64,000 nucleotides of DNA from a virus. The position numbers and the translations under genes were made by a program. The notes below the pieces were generated by a model that worked only from the letters and a program-made list of their open reading frames with translations, had not been told where the DNA came from and made no database searches. Location of the stretch: positions 1-64,000 of IMG/VR virus record IMGVR_UViG_3300019762_000006; one strand, given 5' to 3'. This document shows, piece after piece, positions 1-64,000 of this stretch (positions within the stretch are counted from its first letter, which is position 1; every line of letters begins with the position of its first letter).

Positions 1-64
1 CTGCCATAATTTGTTGTGTTATCATTTTATTTTCTCCTTAGTTTCGGCCCGAAGGCCTGGTTGA

Positions 65-715
65 TTAGTCTTCTAGAATGAAGTCTGCTCCTTGGTCTAC
101 TAATTCCAGCTTGTTGAATTCACTAAATTGCTTTTGGGCTTTAGATTCAGCTACTGTGAACCATTTATCAATGTTAGCTTGGTTAGCTTTATTTGCATAT
201 GAAATGTCTACATCTAATGCTACACATACTGCTGTAATTGCATTTGTTAGATCGTCTTTATTTCCTTGAATTGCTTCTGTTAATACTCCCTTACTGTAGT
301 ATGCGGGATTACCAATAGCATTTCTAGCTTTAGTTGCTGATAAGTATGAGATACCAGTAACTACTTCAAACTCTGCTTGTCTTTCATCAGTGAACATTGC
401 ACTAGACACATTGATTAGTGATAATACTCTAGCCATTACTGGTCCGAATATATACTCTGCAATTGGGAAGGCATTTACTGAGTACTTTGTACCGTCATTT
501 GCTACAATTGGCTTCATCTTGTTTAATGTGTCCATAAGTCCTGTTAACTTTGCGATCTCTTCAGATTCTTCCTCAGTACTTGCTAAGTATTCTATGTAAT
601 CGTTGTTGTCTAATAACTTTAACTTTGCTTCGTCTTTTGCTTTCTTTCTAGACTCTTTTGCTTTTGCTATTGCTATTTCCATTTTCTGCTCTGCTGTTAA
701 TTCTTCTTTACTCAT
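65..715 (-). CDS. early hypothetical protein (216 aa)
   Basis: ORF with AAAGGA SD in the leftward early cluster; no recognised motif. Confidence 0.75.
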   Translation of the reverse strand: MSKEELTAEQKMEIAIAKAKESRKKAKDEAKLKLLDNNDYIEYLASTEEESEEIAKLTGLMDTLNKMKPIVANDGTKYSVNAFPIAEYIFGPVMARVLSLINVSSAMFTDERQAEFEVVTGISYLSATKARNAIGNPAYYSKGVLTEAIQGNKDDLTNAITAVCVALDVDISYANKANQANIDKWFTVAESKAQKQFSEFNKLELVDQGADFILED

Positions 716-778
716 ATTTTTCCTTTAATTTGTAATTGGTGCTAACACCTTTGAACCCACCGAAGTAGGCTCTAACTA

Positions 779-1108
779 TTAACTGTTTGCACTTGCTTGT
801 GCTATAGTGCTCCTAGGTTCTGATATTGTATAAGGTACTTGAAGATGTCTATGAGCATTCTCCTCTGACATACCCCCAGCAACCAGTTTCTTAATACCTT
901 CTTGTATAACCGTAGCATACTCTATTCTTTGTTCAGCAATCGCTGGTTGTAAACTACCATGAATTAACTCTACTGCACTTCTAGCAGTTGTCATTACATC
1001 TGCTATAGTTTGTGATGCCTCCACTACTGCGTCTAAAGTTGATACAGTAGTTCCCTTAAGGCGTTTACCTAATGCTAAGTCGCCTTTATATTCATTTCTA
1101 ATAATCAT
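779..1108 (-). CDS. early hypothetical protein (109 aa)
   Basis: AAAGGA SD; directly downstream of hairpin promoter 1130-1157. Confidence 0.75.
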   Translation of the reverse strand: MIIRNEYKGDLALGKRLKGTTVSTLDAVVEASQTIADVMTTARSAVELIHGSLQPAIAEQRIEYATVIQEGIKKLVAGGMSEENAHRHLQVPYTISEPRSTIAQASANS

Positions 1109-1129
1109 ATGATTCCTTTATAAAATAAT

Positions 1130-1157
1130 CTAATAAAAATAATACTGCGAAGCAGTA
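1130..1157 (-). promoter_or_regulatory. putative virion-RNAP hairpin promoter
   Basis: + (template) strand CTAATAAAAATAA-TACTGC-GAA-GCAGTA; GNA-triloop DNA hairpin as in N4 early promoters. Confidence 0.8.
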
Positions 1158-1160
1158 CAA

Positions 1161-1367
1161 CTAAATAGTACCAAAGCGATTAACTACTTGGGATGAGCTA
1201 ATTGTGGATACTAAATTCTTAAATTGAACATAATATAAGTTTCCTTCTTTACAGAATTCAACATATAGTATTTTACCTATTCTTCTGCTTTTCCCTATGA
1301 TATAAGCTATATGAGTATAGTCTACCATAGGCATTTGTTTATTTGCTGTTTCTTTTAGTTCATCCAT
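1161..1367 (-). CDS. hypothetical protein (68 aa)
   Basis: ORF track; co-oriented with early genes. Confidence 0.55.
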   Translation of the reverse strand: MDELKETANKQMPMVDYTHIAYIIGKSRRIGKILYVEFCKEGNLYYVQFKNLVSTISSSQVVNRFGTI

Positions 1368-1380
1368 TTTCTTCTTTTTG

Positions 1381-1497
1381 TTAAGGTATAAACTGAATTA
1401 ATCCAAATAGTATTGCTAGTACCGCACCTGTTGTTGGGTGTAATAAATACACTCCTCCAATTACTAATAGTCCACCTAGTAGTTTTTCATATTGCAT
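1381..1497 (-). CDS. small membrane peptide (38 aa, MQYEKLLGGLLVIGGVYLLHPTTGAVLAILFGLIQFIP)
   Basis: Translated by hand; AAGGA SD; hydrophobic; below ORF-track cutoff. Confidence 0.6.
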   Translation of the reverse strand: MQYEKLLGGLLVIGGVYLLHPTTGAVLAILFGLIQFIP

Positions 1498-1507
1498 GTC
1501 TAATCCT

Positions 1508-1717
1508 TTATATATTAATATAGTTTCTCTCTTTAGTTCTAACATGCTCATCACATGCTATACAATTTGATAATATTGGCATTGAGTCTGCCCACTCTAC
1601 TACATCTTTGGTGTCTAACATATTGCCACATTCTTTGCACATTATTGCGTATGGTTTTGAGTAGTCTACTTCTTCTACATTTGCCCATCTTTCATTTGAT
1701 ATCTCTTCATTTGTCAT
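1508..1717 (-). CDS. small zinc-ribbon protein (69 aa)
   Basis: CKEC...CIAC pairs; AAGGAG SD. Confidence 0.7.
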   Translation of the reverse strand: MTNEEISNERWANVEEVDYSKPYAIMCKECGNMLDTKDVVEWADSMPILSNCIACDEHVRTKERNYINI

Positions 1718-1831
1718 ATTGTTTTCTCCTTATGTTTGTGATAGGCACACTTATACTTGGGTGCGAACGGGTTACTTGTTATTTAATACTATGTACTTTA
1801 GATGGAATAAAGTATTGAGATAGTTATAAAT

Positions 1832-1858
1832 CTAATAAAAATATAGCTACGAAGTAGC
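1832..1858 (-). promoter_or_regulatory. putative virion-RNAP hairpin promoter
   Basis: CTAATAAAAATATA-GCTAC-GAA-GTAGC; same C-to-loop spacing (19 nt) as the other copies. Confidence 0.8.
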
Positions 1859-1936
1859 ATTAAGAAAAAATTAAGGTTAGAATATTTGAATGTTGGTGTT
1901 TGTGAGTATGCATTAATGTGGGTTTGCATTGAATTC

Positions 1937-2004
1937 AACCCCAAAAGAGACAAAAGTCTCTATAGAGTTTTTAGGAGGATTAAAATTAATTCTGTAGGAG
2001 AATC
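1937..2004 (-). ncRNA. candidate anti-Shine-Dalgarno small RNA (3' end uncertain)
   Basis: No SD-led ORF behind promoter 2004-2031; two CUCCU modules match the RBSs of genes 2839..3177 and 3241..3519; 3' hairpin has G-U pairs on the minus strand. Confidence 0.55.
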
Positions 2005-2031
2005 TAATATAAATACTAATGCGAAGCATTA
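2004..2031 (-). promoter_or_regulatory. putative virion-RNAP hairpin promoter
   Basis: CTAATATAAATAC-TAATGC-GAA-GCATTA. Confidence 0.8.
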
Positions 2032-2104
2032 AGTAAAGTTTAAGATTACACAAAGTGAGTGTATATTAATTATATATATAGGACATTAACTGTAAAGCCA
2101 TTGT

Positions 2105-2176
2105 TTGCTCGATTTTGCGTTTAAAATATGGCACAGTTTGAGCAATATAATTGAAAATGTTGCTCGAATCGAGCAA
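2105..2176. repeat. TTGCTC(G/A)A operator/iteron-like sites
   Basis: TTGCTCGA at 2105, TTGAGCAA at 2138, palindrome TTGCTCGA-A-TCGAGCAA at 2160-2176. Confidence 0.65.
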
Positions 2177-2190
2177 GATTTTATTTGAAT

Positions 2191-2212
2191 TTAAGCTAAA
2201 ACTAAGTATAAT
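2191..2212 (+). promoter_or_regulatory. host sigma70-type promoter
   Basis: TTAAG-N11-TATAAT upstream of 2249. Confidence 0.6.
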
Positions 2213-2248
2213 TGGATTGAAAAAGATTAATTAGCAAAGGATTAGCTT

Positions 2249-2746
2249 ATGAGTAATAACATTATAAACCAGATTAGCTTAAAAGCAAATGAAGAACTGG
2301 TAAAAAGAACAAAACAAAGACATGCTCGATATTTCCATATGGTTGGAAGAGAGCAATTAGTCAATGTAGCCCCGAAAGGCAATACTAAAAAGGAGTGGAG
2401 AATGGAAGGAATAGACTTTATAGATGCTGTTGTAGCAATGAGTGCCAAAGAACAAAAAGTCGTAAAGCTCATTAAGGACTGTATTAAATGGAGTACTGAA
2501 ATGGGTTCTTTAGATTACATTGTAGAACTGAGTCCGGACTCTGTACATTTTAATCCAGATGTTGATGGTACCATGACTTACAATATGTTTCTAAAAGGCT
2601 ATGGACTGTTGTTTAAAAAAGACTTGGTTAGAAGAATAAGTAAAAGTAGATATATGTTTAACCCTGAATTCTTTGTGATAACAGGAGATGCCCAATTGCA
2701 CTTTGATGTAGTATGGCAACAAGCACCAGCCTATAGTATAGTCTAA
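2249..2746 (+). CDS. RepL-like / winged-helix DNA-binding protein
   Basis: C-terminal LFKKDLVRRISKSRYMFNPEFF resembles the RepL-family Y-x-x-NP motif; AAAGGA SD. Confidence 0.5.
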   Translation: MSNNIINQISLKANEELVKRTKQRHARYFHMVGREQLVNVAPKGNTKKEWRMEGIDFIDAVVAMSAKEQKVVKLIKDCIKWSTEMGSLDYIVELSPDSVHFNPDVDGTMTYNMFLKGYGLLFKKDLVRRISKSRYMFNPEFFVITGDAQLHFDVVWQQAPAYSIV

Positions 2747-2805
2747 CTTACTATCAGAGCTGTGTAACCCGTAATCCTTTCAGGCTTACTATCAGCTGTG
2801 TGTAA
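2747..2805. repeat. imperfect 21-nt direct repeat pair
   Basis: CTTACTATCAGAGCTGTGTAA (2747-2767) and CTTACTATCAGCTGTGTGTAA (2785-2805). Confidence 0.7.
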
Positions 2806-2838
2806 GTGTGTAAAGAGTAGAAATGATAGACTTAAAGT

Positions 2839-3177
2839 CTACCATTCTGCTGTTTCACATTGACTTACATCTAGACTCGGATGTTGTAATTCTACAAACC
2901 ACATATTGCCGTTTGTTTGTAAATTGCTTTTAGTTGGGTCTATAGACACAAACATTCTATTATCCATTATAATTTGCCCTCTGCTCCCTATAATAAATAG
3001 TTCTGCTTTGATAAATTCTCCAGACTGTGACTTTAGGAATGCTTTATCTGCGTATTTAGTACCCTTGTTAAGCATAAGTTTAGCATATACATTACACTCT
3101 CTAATCTTAGACTCATCAATACTAAATCCTCTTTTTACACTTGCCACGCCATTATTAAATTTTATTAATTGTTCCAT
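2839..3177 (-). CDS. early hypothetical protein (112 aa)
   Basis: AGGAG SD; beta-rich; acidic/aromatic C-terminus ETAEW. Confidence 0.75.
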   Translation of the reverse strand: MEQLIKFNNGVASVKRGFSIDESKIRECNVYAKLMLNKGTKYADKAFLKSQSGEFIKAELFIIGSRGQIIMDNRMFVSIDPTKSNLQTNGNMWFVELQHPSLDVSQCETAEW

Positions 3178-3220
3178 TTGTTAATTCTCCTACGAATTTA
3201 ATTTGTTAGTCCTAAGACAC

Positions 3221-3248
3221 CTAATATAAAGTAAGGACTGTTAATCCT
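3221..3248 (-). promoter_or_regulatory. degenerate virion-RNAP hairpin promoter
   Basis: CTAATATAAAGTA-AGGACT-GTTA-ATCCT; loop G at +19, stem has one bulge. Confidence 0.45.
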
Positions 3249-3519
3249 CTAATACTTTCTTCTTCTCTGCTAGTTTAGCTTGTAATACTGCTATTCTATC
3301 CATAGACTCAATCTCTGCTTCCATAGAGTCTGCTTTAGCTTCAATGATAGACACCTTTAATGTTTCTTTTGCAATAGTAGTCATGTCGTTTGCTAAGTCT
3401 ATAATGTTTACTGCCACATTAATACCAGATACTGCACCATATCCAATAGCTCCGATAGATGAACGAATTGGGTTCTTTGTAATATACTCTCTTGATTGTT
3501 TGTCGATTTGGTTTGCCAT
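3241..3519 (-). CDS. early hypothetical protein (92 aa)
   Basis: AGGAGG SD; hydrophobic N-half, coiled-coil C-half. Confidence 0.75.
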   Translation of the reverse strand: MANQIDKQSREYITKNPIRSSIGAIGYGAVSGINVAVNIIDLANDMTTIAKETLKVSIIEAKADSMEAEIESMDRIAVLQAKLAEKKKVLED

Positions 3520-3567
3520 AATAATCCTCCTACAGATAATAACTTGTTAGCCCTTAGGCACAATATA

Positions 3568-3596
3568 CTAATATAAATAATAGAGCGATAGCTCTA
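3568..3596 (-). promoter_or_regulatory. putative virion-RNAP hairpin promoter (4-nt loop)
   Basis: CTAATATAAATAA-TAGAGC-GATA-GCTCTA. Confidence 0.7.
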
Positions 3597-3647
3597 CTAG
3601 TTGTTAAACATTGGATATGAATCCTCGTCGTACTGCTCATCAAACAT
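3597..3647 (-). CDS. 16-aa acidic mini-peptide MFDEQYDEDSYPMFNN
   Basis: AAGGAG SD 5 nt upstream; between two hairpin promoters. Confidence 0.45.
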   Translation of the reverse strand: MFDEQYDEDSYPMFNN

Positions 3648-3670
3648 ACTGACTCCTTGTAATTGATATA

Positions 3671-3698
3671 CTACTATAAAGACTGCCATGCAATGGCA
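3671..3698 (-). promoter_or_regulatory. putative virion-RNAP hairpin promoter (GCA triloop)
   Basis: CTACTATAAAGAC-TGCCAT-GCA-ATGGCA; same 19-nt spacing. Confidence 0.65.
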
Positions 3699-3784
3699 CT
3701 GACTGCTCAACAAAAAGGATGTTAAAGCTTCAGCTATGGGGGGTACGGTTTCAATCGGAAGTGTGTAAGGGTGTATACTGTACT

Positions 3785-3860
3785 CACACCCGAAAATTTA
3801 GGCAATTAAAAGTTTAACCCCTCATGTTTCAGTTCAGTTTAAGATGTAATAGTGTATTAT
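3785..3860 (+). promoter_or_regulatory. promoter module, copy 1
   Basis: CACACCCGAAA...CCCCTCAT...TTAAG-N11-TATTAT; repeated at 4304-4378. Confidence 0.55.
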
Positions 3861-3910
3861 TATAATAACGCAGTCCATGAGATATAAGCCGTATGTAAAA
3901 AAGGATAATC

Positions 3911-4240
3911 ATGAAAGATTATAATCCCGTGTCAATGATGTTAAATATGCCATGCCAGTATATTGTACTAGACTCAGATAAAGACAGTTCCTATACAGAA
4001 GTTCTATTAGGACATTTTGCTTTCTATGACGAAGAAGGTTATGGGTATGTTTGGGTAGCAGGCGGTACTAGTTATACAAGAGCTACTAGCTTTGCAGATG
4101 TTAATACTTTAGAAGAGTATATATCATCACAGTTAAAATACGGAGTTGTCATTAAGTGTAAACACGTGTTTCCAGTATCTACTTGTGTACATGAATACCA
4201 CAAACATCAACAACTTACTGATCTTATTAAGAATTCTTAA
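3911..4240 (+). CDS. hypothetical protein (109 aa)
   Basis: AAGGA SD; own promoter. Confidence 0.7.
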   Translation: MKDYNPVSMMLNMPCQYIVLDSDKDSSYTEVLLGHFAFYDEEGYGYVWVAGGTSYTRATSFADVNTLEEYISSQLKYGVVIKCKHVFPVSTCVHEYHKHQQLTDLIKNS

Positions 4241-4303
4241 TAAGTAAAATTGCAGGCCTGGAGGCAACTTTAGGCCCGCTCAGATTAAAACTATTAAGAC
4301 CTA

Positions 4304-4378
4304 CACACCCGAAATTTTAAATCTAACATAAACATCCCCTCATAATTCAGCTATACTTAAGTTCCCCTCATGTATAAT
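4304..4378 (+). promoter_or_regulatory. promoter module, copy 2
   Basis: CACACCCGAAA...CCCCTCAT...TTAAG-N11-TATAAT. Confidence 0.6.
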
Positions 4379-4400
4379 TATAATAAATAAAGGAGTACAT

Positions 4401-4601
4401 ATGCATTTACAAAAAACACAAATTACAAATGGTAATAGTCAGTTTTTAAGGTTCCATTCTGAGAGTACCCTGGCTGATAATTGTTTAACAAGTAAGACCC
4501 CTAAAATTGATGGTAGAAAAGTGGATATACTACAGATAACACATATTCCAGATGCTAGATATGACCTATACGTAGAATTTGTATACAAGGGTAGTGAATG
4601 A
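4401..4601 (+). CDS. hypothetical protein (66 aa)
   Basis: AAGGAG SD. Confidence 0.7.
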   Translation: MHLQKTQITNGNSQFLRFHSESTLADNCLTSKTPKIDGRKVDILQITHIPDARYDLYVEFVYKGSE

Positions 4602-4930
4602 ATAAAGAAATAGCATTAGTAGGAACCCAATCAACTGAGGCTCAAGAATGGGCAGCTGAATTCATGCGAATATTTGGTAACAGAAAAGAAGACATTAATA
4701 AAGACTTGATGATCACTTGGTTTGCTAACGCTATTGAGGTGGCAAAAGATAGTTTTGGCGAATTTGAAAATGAGTACTTAAATAATTGGGATACTAACTA
4801 CGAGATAGTAAATACATGTGGAGATTGTGAAGACTTTGGTATTCAAGGCTGCAAAACCTCAAGACTTGAGGCTAAGTATAGTACAGCAAGTACACCAGCT
4901 TGTAGTGAGTTTAAGATAAAAGGTAAATAA
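4598..4930 (+). CDS. hypothetical protein with Cys-rich C-terminus
   Basis: ATGA overlap; CGDC..C..C. Confidence 0.7.
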   Translation: MNKEIALVGTQSTEAQEWAAEFMRIFGNRKEDINKDLMITWFANAIEVAKDSFGEFENEYLNNWDTNYEIVNTCGDCEDFGIQGCKTSRLEAKYSTASTPACSEFKIKGK

Positions 4931-5263
4931 ATGAAAGAAGATACATTAGAAATTGCTGGCCAAATAGTAACTATGCGAGATATGTTTGATAGACCTGACT
5001 GGGTAAAGATGCTAAAAGATGCAGAAAATATACTGAACATATTAGAGGATAGAGTTTGTGAATACTACAGAACAAATAGAGAAGATCCTAAGTACTTAAT
5101 AATGTCACGTAGTGATTGGCTTGATATAAGATCTAATACCCTTTTGTATGAAATCCATATGAACCACCGTGGCCGAAGAGCAGATGGTGGACCTACCACT
5201 TTCAGAGGATTGGTAGTAGCAATAGTGGAGGACTTTAATGAGTCCATATTGGAGGTACGGTAA
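4931..5263 (+). CDS. hypothetical protein (110 aa)
   Basis: Abuts both neighbours. Confidence 0.7.
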   Translation: MKEDTLEIAGQIVTMRDMFDRPDWVKMLKDAENILNILEDRVCEYYRTNREDPKYLIMSRSDWLDIRSNTLLYEIHMNHRGRRADGGPTTFRGLVVAIVEDFNESILEVR

Positions 5264-5511
5264 TGAAAGGAAAGCCCATAAAAGTTAACAGTATACAATT
5301 CCCAAGTGCAAGAGCAGCAGCTAGGTACATAGTTGCTGAAGAGGCAAAGCTTGGTAATGTACGTAAAGAAAACACAATAGCAAAAGAGCTAAAACGATGC
5401 TTCCCAAAGAATGGTGGTAATAGTTGGCCAATGTATGGTAAATATGTAGTAATGCTTGGTTCCGCAGAGAGCGAAGCGAACGAGGAGGGAATAGATGAAA
5501 GTAAGAGTTAA
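5263..5511 (+). CDS. small NUMOD1-like HTH DNA-binding protein
   Basis: KPIKVNSIQFPSARAAARYI fits the NUMOD1 pattern; GGAGG SD. Confidence 0.5.
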   Translation: MKGKPIKVNSIQFPSARAAARYIVAEEAKLGNVRKENTIAKELKRCFPKNGGNSWPMYGKYVVMLGSAESEANEEGIDESKS

Positions 5512-5680
5512 ACAAATTGGTGAATTGTACTATCCACAATATAGGTTTCTGTTTGTGTGGAATACCTTCCAAGAGATGGTTGGTATTGACGTGTTAAATA
5601 CAGTAAAGTTTGGTGTCCTTGAAGATGCTATAAAGTATGCTAAAAAAGCAACATATAAAATACACCCAGTTAGTCTGTAA
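5495..5680 (+). CDS. hypothetical protein (61 aa)
   Basis: GGAGG SD; YYPQYRFLFVW. Confidence 0.65.
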   Translation: MKVRVKQIGELYYPQYRFLFVWNTFQEMVGIDVLNTVKFGVLEDAIKYAKKATYKIHPVSL

Positions 5681-5706
5681 TACTAAATTGTACATAAGGA
5701 ATAAAG

Positions 5707-6099
5707 ATGGCTAAAAAGAAGTGGACTCAACCCAAGGTTAAGTACGACGGGTTTGTGTATATAATAAAAATATATACAGACCAAGGAATAGTTAACAAGG
5801 TTGGCACAACAAATAGAACTCCTAAGGCTAGAATGCTAGAGATAGCTGGAGAGTTGTATGAAGTACTTGGGTACATACCAAGAATGCAAATGATCCGACA
5901 AAAACAAACCAAAGACAATTACCAAATTGAGGCTGCTGTGCTAAGAAAGACACAGAAGTATAGATGTGGTTTGGGACTGTGCGAGTGGTCTGGTGAGTCA
6001 GAACTTAGAAAAATGGATGAGCAAGAACTGTTGCAAGTATATGATGTGTGCTTGTCAGAGGGCTTTGCCCCAACAACAAAATTTGAGGTGGAGCTATGA
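5707..6099 (+). CDS. stand-alone GIY-YIG-superfamily (T5orf172-like) protein
   Basis: GFVYIIK...KVGTTNR..KARM...IE...GESE. Confidence 0.6.
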   Translation: MAKKKWTQPKVKYDGFVYIIKIYTDQGIVNKVGTTNRTPKARMLEIAGELYEVLGYIPRMQMIRQKQTKDNYQIEAAVLRKTQKYRCGLGLCEWSGESELRKMDEQELLQVYDVCLSEGFAPTTKFEVEL

Positions 6100-6491
6100 T
6101 AGAATCTGAAGAACTGCTTGGGGATGACTTCTGGACAGAAGAGGAGCTATATAAAATGGCTGTGGATCAAATAGATACACCAAGATATGAAGATAAAAAA
6201 CTAAATATATGTATATACCACTTATACAAAAATGCTATAGATACTGGGCTAGTATTAATAACAACTGTGAAGTCAGTAGTAGATGGACAAAATGCAATAG
6301 ATAAGTTGTGGGCTGATGCTGGTATCCTGTCAATAGCTGGGGAATACAGTGAAGAATCCGAAGTAAGTAAATATAAGTTAGAAGCAATATATACAGTACT
6401 AGAAAAGTATGCTTACAAAGGTAAAATGAAGTTGATTGGTTCAGATAGAGTGTTTAGATACGAAAAATGGATGGATAACTTGGTAAATTAG
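6096..6491 (+). CDS. hypothetical protein (131 aa)
   Basis: ATGA overlap; GGAG SD. Confidence 0.7.
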   Translation: MIESEELLGDDFWTEEELYKMAVDQIDTPRYEDKKLNICIYHLYKNAIDTGLVLITTVKSVVDGQNAIDKLWADAGILSIAGEYSEESEVSKYKLEAIYTVLEKYAYKGKMKLIGSDRVFRYEKWMDNLVN

Positions 6492-6642
6492 CAGTCTAAT
6501 TCAGTTAAAATGAAGTCTTGTGTTGATATACTAAATTAATAAAACAAAAGGGATCTAATATGGATGTAATTAGATTAAAGAAAGTTGTAAGAAGTGCTAT
6601 GGAAAATTTGCTGAAGAACTGTTTACAAAATAAAGGGAAAAT

Positions 6643-6786
6643 ATGATAACAGAATTAACAGACGAACTAATAGATATGGTGAATAGCCGATTAGAAAAAT
6701 TAGGTATTGAATTGACAATAGATCAAACAGAAGACATACGAGACGTATTAGACTACGTTCTCGATAGGTACTCGGAGGCGAATTAG
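6643..6786 (+). CDS. small acidic protein (47 aa, MITELTDELIDMVNSRL...)
   Basis: Translated by hand; stop abuts the 6787 ATG. Confidence 0.5.
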   Translation: MITELTDELIDMVNSRLEKLGIELTIDQTEDIRDVLDYVLDRYSEAN

Positions 6787-7563
6787 ATGAAAAGTATGAA
6801 ACAGGAATTGCGTAATCTACCAGAACCCCAAACAATGGAGGACTTAACAATTGAAGAACAGAATATAACAGTTGAAAAGTTAAAGTACTTCCTTCCAAAA
6901 GGCAGTAAAGTAAATGTAACACAATCAACGGTTGACTGGGTAAATAAAGCAATAAGCGAATCTGGCATACACAAAGGTTTAATGGAAGAAAGACTAATGA
7001 GTTACTTACACTTAATGGGTCCAGGAATTGGGCTTAAACAAGTGCTTAATGGTGTACAGTTTGTAACACTAAGTATGACTCCAGGACTAAATCAGACTAA
7101 AGCATTCCTAATAACATTTCCAGAGAAGGCTCAAGAGCTGTTAGAGCAAAATAGAGATGCCAGTTCGTTTGCTAGTCAATATGCTGCAACAAAGGTGCCA
7201 ACCAAGATAATGGAAGGTATACAGATGGGAACCTCTACTACGTATGCACCGCTAAGGCACCAAATGGTAGAGAAGTTGATACAGCTAACAAACGGTAAGG
7301 CTGCTGATGGACCTGCTAGTGCAACAGTACAACTGAATGCTACAATTGCGTTGATGGACTACATAAAAGTACCAGAAGAATTGACAGTTAACTTAAACCA
7401 TAATGGTGCTGAGGAAGCTAAACAAATACAACAAACACTTGCTGACGAAATTAGTAATATGGCTGCAATAATGGCGCAAAGAAGGCGTAATGGTGAAGAC
7501 ATACGAGATATACAAAAGATTGGTGTCACAGTAGATGCTGAGGTAATTGAAGATGAAAACTGA
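6787..7563 (+). CDS. putative terminase small subunit (N4 gp69-like)
   Basis: Directly upstream of TerL; ASATVQLNATIALMDY helix; N4 gene order. Confidence 0.6.
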   Translation: MKSMKQELRNLPEPQTMEDLTIEEQNITVEKLKYFLPKGSKVNVTQSTVDWVNKAISESGIHKGLMEERLMSYLHLMGPGIGLKQVLNGVQFVTLSMTPGLNQTKAFLITFPEKAQELLEQNRDASSFASQYAATKVPTKIMEGIQMGTSTTYAPLRHQMVEKLIQLTNGKAADGPASATVQLNATIALMDYIKVPEELTVNLNHNGAEEAKQIQQTLADEISNMAAIMAQRRRNGEDIRDIQKIGVTVDAEVIEDEN

Positions 7564-9415
7564 GTTGACCGAAGAACAGAAACGTGAGGAACTAGCCGAA
7601 CTAGTTGAGCTGTATGGTGAAGACATAGTAAAAGATGTAGTTGACCAAGCAACTAAAAGACAGGCTTCTGAAGATGCTAAGGAATTGCTAAAAGATGCTG
7701 AGTTCGATTTGGATGGGGCACTGGATAGCTACGACCCAACGTTCCCAAGGTATAATCCAAGTGCGGATGCGTTCGAGTTCTTCATATTAATGAGATTAGT
7801 ACAAGGTGGAGACTTCGAGTTTGATACTCCAATAGCACACTACTTCATGGTTGATATGTTGTTAGGACATATAACAGATCCAATGATGTTCCCATATAGT
7901 GAAGAGATATGTTCAAAGATAGAGATAGATATAAATGCAATTGGGTTTATGGCAAGTAGAGGTTTAGCTAAATCAACAGTTGGTATATCTTTCTTTGCAG
8001 TATACAGTGCAATGAAAGGTAAACTTCCAAATGGTATTGGTAAAGTGTACTTCTACCTACTACTAGCAGCATCAAGTAAAGGTGGGGCAAGAGTAAATGC
8101 TCTAGCTGTAAAAGCAATGTGTGAGGATAGTAAATACTTAAACGACTACTTTGAGGAAATGAGATTTACTGAGACTGAGAGTGAGTTCATACGAAAAGAT
8201 CCTACAGGAAAAATAGCTAAAAAAGACAGGTCTTTCCTAATGAGATATCAAGGTATCAATACTGGCGTAAGGGGTTCAAGATATGGTGAAAGAAGACCAG
8301 ATGCAATAATATTTGATGATGCTATTCTAAATACAGCAGCTGCCTATTCAAAAGTAATGATGGATAACTTGGATGAAATACTAAACTCAGATGCTACCAA
8401 TGCGTTAAAAGGTGGTGGTAAAGGTAGAGTTCTACTGTACTTCACACCATTCCACTATGGAGACGTAAATACAAAAGCAATATTGAATGGGTCGTTTACT
8501 CCAGTAGTAATCCCAATGGCTAAAGCATTTGATGCTGAAAGTCCTACGCTCAAAGCAACAGACATACATAGTAGTTGGGAGGCAATGCACCCTAGAATAT
8601 CAATACTAAGCCTGATAAAGCGTGCGAAGAAGGCTAAGAAGCTTGGGCTGTTCCTGCAAGAGCGTATGCTGAGACTAACTAGTGGAAGTGAAAGATTGGT
8701 TCCAGATGAGTGTTTACAGTTCTGTGATATGTCGGTAATAGAAAATAACTTAGATGGTTACAATATATACATAACAACAGACTTCACAACAACAAGTGGT
8801 GAACAGTCAGACTTTAGTGGTATGGCAACATGGGCAGTGAATAGTAACGAAGATTGGTTTATGTTGAATCTGCACCTACGAAAAATGGGGATGGAAACCC
8901 AATATGCAAATGCATTGCAAGATGCTGACAAATACAAGCGTAAAGGTAAATATGTAGAAATTGGGGTTGAGATAGATGGTAATCAATCTGCTCATGTGAA
9001 TGCACTAGAGAAGTTAATGAGAGATGCTGGAACATACCACACATTTGCTAAACAAAAAGGTCAACTAGATAGTCCTAGAAAAGGTATACTGAGTAAAAAC
9101 TCGGGAGTAGGCGGTAAACACGAAAGATTCAGAATTGCCAGTCAAGCGTTTCTGCAGAAAAAGATATACTTACCAGAACACTTAAAAGACACACCAGATA
9201 TGCGAGAGTTCCTAGCACAAATTAGGGGTGCGACACATGAAGCCTTTACGAGATCAGATGATGGTCCAGACTTGGTGACAATGGCCATTGTTTCAATGCA
9301 TGTGTACTACCCTTCCTATGAGGCATCTACAGCACAAAAGGTAAGTCCTGATGGAGTACACTTCTTTGAAACTACATATACAGGTTCTACAATATCTGCC
9401 TATAGTAGCTACTAA
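7547..9415 (+). CDS. terL: terminase large subunit (N4 gp68-like)
   Basis: Walker A SRGLAKST, GVRG..RPDAIIFDD Walker B, nuclease ITTDF..SDFS and DDGPD. Confidence 0.9.
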   Translation: MKMKTELTEEQKREELAELVELYGEDIVKDVVDQATKRQASEDAKELLKDAEFDLDGALDSYDPTFPRYNPSADAFEFFILMRLVQGGDFEFDTPIAHYFMVDMLLGHITDPMMFPYSEEICSKIEIDINAIGFMASRGLAKSTVGISFFAVYSAMKGKLPNGIGKVYFYLLLAASSKGGARVNALAVKAMCEDSKYLNDYFEEMRFTETESEFIRKDPTGKIAKKDRSFLMRYQGINTGVRGSRYGERRPDAIIFDDAILNTAAAYSKVMMDNLDEILNSDATNALKGGGKGRVLLYFTPFHYGDVNTKAILNGSFTPVVIPMAKAFDAESPTLKATDIHSSWEAMHPRISILSLIKRAKKAKKLGLFLQERMLRLTSGSERLVPDECLQFCDMSVIENNLDGYNIYITTDFTTTSGEQSDFSGMATWAVNSNEDWFMLNLHLRKMGMETQYANALQDADKYKRKGKYVEIGVEIDGNQSAHVNALEKLMRDAGTYHTFAKQKGQLDSPRKGILSKNSGVGGKHERFRIASQAFLQKKIYLPEHLKDTPDMREFLAQIRGATHEAFTRSDDGPDLVTMAIVSMHVYYPSYEASTAQKVSPDGVHFFETTYTGSTISAYSSY

Positions 9416-9471
9416 GTTTATATAAAGATTAGTTTGGTTATAATTGATGTAAATTAGTAGAAGGATAAGGT

Positions 9472-9873
9472 ATGACATTTGCAGAATTCAAACTTGTGAC
9501 AAAAGGGTTACTCAGTAGTGACTTCCCACTACCTACAGAAGATGCTGAAGTTAAAGCACTACTAGGAATGGCGTATACTTATATAGTTGATAGATGTCAG
9601 GTCCTAAACTTAACAACACTGGATAAAAGTGCCGATATACATAGATTAGGCAGAGGTGAGTATGTGATAAGAACTCCTGAACTGCCCGAAACGGATGAAT
9701 CTGAACTAGAAATAGACCACGCATTAGGTTATGTGGCTGCTAGTTTAGTTGCTAGCTATCTATCAGAGAAAAAGACCGCAGTACACCAATCAAGAGCTAA
9801 CACAGCAATAAATAGTTACAATGCTAAAGTTGATGAACTCATAGAAACATATGGAGATAAGAATGACAATTAA
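9472..9873 (+). CDS. putative head-tail adaptor/structural protein
   Basis: Position after TerL; helical, PELPETDESELEIDHALGYVAA. Confidence 0.45.
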   Translation: MTFAEFKLVTKGLLSSDFPLPTEDAEVKALLGMAYTYIVDRCQVLNLTTLDKSADIHRLGRGEYVIRTPELPETDESELEIDHALGYVAASLVASYLSEKKTAVHQSRANTAINSYNAKVDELIETYGDKNDN

Positions 9874-10321
9874 ATCAATACTTTTAAATACAGATACTGA
9901 TGGGTACACAGTCGATGAAGGAGTGCAAGAAGCAAAGAACTTGTTTAAGTGCAATAACACTCCGTATACACTAAAAGATGGTGTAGAAGGACCAAAAACT
10001 AGAGTAGTGTTCAATGAGCACTTCATAATGACAATGAGAGATGCAGATAGCAATGAGTGTATGGCTAAGATGAGTAAACTAGAGAAGTACTTATACTGGG
10101 ATTACCTTAACTATCAAGGAATTGTAAATGGTGTGATGTTTGCGAATCCAACATTTACAGATGAACAAATAGATGAGGCTGCTAAAACAGAATATGAAGC
10201 TGGTAATATATACCTAGCTCCAGAGTTAGTAGTAAGAACACTTAGTGATTGGGCTTATGCTGAAACACTGCAGTTCGACAAAGATAGTTGCTATGACATA
10301 ATGCATAGCTGGGAGGCATAG
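9851..10321 (+). CDS. hypothetical protein (start may be the second Met)
   Basis: ORF track; GGAG SD precedes MTIK. Confidence 0.65.
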   Translation: MEIRMTIKSILLNTDTDGYTVDEGVQEAKNLFKCNNTPYTLKDGVEGPKTRVVFNEHFIMTMRDADSNECMAKMSKLEKYLYWDYLNYQGIVNGVMFANPTFTDEQIDEAAKTEYEAGNIYLAPELVVRTLSDWAYAETLQFDKDSCYDIMHSWEA

Positions 10322-10323
10322 AT

Positions 10324-12561
10324 ATGAGTGGACAGAAAGATTTTTTGAATCTGTTAAGAGAAATACGAGGTACTGGAGCTCCAGGTGAAGCATATACAAA
10401 TGGTATATGGTACGAACTAACTGTAGCAGATATAGATGGTAATCCAGGAATATATGGGGATATACTTGCTAAGTATGGAGTAGTAACCGAAAGCGCTGGT
10501 ACATTCGATCAAGCAGTAGCAATACTAGAAAACTTGAATGTAGAAGTAACCACCCTTCCAGCTGGCACAGAAGCTACAAGCGCACTAGTAAATGGAGTGT
10601 GGCAATTGGGTATACCAAGAGGAGCAAATGGGGAGGATGGTGACAATGGTAGTACACCAGAGTTAGCATTAAACTATACAGCAGGCAACTTAAACTACAC
10701 AGTGACAGTAGATGGTGTAGATGTAACTTCTACAGTACTTGACTTAGATACTGCAATAGATACAATAGTAAATGATAATGTAGATGTACAGACTACGTTA
10801 CAAGCCAAGCAAGATGTAGTAGTTGCAGTAGATACTGCTCAGGCATTAGCAGATTCAATAGGTACTACAACAACAGCAAGTAAAGCAGAGCTAGATTCGC
10901 ACACTACAACTAAGAAAACTGAGATAGATGACTATGCTACAACAGTAGGTGTGGAGTTAACTGATATAGTAGATGCGAAGGTTACTGAATATGATGCTAA
11001 CGCAGTTATAAGATTAAGTCAATATGATGCTAACCACACGGACAAACTACAAGCATATAACACAAATGATGGTATAAAATTATCACAGTATAATGACAAT
11101 CATATAGAAAGACTAGAAGAGATAAACATAGCATACGCAGAGAGAATAGTGCAGATGCTGAGAACTAAAAGAGTTATGGGAATGGTAGATGAATACGTAG
11201 CTCAAACTGAGACACATATGATTGACTTCATATCAACAGATGATGCTAACTACATATACTACGGAAATGGAACATTACTAGAAGAAGGAGTCGACTACAC
11301 TGTATTCGATAAGAATACAATAGAGTTAACAGTAAAAGCTAATCCATACGATGTAATTACACAAATAAATACTAGAGTGCTAAAAGAGATGCTAACTGCA
11401 GAAGGTGCTTTATTTGATGAATTGCTTGGAGTTCCGGACGGAATTGCACAACTAGATGTAAATGGTAGTGTTCCTTCTACTCAACTGCCAAGTTATGTGG
11501 ACGATGTGTTAGAGGTTGCTGACTATGCCAGTTTACCAGTAACTGGTGAAACAGGTAAGATATACGTGGTAGTAGCCGATGAAACTAGTGGTAATGACAC
11601 TAGCTCATATAGATGGTCTGGTAGCGTATATGCAATGGTAAGTAACACACTGACAGCAGCTGATATAGAAGTACTATACGAAAGTGTAGCGAATACAAAT
11701 AAATATACGGATGCTGAGAAGAGTAAGTTAGATGGTGTAGAGGCAGGAGCAACTGCCGACCAAACAGCTGTTGAGATAGAAACTCTATATGAGGGTATAG
11801 CGAATACAAATAAGTTCACTGATACGGAAAAGCAACAATTAGCGGATTTGCCAAACGACTTAGATAGCAAACAAGACAACTTAGTTACAGGCATTAATAT
11901 AAAGACAATAAACCATTTGGATGTGCTTGGCAGTGGGAACTTAGATATAACAATAGGGTCTGGTGGATATGCTGCTAATGTGTATTTCACAACGGAACCA
12001 TCTACTACAGTTGGAACATATAATAGAATTAACTACGTTCCTGAAGTAACTGAGACAATACTTAGTGCTGTAGCGAATGATGGTACAACGCTAATGGAAG
12101 ACTACATATTCGATGGAGATGTGCTGTCCTCTTCAATACCTGCTGGTGAATGGGGGTTTCAGTTCAATAGGTACGTGAGTAATACTGCAGGAGATACGGT
12201 AATAAGATTTGAAATATTCAAAAGGTCTGCTGTAGGAACTGAAACAGTACTGTTTACGGTGGATTCACTACCGATAGAAGATGTAGTTGCTACACAAGAG
12301 TCAATACTAGTAACTAAGCCTGCATATACTGTAGCATCAACTGATAGAGTTGGTATAAAAGTGTATGCGGTAACAACAAGAACATCAGACACAACAGTGT
12401 CAATGGTGTTGGGTGATGGAAATGCTGCTTACTTCACTACCCCATTAGCACTTAGACATAATCAGCTAAGAGCTAGGGATGAAGTAGATAGTCACCCAAT
12501 TGGTGCCATAACTGGCTTACAAACAGCACTTAACGAACTACAAACGGTTGTTGAGTGGTAA
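10324..12561 (+). CDS. tail fibre / virion appendage protein (745 aa)
   Basis: Fibre motif GIAQLDVNGSVPSTQLPSYVDDVLE..GETGKIYV..YRWSGS; LGIPRG; internal repeat. Confidence 0.75.
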   Translation: MSGQKDFLNLLREIRGTGAPGEAYTNGIWYELTVADIDGNPGIYGDILAKYGVVTESAGTFDQAVAILENLNVEVTTLPAGTEATSALVNGVWQLGIPRGANGEDGDNGSTPELALNYTAGNLNYTVTVDGVDVTSTVLDLDTAIDTIVNDNVDVQTTLQAKQDVVVAVDTAQALADSIGTTTTASKAELDSHTTTKKTEIDDYATTVGVELTDIVDAKVTEYDANAVIRLSQYDANHTDKLQAYNTNDGIKLSQYNDNHIERLEEINIAYAERIVQMLRTKRVMGMVDEYVAQTETHMIDFISTDDANYIYYGNGTLLEEGVDYTVFDKNTIELTVKANPYDVITQINTRVLKEMLTAEGALFDELLGVPDGIAQLDVNGSVPSTQLPSYVDDVLEVADYASLPVTGETGKIYVVVADETSGNDTSSYRWSGSVYAMVSNTLTAADIEVLYESVANTNKYTDAEKSKLDGVEAGATADQTAVEIETLYEGIANTNKFTDTEKQQLADLPNDLDSKQDNLVTGINIKTINHLDVLGSGNLDITIGSGGYAANVYFTTEPSTTVGTYNRINYVPEVTETILSAVANDGTTLMEDYIFDGDVLSSSIPAGEWGFQFNRYVSNTAGDTVIRFEIFKRSAVGTETVLFTVDSLPIEDVVATQESILVTKPAYTVASTDRVGIKVYAVTTRTSDTTVSMVLGDGNAAYFTTPLALRHNQLRARDEVDSHPIGAITGLQTALNELQTVVEW

Positions 12562-12576
12562 TAAAAAGGAGAATAA

Positions 12577-14298
12577 ATGCCATATAGATTTAGGATACTG
12601 GCTCAGGATACTGATGGTACAAAGAGTAGACCTTTGGAAGAAGGTGAATTAGGATATGACGCATATGCTGCCGGAGGAGATGAAGGTAGAGTGTCAGTCG
12701 GTACAGCAAGCGGAACAGATGTTTTGCTAGCAAAAAAAGATGAGCACTACACAAAAACTGAAGTTGACAACGGGTTCGTAGATAAGACAACAATACAGAC
12801 TATAAATGGGATTAAGACATTTGGTGTCAGTCCAATCATCCCCGATGCTACAGCAGATGTTCAAGCTGTAAATAAAGGTCAGTTGGATTTAAAAGCAGAT
12901 AAAGCAACAACATATACAATAGCTGAGTCTGATAATAAATTTGCAGATAAATTAACAACATATACAAAAACGGAAGCTGATGATTTACTAGCTAACAAAT
13001 CAGACTTAAATGAAGAAAACACATTTACACAAACAAACACATTTACAGGAAAAGTTACAATCGGAGATAAAACATTTAACGACCCTAATATATATTCTCT
13101 TGGTATAAAAGGTGAAATAGGTTTTGGTGTAGCAACAGCACCTAGAAATATGATGAATAAAGCTGGTTGTATTGGACTGGATGGTCATGATGTTATAGGC
13201 TCTAAAGGATATGGAAACTATTTACACTTAAAAAGTGGAGCTATACTTGTATATATCCCAAAACATTACTATAAACTAACAATAAATACTCCAGACTTTT
13301 CAGATACAGCAGAAGTTGGGTATGTATTAGATAGAAGTTTTATAAATGGCGGTATAGAGTTAGACGGTATTTTTGTAGGAAAATATGGAGCTACCAACAA
13401 CAACGGAATACTAAGTTCACAATCTGGTCAAGACCCACTGAGTACAAATTCATCGCACAATCCAATATCAAATTTAGATGGGACACCAATTAATAATCTT
13501 GGTGGAATGTATGCAGCTGTGAAAACTATGGATAGCAATGCAGTAGTAACACCAAATTGGGTGTACAGTATGTTGGCAAGAATAGCACTTGCTCAAGGTC
13601 AATCTGCAACAAATACAACAGCTTGTGCATACATAGATGTAAATCCGAAAATGCCAAAAGGGAATCTAAACAATGCATTAAGCGATTACGATGACCCTAG
13701 CGTAACTTTTACGAGTAGTGGATATTCTAACTGTGCTTTAACAGGAAGCGGTAGCAATTTTGCAAAGACTACTCATAATGGTCAAGAGAACGGTATCACC
13801 GATTTAAATGGGAATATGTGGGAAATAGCAAGTGGTTTTATCCGTACTGATGTGGATGGATTTTTGATGCTAAAAGAATCTGTAGATATTAGAGATATAG
13901 TTGATGATAATAGTGTAGATGCTACAGGTGCTTATTTTGTAGGAAATTATGATGTAGTAGATTTATCTGATGTAGTATTTGATAACAGTGATCTAACATA
14001 TTTAGGAAATGGTGTAAATCAAGTTTTTCCAATGAGTACAGATAGAAACTCTATATCTTATAAGAAAAATGCACTTGGAATACCAAATGCAGATGGTCAT
14101 AGTGCAAGTGGTACTACAGAGTTCGGTAACGATGGAGTGTTTAGATATTTAACAAACGAGATGGTTGCTCGTCGCGGTGGTTATTGGGGTGACTCTTCTT
14201 ATGCTGGTGTGGGATGTATAAATATGGCTAATACACGGTTAGGTGGGTCTCCGATTGTAAGATCGTCTACTGGCGGTCGTGCCTGTATTATTGTATAG
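12577..14298 (+). CDS. receptor-binding tail fibre with C-terminal Mtd/FGE-like C-type lectin domain
   Basis: N-terminal YTKTE fibre repeats; DLNGNMWE and RRGGYW...AG...GGR C-terminus. Confidence 0.75.
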   Translation: MPYRFRILAQDTDGTKSRPLEEGELGYDAYAAGGDEGRVSVGTASGTDVLLAKKDEHYTKTEVDNGFVDKTTIQTINGIKTFGVSPIIPDATADVQAVNKGQLDLKADKATTYTIAESDNKFADKLTTYTKTEADDLLANKSDLNEENTFTQTNTFTGKVTIGDKTFNDPNIYSLGIKGEIGFGVATAPRNMMNKAGCIGLDGHDVIGSKGYGNYLHLKSGAILVYIPKHYYKLTINTPDFSDTAEVGYVLDRSFINGGIELDGIFVGKYGATNNNGILSSQSGQDPLSTNSSHNPISNLDGTPINNLGGMYAAVKTMDSNAVVTPNWVYSMLARIALAQGQSATNTTACAYIDVNPKMPKGNLNNALSDYDDPSVTFTSSGYSNCALTGSGSNFAKTTHNGQENGITDLNGNMWEIASGFIRTDVDGFLMLKESVDIRDIVDDNSVDATGAYFVGNYDVVDLSDVVFDNSDLTYLGNGVNQVFPMSTDRNSISYKKNALGIPNADGHSASGTTEFGNDGVFRYLTNEMVARRGGYWGDSSYAGVGCINMANTRLGGSPIVRSSTGGRACIIV

Positions 14299-14312
14299 TG
14301 AAAGGATAAAAA

Positions 14313-14729
14313 ATGGTTAAATATATAGAGTATAAAAAAGTTAGTGATGAGTTTACAACTCACGAGTTTAGAGGTGGAAATGAAGATGTAGTAGTTACAA
14401 ATTTTACTGGAAAAAATGTCTTAAAGCATATTGTTAGCATTGTCGCTGATGATACAGAAAAGATAGATGAGCTTATAGCTTCACAAAATCCACTTATAGA
14501 GTGTAGAGGGATAGTATATGAAGAGTTTAAAGATTTGGTTAGAAATAGTGACCAAATCGCAAATATAAATCGACAAGTAAAAGAATTAATAGCAGAGAGA
14601 TATGATATAGCAGATGAAATTGCTATGAGTAAAAGAGATGTTACAGATGAAAAAAGAGTTGCTTATGAAAATTATGTGACGGAGTGTGTTGTAGAGGGTA
14701 ATAAAATGAAAAGTGAGATAGGGTACTAA
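14313..14729 (+). CDS. fibre-associated hypothetical protein (138 aa)
   Basis: AAAGGA SD; IAERYDIADEIAM resembles tail-fibre accessory proteins. Confidence 0.55.
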   Translation: MVKYIEYKKVSDEFTTHEFRGGNEDVVVTNFTGKNVLKHIVSIVADDTEKIDELIASQNPLIECRGIVYEEFKDLVRNSDQIANINRQVKELIAERYDIADEIAMSKRDVTDEKRVAYENYVTECVVEGNKMKSEIGY

Positions 14730-14730
14730 A

Positions 14731-15039
14731 ATGATAAATACTTTTATTGAAAAATACTTTAGTAACTTCTGTGAGCGTGGGCAGAGATGCTCATGCTGGT
14801 TTGATGGTTGGTGGGGAGATGCATGTGCAGAGCATGATAAAGACTATCAAGAAAGAGCATATCTAGGCAGTAAACTGAGCTATGATTTAAAACTATGGAT
14901 TGGAGTAACATTAGCTAATAAGTGGTTAAGTCCAATAGGATTTGTTATGGGATTAGTTATGTTCGTTGCATTGTCACTAGCACCAAGAAGTTACGGGTTC
15001 TACAACAAATATAGAATAAAAACTAAGAAAGGAAGATAA
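14731..15039 (+). CDS. phospholipase-A2-like small membrane protein
   Basis: CSC..DG...CAEHDKDY...YDLKL (HD and downstream D motif) plus a TM segment. Confidence 0.5.
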   Translation: MINTFIEKYFSNFCERGQRCSCWFDGWWGDACAEHDKDYQERAYLGSKLSYDLKLWIGVTLANKWLSPIGFVMGLVMFVALSLAPRSYGFYNKYRIKTKKGR

Positions 15040-15687
15040 ATGGGAATCAATAGAGGAGGTTTACTACATAAAGCAAAGATATACGCAGCTACGTTCATAA
15101 TACTTATGGCACTGCTGATTGACAGTATGTTAGTACACCAGGTAGAAACAGAGAAGAGGGCTCAAGGAGTATTTAATATACAGCATACGATTAGCTGTAT
15201 GGGAAGATTCGAAAGAGCTATAGGTAAATTAGATTACCGTGGTATGAAAACCTGTGCTGAGGATATGAGAACTTCAATAACTGGAGATATGTTTATACTA
15301 GACTATGAGACAAAAGAGTTCCTGTATGATGGTAGTAGAGATATACCGTCTGGACAGAGACTGTACTTCACAGAGGACAGTATAGGAAAGTACTTCAATG
15401 ACTGGAAAAGTGCTGAAAAGGCGATGACTAAAATAGGTTCAGGAATTGATAGCACAGCAAAAGACCGTGTAAAGTACAACTATGACGGCGATGAAGAATG
15501 GTTAGAGTATAAGACATTCCAACCAAAGACACTAGGTAATAGATTAATAGTAATACAAGGAATACAGTCAGATGAAGCTCTAAGTGGGTACTCAGTAGTA
15601 AGAAACACAGCTAAGGTCCTAGCTGGGATGTATGCGATGTGGTTGTTATCAACTGGGATAGCGAGCAGACGCAATGACTACGCATGA
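15040..15687 (+). CDS. two-TM protein with Cache-like periplasmic domain
   Basis: N- and C-terminal hydrophobic helices; GDMFILDY..FLYD and YNYDGDEEWLEY..LIVIQG. Confidence 0.5.
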   Translation: MGINRGGLLHKAKIYAATFIILMALLIDSMLVHQVETEKRAQGVFNIQHTISCMGRFERAIGKLDYRGMKTCAEDMRTSITGDMFILDYETKEFLYDGSRDIPSGQRLYFTEDSIGKYFNDWKSAEKAMTKIGSGIDSTAKDRVKYNYDGDEEWLEYKTFQPKTLGNRLIVIQGIQSDEALSGYSVVRNTAKVLAGMYAMWLLSTGIASRRNDYA

Positions 15688-16009
15688 TATGTATATAGCA
15701 CTTGGGAGCATAAAGGATATACTATTAGGCATATCTGGAGGAGCAGTTGCGTATCTATTCGACTATTCGAAGGCTAAAAGGGAAGGTGATGACAAGTTTA
15801 GATTTCTATTGAGCTCTATGCTAATAAATATGACACTTGGAGCTTTCGTGGCCTATACAGTTGGGTCTATGTTGCCTGCAGATATGTCGTACAGAGATGC
15901 GATAATAGGATTCAGTGGTGTGACTGCTTACAACATAATACTACTTGCGGAGAGTAGATTTGCTGAGTGGTTAGTAAATAAATTACAAAATGGTACAAAG
16001 GATAAATAA
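15674..16009 (+). CDS. putative holin
   Basis: About three hydrophobic segments; in the lysis cluster. Confidence 0.6.
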   Translation: MTTHDMYIALGSIKDILLGISGGAVAYLFDYSKAKREGDDKFRFLLSSMLINMTLGAFVAYTVGSMLPADMSYRDAIIGFSGVTAYNIILLAESRFAEWLVNKLQNGTKDK

Positions 16010-16446
16010 TGTGGGCTAGTTTAATAAGCACAGTATTTGGTGGGGTGTCTACATACTTCACCAATAAACAAGAAATGAAAAAAGTGCAAATTGAGGCAGA
16101 TGTTGCTGTTATAAAAGCAGAAGCTAATGCCAAGATAGCAGTTAGTGAAGCTAAGATACAAATGGCTAAAACAGGGCAAGTTCAGGACTTCGATCTGGAT
16201 AAGATAGCTATGCAAAATATGGATAGATCATATAAGGATGAGTTTCTACTTGGGCTGTTTAGTATACCAATGATACTTGCGTTCATACCAGGACAGGCGG
16301 ATGTAGCACTAAAAGGGTTCGAAGTAATTGCTTCTATGCCACAATGGTATCAGTACACATTCATAGGAATGGTTGTGGTAATCTATGGTATGAGAGGGAT
16401 GCTTACTAAGCTCCTTGAACGAAAATCAATATTGCCTGGAAAGTAG
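16009..16446 (+). CDS. putative holin (3TM type)
   Basis: SYKDEF..LAFIP..MPQWYQY..IYGMRG; upstream of endolysin. Confidence 0.65.
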   Translation: MWASLISTVFGGVSTYFTNKQEMKKVQIEADVAVIKAEANAKIAVSEAKIQMAKTGQVQDFDLDKIAMQNMDRSYKDEFLLGLFSIPMILAFIPGQADVALKGFEVIASMPQWYQYTFIGMVVVIYGMRGMLTKLLERKSILPGK

Positions 16447-16451
16447 AAGAT

Positions 16452-16970
16452 ATGAGAGATGAAATAGAGTTAATGAAAAGATTAGAAGGTATGATGACTA
16501 CGTCGTATGATTGTACCTCAGGGAAAAGAACTGTTGGAATTGGGTTCAATATGGATGCAATTGGTGCTAGGAAAGTATGGGACAAATTACAAATACTAGA
16601 GGACTTCGATGCAGTGTATAACAAAAAACAAAAGTTATCGGAAGAGTCTGCTAGTAGATTGTTCGATAAAACATGGAATTGGTGTAAAAAGAAAGCAGAG
16701 GAGAGATGTGCTGAACTTGGAGTAGACTGGGAACCAATGGCTGCATGGCATAAGTTTGTACTTGCAGATATAGTATACAATACAGGAAGCATTAGTAAGT
16801 GGAGCAAAGTGGTAAAAGAAACGGCTCCTGGAATGGTGCTAATTGAGGCTAGGAGAAGACCACATGAGTTAATGGATTCGAGAATATCTAAGACAGCAAA
16901 ATACTTTGGGTTCATTGATACAGTAGAAGATGCTGTAGCAATGGGACTAAAATACGCTAAATACATATAG
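16452..16970 (+). CDS. endolysin, T4-lysozyme-like (GH24)
   Basis: LEG....YDCTSGKRTVGIGFN with the E-x8-D/C-x5-T catalytic arrangement. Confidence 0.8.
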   Translation: MRDEIELMKRLEGMMTTSYDCTSGKRTVGIGFNMDAIGARKVWDKLQILEDFDAVYNKKQKLSEESASRLFDKTWNWCKKKAEERCAELGVDWEPMAAWHKFVLADIVYNTGSISKWSKVVKETAPGMVLIEARRRPHELMDSRISKTAKYFGFIDTVEDAVAMGLKYAKYI

Positions 16971-17036
16971 TAGTTGATTAAGGATTACTTAATTAACTCT
17001 ATTGTACAATAAAGCAATAATTAACATAGGATATAC

Positions 17037-19229
17037 ATGAAACAAAAACTAAATAACAAGAAGGCCGATAAATTACACCCTAACTGGTCAAATGAACCGA
17101 CTGTAGAAGACTTAAGAAGTGATTTACACGCCTCTTCTAGTTTTCATGAAGACTATAAAAAGAAATTATTACAGTACGCAGAAGACAGAGATGGTGGTAA
17201 GAAGATTGAAGCCAGAGAAGGTAAATCAACAGCAAGACCTAAAGTAATTCGTAAGAATGCTGAATGGAAGTATCCTGCACTAGAAGATCCGTTCCTAAAT
17301 ACTGAGGATATGTTCGAAATAAAACCAAGGACTTGGGAAGATGCCGAAGCTGCTGAACAAAATGCTCTAATACTGAACTACCAATGGTCTTCTAAGATTA
17401 ACAAAACTAAATTGGTAAATGACATAGTTCGATATGTGGTTGATGATGGTACAGTTATAGTTAAAACTGGGTGGGAAGTAGAGGAAGAAGTAGTAGCTGA
17501 GTTACAAGAACAGGCAATCTATGCTAGTCCAGAAGAGTCACTAGTCCTAATGGAGCAAGGGTTAGCTGATGGTTCAATAAGTGAAGAAGAGTACTTAGCA
17601 AGGATAGAAACTGGAGAACCCCTACAAATTGGTATTGAGCAAGTTGAAGTAGAAGTTACAAAGTTAATTAAGAATCAGCCAAAATACGAAGTGTGTAATA
17701 CTGCCAATGTGATAATAGATCCTACATGTGAGGGAGACTTAGACCAAGCTCAGTTTATAATACACGAGTATGACACAAACATTGCAGAGTTAAAAAAAGA
17801 AGAGTATATAAAAGACATTGAGACTGGAGAGGTATCTGGAATATACCAGAACTTGGATAAAATCAAAGGTGAAGATGGTGTAGCAATATACGATGAACAC
17901 AAGAGTGATCAATATAATGAATTCAAATTCAATGACCAAGCTAGAAAGAAGTTAACAGCATATGAATATTGGGGTTACTGGGACGTTAATGGTGATGAGA
18001 CATTAGTGCCAATAGTAGCAACATGGGTCGGTGAGATCCTAATCAGATTAGAAGAAAATCCATTACCTCATAAGAAGTTGCCATTTAGTTTGGCTACATA
18101 TATGCCAGTTAAAAAAGAAGCAATGGGTGAGCCTGATGCTGAACTACTTAGAGAAAATCAAGAGTCAATTGGTAAGTTAACAAGAGCCGCACATGACATA
18201 ACAAGTGAACAAGCAGTAGGACAAGAGTTCATCGATGAACAACTGTTCCCAAGCATATCAGTAAGACAGCAATATGACAAAGGTAATACTGTATACTACA
18301 GAACTGGAATGAATCCAAAGAATGCAATATACAAAAAGACCGTAGATCCTGTGCCATCAAGTGTATTCAATATGATGAACTGGAACAATGGTGAAGTGGA
18401 AGCTCTATCAGGGACTAAGTCATTTGGTGGACAAGGAATATCAGGTAATGCTCTTGGAGATTCAGTCGGAGGAGTTAGAAGTGCTCTAGACGCTGTAAGT
18501 AAAAGAGAACTAAGTATACTAAGAAGACTAAGTGAGCTCTTTAAAGACTTGGCTAGAAAAACAATAGCAATGAATCAAGCTTACTTAAGTGAAGAAGAAG
18601 TAGTTAGAGTTACTAATGAAGAGTTTGTAACAGTACGTAGAGATGACTTGTCTGGAGAGTTTGACTTAAAAGTTGATGTAAGTACACCAGAGAAAGATGA
18701 AGATACTGCTAATAAATTAAATATGTTGCTACAAACAAATGCGGCTAGTATGGATCCTGCTGAAGCAAGGATATACAGAGCAAAGATTGCTAAACTGTGG
18801 AAGCAACCAGATTTAGCTAAGTCAATTGAGTCGTATGAACCACAAGTAGACCCAATTCAACAAGAACTGCAAATGCTTGCATTAGAAGAGGCTAGACTAA
18901 AAGTATCAATGGCTAGAAAAGAAATTGAAGAGATGGATTCAAGAATAGTTGAAAGAATTAGTAGGTCAGAAGAAAACTTCAAAGCTGATGCTGAAATGAA
19001 AATAGCAAAAGCGGAAGAATCAAGAGGAAGAGCGCAAGAAGCACTTGCTAATGCTGAGTTAGCTCGTGAAAAGGCTGATACAATGGCTAAAGAGTTTGTA
19101 AAAGATATGACAGGACAAACTAGAGCAGAAATTGAAAGAGATAAAGAGTACGATGCTAAGGTAAAAATGGCAGAAAAAGAATACTCTAAGGTTACAGATG
19201 CTAAAATAACACAAACAGGAGATAAATAA
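17037..19229 (+). CDS. portal protein (N4 gp59-like)
   Basis: PKVIRKNAEWKYPALEDPFL, GTVIVKTGW, AYEYWGYWD, SKRELSILRRL, G.FDLKVDVST. Confidence 0.92.
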   Translation: MKQKLNNKKADKLHPNWSNEPTVEDLRSDLHASSSFHEDYKKKLLQYAEDRDGGKKIEAREGKSTARPKVIRKNAEWKYPALEDPFLNTEDMFEIKPRTWEDAEAAEQNALILNYQWSSKINKTKLVNDIVRYVVDDGTVIVKTGWEVEEEVVAELQEQAIYASPEESLVLMEQGLADGSISEEEYLARIETGEPLQIGIEQVEVEVTKLIKNQPKYEVCNTANVIIDPTCEGDLDQAQFIIHEYDTNIAELKKEEYIKDIETGEVSGIYQNLDKIKGEDGVAIYDEHKSDQYNEFKFNDQARKKLTAYEYWGYWDVNGDETLVPIVATWVGEILIRLEENPLPHKKLPFSLATYMPVKKEAMGEPDAELLRENQESIGKLTRAAHDITSEQAVGQEFIDEQLFPSISVRQQYDKGNTVYYRTGMNPKNAIYKKTVDPVPSSVFNMMNWNNGEVEALSGTKSFGGQGISGNALGDSVGGVRSALDAVSKRELSILRRLSELFKDLARKTIAMNQAYLSEEEVVRVTNEEFVTVRRDDLSGEFDLKVDVSTPEKDEDTANKLNMLLQTNAASMDPAEARIYRAKIAKLWKQPDLAKSIESYEPQVDPIQQELQMLALEEARLKVSMARKEIEEMDSRIVERISRSEENFKADAEMKIAKAEESRGRAQEALANAELAREKADTMAKEFVKDMTGQTRAEIERDKEYDAKVKMAEKEYSKVTDAKITQTGDK

Positions 19230-19621
19230 TGGCAGCAGCACCAACATACGCAGATTTAGACAGAGAAAAGAAACAAGCCCAAATGGCTGAACAACAACAA
19301 ATGGAACAAGCTCAAAGAGCTCAACAAGCCGAAATTGCTAAACAGCGAGAAGCTAATCCAATGCTACAAGCGTATATGAATAAACAAAGTCAGCAAGGCT
19401 TAATGCCTAATAATGCTGTAAATGAATACTCAGCAACTGCTGGATTGATTGCTGACCAAAGTCCTGACCAAATGGCTTATAGTCAAAATATGGTAAATGC
19501 TGCACTAAAAGGTCAATTAGATCCAAAAAATGTGCTAGAAGATGAAAGTGTGCTACCAGAAATGCGAAATGCTCTAATGGAAACACTAAGACAACCTTCA
19601 GGACTTGGTACTCTAGGGTAA
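19229..19621 (+). CDS. Gln-rich hypothetical protein (130 aa)
   Basis: TAATG coupling to portal; no Cys. Confidence 0.7.
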   Translation: MAAAPTYADLDREKKQAQMAEQQQMEQAQRAQQAEIAKQREANPMLQAYMNKQSQQGLMPNNAVNEYSATAGLIADQSPDQMAYSQNMVNAALKGQLDPKNVLEDESVLPEMRNALMETLRQPSGLGTLG

Positions 19622-19688
19622 CATACCTATGACCAGATAACGGATGTCGTAAAAAGCTGTAAATTAAAACACTGAAAGGATTAATGCA

Positions 19689-20063
19689 ATGAGTGAAAAA
19701 CTTAACATTGACGAGCAAATTGCTGAATTAGATACGGATATCGGGATACAAACTTGGTACATTGAAAGAGCTGAGGCTCTAGAAAAGTTAAAGAAAATGC
19801 CTGAGTTCCAAATGGTTATTATGGATGGGTTTATAAATATTGAGGCTGATAGAGTGTATAACTTATTAACAGACCCAAGAACAGTTAAACTAGAAGATAA
19901 GGATATTTACTTAAGTAAATTAGACACTATAAGAAATATGAGCGCATACTTAGGCACAGAGACATACCCAGGTACAGTTGCTAACTTGGCGGTTAATGCC
20001 AAATCTGCACTTGAATCTGCCGAAGCAATGAAAAGAGAATTGCTGTTAGGTAAAGGTGAATAA
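19689..20063 (+). CDS. N4 gp58-like protein
   Basis: ALEKLKKMPEFQMVIMDGF; position between portal and scaffold. Confidence 0.6.
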   Translation: MSEKLNIDEQIAELDTDIGIQTWYIERAEALEKLKKMPEFQMVIMDGFINIEADRVYNLLTDPRTVKLEDKDIYLSKLDTIRNMSAYLGTETYPGTVANLAVNAKSALESAEAMKRELLLGKGE

Positions 20064-20065
20064 CT

Positions 20066-21337
20066 ATGGCTGAATACTTAAGTGCAAAAGAAGAACTTGA
20101 AGCAATGATTAACGGGACTCACGTAAGTCCAGATATCGAAGCAGATGAAGAGCAAAATGAAAGTGTTGATGAAGGAGTAGAATCTGAAGAGTTTGGTGAA
20201 CAAACTGAAGAAGATACTACCGAAACTGAGGAATCGACTGAGGAAGAAGCAGAAGACAATGAGGACACAGACCAAGAGACGGAAGCTGAAGAGGAAGAAG
20301 ACACAGAGGATACTACTGACGAGGAGAATCCAGAAACTTCCGAAACGACAGAGGAAGGTGAGGAAGAAGACGCTCATGAAACTACTGAAGATGAATCTAC
20401 AGATGAATCAGATGAACCTATAACAGAAGAAAATGTGGATGAAATAGACTACAAAGGATTCTATGAAAAGGTGGCTTTAGCTAAATTTACAGCTAATGGT
20501 AGAGAGGTTGAAGGATTTAAAGATCCAGAGGACTTAGTAAGAGCACAACAAATGCTACATGGGTATAGTGACAAAATGAAGGTATTCAAAGAATACAAGA
20601 AATTCCTAAAACCCTTGGAAGAGCGTGGTGTAATTGCTGACCCAGATAAATTCAACCTGGCAATGAGCTTGTTAGATGGTGACCCAGAAGCACTAAAGAA
20701 AGTGATTAAGGATAAGGGTATGGACCCTATGGAAATGGACTTAGAGGATATCAAGTATACCCCTAAGAATTCCATTGCAACTGAAGCACAATTAGTGATA
20801 GATGAGGCATACACACAAGCAACAGATTTGGGAGTTGCTGACAAATTCAACAAAGTTCTAACTAAAGATTGGGATGTTGACAGTTTGCAAGAAATGGTTA
20901 ACAATACTGCAGTTAGAAATGACTTGTTAGCACACCTAAAAGATGGTACATATGATATGGTACAAGCTGAAATTAGAAGAATGGAGTTGTTAGACTCTAG
21001 AGGAGAATTGGATTCAGTATCGTCGGTTGATAAGTATAGAAAGGCAATTGCTAGACTACAACAGAATCAACCAAAAGCGGTGACTGCCCCAGTTCAACCA
21101 AAGGTAGATAACACTGCTAAGATTGAGGCTGAAAAAGCTAAGATTGAGAAAGACAGACAAGCTGCAGAGTTCAAGAAGAAAGCTGCAGAAAAAGAGAAAG
21201 CTGTTGCGGAACAACGAAAGAAGGCTGCTTCAGTTAGTAAGAAGAAAACTGTGAAGAAAGTTACTGTTAAACCAAACCCTGAGGAACTCAGTGGGGATGC
21301 GTTTAGAGAACACTTCAAAAATATGATGATGGGTTAA
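20066..21337 (+). CDS. scaffold-like protein (N4 gp57-like)
   Basis: Acidic N-terminus; FTANGREV...QQM..GYSDKM; G.PEALKK; just upstream of MCP. Confidence 0.8.
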   Translation: MAEYLSAKEELEAMINGTHVSPDIEADEEQNESVDEGVESEEFGEQTEEDTTETEESTEEEAEDNEDTDQETEAEEEEDTEDTTDEENPETSETTEEGEEEDAHETTEDESTDESDEPITEENVDEIDYKGFYEKVALAKFTANGREVEGFKDPEDLVRAQQMLHGYSDKMKVFKEYKKFLKPLEERGVIADPDKFNLAMSLLDGDPEALKKVIKDKGMDPMEMDLEDIKYTPKNSIATEAQLVIDEAYTQATDLGVADKFNKVLTKDWDVDSLQEMVNNTAVRNDLLAHLKDGTYDMVQAEIRRMELLDSRGELDSVSSVDKYRKAIARLQQNQPKAVTAPVQPKVDNTAKIEAEKAKIEKDRQAAEFKKKAAEKEKAVAEQRKKAASVSKKKTVKKVTVKPNPEELSGDAFREHFKNMMMG

Positions 21338-21371
21338 GCTCCATCGTCAATAAAAAACAAGGAATATAAAA

Positions 21372-22793
21372 ATGGCTGAATTAACAGGAAAATTTAACTC
21401 TGGTGGTGAAACATCAACAACAATTGATAGACAGTTTACTGATGAATATGTAAGTAAAGCGGTAGTAGAAGTACCAAAAAGAAAGAGACATTTCTCAGTA
21501 AGAGCTGATAGATTTACAATGCCAAAGAACTATGGTGACAAATTGTCAAGAGAAGTATCGTATGGTATGCTGGATAAAAGAGTACTAATTGATGGTGGTG
21601 TTGATGCTAATACTGCAACAATTCTACAAGATGTTTGGTATGTAGTTCCAACAGGCTCAAAAGATATTACTGCTGCTACAGCTGTATTTGATACTAAAGA
21701 CTACTTTGCTACTGGTTCATATGCTACATGGGATTTAGCTAGAGACGCTGCTAAAGCTGCTGCTACTGCGGATGCTGGTGTTGGTGAAGAAATTGTATCT
21801 GGTTCAGGTGGTATGGTTAATGGAGAAGCATCTTATGCTGCTACAGAAGGTCCGTTAGTTGAAATGCCAGAAGAAGGTGGAGTAATCAATTTACTAAATC
21901 ACTACAGTAAAATGGTATCTGCAAAAATCACATTCCACGGTGTAGGACATAAGTTCTCAATGAGATCTGTAAACTTAGATTCAAGAAAAGGTTTAATTGC
22001 TAGAAAGATTCAATATATGGCAGATGCTGTACAGGATATTAAGGAAATGCAAGTTAGAAGAGACTTAATTGCTGCTTCACATGTAAACTCAATTATCTGT
22101 AATGCTCCAGAAAATCCTGATACGGACTTAACATCAGAAATTGATGGTATTGATGTATTATCATACACAGGTTTAGAAGTATTAGAACAGTACTTACTTA
22201 ACAATGATGTTCCAATGGACACAGAGATCCTATCTGGTGTAGATTTAGTTGATACTAAAGTTGTATCTGATGCATGGATTATTTATGTTAATACTGAAGT
22301 ATTACCAACATTGAGAGCAATGAAAGGTCCAGGAGACGTACTTGTATGGGTTCCAAAAGAACAATATGCAGCTGGTACAGAGTTACTAGATGGTGAAGTT
22401 GGTAAAATTGGTCAATTCAGATTCGTAGCTGTTAAAGATATGGAAAGAGAATATGGTGCTGGTGCTGAAGTTGGTAAAGTAGATGTTGATACACAAATTG
22501 GCGATGCTGCAAATGCTGCAACTCAAGCAGCGGCTTACCAAACAAATGGCTTCTATGATGTGTTTACTGCAATGGTAATTGGTGATGATTCATTCTCAAT
22601 TACAGGATTCGGTTCAAATATGACTAAAGCGTCGTACATTGCTCCTAAGAAAGATGTGCACAATGATATGCATGCTCAAATGGCAGGTATCTCAGCGGAT
22701 TGGTCATATGGTTTCTTAAACTACCGACCAGAGAGATTGACTTCATTGAAGTTCTCGGTTTCGAAGAACCCTAGTATAGTAGCTGCAGCTTAG
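21372..22793 (+). CDS. major capsid protein (N4 gp56-like)
   Basis: MPKNYG, EEGG.IN, GEVGKIGQFRFV, YDVF..VIGDDSF, YGFLNYRPERL. Confidence 0.92.
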   Translation: MAELTGKFNSGGETSTTIDRQFTDEYVSKAVVEVPKRKRHFSVRADRFTMPKNYGDKLSREVSYGMLDKRVLIDGGVDANTATILQDVWYVVPTGSKDITAATAVFDTKDYFATGSYATWDLARDAAKAAATADAGVGEEIVSGSGGMVNGEASYAATEGPLVEMPEEGGVINLLNHYSKMVSAKITFHGVGHKFSMRSVNLDSRKGLIARKIQYMADAVQDIKEMQVRRDLIAASHVNSIICNAPENPDTDLTSEIDGIDVLSYTGLEVLEQYLLNNDVPMDTEILSGVDLVDTKVVSDAWIIYVNTEVLPTLRAMKGPGDVLVWVPKEQYAAGTELLDGEVGKIGQFRFVAVKDMEREYGAGAEVGKVDVDTQIGDAANAATQAAAYQTNGFYDVFTAMVIGDDSFSITGFGSNMTKASYIAPKKDVHNDMHAQMAGISADWSYGFLNYRPERLTSLKFSVSKNPSIVAAA

Positions 22794-22909
22794 TATTAAC
22801 TAAGCTTCACTGCGATATAATATCAAATAAGAGTTAATTGTGGAGGTGAAATGCCTCCAACACATAATAAATAGCAATGGTGAAAGCTAACTATATAAGG
22901 AATGAATAA

Positions 22910-23512
22910 ATGGCAAAAACATTTAAACAAATGAATAAAGACGAGTTAATTAAAGCTACTGAAAGCTTGGGGTTAACAGATAAAGTGAAAGAGTCTGCTG
23001 TAGATGCAGAAGATATTAAAAATGCTGAATACGTAACAGTATTGGAGGCTTATAAAGCCGCACAAGATGAAATTAACAAAGAGACTAAAGAAGAGTTGAG
23101 TAAAACTGAGAATACTGCAAAAACTCCTGTTGAAGCTCCTAAGAAAATGGTGGATAAGTTTGAAAGAGCTAAATTGAAGCAAGTTAAGTTCAAGTATATT
23201 GTAACTGACCATCAAAATACAGTGGATATCGAAGAAGATGATGAGACAAGAACATTCCCAATCCAATATGGTAACCAAACATCAGGCCCAAAAAACTGGA
23301 ATGTGGGACTACATAGTAATCCTCAAGCACTCCCGTTTAGTGTTGCTAAAAAACTGGAAGAAATTATGTCAATTGTACATATTAAAAATTCAAAAGATGA
23401 ACCTGTAGCTAAGTCACAGAAGAGATTTAGAGTAACTAAAGTTGAAGGTTGGACACAAGATGAAATTGACGCCTTAAAAAGAACTCAAAATACTAGAAAA
23501 TTCAAAGACTAG
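22910..23512 (+). CDS. N4 gp55-like protein
   Basis: After MCP; C-terminal WTQDEIDALKRTQ. Confidence 0.55.
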   Translation: MAKTFKQMNKDELIKATESLGLTDKVKESAVDAEDIKNAEYVTVLEAYKAAQDEINKETKEELSKTENTAKTPVEAPKKMVDKFERAKLKQVKFKYIVTDHQNTVDIEEDDETRTFPIQYGNQTSGPKNWNVGLHSNPQALPFSVAKKLEEIMSIVHIKNSKDEPVAKSQKRFRVTKVEGWTQDEIDALKRTQNTRKFKD

Positions 23513-23552
23513 TTTAGTTAGAGCTTACTAAGGTAGGCTCTATAGTAAACTA
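23510..23552 (+). other. long RNA hairpin (terminator or processing site)
   Basis: TAGTTTA..TAGAGCTTAC-TAAG-GTAGGCTCTA..TAAACTA. Confidence 0.55.
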
Positions 23553-23566
23553 ATAAGGAAAATTAC

Positions 23567-24421
23567 ATGGCAACAATAACAGTATCAACAGAATTAGATA
23601 TACTAGATAAGTATGAATCCCTGGTTAAGTCCTCTCTAGGTTCTGAATCTATATACATTAGAGCTAAAGAAACCATATCAGACTTGTTAGTTAAAGGTGG
23701 TTTGACGGGGGCTGACAAAGCTAAACTTATAGGTGAAACTATTGCAGGATTGAGTAGTGGCTTGGCAAGTTCCTGTATGGCTACTGCTTTGCAATGGGAA
23801 TCCTCTGAAAAGGACTTTGCTTTAAAGAAGTTAGAGCTAGAAAAACAGTTAGACATCCTAACTAATGAGATAGACAAAACTAAGAATGAGGCGGATAGGC
23901 TGAGAAATGCTGACTTGATACAACAAGCTGAGAGCTTACGTAATAACGGAGCAATGACTGTCGTAGATGATAAAGTAATAGCATTAAACGATACTGGTGC
24001 TGTATATGAGAATATACTACTTACCAGAGAAAAAGTGGAAAGTGAGAATAAGGCCCAGTTACTTAGTGAGGCTAAATTAAATGAGACTAATGCTGTTATC
24101 CATAAAGTAATAGCAGATACATATGTAAACTATGGTATGTATAGCGGGTACAGTATAACAGATTCAGGTGTTACAGGAATAACAGACTATACTCCTTCAG
24201 GATTGACTACATTAAGTGGGGCACAACTAGAGATAGCTAAAGAACAGGCAAAAGGCTATGTATACAACGCTTGGTCGAACGTGGCAAGTGGCTTAGGTTC
24301 AACAATTGGTGTGGCTTTGACAAGTGAGACAGATATATTTTCAGGTGCTAATGCGGGTATACTTACAACATGGAAAGATACTATTGAAAAGTTAAATGCT
24401 ACAACACCAGCAAGCTTCTAG
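23567..24421 (+). CDS. structural protein (N4 gp54-like position)
   Basis: Helical; AQLEIAKEQAKGY; gene order. Confidence 0.55.
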   Translation: MATITVSTELDILDKYESLVKSSLGSESIYIRAKETISDLLVKGGLTGADKAKLIGETIAGLSSGLASSCMATALQWESSEKDFALKKLELEKQLDILTNEIDKTKNEADRLRNADLIQQAESLRNNGAMTVVDDKVIALNDTGAVYENILLTREKVESENKAQLLSEAKLNETNAVIHKVIADTYVNYGMYSGYSITDSGVTGITDYTPSGLTTLSGAQLEIAKEQAKGYVYNAWSNVASGLGSTIGVALTSETDIFSGANAGILTTWKDTIEKLNATTPASF

Positions 24422-24429
24422 GAGGATAT

Positions 24430-24786
24430 ATGAGTAATTTTGTAATAACAAAAGGAGTAGACAACGAGTTTACATTCACAATAAAACAAACAGGCACTAC
24501 CTTGCCAATGGAGATTGAAGTTACGGACACATTCGTAGCAACATTAGTACCCCTAGAAAAAGAGGGAGTAATTAGTGGTATGGAGTATACGATGACTACA
24601 GAAGATGCTGTTAATGGTAAGATCAAACTCAACATACCAGAAGCAGATACTGTGGACTTAGTATCGGATAAAGGGGACAAAGTAGACAGATACTACAATA
24701 GACCCACGTATAAACTAATAGTTGAGTGTGATACAGTAAATAATGGCAATTTCACAGCTAAAGTACCATTAGTATATGTGGATTAA
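24430..24786 (+). CDS. small beta-rich virion protein
   Basis: AGGAGG SD; DAVNGKIKLNIPEADT. Confidence 0.55.
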   Translation: MSNFVITKGVDNEFTFTIKQTGTTLPMEIEVTDTFVATLVPLEKEGVISGMEYTMTTEDAVNGKIKLNIPEADTVDLVSDKGDKVDRYYNRPTYKLIVECDTVNNGNFTAKVPLVYVD

Positions 24787-24788
24787 CT

Positions 24789-26657
24789 ATGAATGAATTA
24801 GAGCTAAATCAGATAGAACTAGCTGCAGATGAACACGAGGTAGTAGCTACTATAGCTGAAATACAACAAGAAGATAACACAGACTTAGAAGTATCCTCAG
24901 TAAAGAATGAATACAGTATAGTTGGTGATGCTTTGTATGCAAGTGTGTCTGCAGGAAATGCTCCTCAATGGTTGGTGAACATAATAGACAGCGTGGTAGA
25001 CGGGTTAATAAGTGGTAAAGTCACGGACTTACAAACTGCGGTAGCTAGTATAAACCAGAGTCTACTAGAGTTGGACATAGCTAAGAACCAATACCAAGAA
25101 CTAATAAACATCGAAGAAACAATAGATGGAGTAATAACTAGTAAGTTAGAGACACTAAATGCTACAGTAGCTGGGAATGCTGCTAACATCCTAAGTCTGG
25201 ACACTAACAAAGTGACAGCAGATGAAGCACTTGCTATAGCAATAGATCACTTAAATGCTCAGATATCTGATGGGGATATATACTCACTAGTTACAGCACT
25301 AAACACGGCTATAGCTAATGCTGAGATAAGTGCATCTAGCCAAATAAATACCCTAACTTCAGTGTTTGACAACAACCAAAGTACGGTAGAAAGTATCCTA
25401 AGTAGCAGTGCAGGAGAATATTCAGCAGAAGCTAATGCAGTAACAGACTTAATGAGTACAAGTGTAGATGAGAATGGGGATGTATCTTACGGTGGTATAG
25501 TAGGTAAGATGGTAACTAAGACTGCTGAGGGAGTAGCTTCAGTAGGTGCTAGTACTAGTTCACAGGCATACCTAAACAATGTCTATGCACAAGGTCTGCA
25601 AAGTAACTTCACAAATATCCTAGGAGACTATGTAAACTCCGGACTTGAATACAAGAGTATAATATCTATAAACGGTAAGCAATATGAGAGTGGGTTTGGT
25701 TTAAATATCACAGGAAATGGTTCTGGTACAGTAGCTGATCCATATGAGAGTGAGTTCTGGATAAATGCTGAGAGGCTAAAGTTTACTAATAGCAATCAGA
25801 CAGGACAAGCAGCTCCGTTTACTATAGATGCAAGTGGTACAGTTCCACAAGTTAAGTTTAATGGTGTAGTAGAGTTTAGTAATATAAATGGTGGAGATGA
25901 CATAGCACTTAATAGCGAACTGGCTGCTGGTACTACTGTAATAGATGGTGCTGGTATAACTACAGGTACTGTAACAGCAGATAAGATAAACACAACAGAC
26001 TTAGAAGTGCAAAATGTGGGTCCTGGTGGAAATACTCCATCCTTTGAAATACGTGCCGATGGTACTGCAGGTGAGCATGTATTAGGAGTAGGCAATGGTG
26101 TAAATATATATGGAAGTAGTATATATGGTGGCGACATATCAGGTTCAGCAATAACTGGAGGTACTATTACAGGTACAACTGGGAGTTTTAAAGGCGAGCT
26201 TACATTAAGTAAACTTGGTAATTCGGATGTTACCATAAGTGATGGATCCTCGTATATACCAGCAATAGCATTTGATACAGTTACAAGTAATTTGAGTGTG
26301 TCTGGTGGAGGTGGTGGAACTACCTCTAGCATCTATGTTAGTAAACCTATCCGTAACCACACATCTTTTCTATTCTTAGGAAATCTGAACGTAGTTGCTT
26401 ATGATACTAGTGAAGCTGGGGATACTACAGCTATCGGGTTTGTACACTACAGTGTTGATAATGGAGCGTCGTGGGTACTTATAGGTGCCTCAGGTGCTGG
26501 GTTATTATCAGAAGGTCTTGTGCATAAGGCAGTATCAGGTGTTATGGTTCCTTCTACTGGCACTAACTTAAAAATACGTGTGACTTTAACCGTAGATGGA
26601 GAGGCCGGTACGTTAGCCCTCAATAATGGGAGTTTGATGATATCAAATTTAGGGTAA
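24789..26657 (+). CDS. tail fibre/tip protein with DUF1983-like segment
   Basis: Coiled coil then SEFWINAERLKF..APFTID..VKFNG; Gly-rich IDGAGITTGTVTADKI. Confidence 0.7.
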   Translation: MNELELNQIELAADEHEVVATIAEIQQEDNTDLEVSSVKNEYSIVGDALYASVSAGNAPQWLVNIIDSVVDGLISGKVTDLQTAVASINQSLLELDIAKNQYQELINIEETIDGVITSKLETLNATVAGNAANILSLDTNKVTADEALAIAIDHLNAQISDGDIYSLVTALNTAIANAEISASSQINTLTSVFDNNQSTVESILSSSAGEYSAEANAVTDLMSTSVDENGDVSYGGIVGKMVTKTAEGVASVGASTSSQAYLNNVYAQGLQSNFTNILGDYVNSGLEYKSIISINGKQYESGFGLNITGNGSGTVADPYESEFWINAERLKFTNSNQTGQAAPFTIDASGTVPQVKFNGVVEFSNINGGDDIALNSELAAGTTVIDGAGITTGTVTADKINTTDLEVQNVGPGGNTPSFEIRADGTAGEHVLGVGNGVNIYGSSIYGGDISGSAITGGTITGTTGSFKGELTLSKLGNSDVTISDGSSYIPAIAFDTVTSNLSVSGGGGGTTSSIYVSKPIRNHTSFLFLGNLNVVAYDTSEAGDTTAIGFVHYSVDNGASWVLIGASGAGLLSEGLVHKAVSGVMVPSTGTNLKIRVTLTVDGEAGTLALNNGSLMISNLG

Positions 26658-26672
26658 CCAAAAGGAAAATAA

Positions 26673-26723
26673 ATGTTAGTAACAGTAACAAATGTAGAAC
26701 TAGCTGGAATAGCGAGTGACTAA
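26673..26723 (+). CDS. 16-aa leader ORF MLVTVTNVELAGIASD
   Basis: AAAGGA SD; TAATG overlap with 26723. Confidence 0.4.
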   Translation: MLVTVTNVELAGIASD

Positions 26724-28501
26724 TGAAAGAACCACAAATTGATATACGACAGACAGCAGTACAGCAACATATAAACAGAGTAGGATTTAAGAACAAGTTT
26801 CTAAGACTTTGGGGAGATAACGGTATAGCCCTTAGTGGTAGACATATATACTATCCAGATATGGAATTCAGAAATGTAAAGCTATTTAAGTTTCTGAACA
26901 TGTATGAGGATCTAAAGGAGTCTACAAATAATATGAAAGGTGTAGAATCTGCTTGGATATACTTAAACCCAGAAAAAATGAAATCCTCAGATTTGACTGA
27001 AGAGCTGTTAGTACAGACCTTAGAGTTTAACATACCTAACGGTGTGTATAGCATAACTGTAGCTCCTAAGGTAAGGCTAGTCAAAAGGAAATTCGGTGGG
27101 ATATTTGGTACTACAACAGTAACTGAAGAAGGCCCTGATACTTTAGGTATACTAAGTGATACATATGTAAATGGGGATGGGACTATAGACCATAAGGTAC
27201 TAGGCGAATACATCAAAGATAACTACACCACATTAGTGTCAGACTATATAATAGACCCTAATAGTACTCCTGAGGAGGATTCTGAAAGTATAGAAGTAGA
27301 AACAGCTAATTTGGTGGCTATGTACGCTTTAGGAGGTTCAAATGGGTTCAGTGTAGAAGTTACAGGAATGACTTACACTTTTTCGGAATCTGCCAAAATA
27401 GTGAAACAAGATAATGGTACTTCAGTTAGCTACCCGTATCGTACTAAGGCTTTGAATATAGAGATGAAAATAGAACAGATTGGCGCTATAGGAGAAGATG
27501 ACCCTATAGTACAAAAAATAGTTGCAAAATATAATGAACTTGAAGCATTGGATGAAGCTAAAAATGCAACGAATTCGTCAGTAGATAGCGCACTTAGTAA
27601 AGTATCAGAAAAAACTGATGAGATATGGGTGAATGGTCTGATGAGGCTTGACATATTTAGTGCCCAAGTCCTGAAGACCAAAGATTTAGTTCCTATAATA
27701 ACTGGCTCAATAGATACAGGCTACCAAAAGAAAAAAGCAAAATGGTATAGCAAATTACTTTCAATTATAGTACTAGTAGTAGCAGTATACTTGACAGCAA
27801 TTTCTGGTGGAAGTTTGGCACCATTAGCTAAAGTGGCATTAGTAGCTACCGTTGCTACGTTAGCTGTTACTGTTACCAGTGTAGTTCTAACTGCATGGGG
27901 AGACTATGCAGGAGGAGCATTCGCAGGTAAGCTATCGCAAGGATTAGGTAAAATATCTGCTATAGTAGGATTCCTAAATCTGGCAAATATAGCAGTTAAC
28001 GCACTACGAACAGCTGCTACGGAAGGTGCCAAACAAGCAGCTGCTCAAGAGCTTGGTAAGCAGGCCACTGAAGTTACAGCTGCAGAGTTAGTTACTTACC
28101 AAGCAAGTAGGTCTCTATTAGACACAATAACCCAAACAGCTGCTGAGCTATTTAAAAATACGGGAGGTAACTTCCTAAGCACAAAGCAAGGATTGACAAT
28201 AACTAACAAAGTGTATGGTATGTACACAAAAAACAAGTTAGAAAAGCTGTCCTCGAAGCTTGAATCAGCAGAGACTAAAGAAGCGAGTTACGCTGAGTTA
28301 GAGGAGCAGATGAGATCAAAAGACATTAGTAAAGAATTTATAAAAGCTGGAGCTGAAGTGCTAACTGATAGTATAGATGACCCCTATGACAACATATACA
28401 GTGGTTGGTCTACCAATATGCATTCAGGCAATATACAGAAGACTAGTTGGAAATGGAATAGGACTGGTGCGAAGGACGGCTTAAGGAATGATAAGATATA
28501 A
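26723..28501 (+). CDS. membrane-segment virion protein (N4 gp53-like)
   Basis: KKAKWY followed by long hydrophobic helices; no Cys; gene order. Confidence 0.65.
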   Translation: MKEPQIDIRQTAVQQHINRVGFKNKFLRLWGDNGIALSGRHIYYPDMEFRNVKLFKFLNMYEDLKESTNNMKGVESAWIYLNPEKMKSSDLTEELLVQTLEFNIPNGVYSITVAPKVRLVKRKFGGIFGTTTVTEEGPDTLGILSDTYVNGDGTIDHKVLGEYIKDNYTTLVSDYIIDPNSTPEEDSESIEVETANLVAMYALGGSNGFSVEVTGMTYTFSESAKIVKQDNGTSVSYPYRTKALNIEMKIEQIGAIGEDDPIVQKIVAKYNELEALDEAKNATNSSVDSALSKVSEKTDEIWVNGLMRLDIFSAQVLKTKDLVPIITGSIDTGYQKKKAKWYSKLLSIIVLVVAVYLTAISGGSLAPLAKVALVATVATLAVTVTSVVLTAWGDYAGGAFAGKLSQGLGKISAIVGFLNLANIAVNALRTAATEGAKQAAAQELGKQATEVTAAELVTYQASRSLLDTITQTAAELFKNTGGNFLSTKQGLTITNKVYGMYTKNKLEKLSSKLESAETKEASYAELEEQMRSKDISKEFIKAGAEVLTDSIDDPYDNIYSGWSTNMHSGNIQKTSWKWNRTGAKDGLRNDKI

Positions 28502-28538
28502 TAGAGACAAAATAGAATAAAAGTAATAGGAGATAACT

Positions 28539-29060
28539 ATGACAGAAAAAGAAATGCAAGCAATACTTGCTAATCAAACAGGACGTGACGAGTATACGGA
28601 TTTGGGATTTAGTAAAAACGGGCTGATAGCACCTAATAGTAGTGCATTAGCCGGACAGTTAGTCACTACGCAGCCTACAACAACTTTGGGTAATCCTGGA
28701 CTATCTGGAACTGTGGGGACAGAAACAACATCCCCATTGCTACAAGAAGGTGGATATGTGCCAAATCTTAAGTTCGATGCGAATAGTAATGTGACAGGTG
28801 TGGATACTACTACAGGAATTGGGTTAAATGCCCCTGTAGGTACAGGTAACTCGGATGCATCGTGGTTCTCAGAAAATAAGGATATGCTAAGTGCTGGGTT
28901 GGGATTAGGTCAACTAGGTTTAGGTGTACTAAATTACAATGCAAATAAAAAACAGTTAGAAAGTGACTTGGCTACAGCACAACAAGCTAGACAACTAGCA
29001 CTGGCAAGAGCTGCTAATAAAACTGGGATTCAAAACAAGTTCCAATCGGTATGGAGTTAA
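28539..29060 (+). CDS. ejection protein (N4 gp52-like)
   Basis: Gly-rich GLGLGQLGLGVLNY; no Cys; gene order. Confidence 0.6.
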   Translation: MTEKEMQAILANQTGRDEYTDLGFSKNGLIAPNSSALAGQLVTTQPTTTLGNPGLSGTVGTETTSPLLQEGGYVPNLKFDANSNVTGVDTTTGIGLNAPVGTGNSDASWFSENKDMLSAGLGLGQLGLGVLNYNANKKQLESDLATAQQARQLALARAANKTGIQNKFQSVWS

Positions 29061-29061
29061 T

Positions 29062-30390
29062 ATGGCAATAGATTTAACAGGTGGTATAAGTAGCGCGTTA
29101 TCTGATACCTTTAATAGGTTCAATCAAGACGACTTAAACAAGAAAGCAGAACTGGCTAAACAAGAACAGCTTAAGTATGTGAGAGATAGAAATGCTGTGC
29201 TAGATGCACAAAATAAACAGCTATTCGATATGAAAATAGCTGAAGCGAATAGGCTAAAACAACAAGACAATAGACTTGGTGAAATAATGGGTAAGCTTAG
29301 TAACACAACAGCAGAACAAGTAGTGAGTACTCCTGGAAATGCTAATGAAGTTGCTGCTCAACAAGGGCTGAACCAAAGAGTAGACCAAAGATTACAAAAC
29401 TATAAGCAGAATCAAGACAATAAATATACAGATAACTTGTTTGCTGCATTAGATGCACAAAATGAGGCTCTAATGAATGTTAAAGAAGGCATTATGTTGT
29501 CTAAACCCAAAGACCCTAGAAGTACTGGGTACACTGTAAGTCCTGTGAAAGGTACAAGTAATGAAGTGTACACTACTACTGAAGGGGAAAGACTAACATT
29601 TGACCCTGAAAGTGCGGTTGGTAAACTGCTGTACGGAAAGAATACTGGTGGAGGATATGAACAAGTAACTCCTGTTAATGCGGTAGTTGGCGGTGAAGAG
29701 GCCAAAAAGGCTACAGCAGAGATGGAAAGAATAAAAGCTGAAGGGCCTAAATTCAACGATAAGCGTATTGAAGCAATAAACAGTAGCAGAGTAGACGTAG
29801 ATAAATTAGTTAAACCCTCAAAAGAGATAAAGAATGTGAAACTTACTAAAGATGAGTGGGCCCAGAATGCATACAATATAATTGCTAGTGACCCAACATT
29901 GTCTGGAAGTGCCAAAGCTAAAGCAATAAACTCCCTAAACACTCAAGCAGAGTTGCTATTTGGTAAAAGTAAAGAAGCTACCTATGACCAAATATTCAAG
30001 GCAAAGAAAGCTATAAAAGAAGAAGCTGATGCTAGACAGACAAGTACAGCAATTGCTAGAGACTTAAATATAAGAATACCTAATGGTATGTCAGGCAAAT
30101 CTGCGTTAGACTATGTGAAAAATACTGAGGCGTATAAGACGCTAGGAGATAAGAAAAAGTATAATAAATATGGTGCAGGGCCAGAAACTCTAAAGGCTTA
30201 CGATAGTGGACTTGGTACTATAGACTCAGATGACCAAAAGAAAATTGAAAAAGCTGCGGCCAAAGCTAAGCTTACGGATAAAGATTTGGCTAGTATAATA
30301 ACAACTATGAATACTAAGGACTTAACTCCTAGATTCAGTGGTAATGTTACTGAAGATGTACTAGACTACATAAATAGAACTTCTAAATAA
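29062..30390 (+). CDS. ejection protein (N4 gp51-like position)
   Basis: Directly upstream of vRNAP; no Cys; Q/N/K-rich. Confidence 0.55.
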   Translation: MAIDLTGGISSALSDTFNRFNQDDLNKKAELAKQEQLKYVRDRNAVLDAQNKQLFDMKIAEANRLKQQDNRLGEIMGKLSNTTAEQVVSTPGNANEVAAQQGLNQRVDQRLQNYKQNQDNKYTDNLFAALDAQNEALMNVKEGIMLSKPKDPRSTGYTVSPVKGTSNEVYTTTEGERLTFDPESAVGKLLYGKNTGGGYEQVTPVNAVVGGEEAKKATAEMERIKAEGPKFNDKRIEAINSSRVDVDKLVKPSKEIKNVKLTKDEWAQNAYNIIASDPTLSGSAKAKAINSLNTQAELLFGKSKEATYDQIFKAKKAIKEEADARQTSTAIARDLNIRIPNGMSGKSALDYVKNTEAYKTLGDKKKYNKYGAGPETLKAYDSGLGTIDSDDQKKIEKAAAKAKLTDKDLASIITTMNTKDLTPRFSGNVTEDVLDYINRTSK

Positions 30391-30446
30391 TGCTATAAGG
30401 TATGTTATGTTAAAATAGTTAAAATATACAACTATAAGGACATAAC

Positions 30447-33400
30447 ATGCCAACTCAAGAAGAACTTCTAAACGCTGTATTCGTAAATACAAATAACACA
30501 CCAAAACAAACAAATAATTCACAATATGTATACGATGCAGATACACTATACCAAAATGGTAATGGGTACAGAGTAGAAGGGATAGATGCTCCTGAGATGC
30601 CATCCTATGCACTAAAGCAAGAAAGAATTGCAAAGGCACTAAAAAGCAAGCTTGGAAGATTCGTTAGTAAAGCAACAGCTGGAGAAGCTGCTAAACTAGA
30701 AGCTGAACTAAGTACACTGAACTTCAATGGGATTGACTCAGGATTCCAAGAAACAAGCTTTAATGACAATCAACTACAACCTACTTACCAAGAAACTCCA
30801 CAATCCGATTCAAAAGGGGTATATGGGAGAGATATACTCAATAACCCAGCATACCAAAATGAACTTGTGGCTAAAGGATATGCAATACCTGCGTTTGATA
30901 ACCAGACACCAGAAGGTCAAGCACTAATGCTAAATGCAAAGAAACAAAAGCTTGGGCTTTGGGCAGATCCGGAATATGCTGCTGAAATGGAAGCAGTGGC
31001 CAATAAAAGAGGTACTAGTACAGTAGAAGAGATACCTGAATACAATATACTAAGGGGCGTGGGTTCTGCTGGATTAGATGTAGCAGCTAAGGTTGGTGGA
31101 CTGATTGGTGAAACTATTGAGTCTGCTGGTGAAGGAATTGGAGTAGATGCTGTTAAAAACAGCGGAACAGCATTGCAAAATGCCTTTACAGAGTTCCAAA
31201 GAAAACAGTATGGTAAAGAGATAACTGGGTATGTAAGTAGAAATGTAGATGAGCTTAGCGCTGAAATAGACGATACAATAAAAAAAGATGGATACATGTC
31301 TGCAATAGCTAAGGCTGTGACAGACCCAAGATCACTGGAAGTACTTGCAAATAGTGTGCCTGAAATGATAGCACTTGCGGCTAGTGTTGGAGGTATGGCT
31401 GTAGCGAATGTGAACAATAACATAAATATGGCCGAAGCTGAATTAGGTAGAAAATTAGACACAAAAGAAAAGGTGTTGAGTGCTAGTGCTAGTATAGTTG
31501 GTACGTACATGGATAGATTTGGTGACAAATTGGCACTTAGTGGGATGAATCCTACTAAAGAAGCACTAAAGACTGTGATAAATAAAATGAGCCAAGAAGG
31601 TAAAAATACACTTAGTAAGAAGTATGGTAAAGAGATACTTACAATAAGTTCTGCTCCACTTAGACTAGCTAGTGCAGGTGCTATTGAAGGATTGACTGAA
31701 AAAGGTCAAACAATGCTAGAAACTGCTGCACAAACTCCTAGAGTATTCGAGGAAGGATTTACAAAAGAAGAACTAGATGAATCCAATGTTGCTGGTGTAC
31801 TTGGGGTTACTATGGGTACACAAATGGCAAGTCCAAAAGTTGTTTATGATGTAGCTACGAAAACAGTGCCAAGTCTTCCAAAGGCTAGTAAAGATATACT
31901 AGAACGAGCTACAGAGACAGAAGCACAACGTAAAGTAAGAGAAACTACTGAAGTAAGTGCTCCAATTAGAGAGGCTGCAATAGACAGTACACTAAAAGGT
32001 GACACAGACAGTGTGGTAAAATCAGCTGAGGAGATGCATGGTAAATTAGCTAAAGAGTTAGATGGAAGTGCTCCAAAGAAGTATACATACAATGTGGTAC
32101 TATCAAATGCACTGAATAGAGCACACGAGTCGAATGATGACACAGCAATAGCTAATGTGTACAAAACAATTGGTGATTTAAATAACCGAAAAGATGTAGA
32201 CTTCAAAGCATCTGAAATGGTAGATAGTAGAATGTACGAAGCTACTAAGGAGTTTCTGGACTTAGTCAACAAAAATGACTTAACAGCAACAGATAAAATG
32301 GAAGCAATAAACTTAGGTAAAAAGATAGGTGAGAATGCTACTGAACAAAGTGCTAGTAAAAGTAACATACTAACTGAAGTAAGATTGATGAAAGAGCAAT
32401 TGGAAAAAGAGAAAAAAAGCTTAAAGTCAGTTAAAGGCTCAGAAGACTTTGGTGGACCAATAGATAAGCTAATGAAAATAGTAGATGATTACTTAGAAAA
32501 TAGAGATGCTGAAAAAGTGAATGCTCAAGTAATGGACTTAGGGTACATAGAATTGGATCCCACAAGTGGTGTACTAAAAGCAGATCCAAATAGACCTGGG
32601 TTACGTGTATATGCTAAAGAGCTAGAAAAACAGATGCTAAACCCTAACACTAATAAGAACTTACTAGATAAAAAAGTAGTTGCTAGTGGACAAGTAACAA
32701 TACCAAAGCTAGCTAAATTTGCTAAGAGTAGACTAGATAAACTAAATCCATACAAAGATAATTCTGCGTACCAAACAAGCTCATTACTAAACACACTCAA
32801 GGCCGAAAATGAACAAATGAGTAACACAATAGTAGAACTAGTGAAGATTGCTAGTAAATTAGAAATAGACAAAGAAATAAAAGATAAGTATGTAGCAAAG
32901 CTAAAAGAAGCTGGTAAAAGTGCTGTAGAAGCAAATAAAGAGATGCTAAGAAGAGAAAAGTTAATAAATGACACAACTAAACCAAGTGGAAATGGACAAC
33001 TTGCGTTCCAAGTAGACCCAGATGGTACTGAATCAATAAGACTGGTAAGTGGTGAAAGTAACACAAAAGTTGCTGATGTAGTAGATGGTAAAGTTGTGCC
33101 AATTGCACAAGAACAGAATGCGGAACAAGTTGCAGATAAACCTCTAAGTAATGCTTCAATAGTTGAAAAAGCTCCAACTAAAGAATCAATGAAAGAAGAG
33201 GGTGTAAGAAATGCTAAAAATGTGACAACTGCACCAAAGCCAAAGCAAACAGTAGTGCAATGGTTAACAGCACAACTGGATGAAATGGTTGATAACCAAA
33301 AAAAGACAATGGTAGAAGCTGCTAAAGAAATAAATGACTACTTAAGTGCACAAGGATTAGATAAAGATACAATTACTAAGTACAATGTAATACTTAGAAA

Positions 33401-36400
33401 GCTGGTAAAAGATAGAGTGGATGAAAAGAAAACTCCTCTGAATAAAGTAAGAGCTAGGGTATCAGAATTGGATACAGAACTAAGTAAGCTAGTTGAAAAC
33501 GTTGAGGATATGAATATGCTAGTACACGTAAAAGAGTACTACAAAAGAAAACTTGGTGAAGTACAAGCTGAAAGAACTACATTGAATAAGGTGCTTGATA
33601 GAATGGAGGCAGAACTAACTAAGAGAACTGGTACAAATAGAGTAAGCAAGTTAAGAGAGCTTGCTGACAAACTAATAAAAGGTATGGTAAGAGCACTACA
33701 AGAAGTTAAAAAAAGAATAAATCTAGTAAACGCTGAGCACGATAGATTAACATCAGAGCTAAATGAAATATCAACAATGATAAAAACAATTGAAGAAGAA
33801 TACATAGGTACAGTAGAACCCGAGATAGAGACTAGACAAACATCAATAGGAGAAATAACAAGATATGAAGATAGTGCTTATGGACCTATGGTAGAGCTTG
33901 GTAACAAAAGAGTAAATGCTAGAAGAACCCTAAGTCCAACAGGTAAGGTAGTACAAAGTCCGTCAAGTGCGTTGAATGATGCAATGGAAGTACTAAAACA
34001 GGATAAAATAGAAGAGTTGAATGCAGAATTAACAGAACTTGCTAGTGAAGGTATAACAAGCTTAGGAGCTAAAATACTAAAAAGAAACCTAGAAAACTTC
34101 CCAATAGTGTCTCCAGTACATAAAATACTTACTAGTGGGTATGATAGTGTATTCGGAAAGCTAGAAGGAAATATATTCAAAGATGCTGATAAATTACTAG
34201 AAGTGTTACCAAAAGGATTCAAAGACTTCTTTGCGTCAGACAAAGAGAATGAACAGGCACTAATAGATAACTTCCAAACAATGAGCAAGTATATAGAAAA
34301 TACTAAAATTGGAGATATAAAAATTGGTTCAAATAGGATTAGTAAACATATAGATCAATTTGGATTGGTAATGAACCAAAAGCTTGGGTTTGTGCCAATT
34401 GAAAGACAACTAATAGTTGGTGACAGAGTAAAGATTGGTGAAACAACATACTTAATAGGTAAAATAGAAGGAGATAAAGCTACTGTAACAATCCCAGGTA
34501 AGAAAGGTACAAGCACAAAGAAACTAAGTGAGTTCCAATCAGTTAGAGAGAAACAGCCTGAATCGTTTCCAGTAGATATAATAGAACTAATAGGAACTGT
34601 GAAAGATGATAAACTGGAGATAGATGAACAAACTGAAACAATACTAAAGTTCTACACAGCTAAGATGGTAACCGATACACAAGCTATGATTGGTAAAATA
34701 CTAAGCTTCGATGAATCAGAAATGGGACTGTACTTAGGTATCACAGATCCAGATGAACAGATAAAAGTCAAACAAGATGCACAAAATGGTTTGGTAAATT
34801 CTGCAAGTGTACGGTCAGATATAGGGAATGAAGTATACCAAGCACTAGGAATAAAGTTAACAAAGAATACTCCTGAGTTTACTGAAGAATCACTAACATC
34901 TGCGTTAGGTGTACTAGTACAAGCAATAGCAGTAGATAATGGTACAATGTCAATGGATAAGCTAACTGCAGAGAAGAATACAAACTTGATACAAGTAAAC
35001 AGAGCAGCAGTAGATAAAGCACTAGAAGTAGATGGTAGAGGTACTGAACAATTAGCAAAAGCGATGAGTAAACTACAGTACTTGAATGAAGCTAGAAATA
35101 GACCCCTACCAAAAACTGCAAAGCCTAAGCGTAAGACTAGTAGAAATGTAATGAATACAAAAATACCTATGGATGCATTGAATAACGATAAACTGAATGA
35201 TATGGAACAAATAGCATATACAATTAGTCCTAAACTACAAATGTGGTTGGCTATGGATGAAACAGAAGCATTGAAAGCCAGAGGATACGTAGAAGTTGAG
35301 TCTGCTGGTCTGCATATAAGTGAACAAGATGCACAACAAGCCAGAAATGATAAATTGGTAAGAGAATGGGAAATACTTAAGATATTTGCTCAAGCAACAA
35401 AGAATAAAAAGTTTTACTTAGATTGGGGTCAAACAGTAAGTGGTAGATTCACAATACTAAATGACATACAGTACCAAGAAAGTAAACTGCATAGAGAGTT
35501 TGTGGTAGCAGACAATAGCACAGAGACAATAGATGTAAATGATGCTGATTCAAGACAAATGTTGGAAGCTAGCATACTACAAGGGTTAGACATGGACCCA
35601 GATAAGTTAAGTACAGAAACAGCTAGTGCTAACTTCAATAAACTGTTCAAAGTAACAGATAAAGGAATTGAGGTAACTGAAAAAGGGGCAGTAAAAACAG
35701 CATATGAAGCATTGAGAGCTGGTAAGGTAGATGCGGATGCAATGGCAGAAGTATTTGCTGATTCAGAGGGACATCATGGTATAAGCTCAATAGAGTTGCT
35801 AGTAGATTGGAACAAAGCAATAGTAGATGGTACTACACTAGAAACACACGCTAACTTAGAAATTGATGCGATAACAAGTGGTATGATACTAACATTACTA
35901 CAAATAGGTACAGATAAAGCAATAGAACTTGCTGAAAAAGGTGGAATATATACGGCTGATAGAGCAAAAGAACTAGAAGCATATGTAAAACATTGGTTGG
36001 GTGATGTAACATTTACTCCAGGAGCATTGATTGAAGCTGGTAAGAAACACGCATCAGCAATTGAATCTGGTACAGATAAAAAGTTGCTAAAAGGACAAGA
36101 AACTAACTTACAAAGTGATACAGTATTCAAAGACCTGTACTCAACAATTGGGGTTGGGATGATTGAAGAAGTTCAAACATATAAAGAGAGATTACTAGCA
36201 AAATCGGATAAGACTGAGTCTGAAATGAAACAACTTGCAATGTTAAATGAGATCGGAGAGTTGAACTTAAAGAATATCCGATCAATTGCAAAGAGTCCTG
36301 TAATGGTATACATATACGGAGCAACAGTAAACTCAATTAAGAAAAAGTTAACATACTCACTTGGAATAGATACACTAGTTAAGACAATAAAGAAAGCTAG

Positions 36401-38000
36401 TAAACTACTAAAAGAGGGAAAAGATGCTGGTAAAGAGTTGGGGTTTGTAGATATGTATATACCAAACAAAGTGTACAAAGATAGATTCGGTGGTAAGATT
36501 GCAGATAATATGCCAGAGTGGAAAAAGTTGCTACACTTAGATATAGATAGTGGCACAATAAAAACAGTAGGAGATGTGATCAATGCAACATTTGGAACAG
36601 CAATTGAAACAACATTCGATAGTAGACTAGGATTCGTAGATAGAAATAGGGATGCAGTAAAAACCCTAGAAATAATAGCGTTCGAAGCATACCAAGTAAG
36701 ACTGGCCGAAGAAGTAGAAAACTTGCTAAATAGTAGATACGGGGAAGCAAAGCATGAAGGTGAGTCCTACAAAATAAGTAAAGATGACTTGGTAAACATA
36801 AACAACAAACTGACTGCACAAGGGTATGGGCATGACATCGTATGGGATGAAGCAGGTAGAGATAGAGTAAACCAAACACTTAACAAGACTGGTACTAAAG
36901 GGGGATTACATTCAAGTAGTGTGACAGTTGGTGACACAAAAGTTGGAGGGCAGATAAAACAGAATAAAGCAATAGTAAATACAGGTGCTGCATCAACAAT
37001 ACCAATCCATGCAATAGATGGTAGGATGATACTAGAAACACTAAATAGAGAATTAAAAGGTCCGCTAAAGGGTAAATACCATGGTGGGAATGTGTATGAT
37101 GCTGTAGTGCTAAGTGCTAACAAAGCAATGCTAACAGACACAGCAGACTACTACAATAAGAATATGATTGAAATAGGGTTCAGTAGATCAATAGTAGCAG
37201 ACCAAATGGCCCTAGTAGAGAATATGCTAAGTACAATGAGTGACAAACAAAAAGTAAAGATGTTCAATAGATTAGGTCTAAGACCTGAAGGAGATACTAG
37301 AGAAGACTTTACAAAAGAAGTAAACAGACTTCACTTAGGAACTGGTAAAATGCTGGAGAGACTAGAATTAGCTGAAACAACGAATAAGGAAAGATTAGTA
37401 AATAGTGGTAAAGAGTACATGTCTGGACATCTGTACCAAATGGGTTCAGGAGTAGTAAATATACCTGCTAGTGAGGTAAGAGCTAAAGAGTTCCCAGCAA
37501 TAACAACACTTAAAACAATGCTAGAAAATAAGATGATTGCTGATAGAAAACAAACAGCTGAGGAATTTGCTAGTAAGACAACAGGACAGCCAGACTATGT
37601 GCTAAACTTGTATGATATAACACAGAATACACAAGTTAAGTCAAAAGCAAATATAGCACAAATGGTGAATAAAGGCGATAAGCTAAAAGTTAGTGATAAC
37701 TTAACAGAATCTCTAGGTAGCAAAGATACAGTTGAAATAGTAGGTTCAGTTGGTAGTGAGTTAAACAATAGTCAAAAGTGGTGGTTAAATAATATGAAAA
37801 ATAATATACTTGCATCAGATGCTGGTATAGTAGCTAATAGCAATACATCAGAAAAGACAATGAGTGAATCAGGTAGAGAGCTAATTGAGGGTGTGTGGGT
37901 TAAACAAAAAGAAGCTAAAAACAAGCTAGAAAAAGATATAATAACTCCAAGTGAAGCATTCAAAAAGAATGTAAATAACAAGATAGAATGTAAGGAATAG
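30447..38000 (+). CDS. virion RNA polymerase, N-terminal plus catalytic part (N4 gp50-like), with N-terminal thermonuclease domain
   Basis: T/DxxGR (TVSGR), motif A EIDAITSG, motif B RSIAKSPVMVYIYG, motif C VYDAV; SNase motifs DADT / RVEGIDAPE / YGR / GLW. Confidence 0.9.
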   Translation: MPTQEELLNAVFVNTNNTPKQTNNSQYVYDADTLYQNGNGYRVEGIDAPEMPSYALKQERIAKALKSKLGRFVSKATAGEAAKLEAELSTLNFNGIDSGFQETSFNDNQLQPTYQETPQSDSKGVYGRDILNNPAYQNELVAKGYAIPAFDNQTPEGQALMLNAKKQKLGLWADPEYAAEMEAVANKRGTSTVEEIPEYNILRGVGSAGLDVAAKVGGLIGETIESAGEGIGVDAVKNSGTALQNAFTEFQRKQYGKEITGYVSRNVDELSAEIDDTIKKDGYMSAIAKAVTDPRSLEVLANSVPEMIALAASVGGMAVANVNNNINMAEAELGRKLDTKEKVLSASASIVGTYMDRFGDKLALSGMNPTKEALKTVINKMSQEGKNTLSKKYGKEILTISSAPLRLASAGAIEGLTEKGQTMLETAAQTPRVFEEGFTKEELDESNVAGVLGVTMGTQMASPKVVYDVATKTVPSLPKASKDILERATETEAQRKVRETTEVSAPIREAAIDSTLKGDTDSVVKSAEEMHGKLAKELDGSAPKKYTYNVVLSNALNRAHESNDDTAIANVYKTIGDLNNRKDVDFKASEMVDSRMYEATKEFLDLVNKNDLTATDKMEAINLGKKIGENATEQSASKSNILTEVRLMKEQLEKEKKSLKSVKGSEDFGGPIDKLMKIVDDYLENRDAEKVNAQVMDLGYIELDPTSGVLKADPNRPGLRVYAKELEKQMLNPNTNKNLLDKKVVASGQVTIPKLAKFAKSRLDKLNPYKDNSAYQTSSLLNTLKAENEQMSNTIVELVKIASKLEIDKEIKDKYVAKLKEAGKSAVEANKEMLRREKLINDTTKPSGNGQLAFQVDPDGTESIRLVSGESNTKVADVVDGKVVPIAQEQNAEQVADKPLSNASIVEKAPTKESMKEEGVRNAKNVTTAPKPKQTVVQWLTAQLDEMVDNQKKTMVEAAKEINDYLSAQGLDKDTITKYNVILRKLVKDRVDEKKTPLNKVRARVSELDTELSKLVENVEDMNMLVHVKEYYKRKLGEVQAERTTLNKVLDRMEAELTKRTGTNRVSKLRELADKLIKGMVRALQEVKKRINLVNAEHDRLTSELNEISTMIKTIEEEYIGTVEPEIETRQTSIGEITRYEDSAYGPMVELGNKRVNARRTLSPTGKVVQSPSSALNDAMEVLKQDKIEELNAELTELASEGITSLGAKILKRNLENFPIVSPVHKILTSGYDSVFGKLEGNIFKDADKLLEVLPKGFKDFFASDKENEQALIDNFQTMSKYIENTKIGDIKIGSNRISKHIDQFGLVMNQKLGFVPIERQLIVGDRVKIGETTYLIGKIEGDKATVTIPGKKGTSTKKLSEFQSVREKQPESFPVDIIELIGTVKDDKLEIDEQTETILKFYTAKMVTDTQAMIGKILSFDESEMGLYLGITDPDEQIKVKQDAQNGLVNSASVRSDIGNEVYQALGIKLTKNTPEFTEESLTSALGVLVQAIAVDNGTMSMDKLTAEKNTNLIQVNRAAVDKALEVDGRGTEQLAKAMSKLQYLNEARNRPLPKTAKPKRKTSRNVMNTKIPMDALNNDKLNDMEQIAYTISPKLQMWLAMDETEALKARGYVEVESAGLHISEQDAQQARNDKLVREWEILKIFAQATKNKKFYLDWGQTVSGRFTILNDIQYQESKLHREFVVADNSTETIDVNDADSRQMLEASILQGLDMDPDKLSTETASANFNKLFKVTDKGIEVTEKGAVKTAYEALRAGKVDADAMAEVFADSEGHHGISSIELLVDWNKAIVDGTTLETHANLEIDAITSGMILTLLQIGTDKAIELAEKGGIYTADRAKELEAYVKHWLGDVTFTPGALIEAGKKHASAIESGTDKKLLKGQETNLQSDTVFKDLYSTIGVGMIEEVQTYKERLLAKSDKTESEMKQLAMLNEIGELNLKNIRSIAKSPVMVYIYGATVNSIKKKLTYSLGIDTLVKTIKKASKLLKEGKDAGKELGFVDMYIPNKVYKDRFGGKIADNMPEWKKLLHLDIDSGTIKTVGDVINATFGTAIETTFDSRLGFVDRNRDAVKTLEIIAFEAYQVRLAEEVENLLNSRYGEAKHEGESYKISKDDLVNINNKLTAQGYGHDIVWDEAGRDRVNQTLNKTGTKGGLHSSSVTVGDTKVGGQIKQNKAIVNTGAASTIPIHAIDGRMILETLNRELKGPLKGKYHGGNVYDAVVLSANKAMLTDTADYYNKNMIEIGFSRSIVADQMALVENMLSTMSDKQKVKMFNRLGLRPEGDTREDFTKEVNRLHLGTGKMLERLELAETTNKERLVNSGKEYMSGHLYQMGSGVVNIPASEVRAKEFPAITTLKTMLENKMIADRKQTAEEFASKTTGQPDYVLNLYDITQNTQVKSKANIAQMVNKGDKLKVSDNLTESLGSKDTVEIVGSVGSELNNSQKWWLNNMKNNILASDAGIVANSNTSEKTMSESGRELIEGVWVKQKEAKNKLEKDIITPSEAFKKNVNNKIECKE

Positions 38001-38002
38001 AT

Positions 38003-41000
38003 ATGGGTTGTTCAGCACAAGATCAAATAGCAGGCTACAAAACAATAAATAAAAAGTTAAGAGAATTAAATCCAAATGTAGATCCAATAGGACTGCAGTT
38101 TGGTATAAACAAGTACTGGCTAGGCTTAGAAAATAATATAATGACTGATGCTGAAAAAGATGTATACAACACATTAGTAAAGCAAACAGAAGGGATAGCA
38201 TTAATAAACTTAGGCGGAACTAAACAATTGCAAGAACAGTTGGTGTTCGTTAAAGACATAGGTAAAGAGTATGTAATACATTTAGAAAGTGGTAAAAACT
38301 ACACATTCGAAAAAGGTAAAGCACAAAGTAATCCAACAAGAGCTGGTAGAACAGTAATGATGCCTGCAATGGAATTGACTAAAACATATCAAAATTCTGT
38401 AAAAGGTAGTGACCAAAACACACAAATAGGAGAAACTGAAGCAGATAAATTCATAGAACAAGAAGTAATAGATCTAGGCACAACACTAACAGATAAGTTC
38501 ATGGAAATGGCTGAGATGAATCAGGAAAGTTCAGGGTTAAAAGAACTAAGAAACAAAATGAAGATAATTGGTGAGTATGAAGTAAAGATAAATGAGTACA
38601 ATGCAAGAAATGAAGAAGCTCCAGCAAAGTTAATGGAAGACTACAACAAAACCTACGATGAGGCTGAAGCAATACAAGCAACACTGACAGAGTTTGAAGT
38701 ACTGACATCAACTGTGTTAAATACATACCAAGTAACAATGACTAATTTAGGCACTGGTGAACTAAAGATGCAAATGTTTGAGAATGCAAATAGCCAAACT
38801 GCGGCATCTATAGATTTGCGAACAAATGAAATGAAAGCTAGATGGAATAAAATGTCAAGAATAACAAACTTGAGTGAAGCGTTCCTACATGAGATAAACC
38901 ACAAGATGTCAAGTCACGTGTTCGATGCAAATGTACAACTAACAAGACTAATGAAAGACTTGCGAGATAGTGCAATAAATAGTGGTGTAACCTATGAACT
39001 GTTTCTAGACAAGATTGCTGATCCAACAGAACAAGAAATAGAAATAGCAAAGATGAAGTTTAAGTATGTGTTTGACAAAACAGCAGATATAGAAGAGTTC
39101 TACGCATATGCAACAACAAATGAGCAAGTATACAATGCGATAAAAGATGTGAAGATATCAATACCGCTAATAAAAGACCTTGAAATAGACCCTAGTAAAC
39201 CAAGCTCAATAAAAAAGGTACTAAATGCACTAATAAAAACAGTAAATACAATATGGACAACGCTAAGTGGAAGAGGAAAACGTGGTGGTCAACTAGTAGC
39301 AGAAATGGTAACAACAATAGCTAAACTAGATGCAGAAATGATGCAACAAAAAATGGTAGATGAGAATGAACAGCCTGGAGTAAGTAGCTACGCAAGAGCT
39401 AAAATGAATAGCATAGATGAGCTAATAGAACCTGTGGTAAAGAAAGTGGGAGATTGGTCAGAGAAGTTAAGTGAAGCTGGACCAAAAGATGTAAGTAAGC
39501 AAATAGCCAAAATACCAGTACTAAATGAACTAATGAATACTGGAATAACCCAATACTTGTGGAGAGCGGTAACGCAAGATACAACAACAGAGGATGTGGC
39601 AGATATGTACGCAGTGTTTAGACATAGTAAGCAAGTGGTAGAGAAACATACAGCAGACATTAGAAATGGGGTTAAGTCAGTAGCAACTGAAATGTTCAAA
39701 GACACAGACAAAACAACAAAAGACGCAATAACAAAAGTAGTACTAAGTGGAGATATGGCACAGTTCACAGCAAGTGAGATACAAGAGTACCTAAATGAGC
39801 CTGCTAAAATACAAGAAGAAATAGAAAAGCTAACAAAAATAGTACATTTGGGAGCAAGTAAAGAACTAGTAAAAAGTAGGGATAAGCAAATAGATGGACT
39901 AGCTGAGTACTTAGTAAGTGGTAAAACAGTAGCACATGATCAACAAATAAATGCAAATAATATAGCAGCAAATATGCAAATAGCGCATAGAGTGCCAAAA
40001 AGAAAGATGCCTGAAAGACCAAGTAAAGAATTAATCGATACGATAGATAAAATAGTGTCCCTAAAAGTGCTCCAAAAGTCCGATGAAGTACACACTAAAG
40101 CAATAAAAGAGTTGGTGTCTAATAAAGACGGAGTAGAATTGCTAGATAAAACAATAAATATGTATAGAGGATACATAGATAACATGAGAGCAGATGCAAC
40201 AATAGATGCACATGATCCAATACCAAAAGGATACACAAGACCAGCAGATGGACTGCTAAGATACGAGTTAATCCCTGAAGATGAAGTAAAAGCTCAGGAA
40301 AGTGTGCTAATGAGATTGGTAAATGATAAACCGTACACAATAGTAGAAGGTAAAAAATACTACTTAATGACGGGTAGAACTAAGTCAGTAGGGTTCAGTG
40401 AAGGTGCTATTGGGTTAATATCACATACAACTGAAGGTATACCCCTAAGTTCACTAATAAGAAAAAACAATGAAATGAAAGGAAATAAAGGACTAATAGA
40501 TGGGGAACTAAGAGCTAAAACAAAACAGATAGTAGAAGCAATTAGAAATTCAAAAAATGGTAGAATAAATAAGTTTGCAATGATAGAAGGACAAACACTA
40601 GTACCAGTGTACAACCACAGAAATGAGATAGTAGACTACAGAATACAGTTGAATAACCTAGAAAAAGAGATGTACTTGCCAGATAGAGAAACAGAGATAG
40701 AAGATATACTAAGTAACACATTCAGTAGAAGTATAAAAACTTCACTAACAGCCACAGAGAACAAAAGAGTGGTAGATACAATAATAGAAAACAGTGGTAG
40801 AGGAGTACTAGAAAATCCAGATGACTACGTGCTAGTAGAAGAATATACTGAAGAAGATAAAATGAATGGTGTTAAGCGTGAAAAAAGGCATGATAGATGG
40901 GAATACTTACCAGACCACACAAAAGACTACATATATCAAAGAACTAGCAATAAAGGTATACTAGTACACAAAGACTTCGTAGAATTAATGACTGGTGAAA

Positions 41001-42007
41001 AAGATGTGACGATTGGGAACTTTGCAAAGTTTGGGTTTGATATGAAACAACACCCTGTAGCAAAAGCTAGATTAATGGCATTGGAAGCCTATATAACTGA
41101 AATACTAAGCTATGTGAAGCAAGCAATGGTTGTGCTAAATGGGGATATACTAGTTGGTAACCAAGTGAGTAATGCAATGGTAGCAGCAAGTCACGGAATA
41201 AACCCAGTAAAATACACTAAAAAGTTCAAACAGAGATGGCAACAATTAAATGACTACAATGAAAAAGTACAAATGTTATCAGAGTTAGAAGTTAAGCAAA
41301 TGGCTGGTGAAAATGTTGGGTTAGAGATAAGACAACTGAAGAAACAGTTAGAAGGTAATATATGGGATGAATTGGTAAAAGATGGTCAATACACTGCGTT
41401 AGTGGAAGACGTAAATATAGAAGCTAAACTAGATGGACAAATTGCAACAATGGTACAACAACAAATAGATAAAAGTAACTTCAAAGGAATAATAGAAGGA
41501 GTTAGAAATGGTCTGTATATAGATAAAACAACAGCACTGTATCAAACAATGGCAAAATCAGTACACTATGGTGATGCGATAACAAGACAAATAATAAAAG
41601 AAGAATTGGAAGAAAAAGCAATAAAGAGAGAAGGAGAGTTAACAGAAGATGTAAAAAAAGATATACTAAACTACCTAGATCAGTTGCTAGTAAACTACGG
41701 ATACACAATGAACCGGTGGTGGAAGTACTCAGAGAGAGTGGGAGGGTTGTTCTTTATGCGATACTACATGGGACAAGCAAAAGCTATAATGAGTATGGCA
41801 AAAAAGAGTCCAACAAGGACAGCACTACTGCAAGGTGTGCAAAAAGTGACTGGTGTGGATATAGCAGACCCAATAGACACATATACCAATAGTGGTATAG
41901 ATGGAGTAACTTATAGGCATATGTTTACAGAAGCTCCTTACTTATTAGCAGAACCTAACATACTTGATCTTATACCCGACATGTCCGCGGCATTTGTAAT
42001 GAGGTAG
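38003..42007 (+). CDS. vRNAP C-terminal part as a separate ORF, with zincin-like domain
   Basis: FLHEINH and EEFYAYATTN; INANNIA, LVPVYN, HYGDAITR, LVNY resemble N4-type vRNAP C-terminal regions. Confidence 0.8.
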   Translation: MGCSAQDQIAGYKTINKKLRELNPNVDPIGLQFGINKYWLGLENNIMTDAEKDVYNTLVKQTEGIALINLGGTKQLQEQLVFVKDIGKEYVIHLESGKNYTFEKGKAQSNPTRAGRTVMMPAMELTKTYQNSVKGSDQNTQIGETEADKFIEQEVIDLGTTLTDKFMEMAEMNQESSGLKELRNKMKIIGEYEVKINEYNARNEEAPAKLMEDYNKTYDEAEAIQATLTEFEVLTSTVLNTYQVTMTNLGTGELKMQMFENANSQTAASIDLRTNEMKARWNKMSRITNLSEAFLHEINHKMSSHVFDANVQLTRLMKDLRDSAINSGVTYELFLDKIADPTEQEIEIAKMKFKYVFDKTADIEEFYAYATTNEQVYNAIKDVKISIPLIKDLEIDPSKPSSIKKVLNALIKTVNTIWTTLSGRGKRGGQLVAEMVTTIAKLDAEMMQQKMVDENEQPGVSSYARAKMNSIDELIEPVVKKVGDWSEKLSEAGPKDVSKQIAKIPVLNELMNTGITQYLWRAVTQDTTTEDVADMYAVFRHSKQVVEKHTADIRNGVKSVATEMFKDTDKTTKDAITKVVLSGDMAQFTASEIQEYLNEPAKIQEEIEKLTKIVHLGASKELVKSRDKQIDGLAEYLVSGKTVAHDQQINANNIAANMQIAHRVPKRKMPERPSKELIDTIDKIVSLKVLQKSDEVHTKAIKELVSNKDGVELLDKTINMYRGYIDNMRADATIDAHDPIPKGYTRPADGLLRYELIPEDEVKAQESVLMRLVNDKPYTIVEGKKYYLMTGRTKSVGFSEGAIGLISHTTEGIPLSSLIRKNNEMKGNKGLIDGELRAKTKQIVEAIRNSKNGRINKFAMIEGQTLVPVYNHRNEIVDYRIQLNNLEKEMYLPDRETEIEDILSNTFSRSIKTSLTATENKRVVDTIIENSGRGVLENPDDYVLVEEYTEEDKMNGVKREKRHDRWEYLPDHTKDYIYQRTSNKGILVHKDFVELMTGEKDVTIGNFAKFGFDMKQHPVAKARLMALEAYITEILSYVKQAMVVLNGDILVGNQVSNAMVAASHGINPVKYTKKFKQRWQQLNDYNEKVQMLSELEVKQMAGENVGLEIRQLKKQLEGNIWDELVKDGQYTALVEDVNIEAKLDGQIATMVQQQIDKSNFKGIIEGVRNGLYIDKTTALYQTMAKSVHYGDAITRQIIKEELEEKAIKREGELTEDVKKDILNYLDQLLVNYGYTMNRWWKYSERVGGLFFMRYYMGQAKAIMSMAKKSPTRTALLQGVQKVTGVDIADPIDTYTNSGIDGVTYRHMFTEAPYLLAEPNILDLIPDMSAAFVMR

Positions 42008-42067
42008 TTAAGGGAAAATTAAGAAAGTTATGCTATAATTGGAGTACTAAATAAGAAAGGTGTTCCA

Positions 42068-42247
42068 ATGTACAAACAAAATAAACCAGTAAGAGTAGGT
42101 ATGACAATTAAATCAGACTTACTAAAAGAAATGAAAGACTACTTAAAACAAGTAAATGAAAACAAGTCACTAAAATACGTAAGTCAGTCAGAGTTTGTAA
42201 ATGAGGCAATTGCTCAGCTGTTAAATAAGGAGCTGGGAGATGCGTAG
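42068..42247 (+). CDS. ribbon-helix-helix protein (59 aa)
   Basis: Translated by hand: MYKQNKPVRVGMTIKSDLLKEMKDYL...VSQSEFVNEAIAQLL. Confidence 0.8.
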   Translation: MYKQNKPVRVGMTIKSDLLKEMKDYLKQVNENKSLKYVSQSEFVNEAIAQLLNKELGDA

Positions 42248-43124
42248 GTTGACAACAGAAGAATGGATAGAGAAAGCTATAAAAGTTCATGGTAATAAGT
42301 ATGACTATAGTAAAGTGAACTACATAACAAATAACACTAAAGTAATAGTTATTTGCCCAATACATGGAGAAATAGAACAAGTGCCACGAAGTCATCTGGC
42401 TACTGTTGGGTGCCAGAAGTGTGCTAATAAAACAAAGCTGGCTAAAGAAGAGTTTATAGAGAGGGCAATAAAAGTACACGGAGATGTATATGATTATACT
42501 AAGACTGTTTATAAAAATACATATTCGAAAGTGCTCATAACCTGCCCAATACATGGTGACTGGGCACAACTCCCAATGGGTCATCTACAAAGTAGAGGCT
42601 GTCCTAAGTGTGCTATAGAAAGCAGAGTTGCGAAAAACTCAAAAACTACAGAGCAGTTTATAGAGGAAGCTAAGAAAGTGCATAATAGTAAGTATAACTA
42701 TACTAAAGTAGAGTACGTAAATCATAAAGAAAAAGTAATCATAATATGCCCAGAGCATGGAGAGTTTATGCAAAGTCCAAACAGTCATTTAATAGGTAAA
42801 GGATGTCCAAGCTGTGCTGTTACCGGGTTCGATAAAACTAAACCAGGACTGCTATACTACTTAAAAGTAACACTAGAAGATGGTAAAGAGTTGTATAAAA
42901 TCGGGATCACCAATAGGTCTGTGAATAGAAGGTTTAATCCAACAGAGTTAAAAAAGATAAAAGTGATAAAAGTAGAAGAATTTAAGTCAGGTAAAGATGC
43001 TTGGGATAAAGAAAGAGGGATACTAAGTAAGTATAAAGAGTACAAGTACATAGGTCCAGATGTGCTGGACTCAGGCAATACTGAATTGTTCACAGAGAAT
43101 GTAATGGCACTAAAATTGAATTGA
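42240..43124 (+). CDS. putative homing endonuclease: 3 DUF723-like Zn repeats + GIY-YIG (T5orf172-like) domain
   Basis: YDY.K..Y....KV.I.CP.HG...Q.P..HL..GC..C x3; LYYLKV..LYKIGITNR..GNTELF. Confidence 0.8.
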   Translation: MRRLTTEEWIEKAIKVHGNKYDYSKVNYITNNTKVIVICPIHGEIEQVPRSHLATVGCQKCANKTKLAKEEFIERAIKVHGDVYDYTKTVYKNTYSKVLITCPIHGDWAQLPMGHLQSRGCPKCAIESRVAKNSKTTEQFIEEAKKVHNSKYNYTKVEYVNHKEKVIIICPEHGEFMQSPNSHLIGKGCPSCAVTGFDKTKPGLLYYLKVTLEDGKELYKIGITNRSVNRRFNPTELKKIKVIKVEEFKSGKDAWDKERGILSKYKEYKYIGPDVLDSGNTELFTENVMALKLN

Positions 43125-43215
43125 TACCAAGTCTAAATGCTGCTTTCGTCATGCGTTGATGGGTCATTAGACTCCTCACGCCAGTACAAGAATATGATTA
43201 ATGCTACTAATGCTA

Positions 43216-43377
43216 CTACTTCCATAAGGGCCTCCTCTTAAGAATGTGCCTAATAGCAGGTAAGCAAAAATAGATTACTAAACCAACGAATAGAACTACA
43301 ATAAGCTGGAATGCATAGAATCCGGCAACAATAATAAGTATACAAACAAGAGCTAGTAAGATATCTCTGAAACTCAT
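43216..43377 (-). CDS. small membrane protein (likely start MSFRDILL)
   Basis: Hydrophobic; GAGG SD and ATGA overlap at the internal Met. Confidence 0.5.
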   Translation of the reverse strand: MSFRDILLALVCILIIVAGFYAFQLIVVLFVGLVIYFCLPAIRHILKRRPLWK

Positions 43378-43604
43378 TTGAGTAACCTCATAAGGTTTGG
43401 CGGATAAATAAATAGGTAAATAGATACAATAAATGAAGCAATCATGCCTACATAAATTCCACCCTGACCGGCAATAGAAAATAAAGCACATATGCTGATA
43501 AATATAGCTAAGTCAAGTATGCCGTCCTTCTTACGATTGTGGGTGAGCTTGTAAATAATAAAAATGAAATTCAGTGCTGTAACAATGCCTACAATAACTA
43601 ACAT
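43374..43604 (-). CDS. small membrane protein (76 aa)
   Basis: Three hydrophobic stretches; GGAGG SD. Confidence 0.65.
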   Translation of the reverse strand: MLVIVGIVTALNFIFIIYKLTHNRKKDGILDLAIFISICALFSIAGQGGIYVGMIASFIVSIYLFIYPPNLMRLLK

Positions 43605-43606
43605 AC

Positions 43607-43981
43607 TTAAATCCTCCCAATTGAGCGGTAATGTAACAACTCATCCAGTAATTTAGTCCCTAGTTCGCTGTGTGTATATGCTAATGAGTAAGCAACAGAC
43701 TCAATAGCCTTTGGGGACTCTGACAGACGCTCAATAAATTGTTCAGACATACCGTTAGGTTGGTGTGATAACCATTCTGCCACATCATATGCAAAACTAT
43801 CAGTAGATTGTACTAAATTGAGTGCATCCTCGTAAGATACATTAGATAAAGCAAACTGCTCAATAGTTGTGTATTCTGAGTTATCTAATATATGTTCAAT
43901 AAGATCAGATTCATCTACTTCTGAGATAAATCCTCCCTCAAATTCCAATGTCTGTTCATAGTCCTGTATAAATAGGTTCAT
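43607..43981 (-). CDS. acidic hypothetical protein (124 aa)
   Basis: AAGGA SD. Confidence 0.7.
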   Translation of the reverse strand: MNLFIQDYEQTLEFEGGFISEVDESDLIEHILDNSEYTTIEQFALSNVSYEDALNLVQSTDSFAYDVAEWLSHQPNGMSEQFIERLSESPKAIESVAYSLAYTHSELGTKLLDELLHYRSIGRI

Positions 43982-44019
43982 ATTAATTCCTTAAAATAAT
44001 AAAATTGGTAACTAAGTAC

Positions 44020-44037
44020 AACCCTCCGTAGAGGGCT
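44020..44037 (-). terminator. C(UACG)G hairpin, possible terminator
   Basis: Minus strand AGCCCTC-TACG-GAGGGTT. Confidence 0.45.
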
Positions 44038-44067
44038 GAGTTAATTACGTGTGTATAGTAGTTTCTG

Positions 44068-44259
44068 CTACCACCACCCGAAAACTACTCCTAGTCCGTG
44101 GAACCAGCCTACAGGAGGTACTATTGCACCTGCCACTAGAAGTAGATACTTTTCTGTTTGAAAGCAATATACTAAATGGTATATAAATGGTCCTAGAGCT
44201 GCCAACAGTCCTACAATCCACATACTTATAATAGCTACTAGAGAAGATAAGTTATTCAT
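44068..44259 (-). CDS. small membrane protein (63 aa)
   Basis: LLVAGAIVPPVGWFHG; AAGGA SD. Confidence 0.7.
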   Translation of the reverse strand: MNNLSSLVAIISMWIVGLLAALGPFIYHLVYCFQTEKYLLLVAGAIVPPVGWFHGLGVVFGWW

Positions 44260-44260
44260 A

Positions 44261-44719
44261 TTAATTCCTTTGGTCCAATAATTTTTGCAATTCTGCTTCA
44301 GGTCCTACAAAGCCTTCTGGCTTCATAAGCTTACCTGCAGAATCAACTTGTTTGTTAACTAGCTTAGCATTATTAAACTGCATAACTATGTTAAGTGCTT
44401 TGGTAATTTGCTGTGCATCTAGACCAAGTTTAGCCATAGATCCAATAGCATAAACTACTGCATCACATGCTTTGTCTAGTCTATCTACATCAGATAATTC
44501 ATAATTGTAATTTGCTTGAGATACTATTTCCCTAGAAATCTCTTTTGCATCAGCCACTTCACTTCCCATATTCAACTGCATAGCCAAATAAGGTAAAGTG
44601 TTATGTCCTTCAAGAGCTTCCTCAATTTGAAATGAAGATTCTAAAAAGTCGTCATAGGGTTTCTCTAACAGTCCTGCGTCCTTGTTGTACTTAACTATTG
44701 ATTTAATTGGATTAAGCAT
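44261..44719 (-). CDS. MazG-like / PRA-PH nucleotide pyrophosphohydrolase
   Basis: IEEALE...LDKACDAVVYAIG...VMQFNNAK...GKLMKPEGF. Confidence 0.75.
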   Translation of the reverse strand: MLNPIKSIVKYNKDAGLLEKPYDDFLESSFQIEEALEGHNTLPYLAMQLNMGSEVADAKEISREIVSQANYNYELSDVDRLDKACDAVVYAIGSMAKLGLDAQQITKALNIVMQFNNAKLVNKQVDSAGKLMKPEGFVGPEAELQKLLDQRN

Positions 44720-44760
44720 TACTTTTTACCTGGCTTCTTAGTTTTTGATTTACATGCCAT
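44719..44760 (-). CDS. 13-aa basic peptide MACKSKTKKPGKK
   Basis: GGAG SD; fills the gap exactly; TAATG coupling. Confidence 0.45.
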   Translation of the reverse strand: MACKSKTKKPGKK

Positions 44761-44761
44761 A

Positions 44762-45139
44762 TTAAGCTCCTAGCATTTGTTTAAGTCTTGCTAACTTAAG
44801 CATAGTGTCTGCTTGATCTGGTGTGATGTCTGTGTCTTTAGATAAGGTATTGTTTATAACTTCATCAATTAGCTTTAAGTTGTGACAGTGAATGCAGTAA
44901 TCCTCATCTGGATCTACTTCAGACTCGTCTAAAGACTGTAGATAGTCCTCTGTGATATGAGGTTCACATTCGTATAGCTCAGTTGGATTTACCATAAAGA
45001 ATATAGTACCTTCAGTGTCCTGGATATACTCGTATCCCTCACCGTACGCATACTCTGCGTCTGCTGCAAATAAAATTTGTTGTTTCTTAGTTGCTTCTGG
45101 TCCACCTGAGAATCCAGATGTGTAAATAAATTGTCCCAT
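44762..45139 (-). CDS. acidic hypothetical protein (125 aa)
   Basis: AAGGA SD. Confidence 0.7.
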   Translation of the reverse strand: MGQFIYTSGFSGGPEATKKQQILFAADAEYAYGEGYEYIQDTEGTIFFMVNPTELYECEPHITEDYLQSLDESEVDPDEDYCIHCHNLKLIDEVINNTLSKDTDITPDQADTMLKLARLKQMLGA

Positions 45140-45181
45140 AAAATTCCTTTTAAAGTTGGGTTTGGTTCTGCACTAAGTGCA

Positions 45182-45352
45182 CTACTCTTCTATCTGTATA
45201 TGTTCAATGTTTCCCAACGGGTACATCTTGGTTAAGGTTCGACTGTTGTGTTGGTCGTCAATGACTACAAGAAAGAAGTTGCTAACAAACTCGTATGATG
45301 TAACATTTGTGTAACACTTCCTATCTTCAGCAAAACTGATCTTTACTACCAT
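45182..45352 (-). CDS. small hypothetical protein (56 aa, MVVKISFAEDRK...)
   Basis: Translated by hand; AAGGAG SD. Confidence 0.6.
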   Translation of the reverse strand: MVVKISFAEDRKCYTNVTSYEFVSNFFLVVIDDQHNSRTLTKMYPLGNIEHIQIEE

Positions 45353-45377
45353 AATTCTCCTTTCCTAGCAATTATTG

Positions 45378-45896
45378 CTATGTGATGTTTTCTTTATTTG
45401 CTAGTGTACGTGTATACTTAACATAAGTCCAGTCTGGAGAATTTATACCTTTAGTAATGACTGCTGTGCTATTACGCTCCCACTCAGATCCGATTGTTGG
45501 GAAGTAAGTGTCTGCTTCACCAGTCCAGTCCATATGAGATATATGAAGTTCCTCTGCTAATGGTAAAGCTTGCTCGTAGATTGAGGCTCCACCAATAATG
45601 AATACTTCGTCACAACCGAACCCTTTCGCTTCAGCTATAGCTGCAGTTAAGGAAGGTTTGACAGAATGGGCCAGATTGAATTTAGGATGCCACTTATCTT
45701 GAGATGTAATGACAATATGAGTTCTGTCAGGTAAAATACCGGGTAGTGATTCAAATGTCTTACGTCCCATAATAATTGGTTTGCCTAAAGTAAGTTGCTT
45801 GAAATGTTCCAAGTCCGACTTAGACTTCCAGAGAAGTTGGTTATTCAGTCCTATCTCGTTGTTCTTGCCTATTGCTGCTATTACGTTAATTTTCAT
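45378..45896 (-). CDS. folA: dihydrofolate reductase
   Basis: IG.NNQLLW..SDLEHFK..T..IIMGRKTFES..LP.R; FIIGGA.IY; ADTYFP. Confidence 0.95.
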   Translation of the reverse strand: MKINVIAAIGKNNEIGLNNQLLWKSKSDLEHFKQLTLGKPIIMGRKTFESLPGILPDRTHIVITSQDKWHPKFNLAHSVKPSLTAAIAEAKGFGCDEVFIIGGASIYEQALPLAEELHISHMDWTGEADTYFPTIGSEWERNSTAVITKGINSPDWTYVKYTRTLANKENIT

Positions 45897-46080
45897 AAAT
45901 TAAACTCCTTAGTAAACTTTTCTCTGCTCATCTTAAGACTATCACGTTCCTCTTTAGATTTCTTTGAGAGTTCTTTCATCTTTTCCTGTTAAACATACCA
46001 AAAATCCGTACTAACAGAACAATCAGGGATTTTACTGAAATCTGGCAGCGGTTTATAGGAGTCCAGTTTGGAGTCACCAC

Positions 46081-46980
46081 TCATACTGCCATCTCCGCTT
46101 TAATAGTAGGATGTGGGTCATATCCAGTAAGTGTGAATGAATCCATAGTGAAGTCGTCAAGACAAGTGATGTTTGGGTCAAGTGTCATAGTTGGTAATGG
46201 TCTAGGCTCTCTGCTGAGCTGTAGCTTACACTGTTCAACATGATTAGAGTAAATGTGCACATCACCGCCCGTGTAGATTAGTTCACCAAGTTTTAGATTA
46301 CATACTTGCGCTACCATCATAGTTAATAATGCGTAACTAGCAAGGTTGTACGGTAAACCTAATAGGACATCAGTTGATCGCATATGAAACATACAGGATA
46401 ACTTACCGTTAACTACATAGAACTGAAACCCATAGTGACATGGGGGTAAAGCCATATCGTCTATTTCTGCTACGTTCCATGCAGATACGATATGTCTGCG
46501 TGAGTCTGGATTGGTCTTGATTGACTCAATAACCTGTGCTATTTGGTCTATATTAAATATCTCAACAGTTTCTCCTTCAACAGCATCAAAACCAATTCTA
46601 ACTTGTGGAGTCTTTCTCCATTGTCTACCATACACAGGACCAAGTTCCTTGACTAAGTCAGTATTCTCGTAGCCTAGGTCTTTTCCTTGAGCGTCTGCAT
46701 TAGCTGTCCAGATAGTTTGCTTACCAATTAATTGCTCTCTTGGTAAACCGTACTGAATCTCTGCTAATCTACGCTCGTCAGTTGAACCTTCTAGGAACCA
46801 CAGTAACTCTGCAATAATGCCTTTAGTGAACATTTTCTTAGTTGTGACTAGTGGAAAACCTTCTGCTAAATTAAATCGCATTTGTGCCCCAAACATAGAT
46901 ATAGTGCCTGTACCAGTTCTGTCAGATTTAACAGTTCCGTGTTCAAGTACTTCTCTAATCAGGTTGTGATATTGTTTCAT
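46081..46980 (-). CDS. thyA: thymidylate synthase
   Basis: [50 protein letters not shown]. Confidence 0.97.
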
Positions 46981-47353
46981 GTTGTTCCTTTAAGTTTAGT
47001 TGTCTAATTCTTTCTTGTTCAAAATGTAACAAAAATGCCACATTTGTAATAGCATGAGATAAATGAGTCTTTGAGCTTTCTTTGTCAAATGTTTCGCCTG
47101 AACGATAAGCTTCCAGATGTCTATATAAAGCATCTAGATAGCGCTCTTCTCCGTTATGAATCGTTTGCCAAGAATTTGCCGCATACTTCTCTGCACCAAA
47201 TGTAAGTATATCAGCTATGGCCTTAATGGCTATAGGAGGCACTAAAGAATAGCGTAACTTGCCTGTATCATGTTTGGGAGATATACCTGCGGCGAGTTTC
47301 TCATCTTTACAAAGATGACAAGTTTCCATCGGTTCGCATATACATGTATCCAT
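46955..47353 (-). CDS. DUF5664 dATP/dGTP diphosphohydrolase-domain protein
   Basis: [42 protein letters not shown]. Confidence 0.8.
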
Positions 47354-48447
47354 TATAACATACCCTCCCAGTCTTCAGCAGTAACATCAGTATCAACTAC
47401 TCCAAGTAAATAATTACCTGAAGTCTTTTCCTTCTGTGCTGTTTGAATAGAAGAAGGTCTGGTGTACTTATTGGCCCACATACATGGATTAGCAATCTTC
47501 TCTACTATTGGTTCCTGCCCAACTTGAGTCATAACTGAGTGCAAGTTAGAAGTAACATACTGCTTAAGAATCTTGTTGTTTACACCAAGTAACTGTACTT
47601 CATCTGTGTAACAATAGTCAATCCAGTCAAAGTCTGCTTCGAGCGCATCTCGGTAAAGTTGGTCAATAGCAGCTGAGTTCTCGTGGAATATGTAAGCCCA
47701 TTCAGGATCCTTTCGGAGCCTGTTAAGTAAGTTGATAGTCATGGCATAATGCAGATACTCATCTTGTGCTATTTTGCTGATGATATCTGCAGTAACTGAA
47801 AATAGTCCGTTCTCCTTAAAAGCAAAACTAGTAAGGAATGAAGACTTAAACAGTACTGCCTCAAGTATGTTTAATGCAAACAAAGACTTGACAATAGAAA
47901 TTTTATGAGCTTCTATGTCATAATCTGCAGATTGCAACACCATACGTGCATTATGCTGGATAGTATCCTCAAAACATGCAACAATTGACTCAGCTCGTTT
48001 AAGAATTGCTGGGTTAACCATGATATCATCAAAGATGGCTTTAGCATCAACTGGCAATCCTTTAAGGATGTCTGCATAAGACTGTGAGTGAATGTTCTCC
48101 TCAAAGAATGCATGCTGGTACCACCAACTAGCAAGTTGAGGATTAGTTGTGATTGGTATAAATACTTCAGCAACTGATCTAGCAGCAAGAGAGTCCAATA
48201 AAGTTTGGAACTTAAGGTTCTTCATGTAAAGCGCTTTTAAAGCCTGCTCACATCCTACATAGTCCTTACCATCCTTAGATGGTGAGAAATCTCCAGAAAA
48301 CCATATCTTCCCAATAGCATTTGCTGTAGATTTGCTAATGTGTGGTTCGATTGATAAATCCAATCTAGATATATTACGACCAGTACCAAGAAACAAAGGT
48401 TGCTTGGCAAAGTCAATTGGGTTTGGGTTGAATAAGTGGTTACTCAT
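47353..48447 (-). CDS. nrdB: ribonucleotide reductase class Ia beta subunit
   Basis: FQTLLDS, EENIHSQSY, LEAVLFKSSF, DEYLH. Confidence 0.92.
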   Translation of the reverse strand: MSNHLFNPNPIDFAKQPLFLGTGRNISRLDLSIEPHISKSTANAIGKIWFSGDFSPSKDGKDYVGCEQALKALYMKNLKFQTLLDSLAARSVAEVFIPITTNPQLASWWYQHAFFEENIHSQSYADILKGLPVDAKAIFDDIMVNPAILKRAESIVACFEDTIQHNARMVLQSADYDIEAHKISIVKSLFALNILEAVLFKSSFLTSFAFKENGLFSVTADIISKIAQDEYLHYAMTINLLNRLRKDPEWAYIFHENSAAIDQLYRDALEADFDWIDYCYTDEVQLLGVNNKILKQYVTSNLHSVMTQVGQEPIVEKIANPCMWANKYTRPSSIQTAQKEKTSGNYLLGVVDTDVTAEDWEGML

Positions 48448-48727
48448 TAATATACTCCTTCCATAAGTCGGTACTATAAACTACTTTATAGTCATTGCTA
48501 GTGTCTTCTAAAGCCTCAACTTGAAAAGAGTCTGCATCAAACCTAGTTGGATTTGGCCCAGAAGGAACACAGTCTGACATGGCAAGAACCAGGTCTTGAT
48601 CTGACAACGTATCCAAATAGTCTTTAGCAAATCTAACCTCTTCTTCCACTGATAGGTTAGAAGGCATTTCAATATTTACTAATCCTTGTTTAAGAAATCT
48701 AACTGTTCTAAACGCTGCAGCCCCCAT
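48440..48727 (-). CDS. hypothetical protein between nrdA and nrdB
   Basis: Overlaps both neighbours. Confidence 0.55.
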   Translation of the reverse strand: MGAAAFRTVRFLKQGLVNIEMPSNLSVEEEVRFAKDYLDTLSDQDLVLAMSDCVPSGPNPTRFDADSFQVEALEDTSNDYKVVYSTDLWKEYINE

Positions 48728-50918
48728 CTTGGCATCCTCCTATTTGTTGTTCCTGTTCATCAGGCAGTTTGGTGTTTTGATAGTATCTACCTTTAAGACC
48801 GTAGTATTTAGCAAAAAATAAATCTGCTATAACATCCTTAGCTCGTACTTTACCATTGTGCCACTCTGGGTTGTAGAAAGTGTTTGCTGAGATGCCCTTA
48901 TCGATCCATTTCTGAGTAACTGCTACATGCTTGATAAATTCCTTGTTAATGTCTCTATCATACACAAAATCATACTTATCGGCTAATCTAGTACAATCTG
49001 GTGCAAATTGTTTATAATTAGTTCCAGATTTGTCCTTGATAGTCAGTAAGTTCCGTATAGGCTCAAGCCCAGTAGTTTGGTTACTTGGTCCTGCTGAGGT
49101 TTCTGCTGGAGGTACCATAGATAAACCTACGTTGTACATTCCAAACTTCTGGATTTGCATGTCAAGCCAATCCCAATCACAATAAGTACTTGGTGTACAC
49201 AACTCGTCCACAGTACGTTTGTACCTATGAATTGGTAACAACTTATTGTGATACTCAAATCCTGGTGCAGCACCTAATTCCTTTGCAAGTTCCATAGACG
49301 CCACATGTAAATAGAATGAAAAATGCTCCATCCATTTGTTGTGAGATTCCAGTGCTTCAGGTTGACCATATCTCCAACCGTTGTTAGCAAGCCAAAATGC
49401 ATGGTTAGACAGGCCAATTCCAATATCACGATAGTGTGCTACATAAGCATTAGCTTGTGATGTTGGGTGAACCTGTCGTTGCATAATATGAGACTGCGCT
49501 CTAACTAGTAAATTAGTTACATGAGGTAAACGCTCTTCAGATACTACACCCTGATTAGCATTACCAAGTACACATACACCAATATCTGGTGAATCTGGTT
49601 TGTAAGTCTGTAAAGGCTCAATACCAGTCATGTATTCGATACATATATTAGCCATAGTAATCGGTCTAGTAATATGAGAATTTGCGTTCATCTCGTCAAT
49701 ATTCATTGGATAGTAAGATGAAGTCTCAGTAGATTCAACAGCAACTAAACGAGTCCAAAAGTCTTGGGCATCAATTTGTGCTGAATAAAGTTCCTGTGCT
49801 TCACATTCTTCGTAATATTCAGTAAATGCTTTAACATCTGCCGAATAGAACAATTCAAGTAGCCTTGGAGCTGCTCTAGTAGAGAATAATGAAATGACTC
49901 CACCAGACTTGGCTCTGTCATAGACCAATTGGTTAAGCTTAATACCATATGATAAATCATTGATTCGGTCCTCAACAGGCATACGTGGTGACTTCAATGC
50001 AAAAATAGATTCGATTTCTGGGTCGAAGAAGTTTACATAACCTGTAGCTGATCCTCTACGCCCATTCTGTGAAGCTTTCTGAATAATTGCGTCTATAGAC
50101 TTTAGAATTGGTAATTTTCCTGAATGCTTAATTTTACCATTCTTTACCAAATCTCCAATAGAGGCTACGTCTGCAATATCATCTCCAACTCCAGCAGAAG
50201 ATACTGTATGAAGCAATAAAGCTCCATCAGTAGCTTCCCAAGAGTCAATGTTATCGCCCATGCGAATTATGATACAAGATGCATAGTCAGTTGAGTCCGT
50301 ACGAAGTGCTCGCATCTCTGGAGAAGGCAAAGTAATTTCGTATGTCGACAATGCATTGTAGTAATCAATAATGTACTGAGTTGGATTAATATGGTAATCT
50401 CTAAATGTATCAATAGCAACTGCCATAAATATAAATTGAGGTGTTTCGTATTTACAAACTCCATAACCGTTAACTAATGCGTCCAGACCTGAACTAGTAA
50501 ATGTAAAATCTCTAGAATGGTCAATAGTTGATTGTAGTGCTTTGTAGTCAATTCTCGGATAATTAAGTACATTGGCTGAATAATGTCCAGCTTGTACTCT
50601 ATCAGCTAAGAAATCGACTAACTGAGGCACATGTACAGAGTTAAATACTCGCTTGTAAAGACGTTGCAGTTTAAGGTTCCTAGCGACTGTATCATAGTTT
50701 GGGTTCCGTAAGTCTGCTAAATCATCACAAGTTTTAATAAATATGTCTGTAATGTAGCTAGTGTGAATACCGTTAAAGAAGTGTAAGTTTGACTGTACTT
50801 CAATATCTGATTGGGAAACTCCGGGTAAATCCCCAATAGCCCACTCAAGACTTGCTGAAGCCTTTGATAGGTCTAGTGGTTCTGAAGTTCCGTCGTGCTT
50901 AATAACGTTAATTTGCAT
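48708..50918 (-). CDS. nrdA: ribonucleotide reductase class Ia alpha subunit with ATP cone
   Basis: VIKHDG ATP cone, ETPQ, ASC, SQNGRRG, NICIE, PPAETS, YYQNT, C-terminal CQDGGC. Confidence 0.95.
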   Translation of the reverse strand: MQINVIKHDGTSEPLDLSKASASLEWAIGDLPGVSQSDIEVQSNLHFFNGIHTSYITDIFIKTCDDLADLRNPNYDTVARNLKLQRLYKRVFNSVHVPQLVDFLADRVQAGHYSANVLNYPRIDYKALQSTIDHSRDFTFTSSGLDALVNGYGVCKYETPQFIFMAVAIDTFRDYHINPTQYIIDYYNALSTYEITLPSPEMRALRTDSTDYASCIIIRMGDNIDSWEATDGALLLHTVSSAGVGDDIADVASIGDLVKNGKIKHSGKLPILKSIDAIIQKASQNGRRGSATGYVNFFDPEIESIFALKSPRMPVEDRINDLSYGIKLNQLVYDRAKSGGVISLFSTRAAPRLLELFYSADVKAFTEYYEECEAQELYSAQIDAQDFWTRLVAVESTETSSYYPMNIDEMNANSHITRPITMANICIEYMTGIEPLQTYKPDSPDIGVCVLGNANQGVVSEERLPHVTNLLVRAQSHIMQRQVHPTSQANAYVAHYRDIGIGLSNHAFWLANNGWRYGQPEALESHNKWMEHFSFYLHVASMELAKELGAAPGFEYHNKLLPIHRYKRTVDELCTPSTYCDWDWLDMQIQKFGMYNVGLSMVPPAETSAGPSNQTTGLEPIRNLLTIKDKSGTNYKQFAPDCTRLADKYDFVYDRDINKEFIKHVAVTQKWIDKGISANTFYNPEWHNGKVRAKDVIADLFFAKYYGLKGRYYQNTKLPDEQEQQIGGCQDGGCSV

Positions 50919-51082
50919 TAGTGCTCCTTTGGCTTAATAAATGAAATCCCCAATAGTACTACAATAGCTACATAAGGATAAAATGTTTCAGCACTTACAG
51001 CATACCCTATTAGGATACCATTAACAAAATCATATCTGTTGTATGATATCTCGGATAAATAGGAGTGTAACTTAGAAAACAT
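50918..51082 (-). CDS. small membrane protein (54 aa, MFSKLHSYLSEIS...)
   Basis: Translated by hand; TAATG overlap at both ends. Confidence 0.55.
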   Translation of the reverse strand: MFSKLHSYLSEISYNRYDFVNGILIGYAVSAETFYPYVAIVVLLGISFIKPKEH

Positions 51083-51345
51083 TACTGATTTAAAGCACGT
51101 TTGAAGGGTGCTGAAATGCTGAACTTAACTAAGTTAGTTGAATAAGGCTTACCAGTTGTTGGTGCTAAACCAGATCTTTTAGTTGGTTTAAATGTTCCGA
51201 AATCAGTACCTAATGATACTTCGTTACCTGCTACTAATTCGGCTTTAATAATATCCTTAATTCCGTCAAGAATTCTGTTTGCTGCTGCTTTGCTACCTAC
51301 TTCGTTGTGGTTTGCAAGTTCTTCAATAAATTGTTGTTTAGTCAT
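51082..51345 (-). CDS. hup: HU/IHF-family DNA-binding protein
   Basis: MTKQQFIEELA..SKAAA..GNEVSL..FGTFK..R.G..P.TGK. Confidence 0.9.
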   Translation of the reverse strand: MTKQQFIEELANHNEVGSKAAANRILDGIKDIIKAELVAGNEVSLGTDFGTFKPTKRSGLAPTTGKPYSTNLVKFSISAPFKRALNQ

Positions 51346-51394
51346 ATTTGACTCCTTTAAATTAGATCTAGTTTTATGACATAGTGGTCAAATA

Positions 51395-51862
51395 TTATTG
51401 CTGATATATAAAGTAGTCAGTTCCGTTAATAGTTTCTTGGTATTCGTCTCCATTACAACGGTTTAAGGCGTAACCTCTACCGTCCTGAGAGTAGTATGAT
51501 ACACAGGCATCAATATCAAAGTATTGTCTATAATACGCGGGTATTTCTGTTAGTACTATATCATTTACATAGGCAATATAATATTCTTCTGTGGCTTCGT
51601 CTGCTTCATCATCAGTTAGTACTAAATAATTCTCTGATTCGTAGTCAGATAAACAGTCCTCGTAATGTTCTCCCGTGTGTTCCATAAGTGCGAATACTTT
51701 CTCTGTGTCTTCATCTAAAGATTCCAGTATATTGCTCTCATAAAATCCTGCTAATCTTGTGTCATTATTCATAGATTCTGTAGCTTCTCGCATTTGCCAT
51801 ACAAAGAACTCTTCATGCAGTTCTAGTTCTGTTATAATGCTTTCAATTTGTTCTGTCGTCAT
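51395..51862 (-). CDS. acidic protein, ArdA-like antirestriction candidate
   Basis: Very D/E/Y-rich; EIPAYYRQYFDIDA resembles the ArdA C-terminal motif. Confidence 0.45.
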   Translation of the reverse strand: MTTEQIESIITELELHEEFFVWQMREATESMNNDTRLAGFYESNILESLDEDTEKVFALMEHTGEHYEDCLSDYESENYLVLTDDEADEATEEYYIAYVNDIVLTEIPAYYRQYFDIDACVSYYSQDGRGYALNRCNGDEYQETINGTDYFIYQQ

Positions 51863-51865
51863 ATA

Positions 51866-52957
51866 TTATTCCTTCGGTGTTCCATCAGATTCACACGCAC
51901 GAGTGCTAATAAAAATGGGCTTAAGCGGTATTCCGACTTTACTGTAAGTCTCAAACTCAATAGTTGCCCATTTATTAACAAAGCTGTGAGGGTCAATAGA
52001 TGCCCAGTACTCTTTAGTTCCCTTAGGTTTAGCCTTAAAGAACTGTTCACCAACATTCAATACAAATACTGGAAGGCCGTTCTTGTCAAGTTCAAAAGAA
52101 GCAATTAAGAACTCTTTAGAAAGAACTTTCTTGTACTTAAATTGATCAGAAGATCTAATATTGTGTTTATACAACCCGTCCAAGTTCTTGATAACTGTCC
52201 CTTCTAAGTTTTCCGCCATACATTGGTTGTAATGGTTTTCAATGTCTTCATGTGAGTTACACTTAACACCAATTAAAAATCCAACATGGGGTAGTGAGGG
52301 ATGTCCAATTCTTTCTAAAGCTCTATATAAAGTTTCTAACATCATTCTTCTATACTCATAATCTTCTGCAGAATCACAGATATCAAATATATTAAATGTT
52401 AATCTAGGTGACATTTTGTTAGTTTTCTTAACAGCCGATTGAATATCTTGTAAATGCTCTCCGTGAATATACAACTCACCATTAAGCTCATTAGAAGGTA
52501 ATTCATCCATTAAGTCATGAATAAATGTTTCTAAATGTGGTATTGCTGGATAAACTTCTCCGCCTCTTGAATAAATAGTAAGTTTGCCATCCACTCGTTT
52601 GTAAATTGCGTTTACTCCATTAAGCTTTGGTGTACTTACACAAGGAAACTTAATATTCTTTAGTTGGTCTTGGTAAGACTTTACTTTCATAGGTAAACTA
52701 ACAGTAACTGGAGCTGCTTTGTCATATGAATAGCCAGACTTAATCTTCTTAGTCACTAATGCTTCCGCTTCTAATTGGGCTTGCTGTTCAGGTGTAGTTT
52801 CGTTTGCACGTCCAAGATTTTTCCCAGTACACTTAGTGATTTGCGTTTGCATTTTACCGCCAAGTTGTCCGTAAGTACAGATGAATGAATCTCCTTGCAC
52901 TTCGATAGACCATTGCTGAATAGCGGAAGTCTTAGTTGTTTTGTATAATGTCGTCAT
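51866..52957 (-). CDS. ATP-dependent DNA ligase with WGR-like N-terminus
   Basis: PKLNGV (KxNG), LNGELY, FNIFDI, EGTVIK, KYK. Confidence 0.9.
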   Translation of the reverse strand: MTTLYKTTKTSAIQQWSIEVQGDSFICTYGQLGGKMQTQITKCTGKNLGRANETTPEQQAQLEAEALVTKKIKSGYSYDKAAPVTVSLPMKVKSYQDQLKNIKFPCVSTPKLNGVNAIYKRVDGKLTIYSRGGEVYPAIPHLETFIHDLMDELPSNELNGELYIHGEHLQDIQSAVKKTNKMSPRLTFNIFDICDSAEDYEYRRMMLETLYRALERIGHPSLPHVGFLIGVKCNSHEDIENHYNQCMAENLEGTVIKNLDGLYKHNIRSSDQFKYKKVLSKEFLIASFELDKNGLPVFVLNVGEQFFKAKPKGTKEYWASIDPHSFVNKWATIEFETYSKVGIPLKPIFISTRACESDGTPKE

Positions 52958-54455
52958 ATAGTTCCTTTAAATAATTTGCATTTATTAGTTTATGTCTATG
53001 CCTTGTGATTGAGACAAAGTATAAACATAACTCAGCTCTACGGTCTTCTTCAGTACCTTTAAAACTCTTTGATAATGCGTCTTTAACTGCTTTATCCATA
53101 TCTGGGTCAAGTTCGATAATATCCCGAGTGGATCCCTTAGAGGTATGGGCAGTCATAAGTTGTAAATCACAAGGTGTCTTTTGATGCTCTTCTGCACTTT
53201 CAGATGCTGCAATAATATCTTCTTTACCAAACTTAAACATAAGTTGGATAGAAGAATATGTAGCTGTGTCTAAATTATCCAAGTTCAATAGGTAGTTGTA
53301 TAATCCAATGCGTTCCCTAGTTGATTGGGGTAATCTACCATAGGAATCAACCATCTCCTGGAATGGCTTAAGTTCTGGATTCTTCTGTGCGAACCCTGGT
53401 TTAGCATAAATAACAGCCAATGGTAATTGAAACATATGCTTAAGCTTAAGTTTGCTAGACAGATGGTAAGGTGTTCCACATTTGTTAAGTTCAATCATCT
53501 TTGCAATTAGTGAAGCATTAGTACGAGTTAAATAAGCTTTAGTAACTGGTTTGACATCTTCTGGATAAACCATACCTTCAAATATTGCATCAGATTCCAA
53601 ATGCTTACGTAAGAATGCTTGAATAGCTGGAGCATAAGATTGGTCAACTCTAAAAGATTGCGATAAATGAAGCACTTTGGCTTCTGGGAATCTTGAGAAT
53701 CCATCAATAAGCTTCATAAAGCTAAATATACGCTGATTCTGGTCTCCAACTAATACTTTCTGAGTTGCTGGAATTGCTTGTATAATGTCCAATGCCATCG
53801 CTGACATATCCTGAGCTTCGTCAATAAGTAATCTATCTACTGGTTTAAGTTTAATAGTACCACGCATAACTAGTATGTGAAATAGCTTAAGATAAAATGA
53901 ATGGGTAATAGCCATCTTACCAGTTGCCATCAGATTAAGAATTTGCTTAACTGCTGGAATTAGGTTGAACTGAAATGAGTCATCCTCAATAGATACTACA
54001 TAAGAGTCTACATTGAGAAATCCTGACAAACAATACTCGTCAATAATTCTGAGAATTTCTGGGTCTTTACCAAAAGGCCTACGAACAGTCTTTGGTATGT
54101 CCATCCAAGTTAGGTACTTTTTAAGAGTTCCTAAATTGTAAGCTCCTCCTACTGTGTATGAATAAGCAAATGAATGCAAAGTTGAAACAGTTGCGTTAGT
54201 TGAAAAGGCTTGCTTAGCTTCTTTAGAAGCCATGTTACCAAACACCAAATAACGTACAGAAGCTTTGGGTTCTATTCGTTTGTAACGTGCTATTGCTTCA
54301 GTAAGGCTTGTAGTCTTTGAAGCACCTGCTGTAGCTCGGATTGCTAGTTCAGAGTTAGTTGGGTTTGCAATCTCTTCAAAGATTTCTAATTGTTGGTCAG
54401 ACCAAGTAAATGACATTGGAGTTCCTTTGGTGATTTGTGAGTACTTACTTTCCAT
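52932..54455 (-). CDS. UvrD-like superfamily 1 helicase
   Basis: ATAGASKTT, IDEAQD, VGDQNQRI, LSQSFR, TAHTSKG. Confidence 0.9.
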   Translation of the reverse strand: MESKYSQITKGTPMSFTWSDQQLEIFEEIANPTNSELAIRATAGASKTTSLTEAIARYKRIEPKASVRYLVFGNMASKEAKQAFSTNATVSTLHSFAYSYTVGGAYNLGTLKKYLTWMDIPKTVRRPFGKDPEILRIIDEYCLSGFLNVDSYVVSIEDDSFQFNLIPAVKQILNLMATGKMAITHSFYLKLFHILVMRGTIKLKPVDRLLIDEAQDMSAMALDIIQAIPATQKVLVGDQNQRIFSFMKLIDGFSRFPEAKVLHLSQSFRVDQSYAPAIQAFLRKHLESDAIFEGMVYPEDVKPVTKAYLTRTNASLIAKMIELNKCGTPYHLSSKLKLKHMFQLPLAVIYAKPGFAQKNPELKPFQEMVDSYGRLPQSTRERIGLYNYLLNLDNLDTATYSSIQLMFKFGKEDIIAASESAEEHQKTPCDLQLMTAHTSKGSTRDIIELDPDMDKAVKDALSKSFKGTEEDRRAELCLYFVSITRHRHKLINANYLKELYDDIIQNN

Positions 54456-54739
54456 AGAAAGAGGTCTCTATTAAAAACAGGTAAAAATTCTGTATGAATC
54501 CACTCAATAAGTTCTGGTGTAACTTTAGTGTTAGCTGTATTATGCCACTTAAAATGTGTTGGGCGTTTGCCACCTCTACTAATACCTCTAATAGATTGCA
54601 GAGGATGAACATGTACAGATGGTATATTTTCAGGCCAAAAGAGTTCAATATAAGGAATAGTATTCTGGTCAAACACATTAAAAGTATATTTATTAAATGC
54701 CTGTTGCGTAAAAGGGTGTTTATCTGTAGTTAGAGTCAT
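54386..54739 (-). CDS. hypothetical protein (117 aa)
   Basis: AAGGA SD; overlaps the helicase 5' end. Confidence 0.5.
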   Translation of the reverse strand: MTLTTDKHPFTQQAFNKYTFNVFDQNTIPYIELFWPENIPSVHVHPLQSIRGISRGGKRPTHFKWHNTANTKVTPELIEWIHTEFLPVFNRDLFLWKVSTHKSPKELQCHLLGLTNN

Positions 54740-54763
54740 ATAAGTTCCTTGTGAATAGTTTGG

Positions 54764-55059
54764 AAGTGCTTAGGGCAGTACTGTGGAAAAAAATTAAAAT
54801 TCAGTACTACACTAAACACTCTAATGGTTTGGTGTCATTAGGTTAAAGTCCTTCACGATGACGGCACGCACTACCTAAGATGATGTTTCCTAAGTAGTAG
54901 ACTTCGATATATATCTGGAGATTCCCATTAAAGATTTAAGTCTATTAATTGTAGTTAGACTGGGAGTAACTAACTCACCAAAGAATGTACTGGTACCGAG
55001 CCGACATGTTTCAGTCAATAAAGTTGTGACCTTTATAAAGCGTTCGTAATGCACTCATT
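54764..55059 (-). ncRNA. candidate structured ncRNA region (tRNA-like domain, multibranch domain, 20-bp hairpin)
   Basis: No long ORF; several stems whose G-U pairs work only on the minus strand; one domain ends in ACCA. Confidence 0.55.
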
Positions 55060-55067
55060 GCTAAGTT

Positions 55068-55090
55068 AAAACACTCCCGAAGGAATGTTT
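55068..55090 (-). terminator. rho-independent terminator with UUCG loop
   Basis: Minus strand AAACATTCC-TTCG-GGAGTGTTTT. Confidence 0.65.
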
Positions 55091-55092
55091 AA

Positions 55093-55416
55093 TTATTCTG
55101 CTTCAGGCTCAACATACTCATTAGTAGGTTGTTCAGTAGGTTCTTCTATAACCTCTGGCTCAAGTGATTTAATTGGTCCAGTAGGTGCTGTTTCTCTAGG
55201 CTGTTTCAAGATAACTTGAGTTGCTCCAGATTCGTCTGTATCGCCTAATGTAATGTTAGTAAACTCTGGGAATTGTGGGAACTTACCTTCTAATAAAGGA
55301 TTAAGTGCTCGTTTAATTGCTGCAGAAGATTCTGGATCTGATAATGCTTCAGCAATAAGTGTGTTTAATTCAGTTTTGTTAAGACTCAGTGAGATTTGTT
55401 GTTTTGTAATTTCCAT
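55093..55416 (-). CDS. hypothetical protein (likely start MEITKQQ)
   Basis: AAGGA SD precedes the internal Met at 55416; acidic tail. Confidence 0.6.
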   Translation of the reverse strand: MEITKQQISLSLNKTELNTLIAEALSDPESSAAIKRALNPLLEGKFPQFPEFTNITLGDTDESGATQVILKQPRETAPTGPIKSLEPEVIEEPTEQPTNEYVEPEAE

Positions 55417-55438
55417 TTGTTGGGCTTTCCTTATGTAT

Positions 55439-55648
55439 TTAATTTGATTGATCATTTGAGATCACCATAGATTTGTCTAGTTCAATAAGTGCTTTTCTAA
55501 GTTCAACTGACATAGAGTCAATAAGCTTAGAACAATCTCTAATAACTTTACTAGAGTCCTTGCTAGTACATACTAAATGTGCTGCAATTGCCCCAAGAGT
55601 TCCTTCAAGAACTTCCTGGTACTTTGTTAGAACTTCTGGTTGTGTCAT
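55439..55648 (-). CDS. small helical protein (69 aa)
   Basis: ATGA overlap; SK.SSK.IR...ELRK. Confidence 0.6.
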   Translation of the reverse strand: MTQPEVLTKYQEVLEGTLGAIAAHLVCTSKDSSKVIRDCSKLIDSMSVELRKALIELDKSMVISNDQSN

Positions 55649-55965
55649 TGACTGTCCTTATTAGATGATAGCTCTCTGCCATTCACTTGTCCTTCTGAAT
55701 CAAAGGACTCAATAATACAAGCATTTGGTACAGTAGTTAAAGCTTCTGCAATAGCATAAGTTCCGTCTGAATTACGTTGTTGAGTTGTTACTTGAACAAC
55801 CACAGAAGTTCCTGCTTGCATAGCTTTGGTAGACTTCATCCATCCCTCGGCTTCAGAAGAAGCTTTAGAGATGAGCTTGAAAGTGTCCCCATTACCCCAG
55901 AAAATAATGTCTTTGATGATCTTGCTTGCACCATTAGAACAAGTGTTGTGTAAAAACTTCCCCAT
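55645..55965 (-). CDS. phage hypothetical protein (106 aa)
   Basis: KLISKASSEAEGWMKSTKAM..VVVQVTTQQ..AEALT; TAATG coupling. Confidence 0.75.
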   Translation of the reverse strand: MGKFLHNTCSNGASKIIKDIIFWGNGDTFKLISKASSEAEGWMKSTKAMQAGTSVVVQVTTQQRNSDGTYAIAEALTTVPNACIIESFDSEGQVNGRELSSNKDSQ

Positions 55966-56726
55966 TAGAACACGTCTTCATCAATTGTTTTCTTAGCTAC
56001 TGCGTCCTGAGTAGTTGGTACTTGACCCGCTCCCTTGATAAGTTGTAACTCTTGAATACAAATCTTGTTGTTTTTGTTCTTGTATTCAATACCGGCATTT
56101 GCTTTAGCTGCTGTAATAGCCGCTTCGATTGCAACTGGTTCAGTCTTACCTGCATCTACTTCTGCCTGAGATAACTTAGCTTTAGTAAATAATGCTGACA
56201 TATTAAGTTCTTGGTTTCTCCAAGCTTTCTTACCATCTGCATCAAGTGTAACTAAGTAAGACGAAATACCAGTAAATTCTTTACCAATAAGTGTTTGCCA
56301 TCTTTCTACATTCTTAGTACCTGCTTTAGCAAAAGTTACAGTACCAGCTGTGATACCTGCCCCAAATTGAGATGCGTCTAAGCCACAAATTTTCCATAAA
56401 TTGTTAATTTGACCAATAACTCTTAAGTTGTCGTATTCTGCATTCTCATCATCTAAGTGTACTTTAACACCGTTTACTGAGTATTCTCCAGCTTTAACGA
56501 TTCCGTCTTTGTCTTTACCAACTTTTTGCTTTAAGAATCCAGTCCAGTCGATTGTTTTGCCTTCTGCGTCTTCACATTTAAGGTAGAATCTTTGGTTATC
56601 TATTTCGTATGCATCTACGATTGTTAATAAATGTGCTCCATCTAAATTGATTTTAGTACCAGTTTTTCCTAGTTTTTCTTTGTCTTTCTCCGACATATTA
56701 TTAATTGCATTCATAATAATTGACAT
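55965..56726 (-). CDS. putative single-stranded DNA-binding protein (N4 gp45-like position)
   Basis: Acidic-aromatic tail DEDVF; downstream of the Sak4-like gene; AAAGGA SD. Confidence 0.6.
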   Translation of the reverse strand: MSIIMNAINNMSEKDKEKLGKTGTKINLDGAHLLTIVDAYEIDNQRFYLKCEDAEGKTIDWTGFLKQKVGKDKDGIVKAGEYSVNGVKVHLDDENAEYDNLRVIGQINNLWKICGLDASQFGAGITAGTVTFAKAGTKNVERWQTLIGKEFTGISSYLVTLDADGKKAWRNQELNMSALFTKAKLSQAEVDAGKTEPVAIEAAITAAKANAGIEYKNKNNKICIQELQLIKGAGQVPTTQDAVAKKTIDEDVF

Positions 56727-56808
56727 ATTATATTTCCTTTATAAAAATTAAAATTGTTCCAGCTAAATGCTGCACTAAGTACGTAAAATTGCAGTTTAAG
56801 ACAGGCTG

Positions 56809-57030
56809 TCAAATTGCTCTAAGAGCTCCAATAATTGCTTCTATTTGTCCTTCAGTACAAGACCTAAGTAAATGTTTAAGTCGTTTGCCGTTAGAGTCTA
56901 GTGATTCAGATATATCAATATCTGTAGCATCCTCTACAAGTTCTTCAAATTGCTTACGAGTTAGATTAAGCACATAACCCGGCTTTGGAGATAATTCAGT
57001 CATCAGTTCACGGATTTGTTTGTTATTCAT
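56809..57030 (-). CDS. stand-alone AbiJ-N-terminal-like domain protein (73 aa)
   Basis: GYVLNLTRKQFEELV..DIDI..SNGKRLKHLL. Confidence 0.5.
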   Translation of the reverse strand: MNNKQIRELMTELSPKPGYVLNLTRKQFEELVEDATDIDISESLDSNGKRLKHLLRSCTEGQIEAIIGALRAI

Positions 57031-57232
57031 TATTGTTTTCCTTCCTATTTTCTAAAGTTGCCTGTATTCTATCTATTAAATTACTGTCTAACACCTTTTC
57101 AGGCCTACAAATAGGCTTTATTGAAGATAAACTCATTAGATAATCTTTATAGTGAGTAGCGTATTTAGTTAACTGTTTATTATGTGCATTAACTAAATAA
57201 ATAATGTGTTCTGCTATTGCTGAATCTGTCAT
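57023..57232 (-). CDS. hypothetical protein (69 aa)
   Basis: Co-oriented, overlapping. Confidence 0.6.
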   Translation of the reverse strand: MTDSAIAEHIIYLVNAHNKQLTKYATHYKDYLMSLSSIKPICRPEKVLDSNLIDRIQATLENRKENNNE

Positions 57233-57233
57233 G

Positions 57234-57776
57234 TTAAACCTTTAATTTATCAAAAATAGTGTAGATAAAGTCTTCGTGTTCTTTATGTAAGTTTATCTTA
57301 GCTTTATTTGCTTCATAGTACTTTTCTGCAGTATCTCCAAATTTGTAACCCATAGCAGTCCAGTCAACTAGCATATGAACTAAATAACGTTCAACTAATC
57401 CTGGTTTTGTATTAATATCCTCTGATGGTAAGTTGTTAATAAACTCACAATGATGTTCATTGTTTGTATAATGATGTTCCCAGGCCTTTTTGAAGTTTGA
57501 GTTGTCTTCATTACTTGGTATATGTAGTGGAAAAAATTTATCACGGTATTGTGTAAACTCCTCAGCACTAAATTTGCTAACATCGTGATAACAAATTTCT
57601 TGACGTAGTTTGTGCCACGTACAGTCGTCACCAACCCAAGGCATTCCATCACAAGCTTCAGATAGTTCCTGAAAAGCTTTTCTAATATTGTTGAAATGCT
57701 CTTCAAGATAATCTAAATATGCTCTAGTTCTGTCAATGTATTCTTGACCTACCATATGTTTCTGCTCAATAAACAT
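57234..57776 (-). CDS. DUF5662-like HD-type protein
   Basis: EEH..HDVSKFS.EEF..AWEHHY.NNEHH..HMLVDW.AM. Confidence 0.7.
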   Translation of the reverse strand: MFIEQKHMVGQEYIDRTRAYLDYLEEHFNNIRKAFQELSEACDGMPWVGDDCTWHKLRQEICYHDVSKFSAEEFTQYRDKFFPLHIPSNEDNSNFKKAWEHHYTNNEHHCEFINNLPSEDINTKPGLVERYLVHMLVDWTAMGYKFGDTAEKYYEANKAKINLHKEHEDFIYTIFDKLKV

Positions 57777-57932
57777 ATTACCAACCTTTCAATAACAAAC
57801 AATTATCTGCTGTTATAGCAACTTCTTTATGTTCGTAAAGTACTTTATATATAAACATAATAAATTCCTTTTAAGTTAAAATTAATGTTAATGTGTTATA
57901 ATTAGTGTAATAAAATACACAAAGGATAACAC

Positions 57933-58112
57933 ATGATAAAAAAGCAAAAACCTATTAGAGTTCATGCAACAATGGATCCAAAATTGATCCAGCAGATGAA
58001 AGATTACTTACAACAAGTAAATGATGACAAAACTTTAAAGTACGTTAGTCAATCTGAGTTTATTAGTGAAGCAGTTAACCAATTACTTAATATGGAATTA
58101 AACAATGAGTAA
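57933..58112 (+). CDS. ribbon-helix-helix protein (59 aa)
   Basis: Translated by hand: MIKKQKPIRVHATMDPKLIQQMKDYL...VSQSEFISEAVNQLL. Confidence 0.8.
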   Translation: MIKKQKPIRVHATMDPKLIQQMKDYLQQVNDDKTLKYVSQSEFISEAVNQLLNMELNNE

Positions 58113-58986
58113 AAAACTTACTACGGAGGAATTCATACAACAATCACAAAAAATTCATGTGTACAAATACACTTATTCTAATACTGTATATACAGGTGCT
58201 GCTAATAAAGTCATCATTACATGTCCTAAGCATGGCGACTTTGAGCAGACTCCTCATAATCATAAACAAGGTAAAGGTTGTAGAGCTTGTGCTAATGAGT
58301 CCCTTGCCGAAGATAGAAAAGACTCAATAGATAAAGTAATTCAAAACTTCAAGGCTGTGCATGGTGATTCGTATAAGTACAATAAAATCCAGTACAAAAA
58401 TGCCCAGACTAACGTTACAATTACATGTCCTGTGCATGGAGATTTCGAACAAGCTCCTACAAGCCATTTAGCAGGAAGAGGATGCCCTGAATGTGGTACT
58501 GAAAGGATGAAATCAACACAAGAAGAAGTCTTATTAAAATTTAAATATGCTCACAGAGACAGGTATAAATATGATAAAGTGATTTATAACAATATGAATA
58601 CTAATGTAAGCATAATCTGTCCAGAACATGGCGAATTTACACAAAATCCTGACATTCATATGAGAGGTCATGGATGTCCAAGCTGTTCTAAATCAGGATT
58701 TGACAAAAAGAAACCTGCAATACTATACTATCTAAAAGTAACAACAGATGATAATCAAGAGTTATACAAAATTGGAATAACAAATAAATCTGTGAATGAA
58801 CGGTTTAGCTTAACAGACCTAAAGAAAATTGAAATAATTAAACAAGAAGAATTCAAATCAGGTCAAGATGCTTTAGATAAAGAAACTGAGATTAAACGAA
58901 GGTTTAAAGAATTTCAGTATAAAGGGCCTAACATACTCCAAAATGGAAATACTGAATTATTTACAGTAGACCTATTTAATTTATAA
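58105..58986 (+). CDS. putative homing endonuclease: 3 DUF723-like Zn repeats + GIY-YIG (T5orf172-like) domain
   Basis: CP.HG.F.Q.P..H..G.GC..C x3; LYYLKV..LYKIGITNK..GNTELF. Confidence 0.8.
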   Translation: MSKKLTTEEFIQQSQKIHVYKYTYSNTVYTGAANKVIITCPKHGDFEQTPHNHKQGKGCRACANESLAEDRKDSIDKVIQNFKAVHGDSYKYNKIQYKNAQTNVTITCPVHGDFEQAPTSHLAGRGCPECGTERMKSTQEEVLLKFKYAHRDRYKYDKVIYNNMNTNVSIICPEHGEFTQNPDIHMRGHGCPSCSKSGFDKKKPAILYYLKVTTDDNQELYKIGITNKSVNERFSLTDLKKIEIIKQEEFKSGQDALDKETEIKRRFKEFQYKGPNILQNGNTELFTVDLFNL

Positions 58987-59718
58987 GTCTACTACTTTTT
59001 CATCTTCAATTTTTGCCTTCCTTGTAAGAATTCTTTCTAAGTCTCCAACGGACTCTCTTACAAATTTGAATCCGCCTTCAACTAGTTTAGTTTTAGTTGT
59101 ATTTGATTCGTCAAATACATCTGCTGTGTATTTGAATGCTCTATCTTCCATAACTGTTTCAACAACTGTGCTGAACGACTCCTCAATAATGTTAGTATGC
59201 TCTTTACCTTTGGTAGTAACATATCTCTTAGAGTTTGGTGCCATACCAACTCTAGGAGGGTAGTGTGCAGTAACATATGTAAACTTTCCATATGTAAGAG
59301 TTGCAGACTTAATACACTCAAGAATCTGTGTGATTGCATTGTTATATGCGTTCCAAACATCGTATCCAGAGAAGTGTTTAGCTGCCCATCTATTGAATAG
59401 TTTAGTCATAAGTGTAAATGTATCAACTAACAGTCTATCTACTCTGTCGTCAGATAGCACTGTAATGATACGTTGTTCAATCTTGTCAACCATTTCGATA
59501 TCTTCAATATCAAATTCGTGCCATACTTTGAGGAACTCTGAATCATCTTCTGAGATTGATTTGCCGTCAAAATTGAATATATAAGTTCGCTTCTTATCTG
59601 CTAAGCTAAGTTGCCCGAATGCAAAAGTTTTACCAGAACCTGTCTCAGATGCTAGTAACACTGGGTAGTGACTAGTTAATTTCTTACGTTCAACTAGTGC
59701 TATGTTTTCTAAAGTCAT
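58981..59718 (-). CDS. Sak4-like AAA ATPase (N4 gp44-like)
   Basis: SETGSGKT, LLVDTFT, GYDVW.AYN, VTAH, IEESFSTVV. Confidence 0.75.
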   Translation of the reverse strand: MTLENIALVERKKLTSHYPVLLASETGSGKTFAFGQLSLADKKRTYIFNFDGKSISEDDSEFLKVWHEFDIEDIEMVDKIEQRIITVLSDDRVDRLLVDTFTLMTKLFNRWAAKHFSGYDVWNAYNNAITQILECIKSATLTYGKFTYVTAHYPPRVGMAPNSKRYVTTKGKEHTNIIEESFSTVVETVMEDRAFKYTADVFDESNTTKTKLVEGGFKFVRESVGDLERILTRKAKIEDEKVVDL

Positions 59719-60500
59719 AAATACTTCCTTCGTGATTTAATAAAATTTATAACCCTTCGGTATACTGAATCAGTATCCTTGGGCACCAAAAATGAACGGT
59801 TAAGATGTAAAATAACCTGTTCAATTAGCTTGTCGTCTGCCCCACGTTCAACTAAGTTGAATGCTGCGGACAATAAGTAACGGGTACGGTTGCCACTAAT
59901 TGCGGTTGAGTACGACTGAAATTCGGTTAGAATCTCTGTAAGATCCAATGAAGAATCTAGTTGACGTACTTCTTTCTCTTCCTCTGGTAACAAATAATCG
60001 TCAACGACTAATGGCTGTCCATGGGAAGATACCACAATAGAGTTTGCGTAACTATAAAACTTCTGTGAAGGACGTTCTGATGCGTTATCCAGATCAGTTA
60101 TAAGTCCAAGTGTCCGAATTCCTATAACTAGTCTGCGATACTCCTTAGAGTTCACCTCCCGATCCAAAGGTAATAGCACACGATACTTAAATAGATTCTG
60201 GGTGTCACTTGTTGTCCCTAAAATACACTCCAAGTCCTCCAATTGCAACTCTGCTAAGCGTGAATGAATGTCTGTAGATGTATAATCTATGTCAATTACT
60301 ACAAACTTAGCGGGTCCGCAAATGTTGTAAAGTCCCTGCTCGTGTCCCAAGAACTTAAATGGGTTGTACATATAGTCCTTCGATAATAAATAGACTAAAC
60401 TTCTAAAAGTACATCGCATATGCTTAGTAAAAAACTTAATGTCCTCTCGTTCGTCCTTTGTGAAGTCGGGCAATGGTCTAATTGATAAGGTTACTTGCAT
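59715..60500 (-). CDS. putative AEP-type primase
   Basis: FVVIDID (DxD), KYRVLLPL.R, D.AS..PSQ.FY, C-terminal GNR..LLSAA (PriCT-like). Confidence 0.65.
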   Translation of the reverse strand: MQVTLSIRPLPDFTKDEREDIKFFTKHMRCTFRSLVYLLSKDYMYNPFKFLGHEQGLYNICGPAKFVVIDIDYTSTDIHSRLAELQLEDLECILGTTSDTQNLFKYRVLLPLDREVNSKEYRRLVIGIRTLGLITDLDNASERPSQKFYSYANSIVVSSHGQPLVVDDYLLPEEEKEVRQLDSSLDLTEILTEFQSYSTAISGNRTRYLLSAAFNLVERGADDKLIEQVILHLNRSFLVPKDTDSVYRRVINFIKSRRKYL

Positions 60501-60721
60501 GGTTCAAAAGAATTACATCCAAAAGTTGTAAAGTTAGCTTTTGGGTCAATCTGAAGTATGCTGTCTTGTACAGAGCATCCACAATAATCATGTCTACAGT
60601 TATCACAGATTTGGTGTTTCTTCAATAATTCAAAAGTATCAACTGCAATAACTTGTTCGCGATAAGTTGCTGGTTCTAGTCCCAAATTCTTTAAATGTTT
60701 AAAAATCTCTTGTCTATCCAT
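60491..60721 (-). CDS. small Cys-rich protein (likely start MDRQEIF)
   Basis: CDNC..C.C..FGC; AAGGA SD before the internal Met. Confidence 0.55.
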   Translation of the reverse strand: MDRQEIFKHLKNLGLEPATYREQVIAVDTFELLKKHQICDNCRHDYCGCSVQDSILQIDPKANFTTFGCNSFEPCK

Positions 60722-60731
60722 AACTGTTTCC

Positions 60732-63011
60732 TTATAAGTTTGCGAATGGTTCAATAAGATATGTATGCTTAGTCTGCTCATCAATAGATTTGATAAGAGA
60801 CGAGTTTACATTATCAACAAAGTTTAACAGCCTATCGTCTGGTACATAGTGAACTCGCATATCGTAAACAATAGTTGCGAATAGCAGAAGTGGATTAGAT
60901 GACGCATCTAATGCATCAATCAGTAATTGCTTGTTCTCTAATATGTCGTCGTTCAAGTACTTGTTAATAGCTGCTGTAGTAGGTTTAGAATCTGCTTTGA
61001 TAGATAGTAAGGGAACATCACCGCCTGAAGCCAGATTTGCCAATACTCCACTAATGTCAAATAACTTAGCAGGTTCAGTTGCTTGTAAAACAGTTGCATC
61101 CTTGTAACCGTAATAAAGCATGTCAAATTCGCAATGTTCAGGCAATACACGAAGCATAAGTTGATTAGCAATAGACAATGCTATAAACTTATATTCAGAT
61201 TGCTTAACAATTGAATTAACAGGAAGAATCAAAGTAAAAGCGTGTTTGTTACTTGGGTCCTCACTAGTTGCTATAAAATGGTGTGTTGCAGATAAATACT
61301 TGTTAATCATGTCCATAGACAGGAATGAGTGTTCAACACGTAAGGCAATGAACTTACTAGTATCCTCTACAAATGGGTTAAATGTTGCGTTCAGGCTTAA
61401 CATCTTCCCAAGTGCACTAATAGGCTTGTTAGAAGATATGTTGTGAATTGGGGACTCAGTGATATGGCCAGGAATTGCCTTATATGAGTACTCCCCATCC
61501 AGATTCTTTACAACGGGCACAAATACAAAGGCATTTGATTTCTCGTTATAAGATACAGTTGCTATTCCCTCAAGTTTACTGTTAACAGGTTTTAAAAAGT
61601 TCTCTAAAGATGCTTTGTTTAGCTGTTTAACATTTATGTATCCTCTAGTAATTGCTTTATCGATTGGTAAAGTATTATCAAAAAATCCTTGTTGCCAATC
61701 GTTAATAAATAACTCATAGTCCTTCAGTTCTAATGTTTTAGCAAATCTGGTAAGGTGTTGTGCCGTATAATCACAAAAGTAAATTGCTGCTTTAAGAGTA
61801 TCTGCATCAATAACTCGTTTGTTCTGTGCTAATGCCCAAACAGCTGCAATACGTCCCATTTTAAATGCTCTACCAGACATTTCAATGCCTTCTACAGAAT
61901 CCCCATCCTTGAGCAATAAATACTTAGATAAATCCTGTGTGTAAGACTTGTAGTCATCGTACACTACAGAGGCTTCCTCGTCGAACATAACTACAGGATC
62001 TGCAATAGTTGACTTAACACATTTAACAAAATGTGTATTCAGTCGTTCAGTGTACTCTTTAAGAATCACTCTAGAATTTGCTTGAATTTCCCTACGTTCT
62101 GCTGGAGATTTGGGAATATACTCGTTCTCAAATTCCTCTGCTGCGTTACTAAATACAATCGATACTCTACGAGCGAGTGAAGTAGTGAGCATAGGAATTA
62201 GTAATTTCTGCACATTCCCTTCAGTATAGAATGGGGCTGGACTAGAAATTCCTAATAGATTTGGGAACATATCGTCAACCGATTCCTCTTTAGAGTCCTC
62301 AGTCTTGAATTCAGGTGCTACAGATTTACCCATATCGTATAGAGTAGAAAATAGTTCCAATACATCTACGATCTTAGAGTTAGACTGTACAGCTAAGCCA
62401 AGTTCAGATGCAAAAAGAGACTTGACACCAAATGAAGTCTTTGCCATACGGTTAAGTGATGTTGTAAGACCTCCTCTAGTAGATGCTAAAGAAGTAATAG
62501 CTATCTCAGGCTTATCTATAAGATGTTGGTAATCTGTATATACCACCGAATTCTCGTCCAAATCTGGTGTAGTCTTCTTAGCATCCCTAATATATCTACT
62601 TCTAGCTTTGTCTTCCAGTTCAATACTATGTTGCTTCTCAATAAAGTCTATAGCTGATGCTGCTGCTTTACTAAGAGCTTGGTAAGTACTATCTTTACCT
62701 GATCCAGAACGACTAATAATCATAGAGTATGTGTTAATACCTATATAATCGTCTGAGTAAATTGGGTCGTTAATGTGTGGTCTAAGTTGACCAAACATGT
62801 GAGACAATACAAAATTGGATACTGCTACAGCAGAAATATTGCTAAATGCTGGCGTTTTAGCAGTTGCTAATTTCAACATATCCTGCATAACTTGGGGTAA
62901 TACTGTAGTGTCAAATTGGTTCATGTTACGATTCTGTAAAAACTCTAAGTCCTCCTCATACTGTGCTATGAGTGACTTGAGTTTAGATAGAATCTGTTCT
63001 TCAGTTGTCAT
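60732..63011 (-). CDS. DUF3987-like P-loop helicase fused to a degenerate primase domain
   Basis: SRSGSGKD Walker A, FASELG, LYD.GK, LARR; C-terminus aligns by eye with 59715..60500. Confidence 0.65.
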   Translation of the reverse strand: MTTEEQILSKLKSLIAQYEEDLEFLQNRNMNQFDTTVLPQVMQDMLKLATAKTPAFSNISAVAVSNFVLSHMFGQLRPHINDPIYSDDYIGINTYSMIISRSGSGKDSTYQALSKAAASAIDFIEKQHSIELEDKARSRYIRDAKKTTPDLDENSVVYTDYQHLIDKPEIAITSLASTRGGLTTSLNRMAKTSFGVKSLFASELGLAVQSNSKIVDVLELFSTLYDMGKSVAPEFKTEDSKEESVDDMFPNLLGISSPAPFYTEGNVQKLLIPMLTTSLARRVSIVFSNAAEEFENEYIPKSPAERREIQANSRVILKEYTERLNTHFVKCVKSTIADPVVMFDEEASVVYDDYKSYTQDLSKYLLLKDGDSVEGIEMSGRAFKMGRIAAVWALAQNKRVIDADTLKAAIYFCDYTAQHLTRFAKTLELKDYELFINDWQQGFFDNTLPIDKAITRGYINVKQLNKASLENFLKPVNSKLEGIATVSYNEKSNAFVFVPVVKNLDGEYSYKAIPGHITESPIHNISSNKPISALGKMLSLNATFNPFVEDTSKFIALRVEHSFLSMDMINKYLSATHHFIATSEDPSNKHAFTLILPVNSIVKQSEYKFIALSIANQLMLRVLPEHCEFDMLYYGYKDATVLQATEPAKLFDISGVLANLASGGDVPLLSIKADSKPTTAAINKYLNDDILENKQLLIDALDASSNPLLLFATIVYDMRVHYVPDDRLLNFVDNVNSSLIKSIDEQTKHTYLIEPFANL

Positions 63012-63202
63012 TTACTATCCTTTGTAATTATCTGTGAGAAAATATGAGCATATCTTAAATATTCTGAAGGTGAATTAAATACATGCCAAGTTGCTTTAAC
63101 AGCAAATGTGTTAGCTATTGCACTTGCTTTGTCTTCGCCTAAATGTAACTTAGAATCTTTAATTACAATGTATATAATTTTGTACACATGTTCAGTTGTC
63201 AT
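63008..63202 (-). CDS. hypothetical protein (64 aa)
   Basis: ATGA overlap. Confidence 0.6.
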   Translation of the reverse strand: MTTEHVYKIIYIVIKDSKLHLGEDKASAIANTFAVKATWHVFNSPSEYLRYAHIFSQIITKDSK

Positions 63203-63650
63203 TAACTGCCTTTAAAATTGAATCTAGTTGTATCTCTAAGTAGCAAATACCATCACGCATAACTTTGTTGTACAATTGCTTCTTGTTTAAAGACACTCTA
63301 TACGCTTTAAGATCACGTTGTGTTGCAAATTGAGGTTCGTAGTTCAGCATAGTTGCTAATTTAGTAATGTAGTTAAACATAGCTTCATCAGAACCATTCA
63401 GTGTAGGCTGTGCTAAGCTATTGTAAAGTACTACAAAGTCAGTTGGTGAACGCATACAGAGGTGTTCGTTAGTTACTATGAAGGGAGATTCAATAGTACA
63501 TTTATCAAATGAGCCCTGTTCAAGTTTAGCTTGACACTCGTCTAGTTTCTGTTTAAGGTTTTTATTTGTCTCTGCTAAAATTTCATCTGGGTATGTTGGT
63601 TTGCTTGAAATAAGTTCGTCGTATTCTTCTTGGGTTAATATGTATTGCAT
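63192..63650 (-). CDS. hypothetical protein (MQYILTQEEYDEL N-terminus)
   Basis: AGGAG SD. Confidence 0.7.
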   Translation of the reverse strand: MQYILTQEEYDELISSKPTYPDEILAETNKNLKQKLDECQAKLEQGSFDKCTIESPFIVTNEHLCMRSPTDFVVLYNSLAQPTLNGSDEAMFNYITKLATMLNYEPQFATQRDLKAYRVSLNKKQLYNKVMRDGICYLEIQLDSILKAVNDN

Positions 63651-63651
63651 G

Positions 63652-63924
63652 TTAATCTCCTAATTTGTGATAAATTGTTTCTCCGTTAGAGAAATGTCCA
63701 GTCACTCCATATGGAGTTGACACTTGTGTGAGTAAAGACTCAATGTGTTGTATTGCTTCCGACTCAATTGATTCCAATTTGGTTTGTAATCTAGAGCCAT
63801 GCAAAGCCCAAATTCCTGGTTTGATATCGTAATACTCTAGGTCCTCTTCAAGTTTTGATATAACATCAGTTGTATTCTCGTAATAATCACACCCATCTAT
63901 TAACCATTCAAACTCGTAATCCAA
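63652..63924 (-). CDS. acidic hypothetical protein (start uncertain)
   Basis: ORF track; near the window edge. Confidence 0.5.
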   Translation of the reverse strand: MDYEFEWLIDGCDYYENTTDVISKLEEDLEYYDIKPGIWALHGSRLQTKLESIESEAIQHIESLLTQVSTPYGVTGHFSNGETIYHKLGD

Positions 63925-64000
63925 ATTTGCTGCTTCGTAATATCCAGATCTAATAAATATATTGATGCAGTACGTAAAATTAAGGTTAAGGTAGTTTAGT

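Follow-up and report, generated by a model that had tools for sequence, protein, structure and literature searches.

A candidate structured RNA in an accessory insertion ahead of the replication genes of an N4-like phage

Results

The window that we analyzed is a stretch of 64,000 nt (positions 1 to 64,000 of IMGVR_UViG_3300019762_000006) and forms part of a 90-kb IMG/VR virus record. The virus encodes a virion RNA polymerase split over two adjacent plus-strand ORFs (30447-38000 and 38003-42007, of 2517 and 1334 aa, both matching phrog_2206) and is therefore an (uncultured) N4-like phage; judged by the helicase, the Alteromonas AD45 phages come closest to it among cultured phages, with no more than 31% identity. 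A gap of 353 nt separates an upstream 120-aa ORF without assigned function (55093-55455) from a downstream 117-aa ORF (54386-54739), after which come a UvrD-type helicase, an ATP-dependent ligase, an HU-like protein and the large subunit of ribonucleotide reductase (nrdA). An earlier note on this DNA had described an unrecognised multibranch RNA of 155 nt (54982-54828, minus strand) in this gap, and its position, on the gene strand upstream of the helicase, ligase, HU and nrdA genes, was correctly given. No sigma-70-like promoter or intrinsic terminator was called in the gap. A candidate sigma-70 promoter, TTGACT/TACATT, was rejected, its spacing being 23 nt and no promoter call falling within the gap. 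ARAGORN detected no tRNA or tmRNA gene in the window or in the 90-kb genome. The DNA sequencing runs that contain the flagged stretch are all microbial-mat metagenomes, and there was no RNA sequencing run among the runs listed.

The 155 nt make up the 3' two-thirds of a non-coding element of ~247 nt on the minus strand (55068-54822); they lie inside the element, but the element is longer and reaches upstream. Copies were sought in IMG/VR, the JGI metagenomes, bacterial and archaeal genomes and, by blastn, in cultured phages. Only two further copies were found, one in IMGVR_UViG_3300010935_000101 (L002; the same phage as G002) and one in the JGI contig Ga0193963_1001081 (L133). Two nhmmer matches, E = 7.5e-54 and E = 1.4e-14, fall at the equivalent gene position. 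All three copies directly follow a homolog of the 120-aa gene. The L002 helicase is 66% identical to that of the window phage; for L133, where 13.8 kb of contig was available for gene comparison, the helicase is 42% and the upstream gene 55% identical. Pattern scans of IMG/VR returned 14, 10, 6, 2, and 4 stretches, the L002 contig being the sole true copy; blocks A and B (see below) served as patterns in IMG/VR only, where further scans used proteins, plus one helicase alignment. The JGI metagenome scan returned 36 stretches, with one true copy (L133), and the 8 stretches of bacterial and archaeal genomes that match an 18-nt word of the 3' domain include no true copy. Blastn of the gap and the surrounding 10 kb against 50,697 cultured-phage records gave no match. 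A block A match in L158 sits within an opposite-strand ORF and was discarded as chance. Of two mat runs compared with the stretch, one may be where the present DNA came from; the second mat run supplied a 215-nt contig, ~96% alike, which covers 54926-55140 only. The element is single-copy in each genome searched.

The three copies, which measure 212-237 nt from block A to the 3' core, are conserved in blocks. Blocks A and B are each identical at 15-16 of 17 positions and the 39-nt 3' core at 35-38 of 39 (38/39 to L133 and 35/39 to L002); the middle has 50-57 matches over 69-114 aligned columns and the tip of the first stem 8-41 matches over 58-74. MAFFT alignments of the full length and of the 3' domain misplaced L133, and both are excluded from the pair counts given here. 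No ORF is common to the three copies: the overlapping ORFs, of 54 aa (54890-55054) in the window, 50 aa in L002, and 80 aa in L133, differ in frame, start, extent, and stop positions. One frame does read RA(V/G)IVKDFN in all three copies, within a block that hardly varies in nucleotide sequence. In the most conserved block nucleotide change is nearly absent, which is not a coding pattern between phages so distant.

Rfam 15 gave zero matches at gathering score in the whole window, in agreement with the earlier note, which could assign no known family by eye; the families covered include riboswitches, hammerhead, twister, pistol, hatchet, and HDV-like ribozymes, tmRNA, RNase P, 6S, group I and II introns, GOLLD, and ROOL. 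A permissive search with the three copies returned, as best matches, unrelated microRNA, snoRNA, and frameshift models at 13-24 bits (cut-offs of 35-101), and no family recurred across all three. By sequence comparison, then, the flagged stretch is conserved, non-coding, and uncatalogued. The family is undescribed in Rfam 15 and in the literature consulted, including the available part of PMC10690425, whose supplementary motif tables may contain the element. The proposal of a novel non-coding RNA thus stands as to conservation, lack of coding, and absence from Rfam 15, while the fold given for it is only partly right.

All the helix strands that the earlier note listed, including UCCCA and UGGGA, occur in the minus-strand sequence. 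The multibranch fold itself was not borne out. Its closing stem, UUUGGUG (54982-54976) with CACCAAA (54834-54828), has 7/7 pairs in the window but 5/7 in L002 and 4/7 in L133; UUUGGUG has two possible partners in each copy, and block A is the better one in all three. The helix AGUUAG (54975-54970)/CUAACU is present in the window but has 5/6 pairs in L002 and no counterpart in L133, and the proposed loop-loop pseudoknot of UCCCA with UGGGA is reduced to 3/5 pairs in L002 and absent in L133. UAGACUU/AAGUCUA occurs in the window, and the relatives keep its 5-bp core, UAGAY/GUCUA, all 5 pairs of which are retained in the three copies. The remaining two hairpins were well chosen: the 11-bp hairpin (P4) is kept in L002 and has 4 bp and UUCG in L133, and GUCAU/AUGAC (P5) is kept in both relatives. 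Because UUUGGUG and AGUUAG pair with upstream sequence (55069-55052), the boundaries of the 155 nt split the element in two.

This upstream pairing constitutes the predicted Stem I. Its 5' arm is block A (UUAACUUAGCAAUGAGUG, 55052-55069, minus strand), the element beginning at 55068, and its 3' arm is block B (CAUUCUUUGGUGAGUUAG, 54970-54987, minus strand), which contains UUUGGUG and AGUUAG. Block A pairs with 54987-54970 at 16/18 positions in each copy; in all, Stem I has 18 pairs, and its two mismatches (G.G and U.U) recur in the three copies. Across its alignment 98.1% of cells are paired, as against 33-44% with the partner slid, and the unpaired cell C55051.A54988 becomes U-A in the second mat run, which has U at 55051. 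In two pairs both partners have changed (U.G/U-A to G.U, and U-A to C-G), in two more a single partner has, and 13/18 pairs are invariant. In a shuffle control of covariation with the three sequences, 52/500 shuffles reach the observed value, which is not significant. Folding of the isolated region gives Stem I as the lowest-energy fold in all three copies, and L002 and L133 also favor it in full context, with pair probabilities of 0.91-1.00. In the full context of the window, the lowest-energy fold (-58.3 kcal/mol) lacks Stem I, and forcing it (-52.9 kcal/mol) costs 5.4 kcal/mol.

A covariance model of Stem I, which was built from the gene strand, scores 106 and 54 bits on that strand versus 34 and 22 on the opposite one, a contrast weakened by the origin of the model; searched against 435 kb of related phage DNA, it matches its own three sequences only. 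A Watson-Crick-only repeat finder reports Stem I in L002 only, which indicates that the helices depend on G-U pairs. Blocks A and B also constitute a DNA inverted repeat, both members of which lie in the 5' half of the element. By eye, block A (UUUAACUUAGCAAUGA, 55070-55054) and the end of the P5 loop (UUUAACCUA--AUGA, 54847-54834) look like direct partial repeats on the minus strand, so that block B could also pair in part with the P5 loop.

The tip of Stem I (54988-55051, minus strand) is variable: its length is 64 nt in the window and 58 nt in L002, and L133 has a tip of just 10 nt with a CGCA loop; the window tip matches L002 at 41/74 aligned columns and L133 at 10/64, and 5/9 differences of the second mat run fall within it. 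The tRNA-like fold that another note had read here (54991-55059) lies in this unconserved tip and was rejected: ARAGORN finds no tRNA, and CCA follows the stem in the window only. One and the same element contains both the tRNA-like fold and the multibranch RNA.

Downstream of block B lies a variable middle (54903-54969, minus strand), which measures 66 nt in the window and holds UCCCA, CUAACU, UAGAC (54944-54940), and UGGGA. Its length is 69 nt in L002 and 112 nt in L133, with identity at 57/69 and 50/114 aligned columns, respectively, and a 3-bp mini-hairpin, G(A/U)U-AUAU-A(U/A)C, can be read in it by eye. There follow GUCUA (54902-54898) and P4, together spanning 54870-54902 on the minus strand. 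P4 in the window (ACUACUUAGGA-AACAUCA-UCUUAGGUAGU, 54898-54870) has 11 pairs, two of them G-U, between arms at 54898-54888 and 54880-54870, and a pair probability of 0.96. In L002 a U-A pair is replaced by C-G, with one U.U and one bulged A, and in L133 the position is occupied by the 4-bp hairpin ACUC-UUCG-GAGU.

The near-invariant 3' domain (54834-54869, minus strand) consists of the linker GCGUGCC (54869-54863) and P5, in which GUCAU (54862-54858) and AUGAC (54838-54834) enclose a 19-nt loop, CGUGAAGGACUUUAACCUA (54857-54839). The loop is invariant across the three copies, and one U-A pair of the stem is G-U in L002. Complements of the loop in phage genomes are limited to matches of 9-11 nt, about as many as estimated by chance. 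The loop carries a Shine-Dalgarno-like GAAGGA 10 nt ahead of an AUG located in the P5 stem; the ORFs that start there have 5, 20, and 8 codons in the three phages, are unconserved, and extend into the flanking repeat. GAAGGA with its AUG (54857-54816, minus strand) may be the remnant of a start site or else act as a decoy ribosome-binding site. The element ends in a 3' tail (ACCAAACCAUUA, 54822-54833, minus strand) that includes most of CACCAAA and varies in length and sequence among the three copies.

Folding energy was compared with that of shuffled sequences. For the 155 nt the energy is -35.5 kcal/mol, and their shuffles give -28.7 +/- 4.0 (z = -1.71, with 10/200 shuffles as good); the homologous stretches have z of -0.88 (L002) and -0.36 (L133), and a 276-nt version z = -1.04. 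Folding energy alone does not support the fold. Of the two signs by which the earlier note had proposed to judge the RNA, energy is no better than in shuffles, but pairs are kept through some compensatory changes. Three sequences hold too little covariation for statistics, and the structure is provisional.

The element is flanked by two hairpins that lie outside it. Hairpin 1 (AAACAUUCC-UUCG-GGAGUGUUU, 55069-55090, minus strand) begins 2 nt beyond the 120-aa gene's stop codon and looks like a terminator; its stem has a U.G to C-G change in the second mat run. Its equivalent follows the homologous gene in relatives, or one further small ORF (L025), and block A begins 0-3 nt after hairpin 1 in all three copies. 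On the other side, extended hairpin 2 (GAGUGUUUAG.UGUAGUACUG, an 18-nt U-rich loop, then CAGUACUGC.CCUAAGCACU(U); 54764-54821, minus strand) has 10 + 9 pairs in the window. The same long hairpin precedes the next gene in L002, L133, and L025, and also in L017, L022, and L023 if an alternative pairing read by eye is counted. In the window, the repeat GAGTGTTT occurs on the left at 55076-55069, in the 3' arm of hairpin 1, and on the right at 54821-54814, at the start of extended hairpin 2. The flanking direct repeats are of 8 nt in the window, 6 nt (AGTGTT) in L002, and 18 nt, with 17 of 18 identical, in L133.

In folding, the right-hand copy of the repeat is the outer 5' arm of extended hairpin 2. 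Element-free phages use the 3' arm of hairpin 1 as this outer arm (read by eye in L017 and L022), and the duplicated arm thus allows both hairpins to form once the element separates them. The repeat may have been produced at insertion or retained by selection. A generic repeated boundary sequence was rejected as an explanation, the hairpin 1 sequences being unique in the window genome and in G009. In this phage group, the 3' arm of hairpin 1 has two potential partners, its own 5' arm and a similar stretch on the far side of hairpin 2. Pairing with the latter makes a helix of ~19-20 bp with a U-rich loop, directly before the ribosome-binding site of the next gene, and is seen at 55090-54764 of the window and in L017 (2845-2940), L022 (2150-2260), L023 (3025-3135), and L025 (1738-1832). 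Its stems vary in sequence between phages while the pairing is kept, and the alternative could be a switch or a processing site.

Among 19 related IMG/VR records found via the helicase, a set that does not include the record of L133, one has the element (G002) and 18 do not; 3 other matches in these records, of 14-20 nt with E of 0.14-0.25, were taken as chance. Four of the element-free records are at least 90% complete. Beyond these records, 33 helicase proteins with identities of 66-74% were among the matches listed, the majority on Logan and ENA contigs. Element-free relatives have a short gap with a UUCG-type hairpin 1, then hairpin 2 with its U-rich loop, and then a ribosome-binding site. 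The empty site is seen in one of the 18, G009, a near-identical sister phage of L133 (79-94% protein identity): G009 has one copy of the 18-nt hairpin sequence, and L133 has two, which flank the element. From these comparisons, the element is to all appearances an accessory insertion, carried by few phages and bracketed by a duplicated hairpin arm.

The stretch from the 120-aa gene to the helicase is a hotspot for accessory cargo. Comparison of L133 (4898-6850) with G009 (L025, 1500-3500) shows different small ORFs between these two genes, and the 89-aa and 204-aa ORFs of L133 have no match in the window genome, G002, or G009. Elsewhere in the window, a 180-aa ORF (57234-57776, minus strand) has a 53% identical counterpart in L133 (2122-2814) and none in G002 or G009, and is another patchy accessory gene.

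Discussion

We consider that the flagged stretch is part of a single-copy accessory insertion of ~247 nt that most likely gives rise to a structured RNA from the gene strand, a reading to which we assign a probability of about 0.5. The best description of the element is an accessory (moron-like) structured RNA gene of a new family. The identity of the 3' core at 38/39 positions spans phages whose helicases are 42% identical. The retention of P4 as either 11 bp or 4 bp with UUCG, and the change of U-A to G-U in P5, suggest that the hairpins are maintained. Most paired positions are invariant, so that the conservation may reflect recent spread just as well as selection.

The element would be co-transcribed with the replication-gene operon; no promoter of its own was found. 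It might then be excised at the flanking helices of ~20 bp by double-strand-specific RNases, as happens at hairpins of the phage T7 type, and the released RNA may act in trans, with the invariant P5 loop as the part that contacts a protein or another nucleic acid. Excision and action in trans are steps that we purely infer. No protein partner common to the three contigs occurs within the 13.8 kb of L133. A role in host takeover or anti-defence would be a guess from the sporadic distribution.

Another hypothesis is that the element is a cis-acting leader of the replication operon, that is, a riboswitch, an attenuator, or a translational operator, which could work by switching between Stem I and UUUGGUG/CACCAAA or by exposing and hiding the GAAGGA and AUG of P5. 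Its place on the gene strand ahead of helicase, ligase, HU, and nrdA, the two possible partners of UUUGGUG in each copy, and the spacing of 10 nt between GAAGGA in the loop and AUG in the stem would all suit such a leader. However, the first gene downstream is the 117-aa ORF in the window, a 24-codon remnant followed by paralogs in L002, and the unrelated 89-aa ORF in L133, and 18/19 relatives found through the same helicase do without the element; differing downstream genes and operon-bearing relatives without the element argue against a gene-specific leader. The riboswitch for helicase-ligase-HU-nrdAB proposed in the earlier note is not upheld for the same reasons; the ribozyme also named there is neither favored nor disfavored by these results. 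In addition, the conserved hairpin 2 and the ribosome-binding site come after the insertion and are present in phages that lack it, the ORFs after the AUG (5, 20, and 8 codons) are unconserved, no terminator-like site was called, and no riboswitch family matches. We therefore regard a leader as unlikely.

The sporadic occurrence among close relatives, the empty site in a sister phage, and the flanking direct repeats could also point to a selfish small mobile DNA element (MITE-like, REPIN-like, or of another kind), in which the conserved parts would be recognition sites for an enzyme and the RNA would have no function. Conserved blocks flanking variable stretches, the inverted repeats of blocks A and B, and a 3' domain so nearly identical between distant phages as to suggest recent transfer fit this view as well. 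We nevertheless judge it distinctly improbable. The element is single-copy in each genome searched, and the 8 bacterial stretches with the 18-nt word of the 3' domain contain no copy. Its termini do not form an inverted repeat (blocks A and B are both in the 5' half), and repeats of 8, 6, and 18 nt are unlike the work of one transposase; as the duplicated arm completes extended hairpin 2, the repeat may be kept for structure. The G-U-dependent, strand-specific helices and the exchange of P4 for a UUCG hairpin point to RNA, and no transposase gene is common to the three contigs, of which L133 offers 13.8 kb. It is very unlikely, in our estimate, that we are dealing with a new kind of small mobile RNA/DNA element, which would target the base of a terminator-like hairpin and copy the hairpin arm on insertion, in an RNA- or enzyme-mediated manner, with the 3' domain and Stem I needed for mobility or catalysis.

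A DNA-level signal of the N4 type (a hairpin promoter, a single-strand priming site, or a replication origin) is a similarly remote reading. N4-like phages use DNA hairpins as early promoters and LUZ7 uses them as middle promoters, according to the available part of PMC9163698, and the element lies within the replication module and has long inverted repeats and AT-rich runs. However, the promoter hairpins reported there, with loops of 3-4 nt and stems of at least 6 bp, fit hairpin 1 and not an element of 247 nt (PMC9163698, available part). The motifs occur nowhere else in the 90-kb genome, related phages manage without the element, and the template strand would show C.A mismatches in place of its G-U pairs. 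That the region is a small protein-coding gene or a functionless chance similarity is extremely unlikely, since the three overlapping ORFs share no frame, start, extent, or stop positions, the common RA(V/G)IVKDFN has no consistent start and falls where the nucleotide sequence hardly changes, and nhmmer E values such as those at the equivalent gene position are not attainable by chance.

If real, the accessory RNA would add an uncatalogued family to the few non-coding RNAs of N4-type phages. Its conservation pattern is unusual, with near-frozen blocks between phages whose proteins are ~40-55% identical and intervening stretches that drift. The filled site of L133 and the empty site of G009 make a clean pair for studying how non-coding cargo enters phage genomes. 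The element is rare, copies being known from three contigs to date. What it offers at present is a defined candidate on which to map RNA ends and probe structure.

Among known systems, group IIC introns insert just after terminator hairpins, and the element likewise lies directly 3' of the terminator-like hairpin 1. At 212-237 nt it is too short for the six-domain ribozyme, of several hundred nt with a domain V, and no group II model matches, so that such an intron was rejected. MITEs and REPINs were rejected as well, the element having no terminal inverted repeats at its two ends, one copy per genome, and no fixed target duplication.

The intergenic RNase III sites of T7 are simple hairpins. 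Stem I and extended hairpin 2 resemble them in being irregular, mismatched helices of ~18-20 bp, intergenic and on the transcribed strand, and as modeled both would have the length of a two-turn irregular helix (18 pairs and 2 mismatches in Stem I, 10 + 9 pairs in extended hairpin 2). In the T7 sites no conserved 3' domain is attached, and their sequence is not invariant among distant phages.

Small stable RNAs whose function is unexplained occur in T4 (species 1 and 2, rnaC and rnaD) and T5; they are structured, 100-250 nt long, dispensable, and unevenly distributed, and sit in tRNA clusters, often with tRNA-like ends. The likeness is one of description only, and the window genome, unlike theirs, has no tRNA gene and holds the element in a replication module. 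Phage morons are accessory genes between two conserved genes, usually protein genes with their own promoter and terminator. As with morons, close relatives differ in having the element, and it sits beside a terminator-like hairpin in a variable stretch enclosed by conserved genes, but its cargo is non-coding and neither promoter nor terminator was found.

A parallel in setting is found in LUZ7, an N4-like Pseudomonas phage, for which the available part of PMC9163698 describes candidate small RNAs, sRNA1-3, between orf69 and orf70, hairpins as middle promoters, and one small RNA that probably arises by processing. The LUZ7 RNAs rest on RNA data and our element on comparison only (PMC9163698, available part); the window phage is only distantly related to LUZ7, and the element has no blastn match in cultured phages. 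Like the RNAs described in that part of PMC9163698, the element is non-coding, shorter than 250 nt, and placed in an intergenic gap of an N4-type phage.
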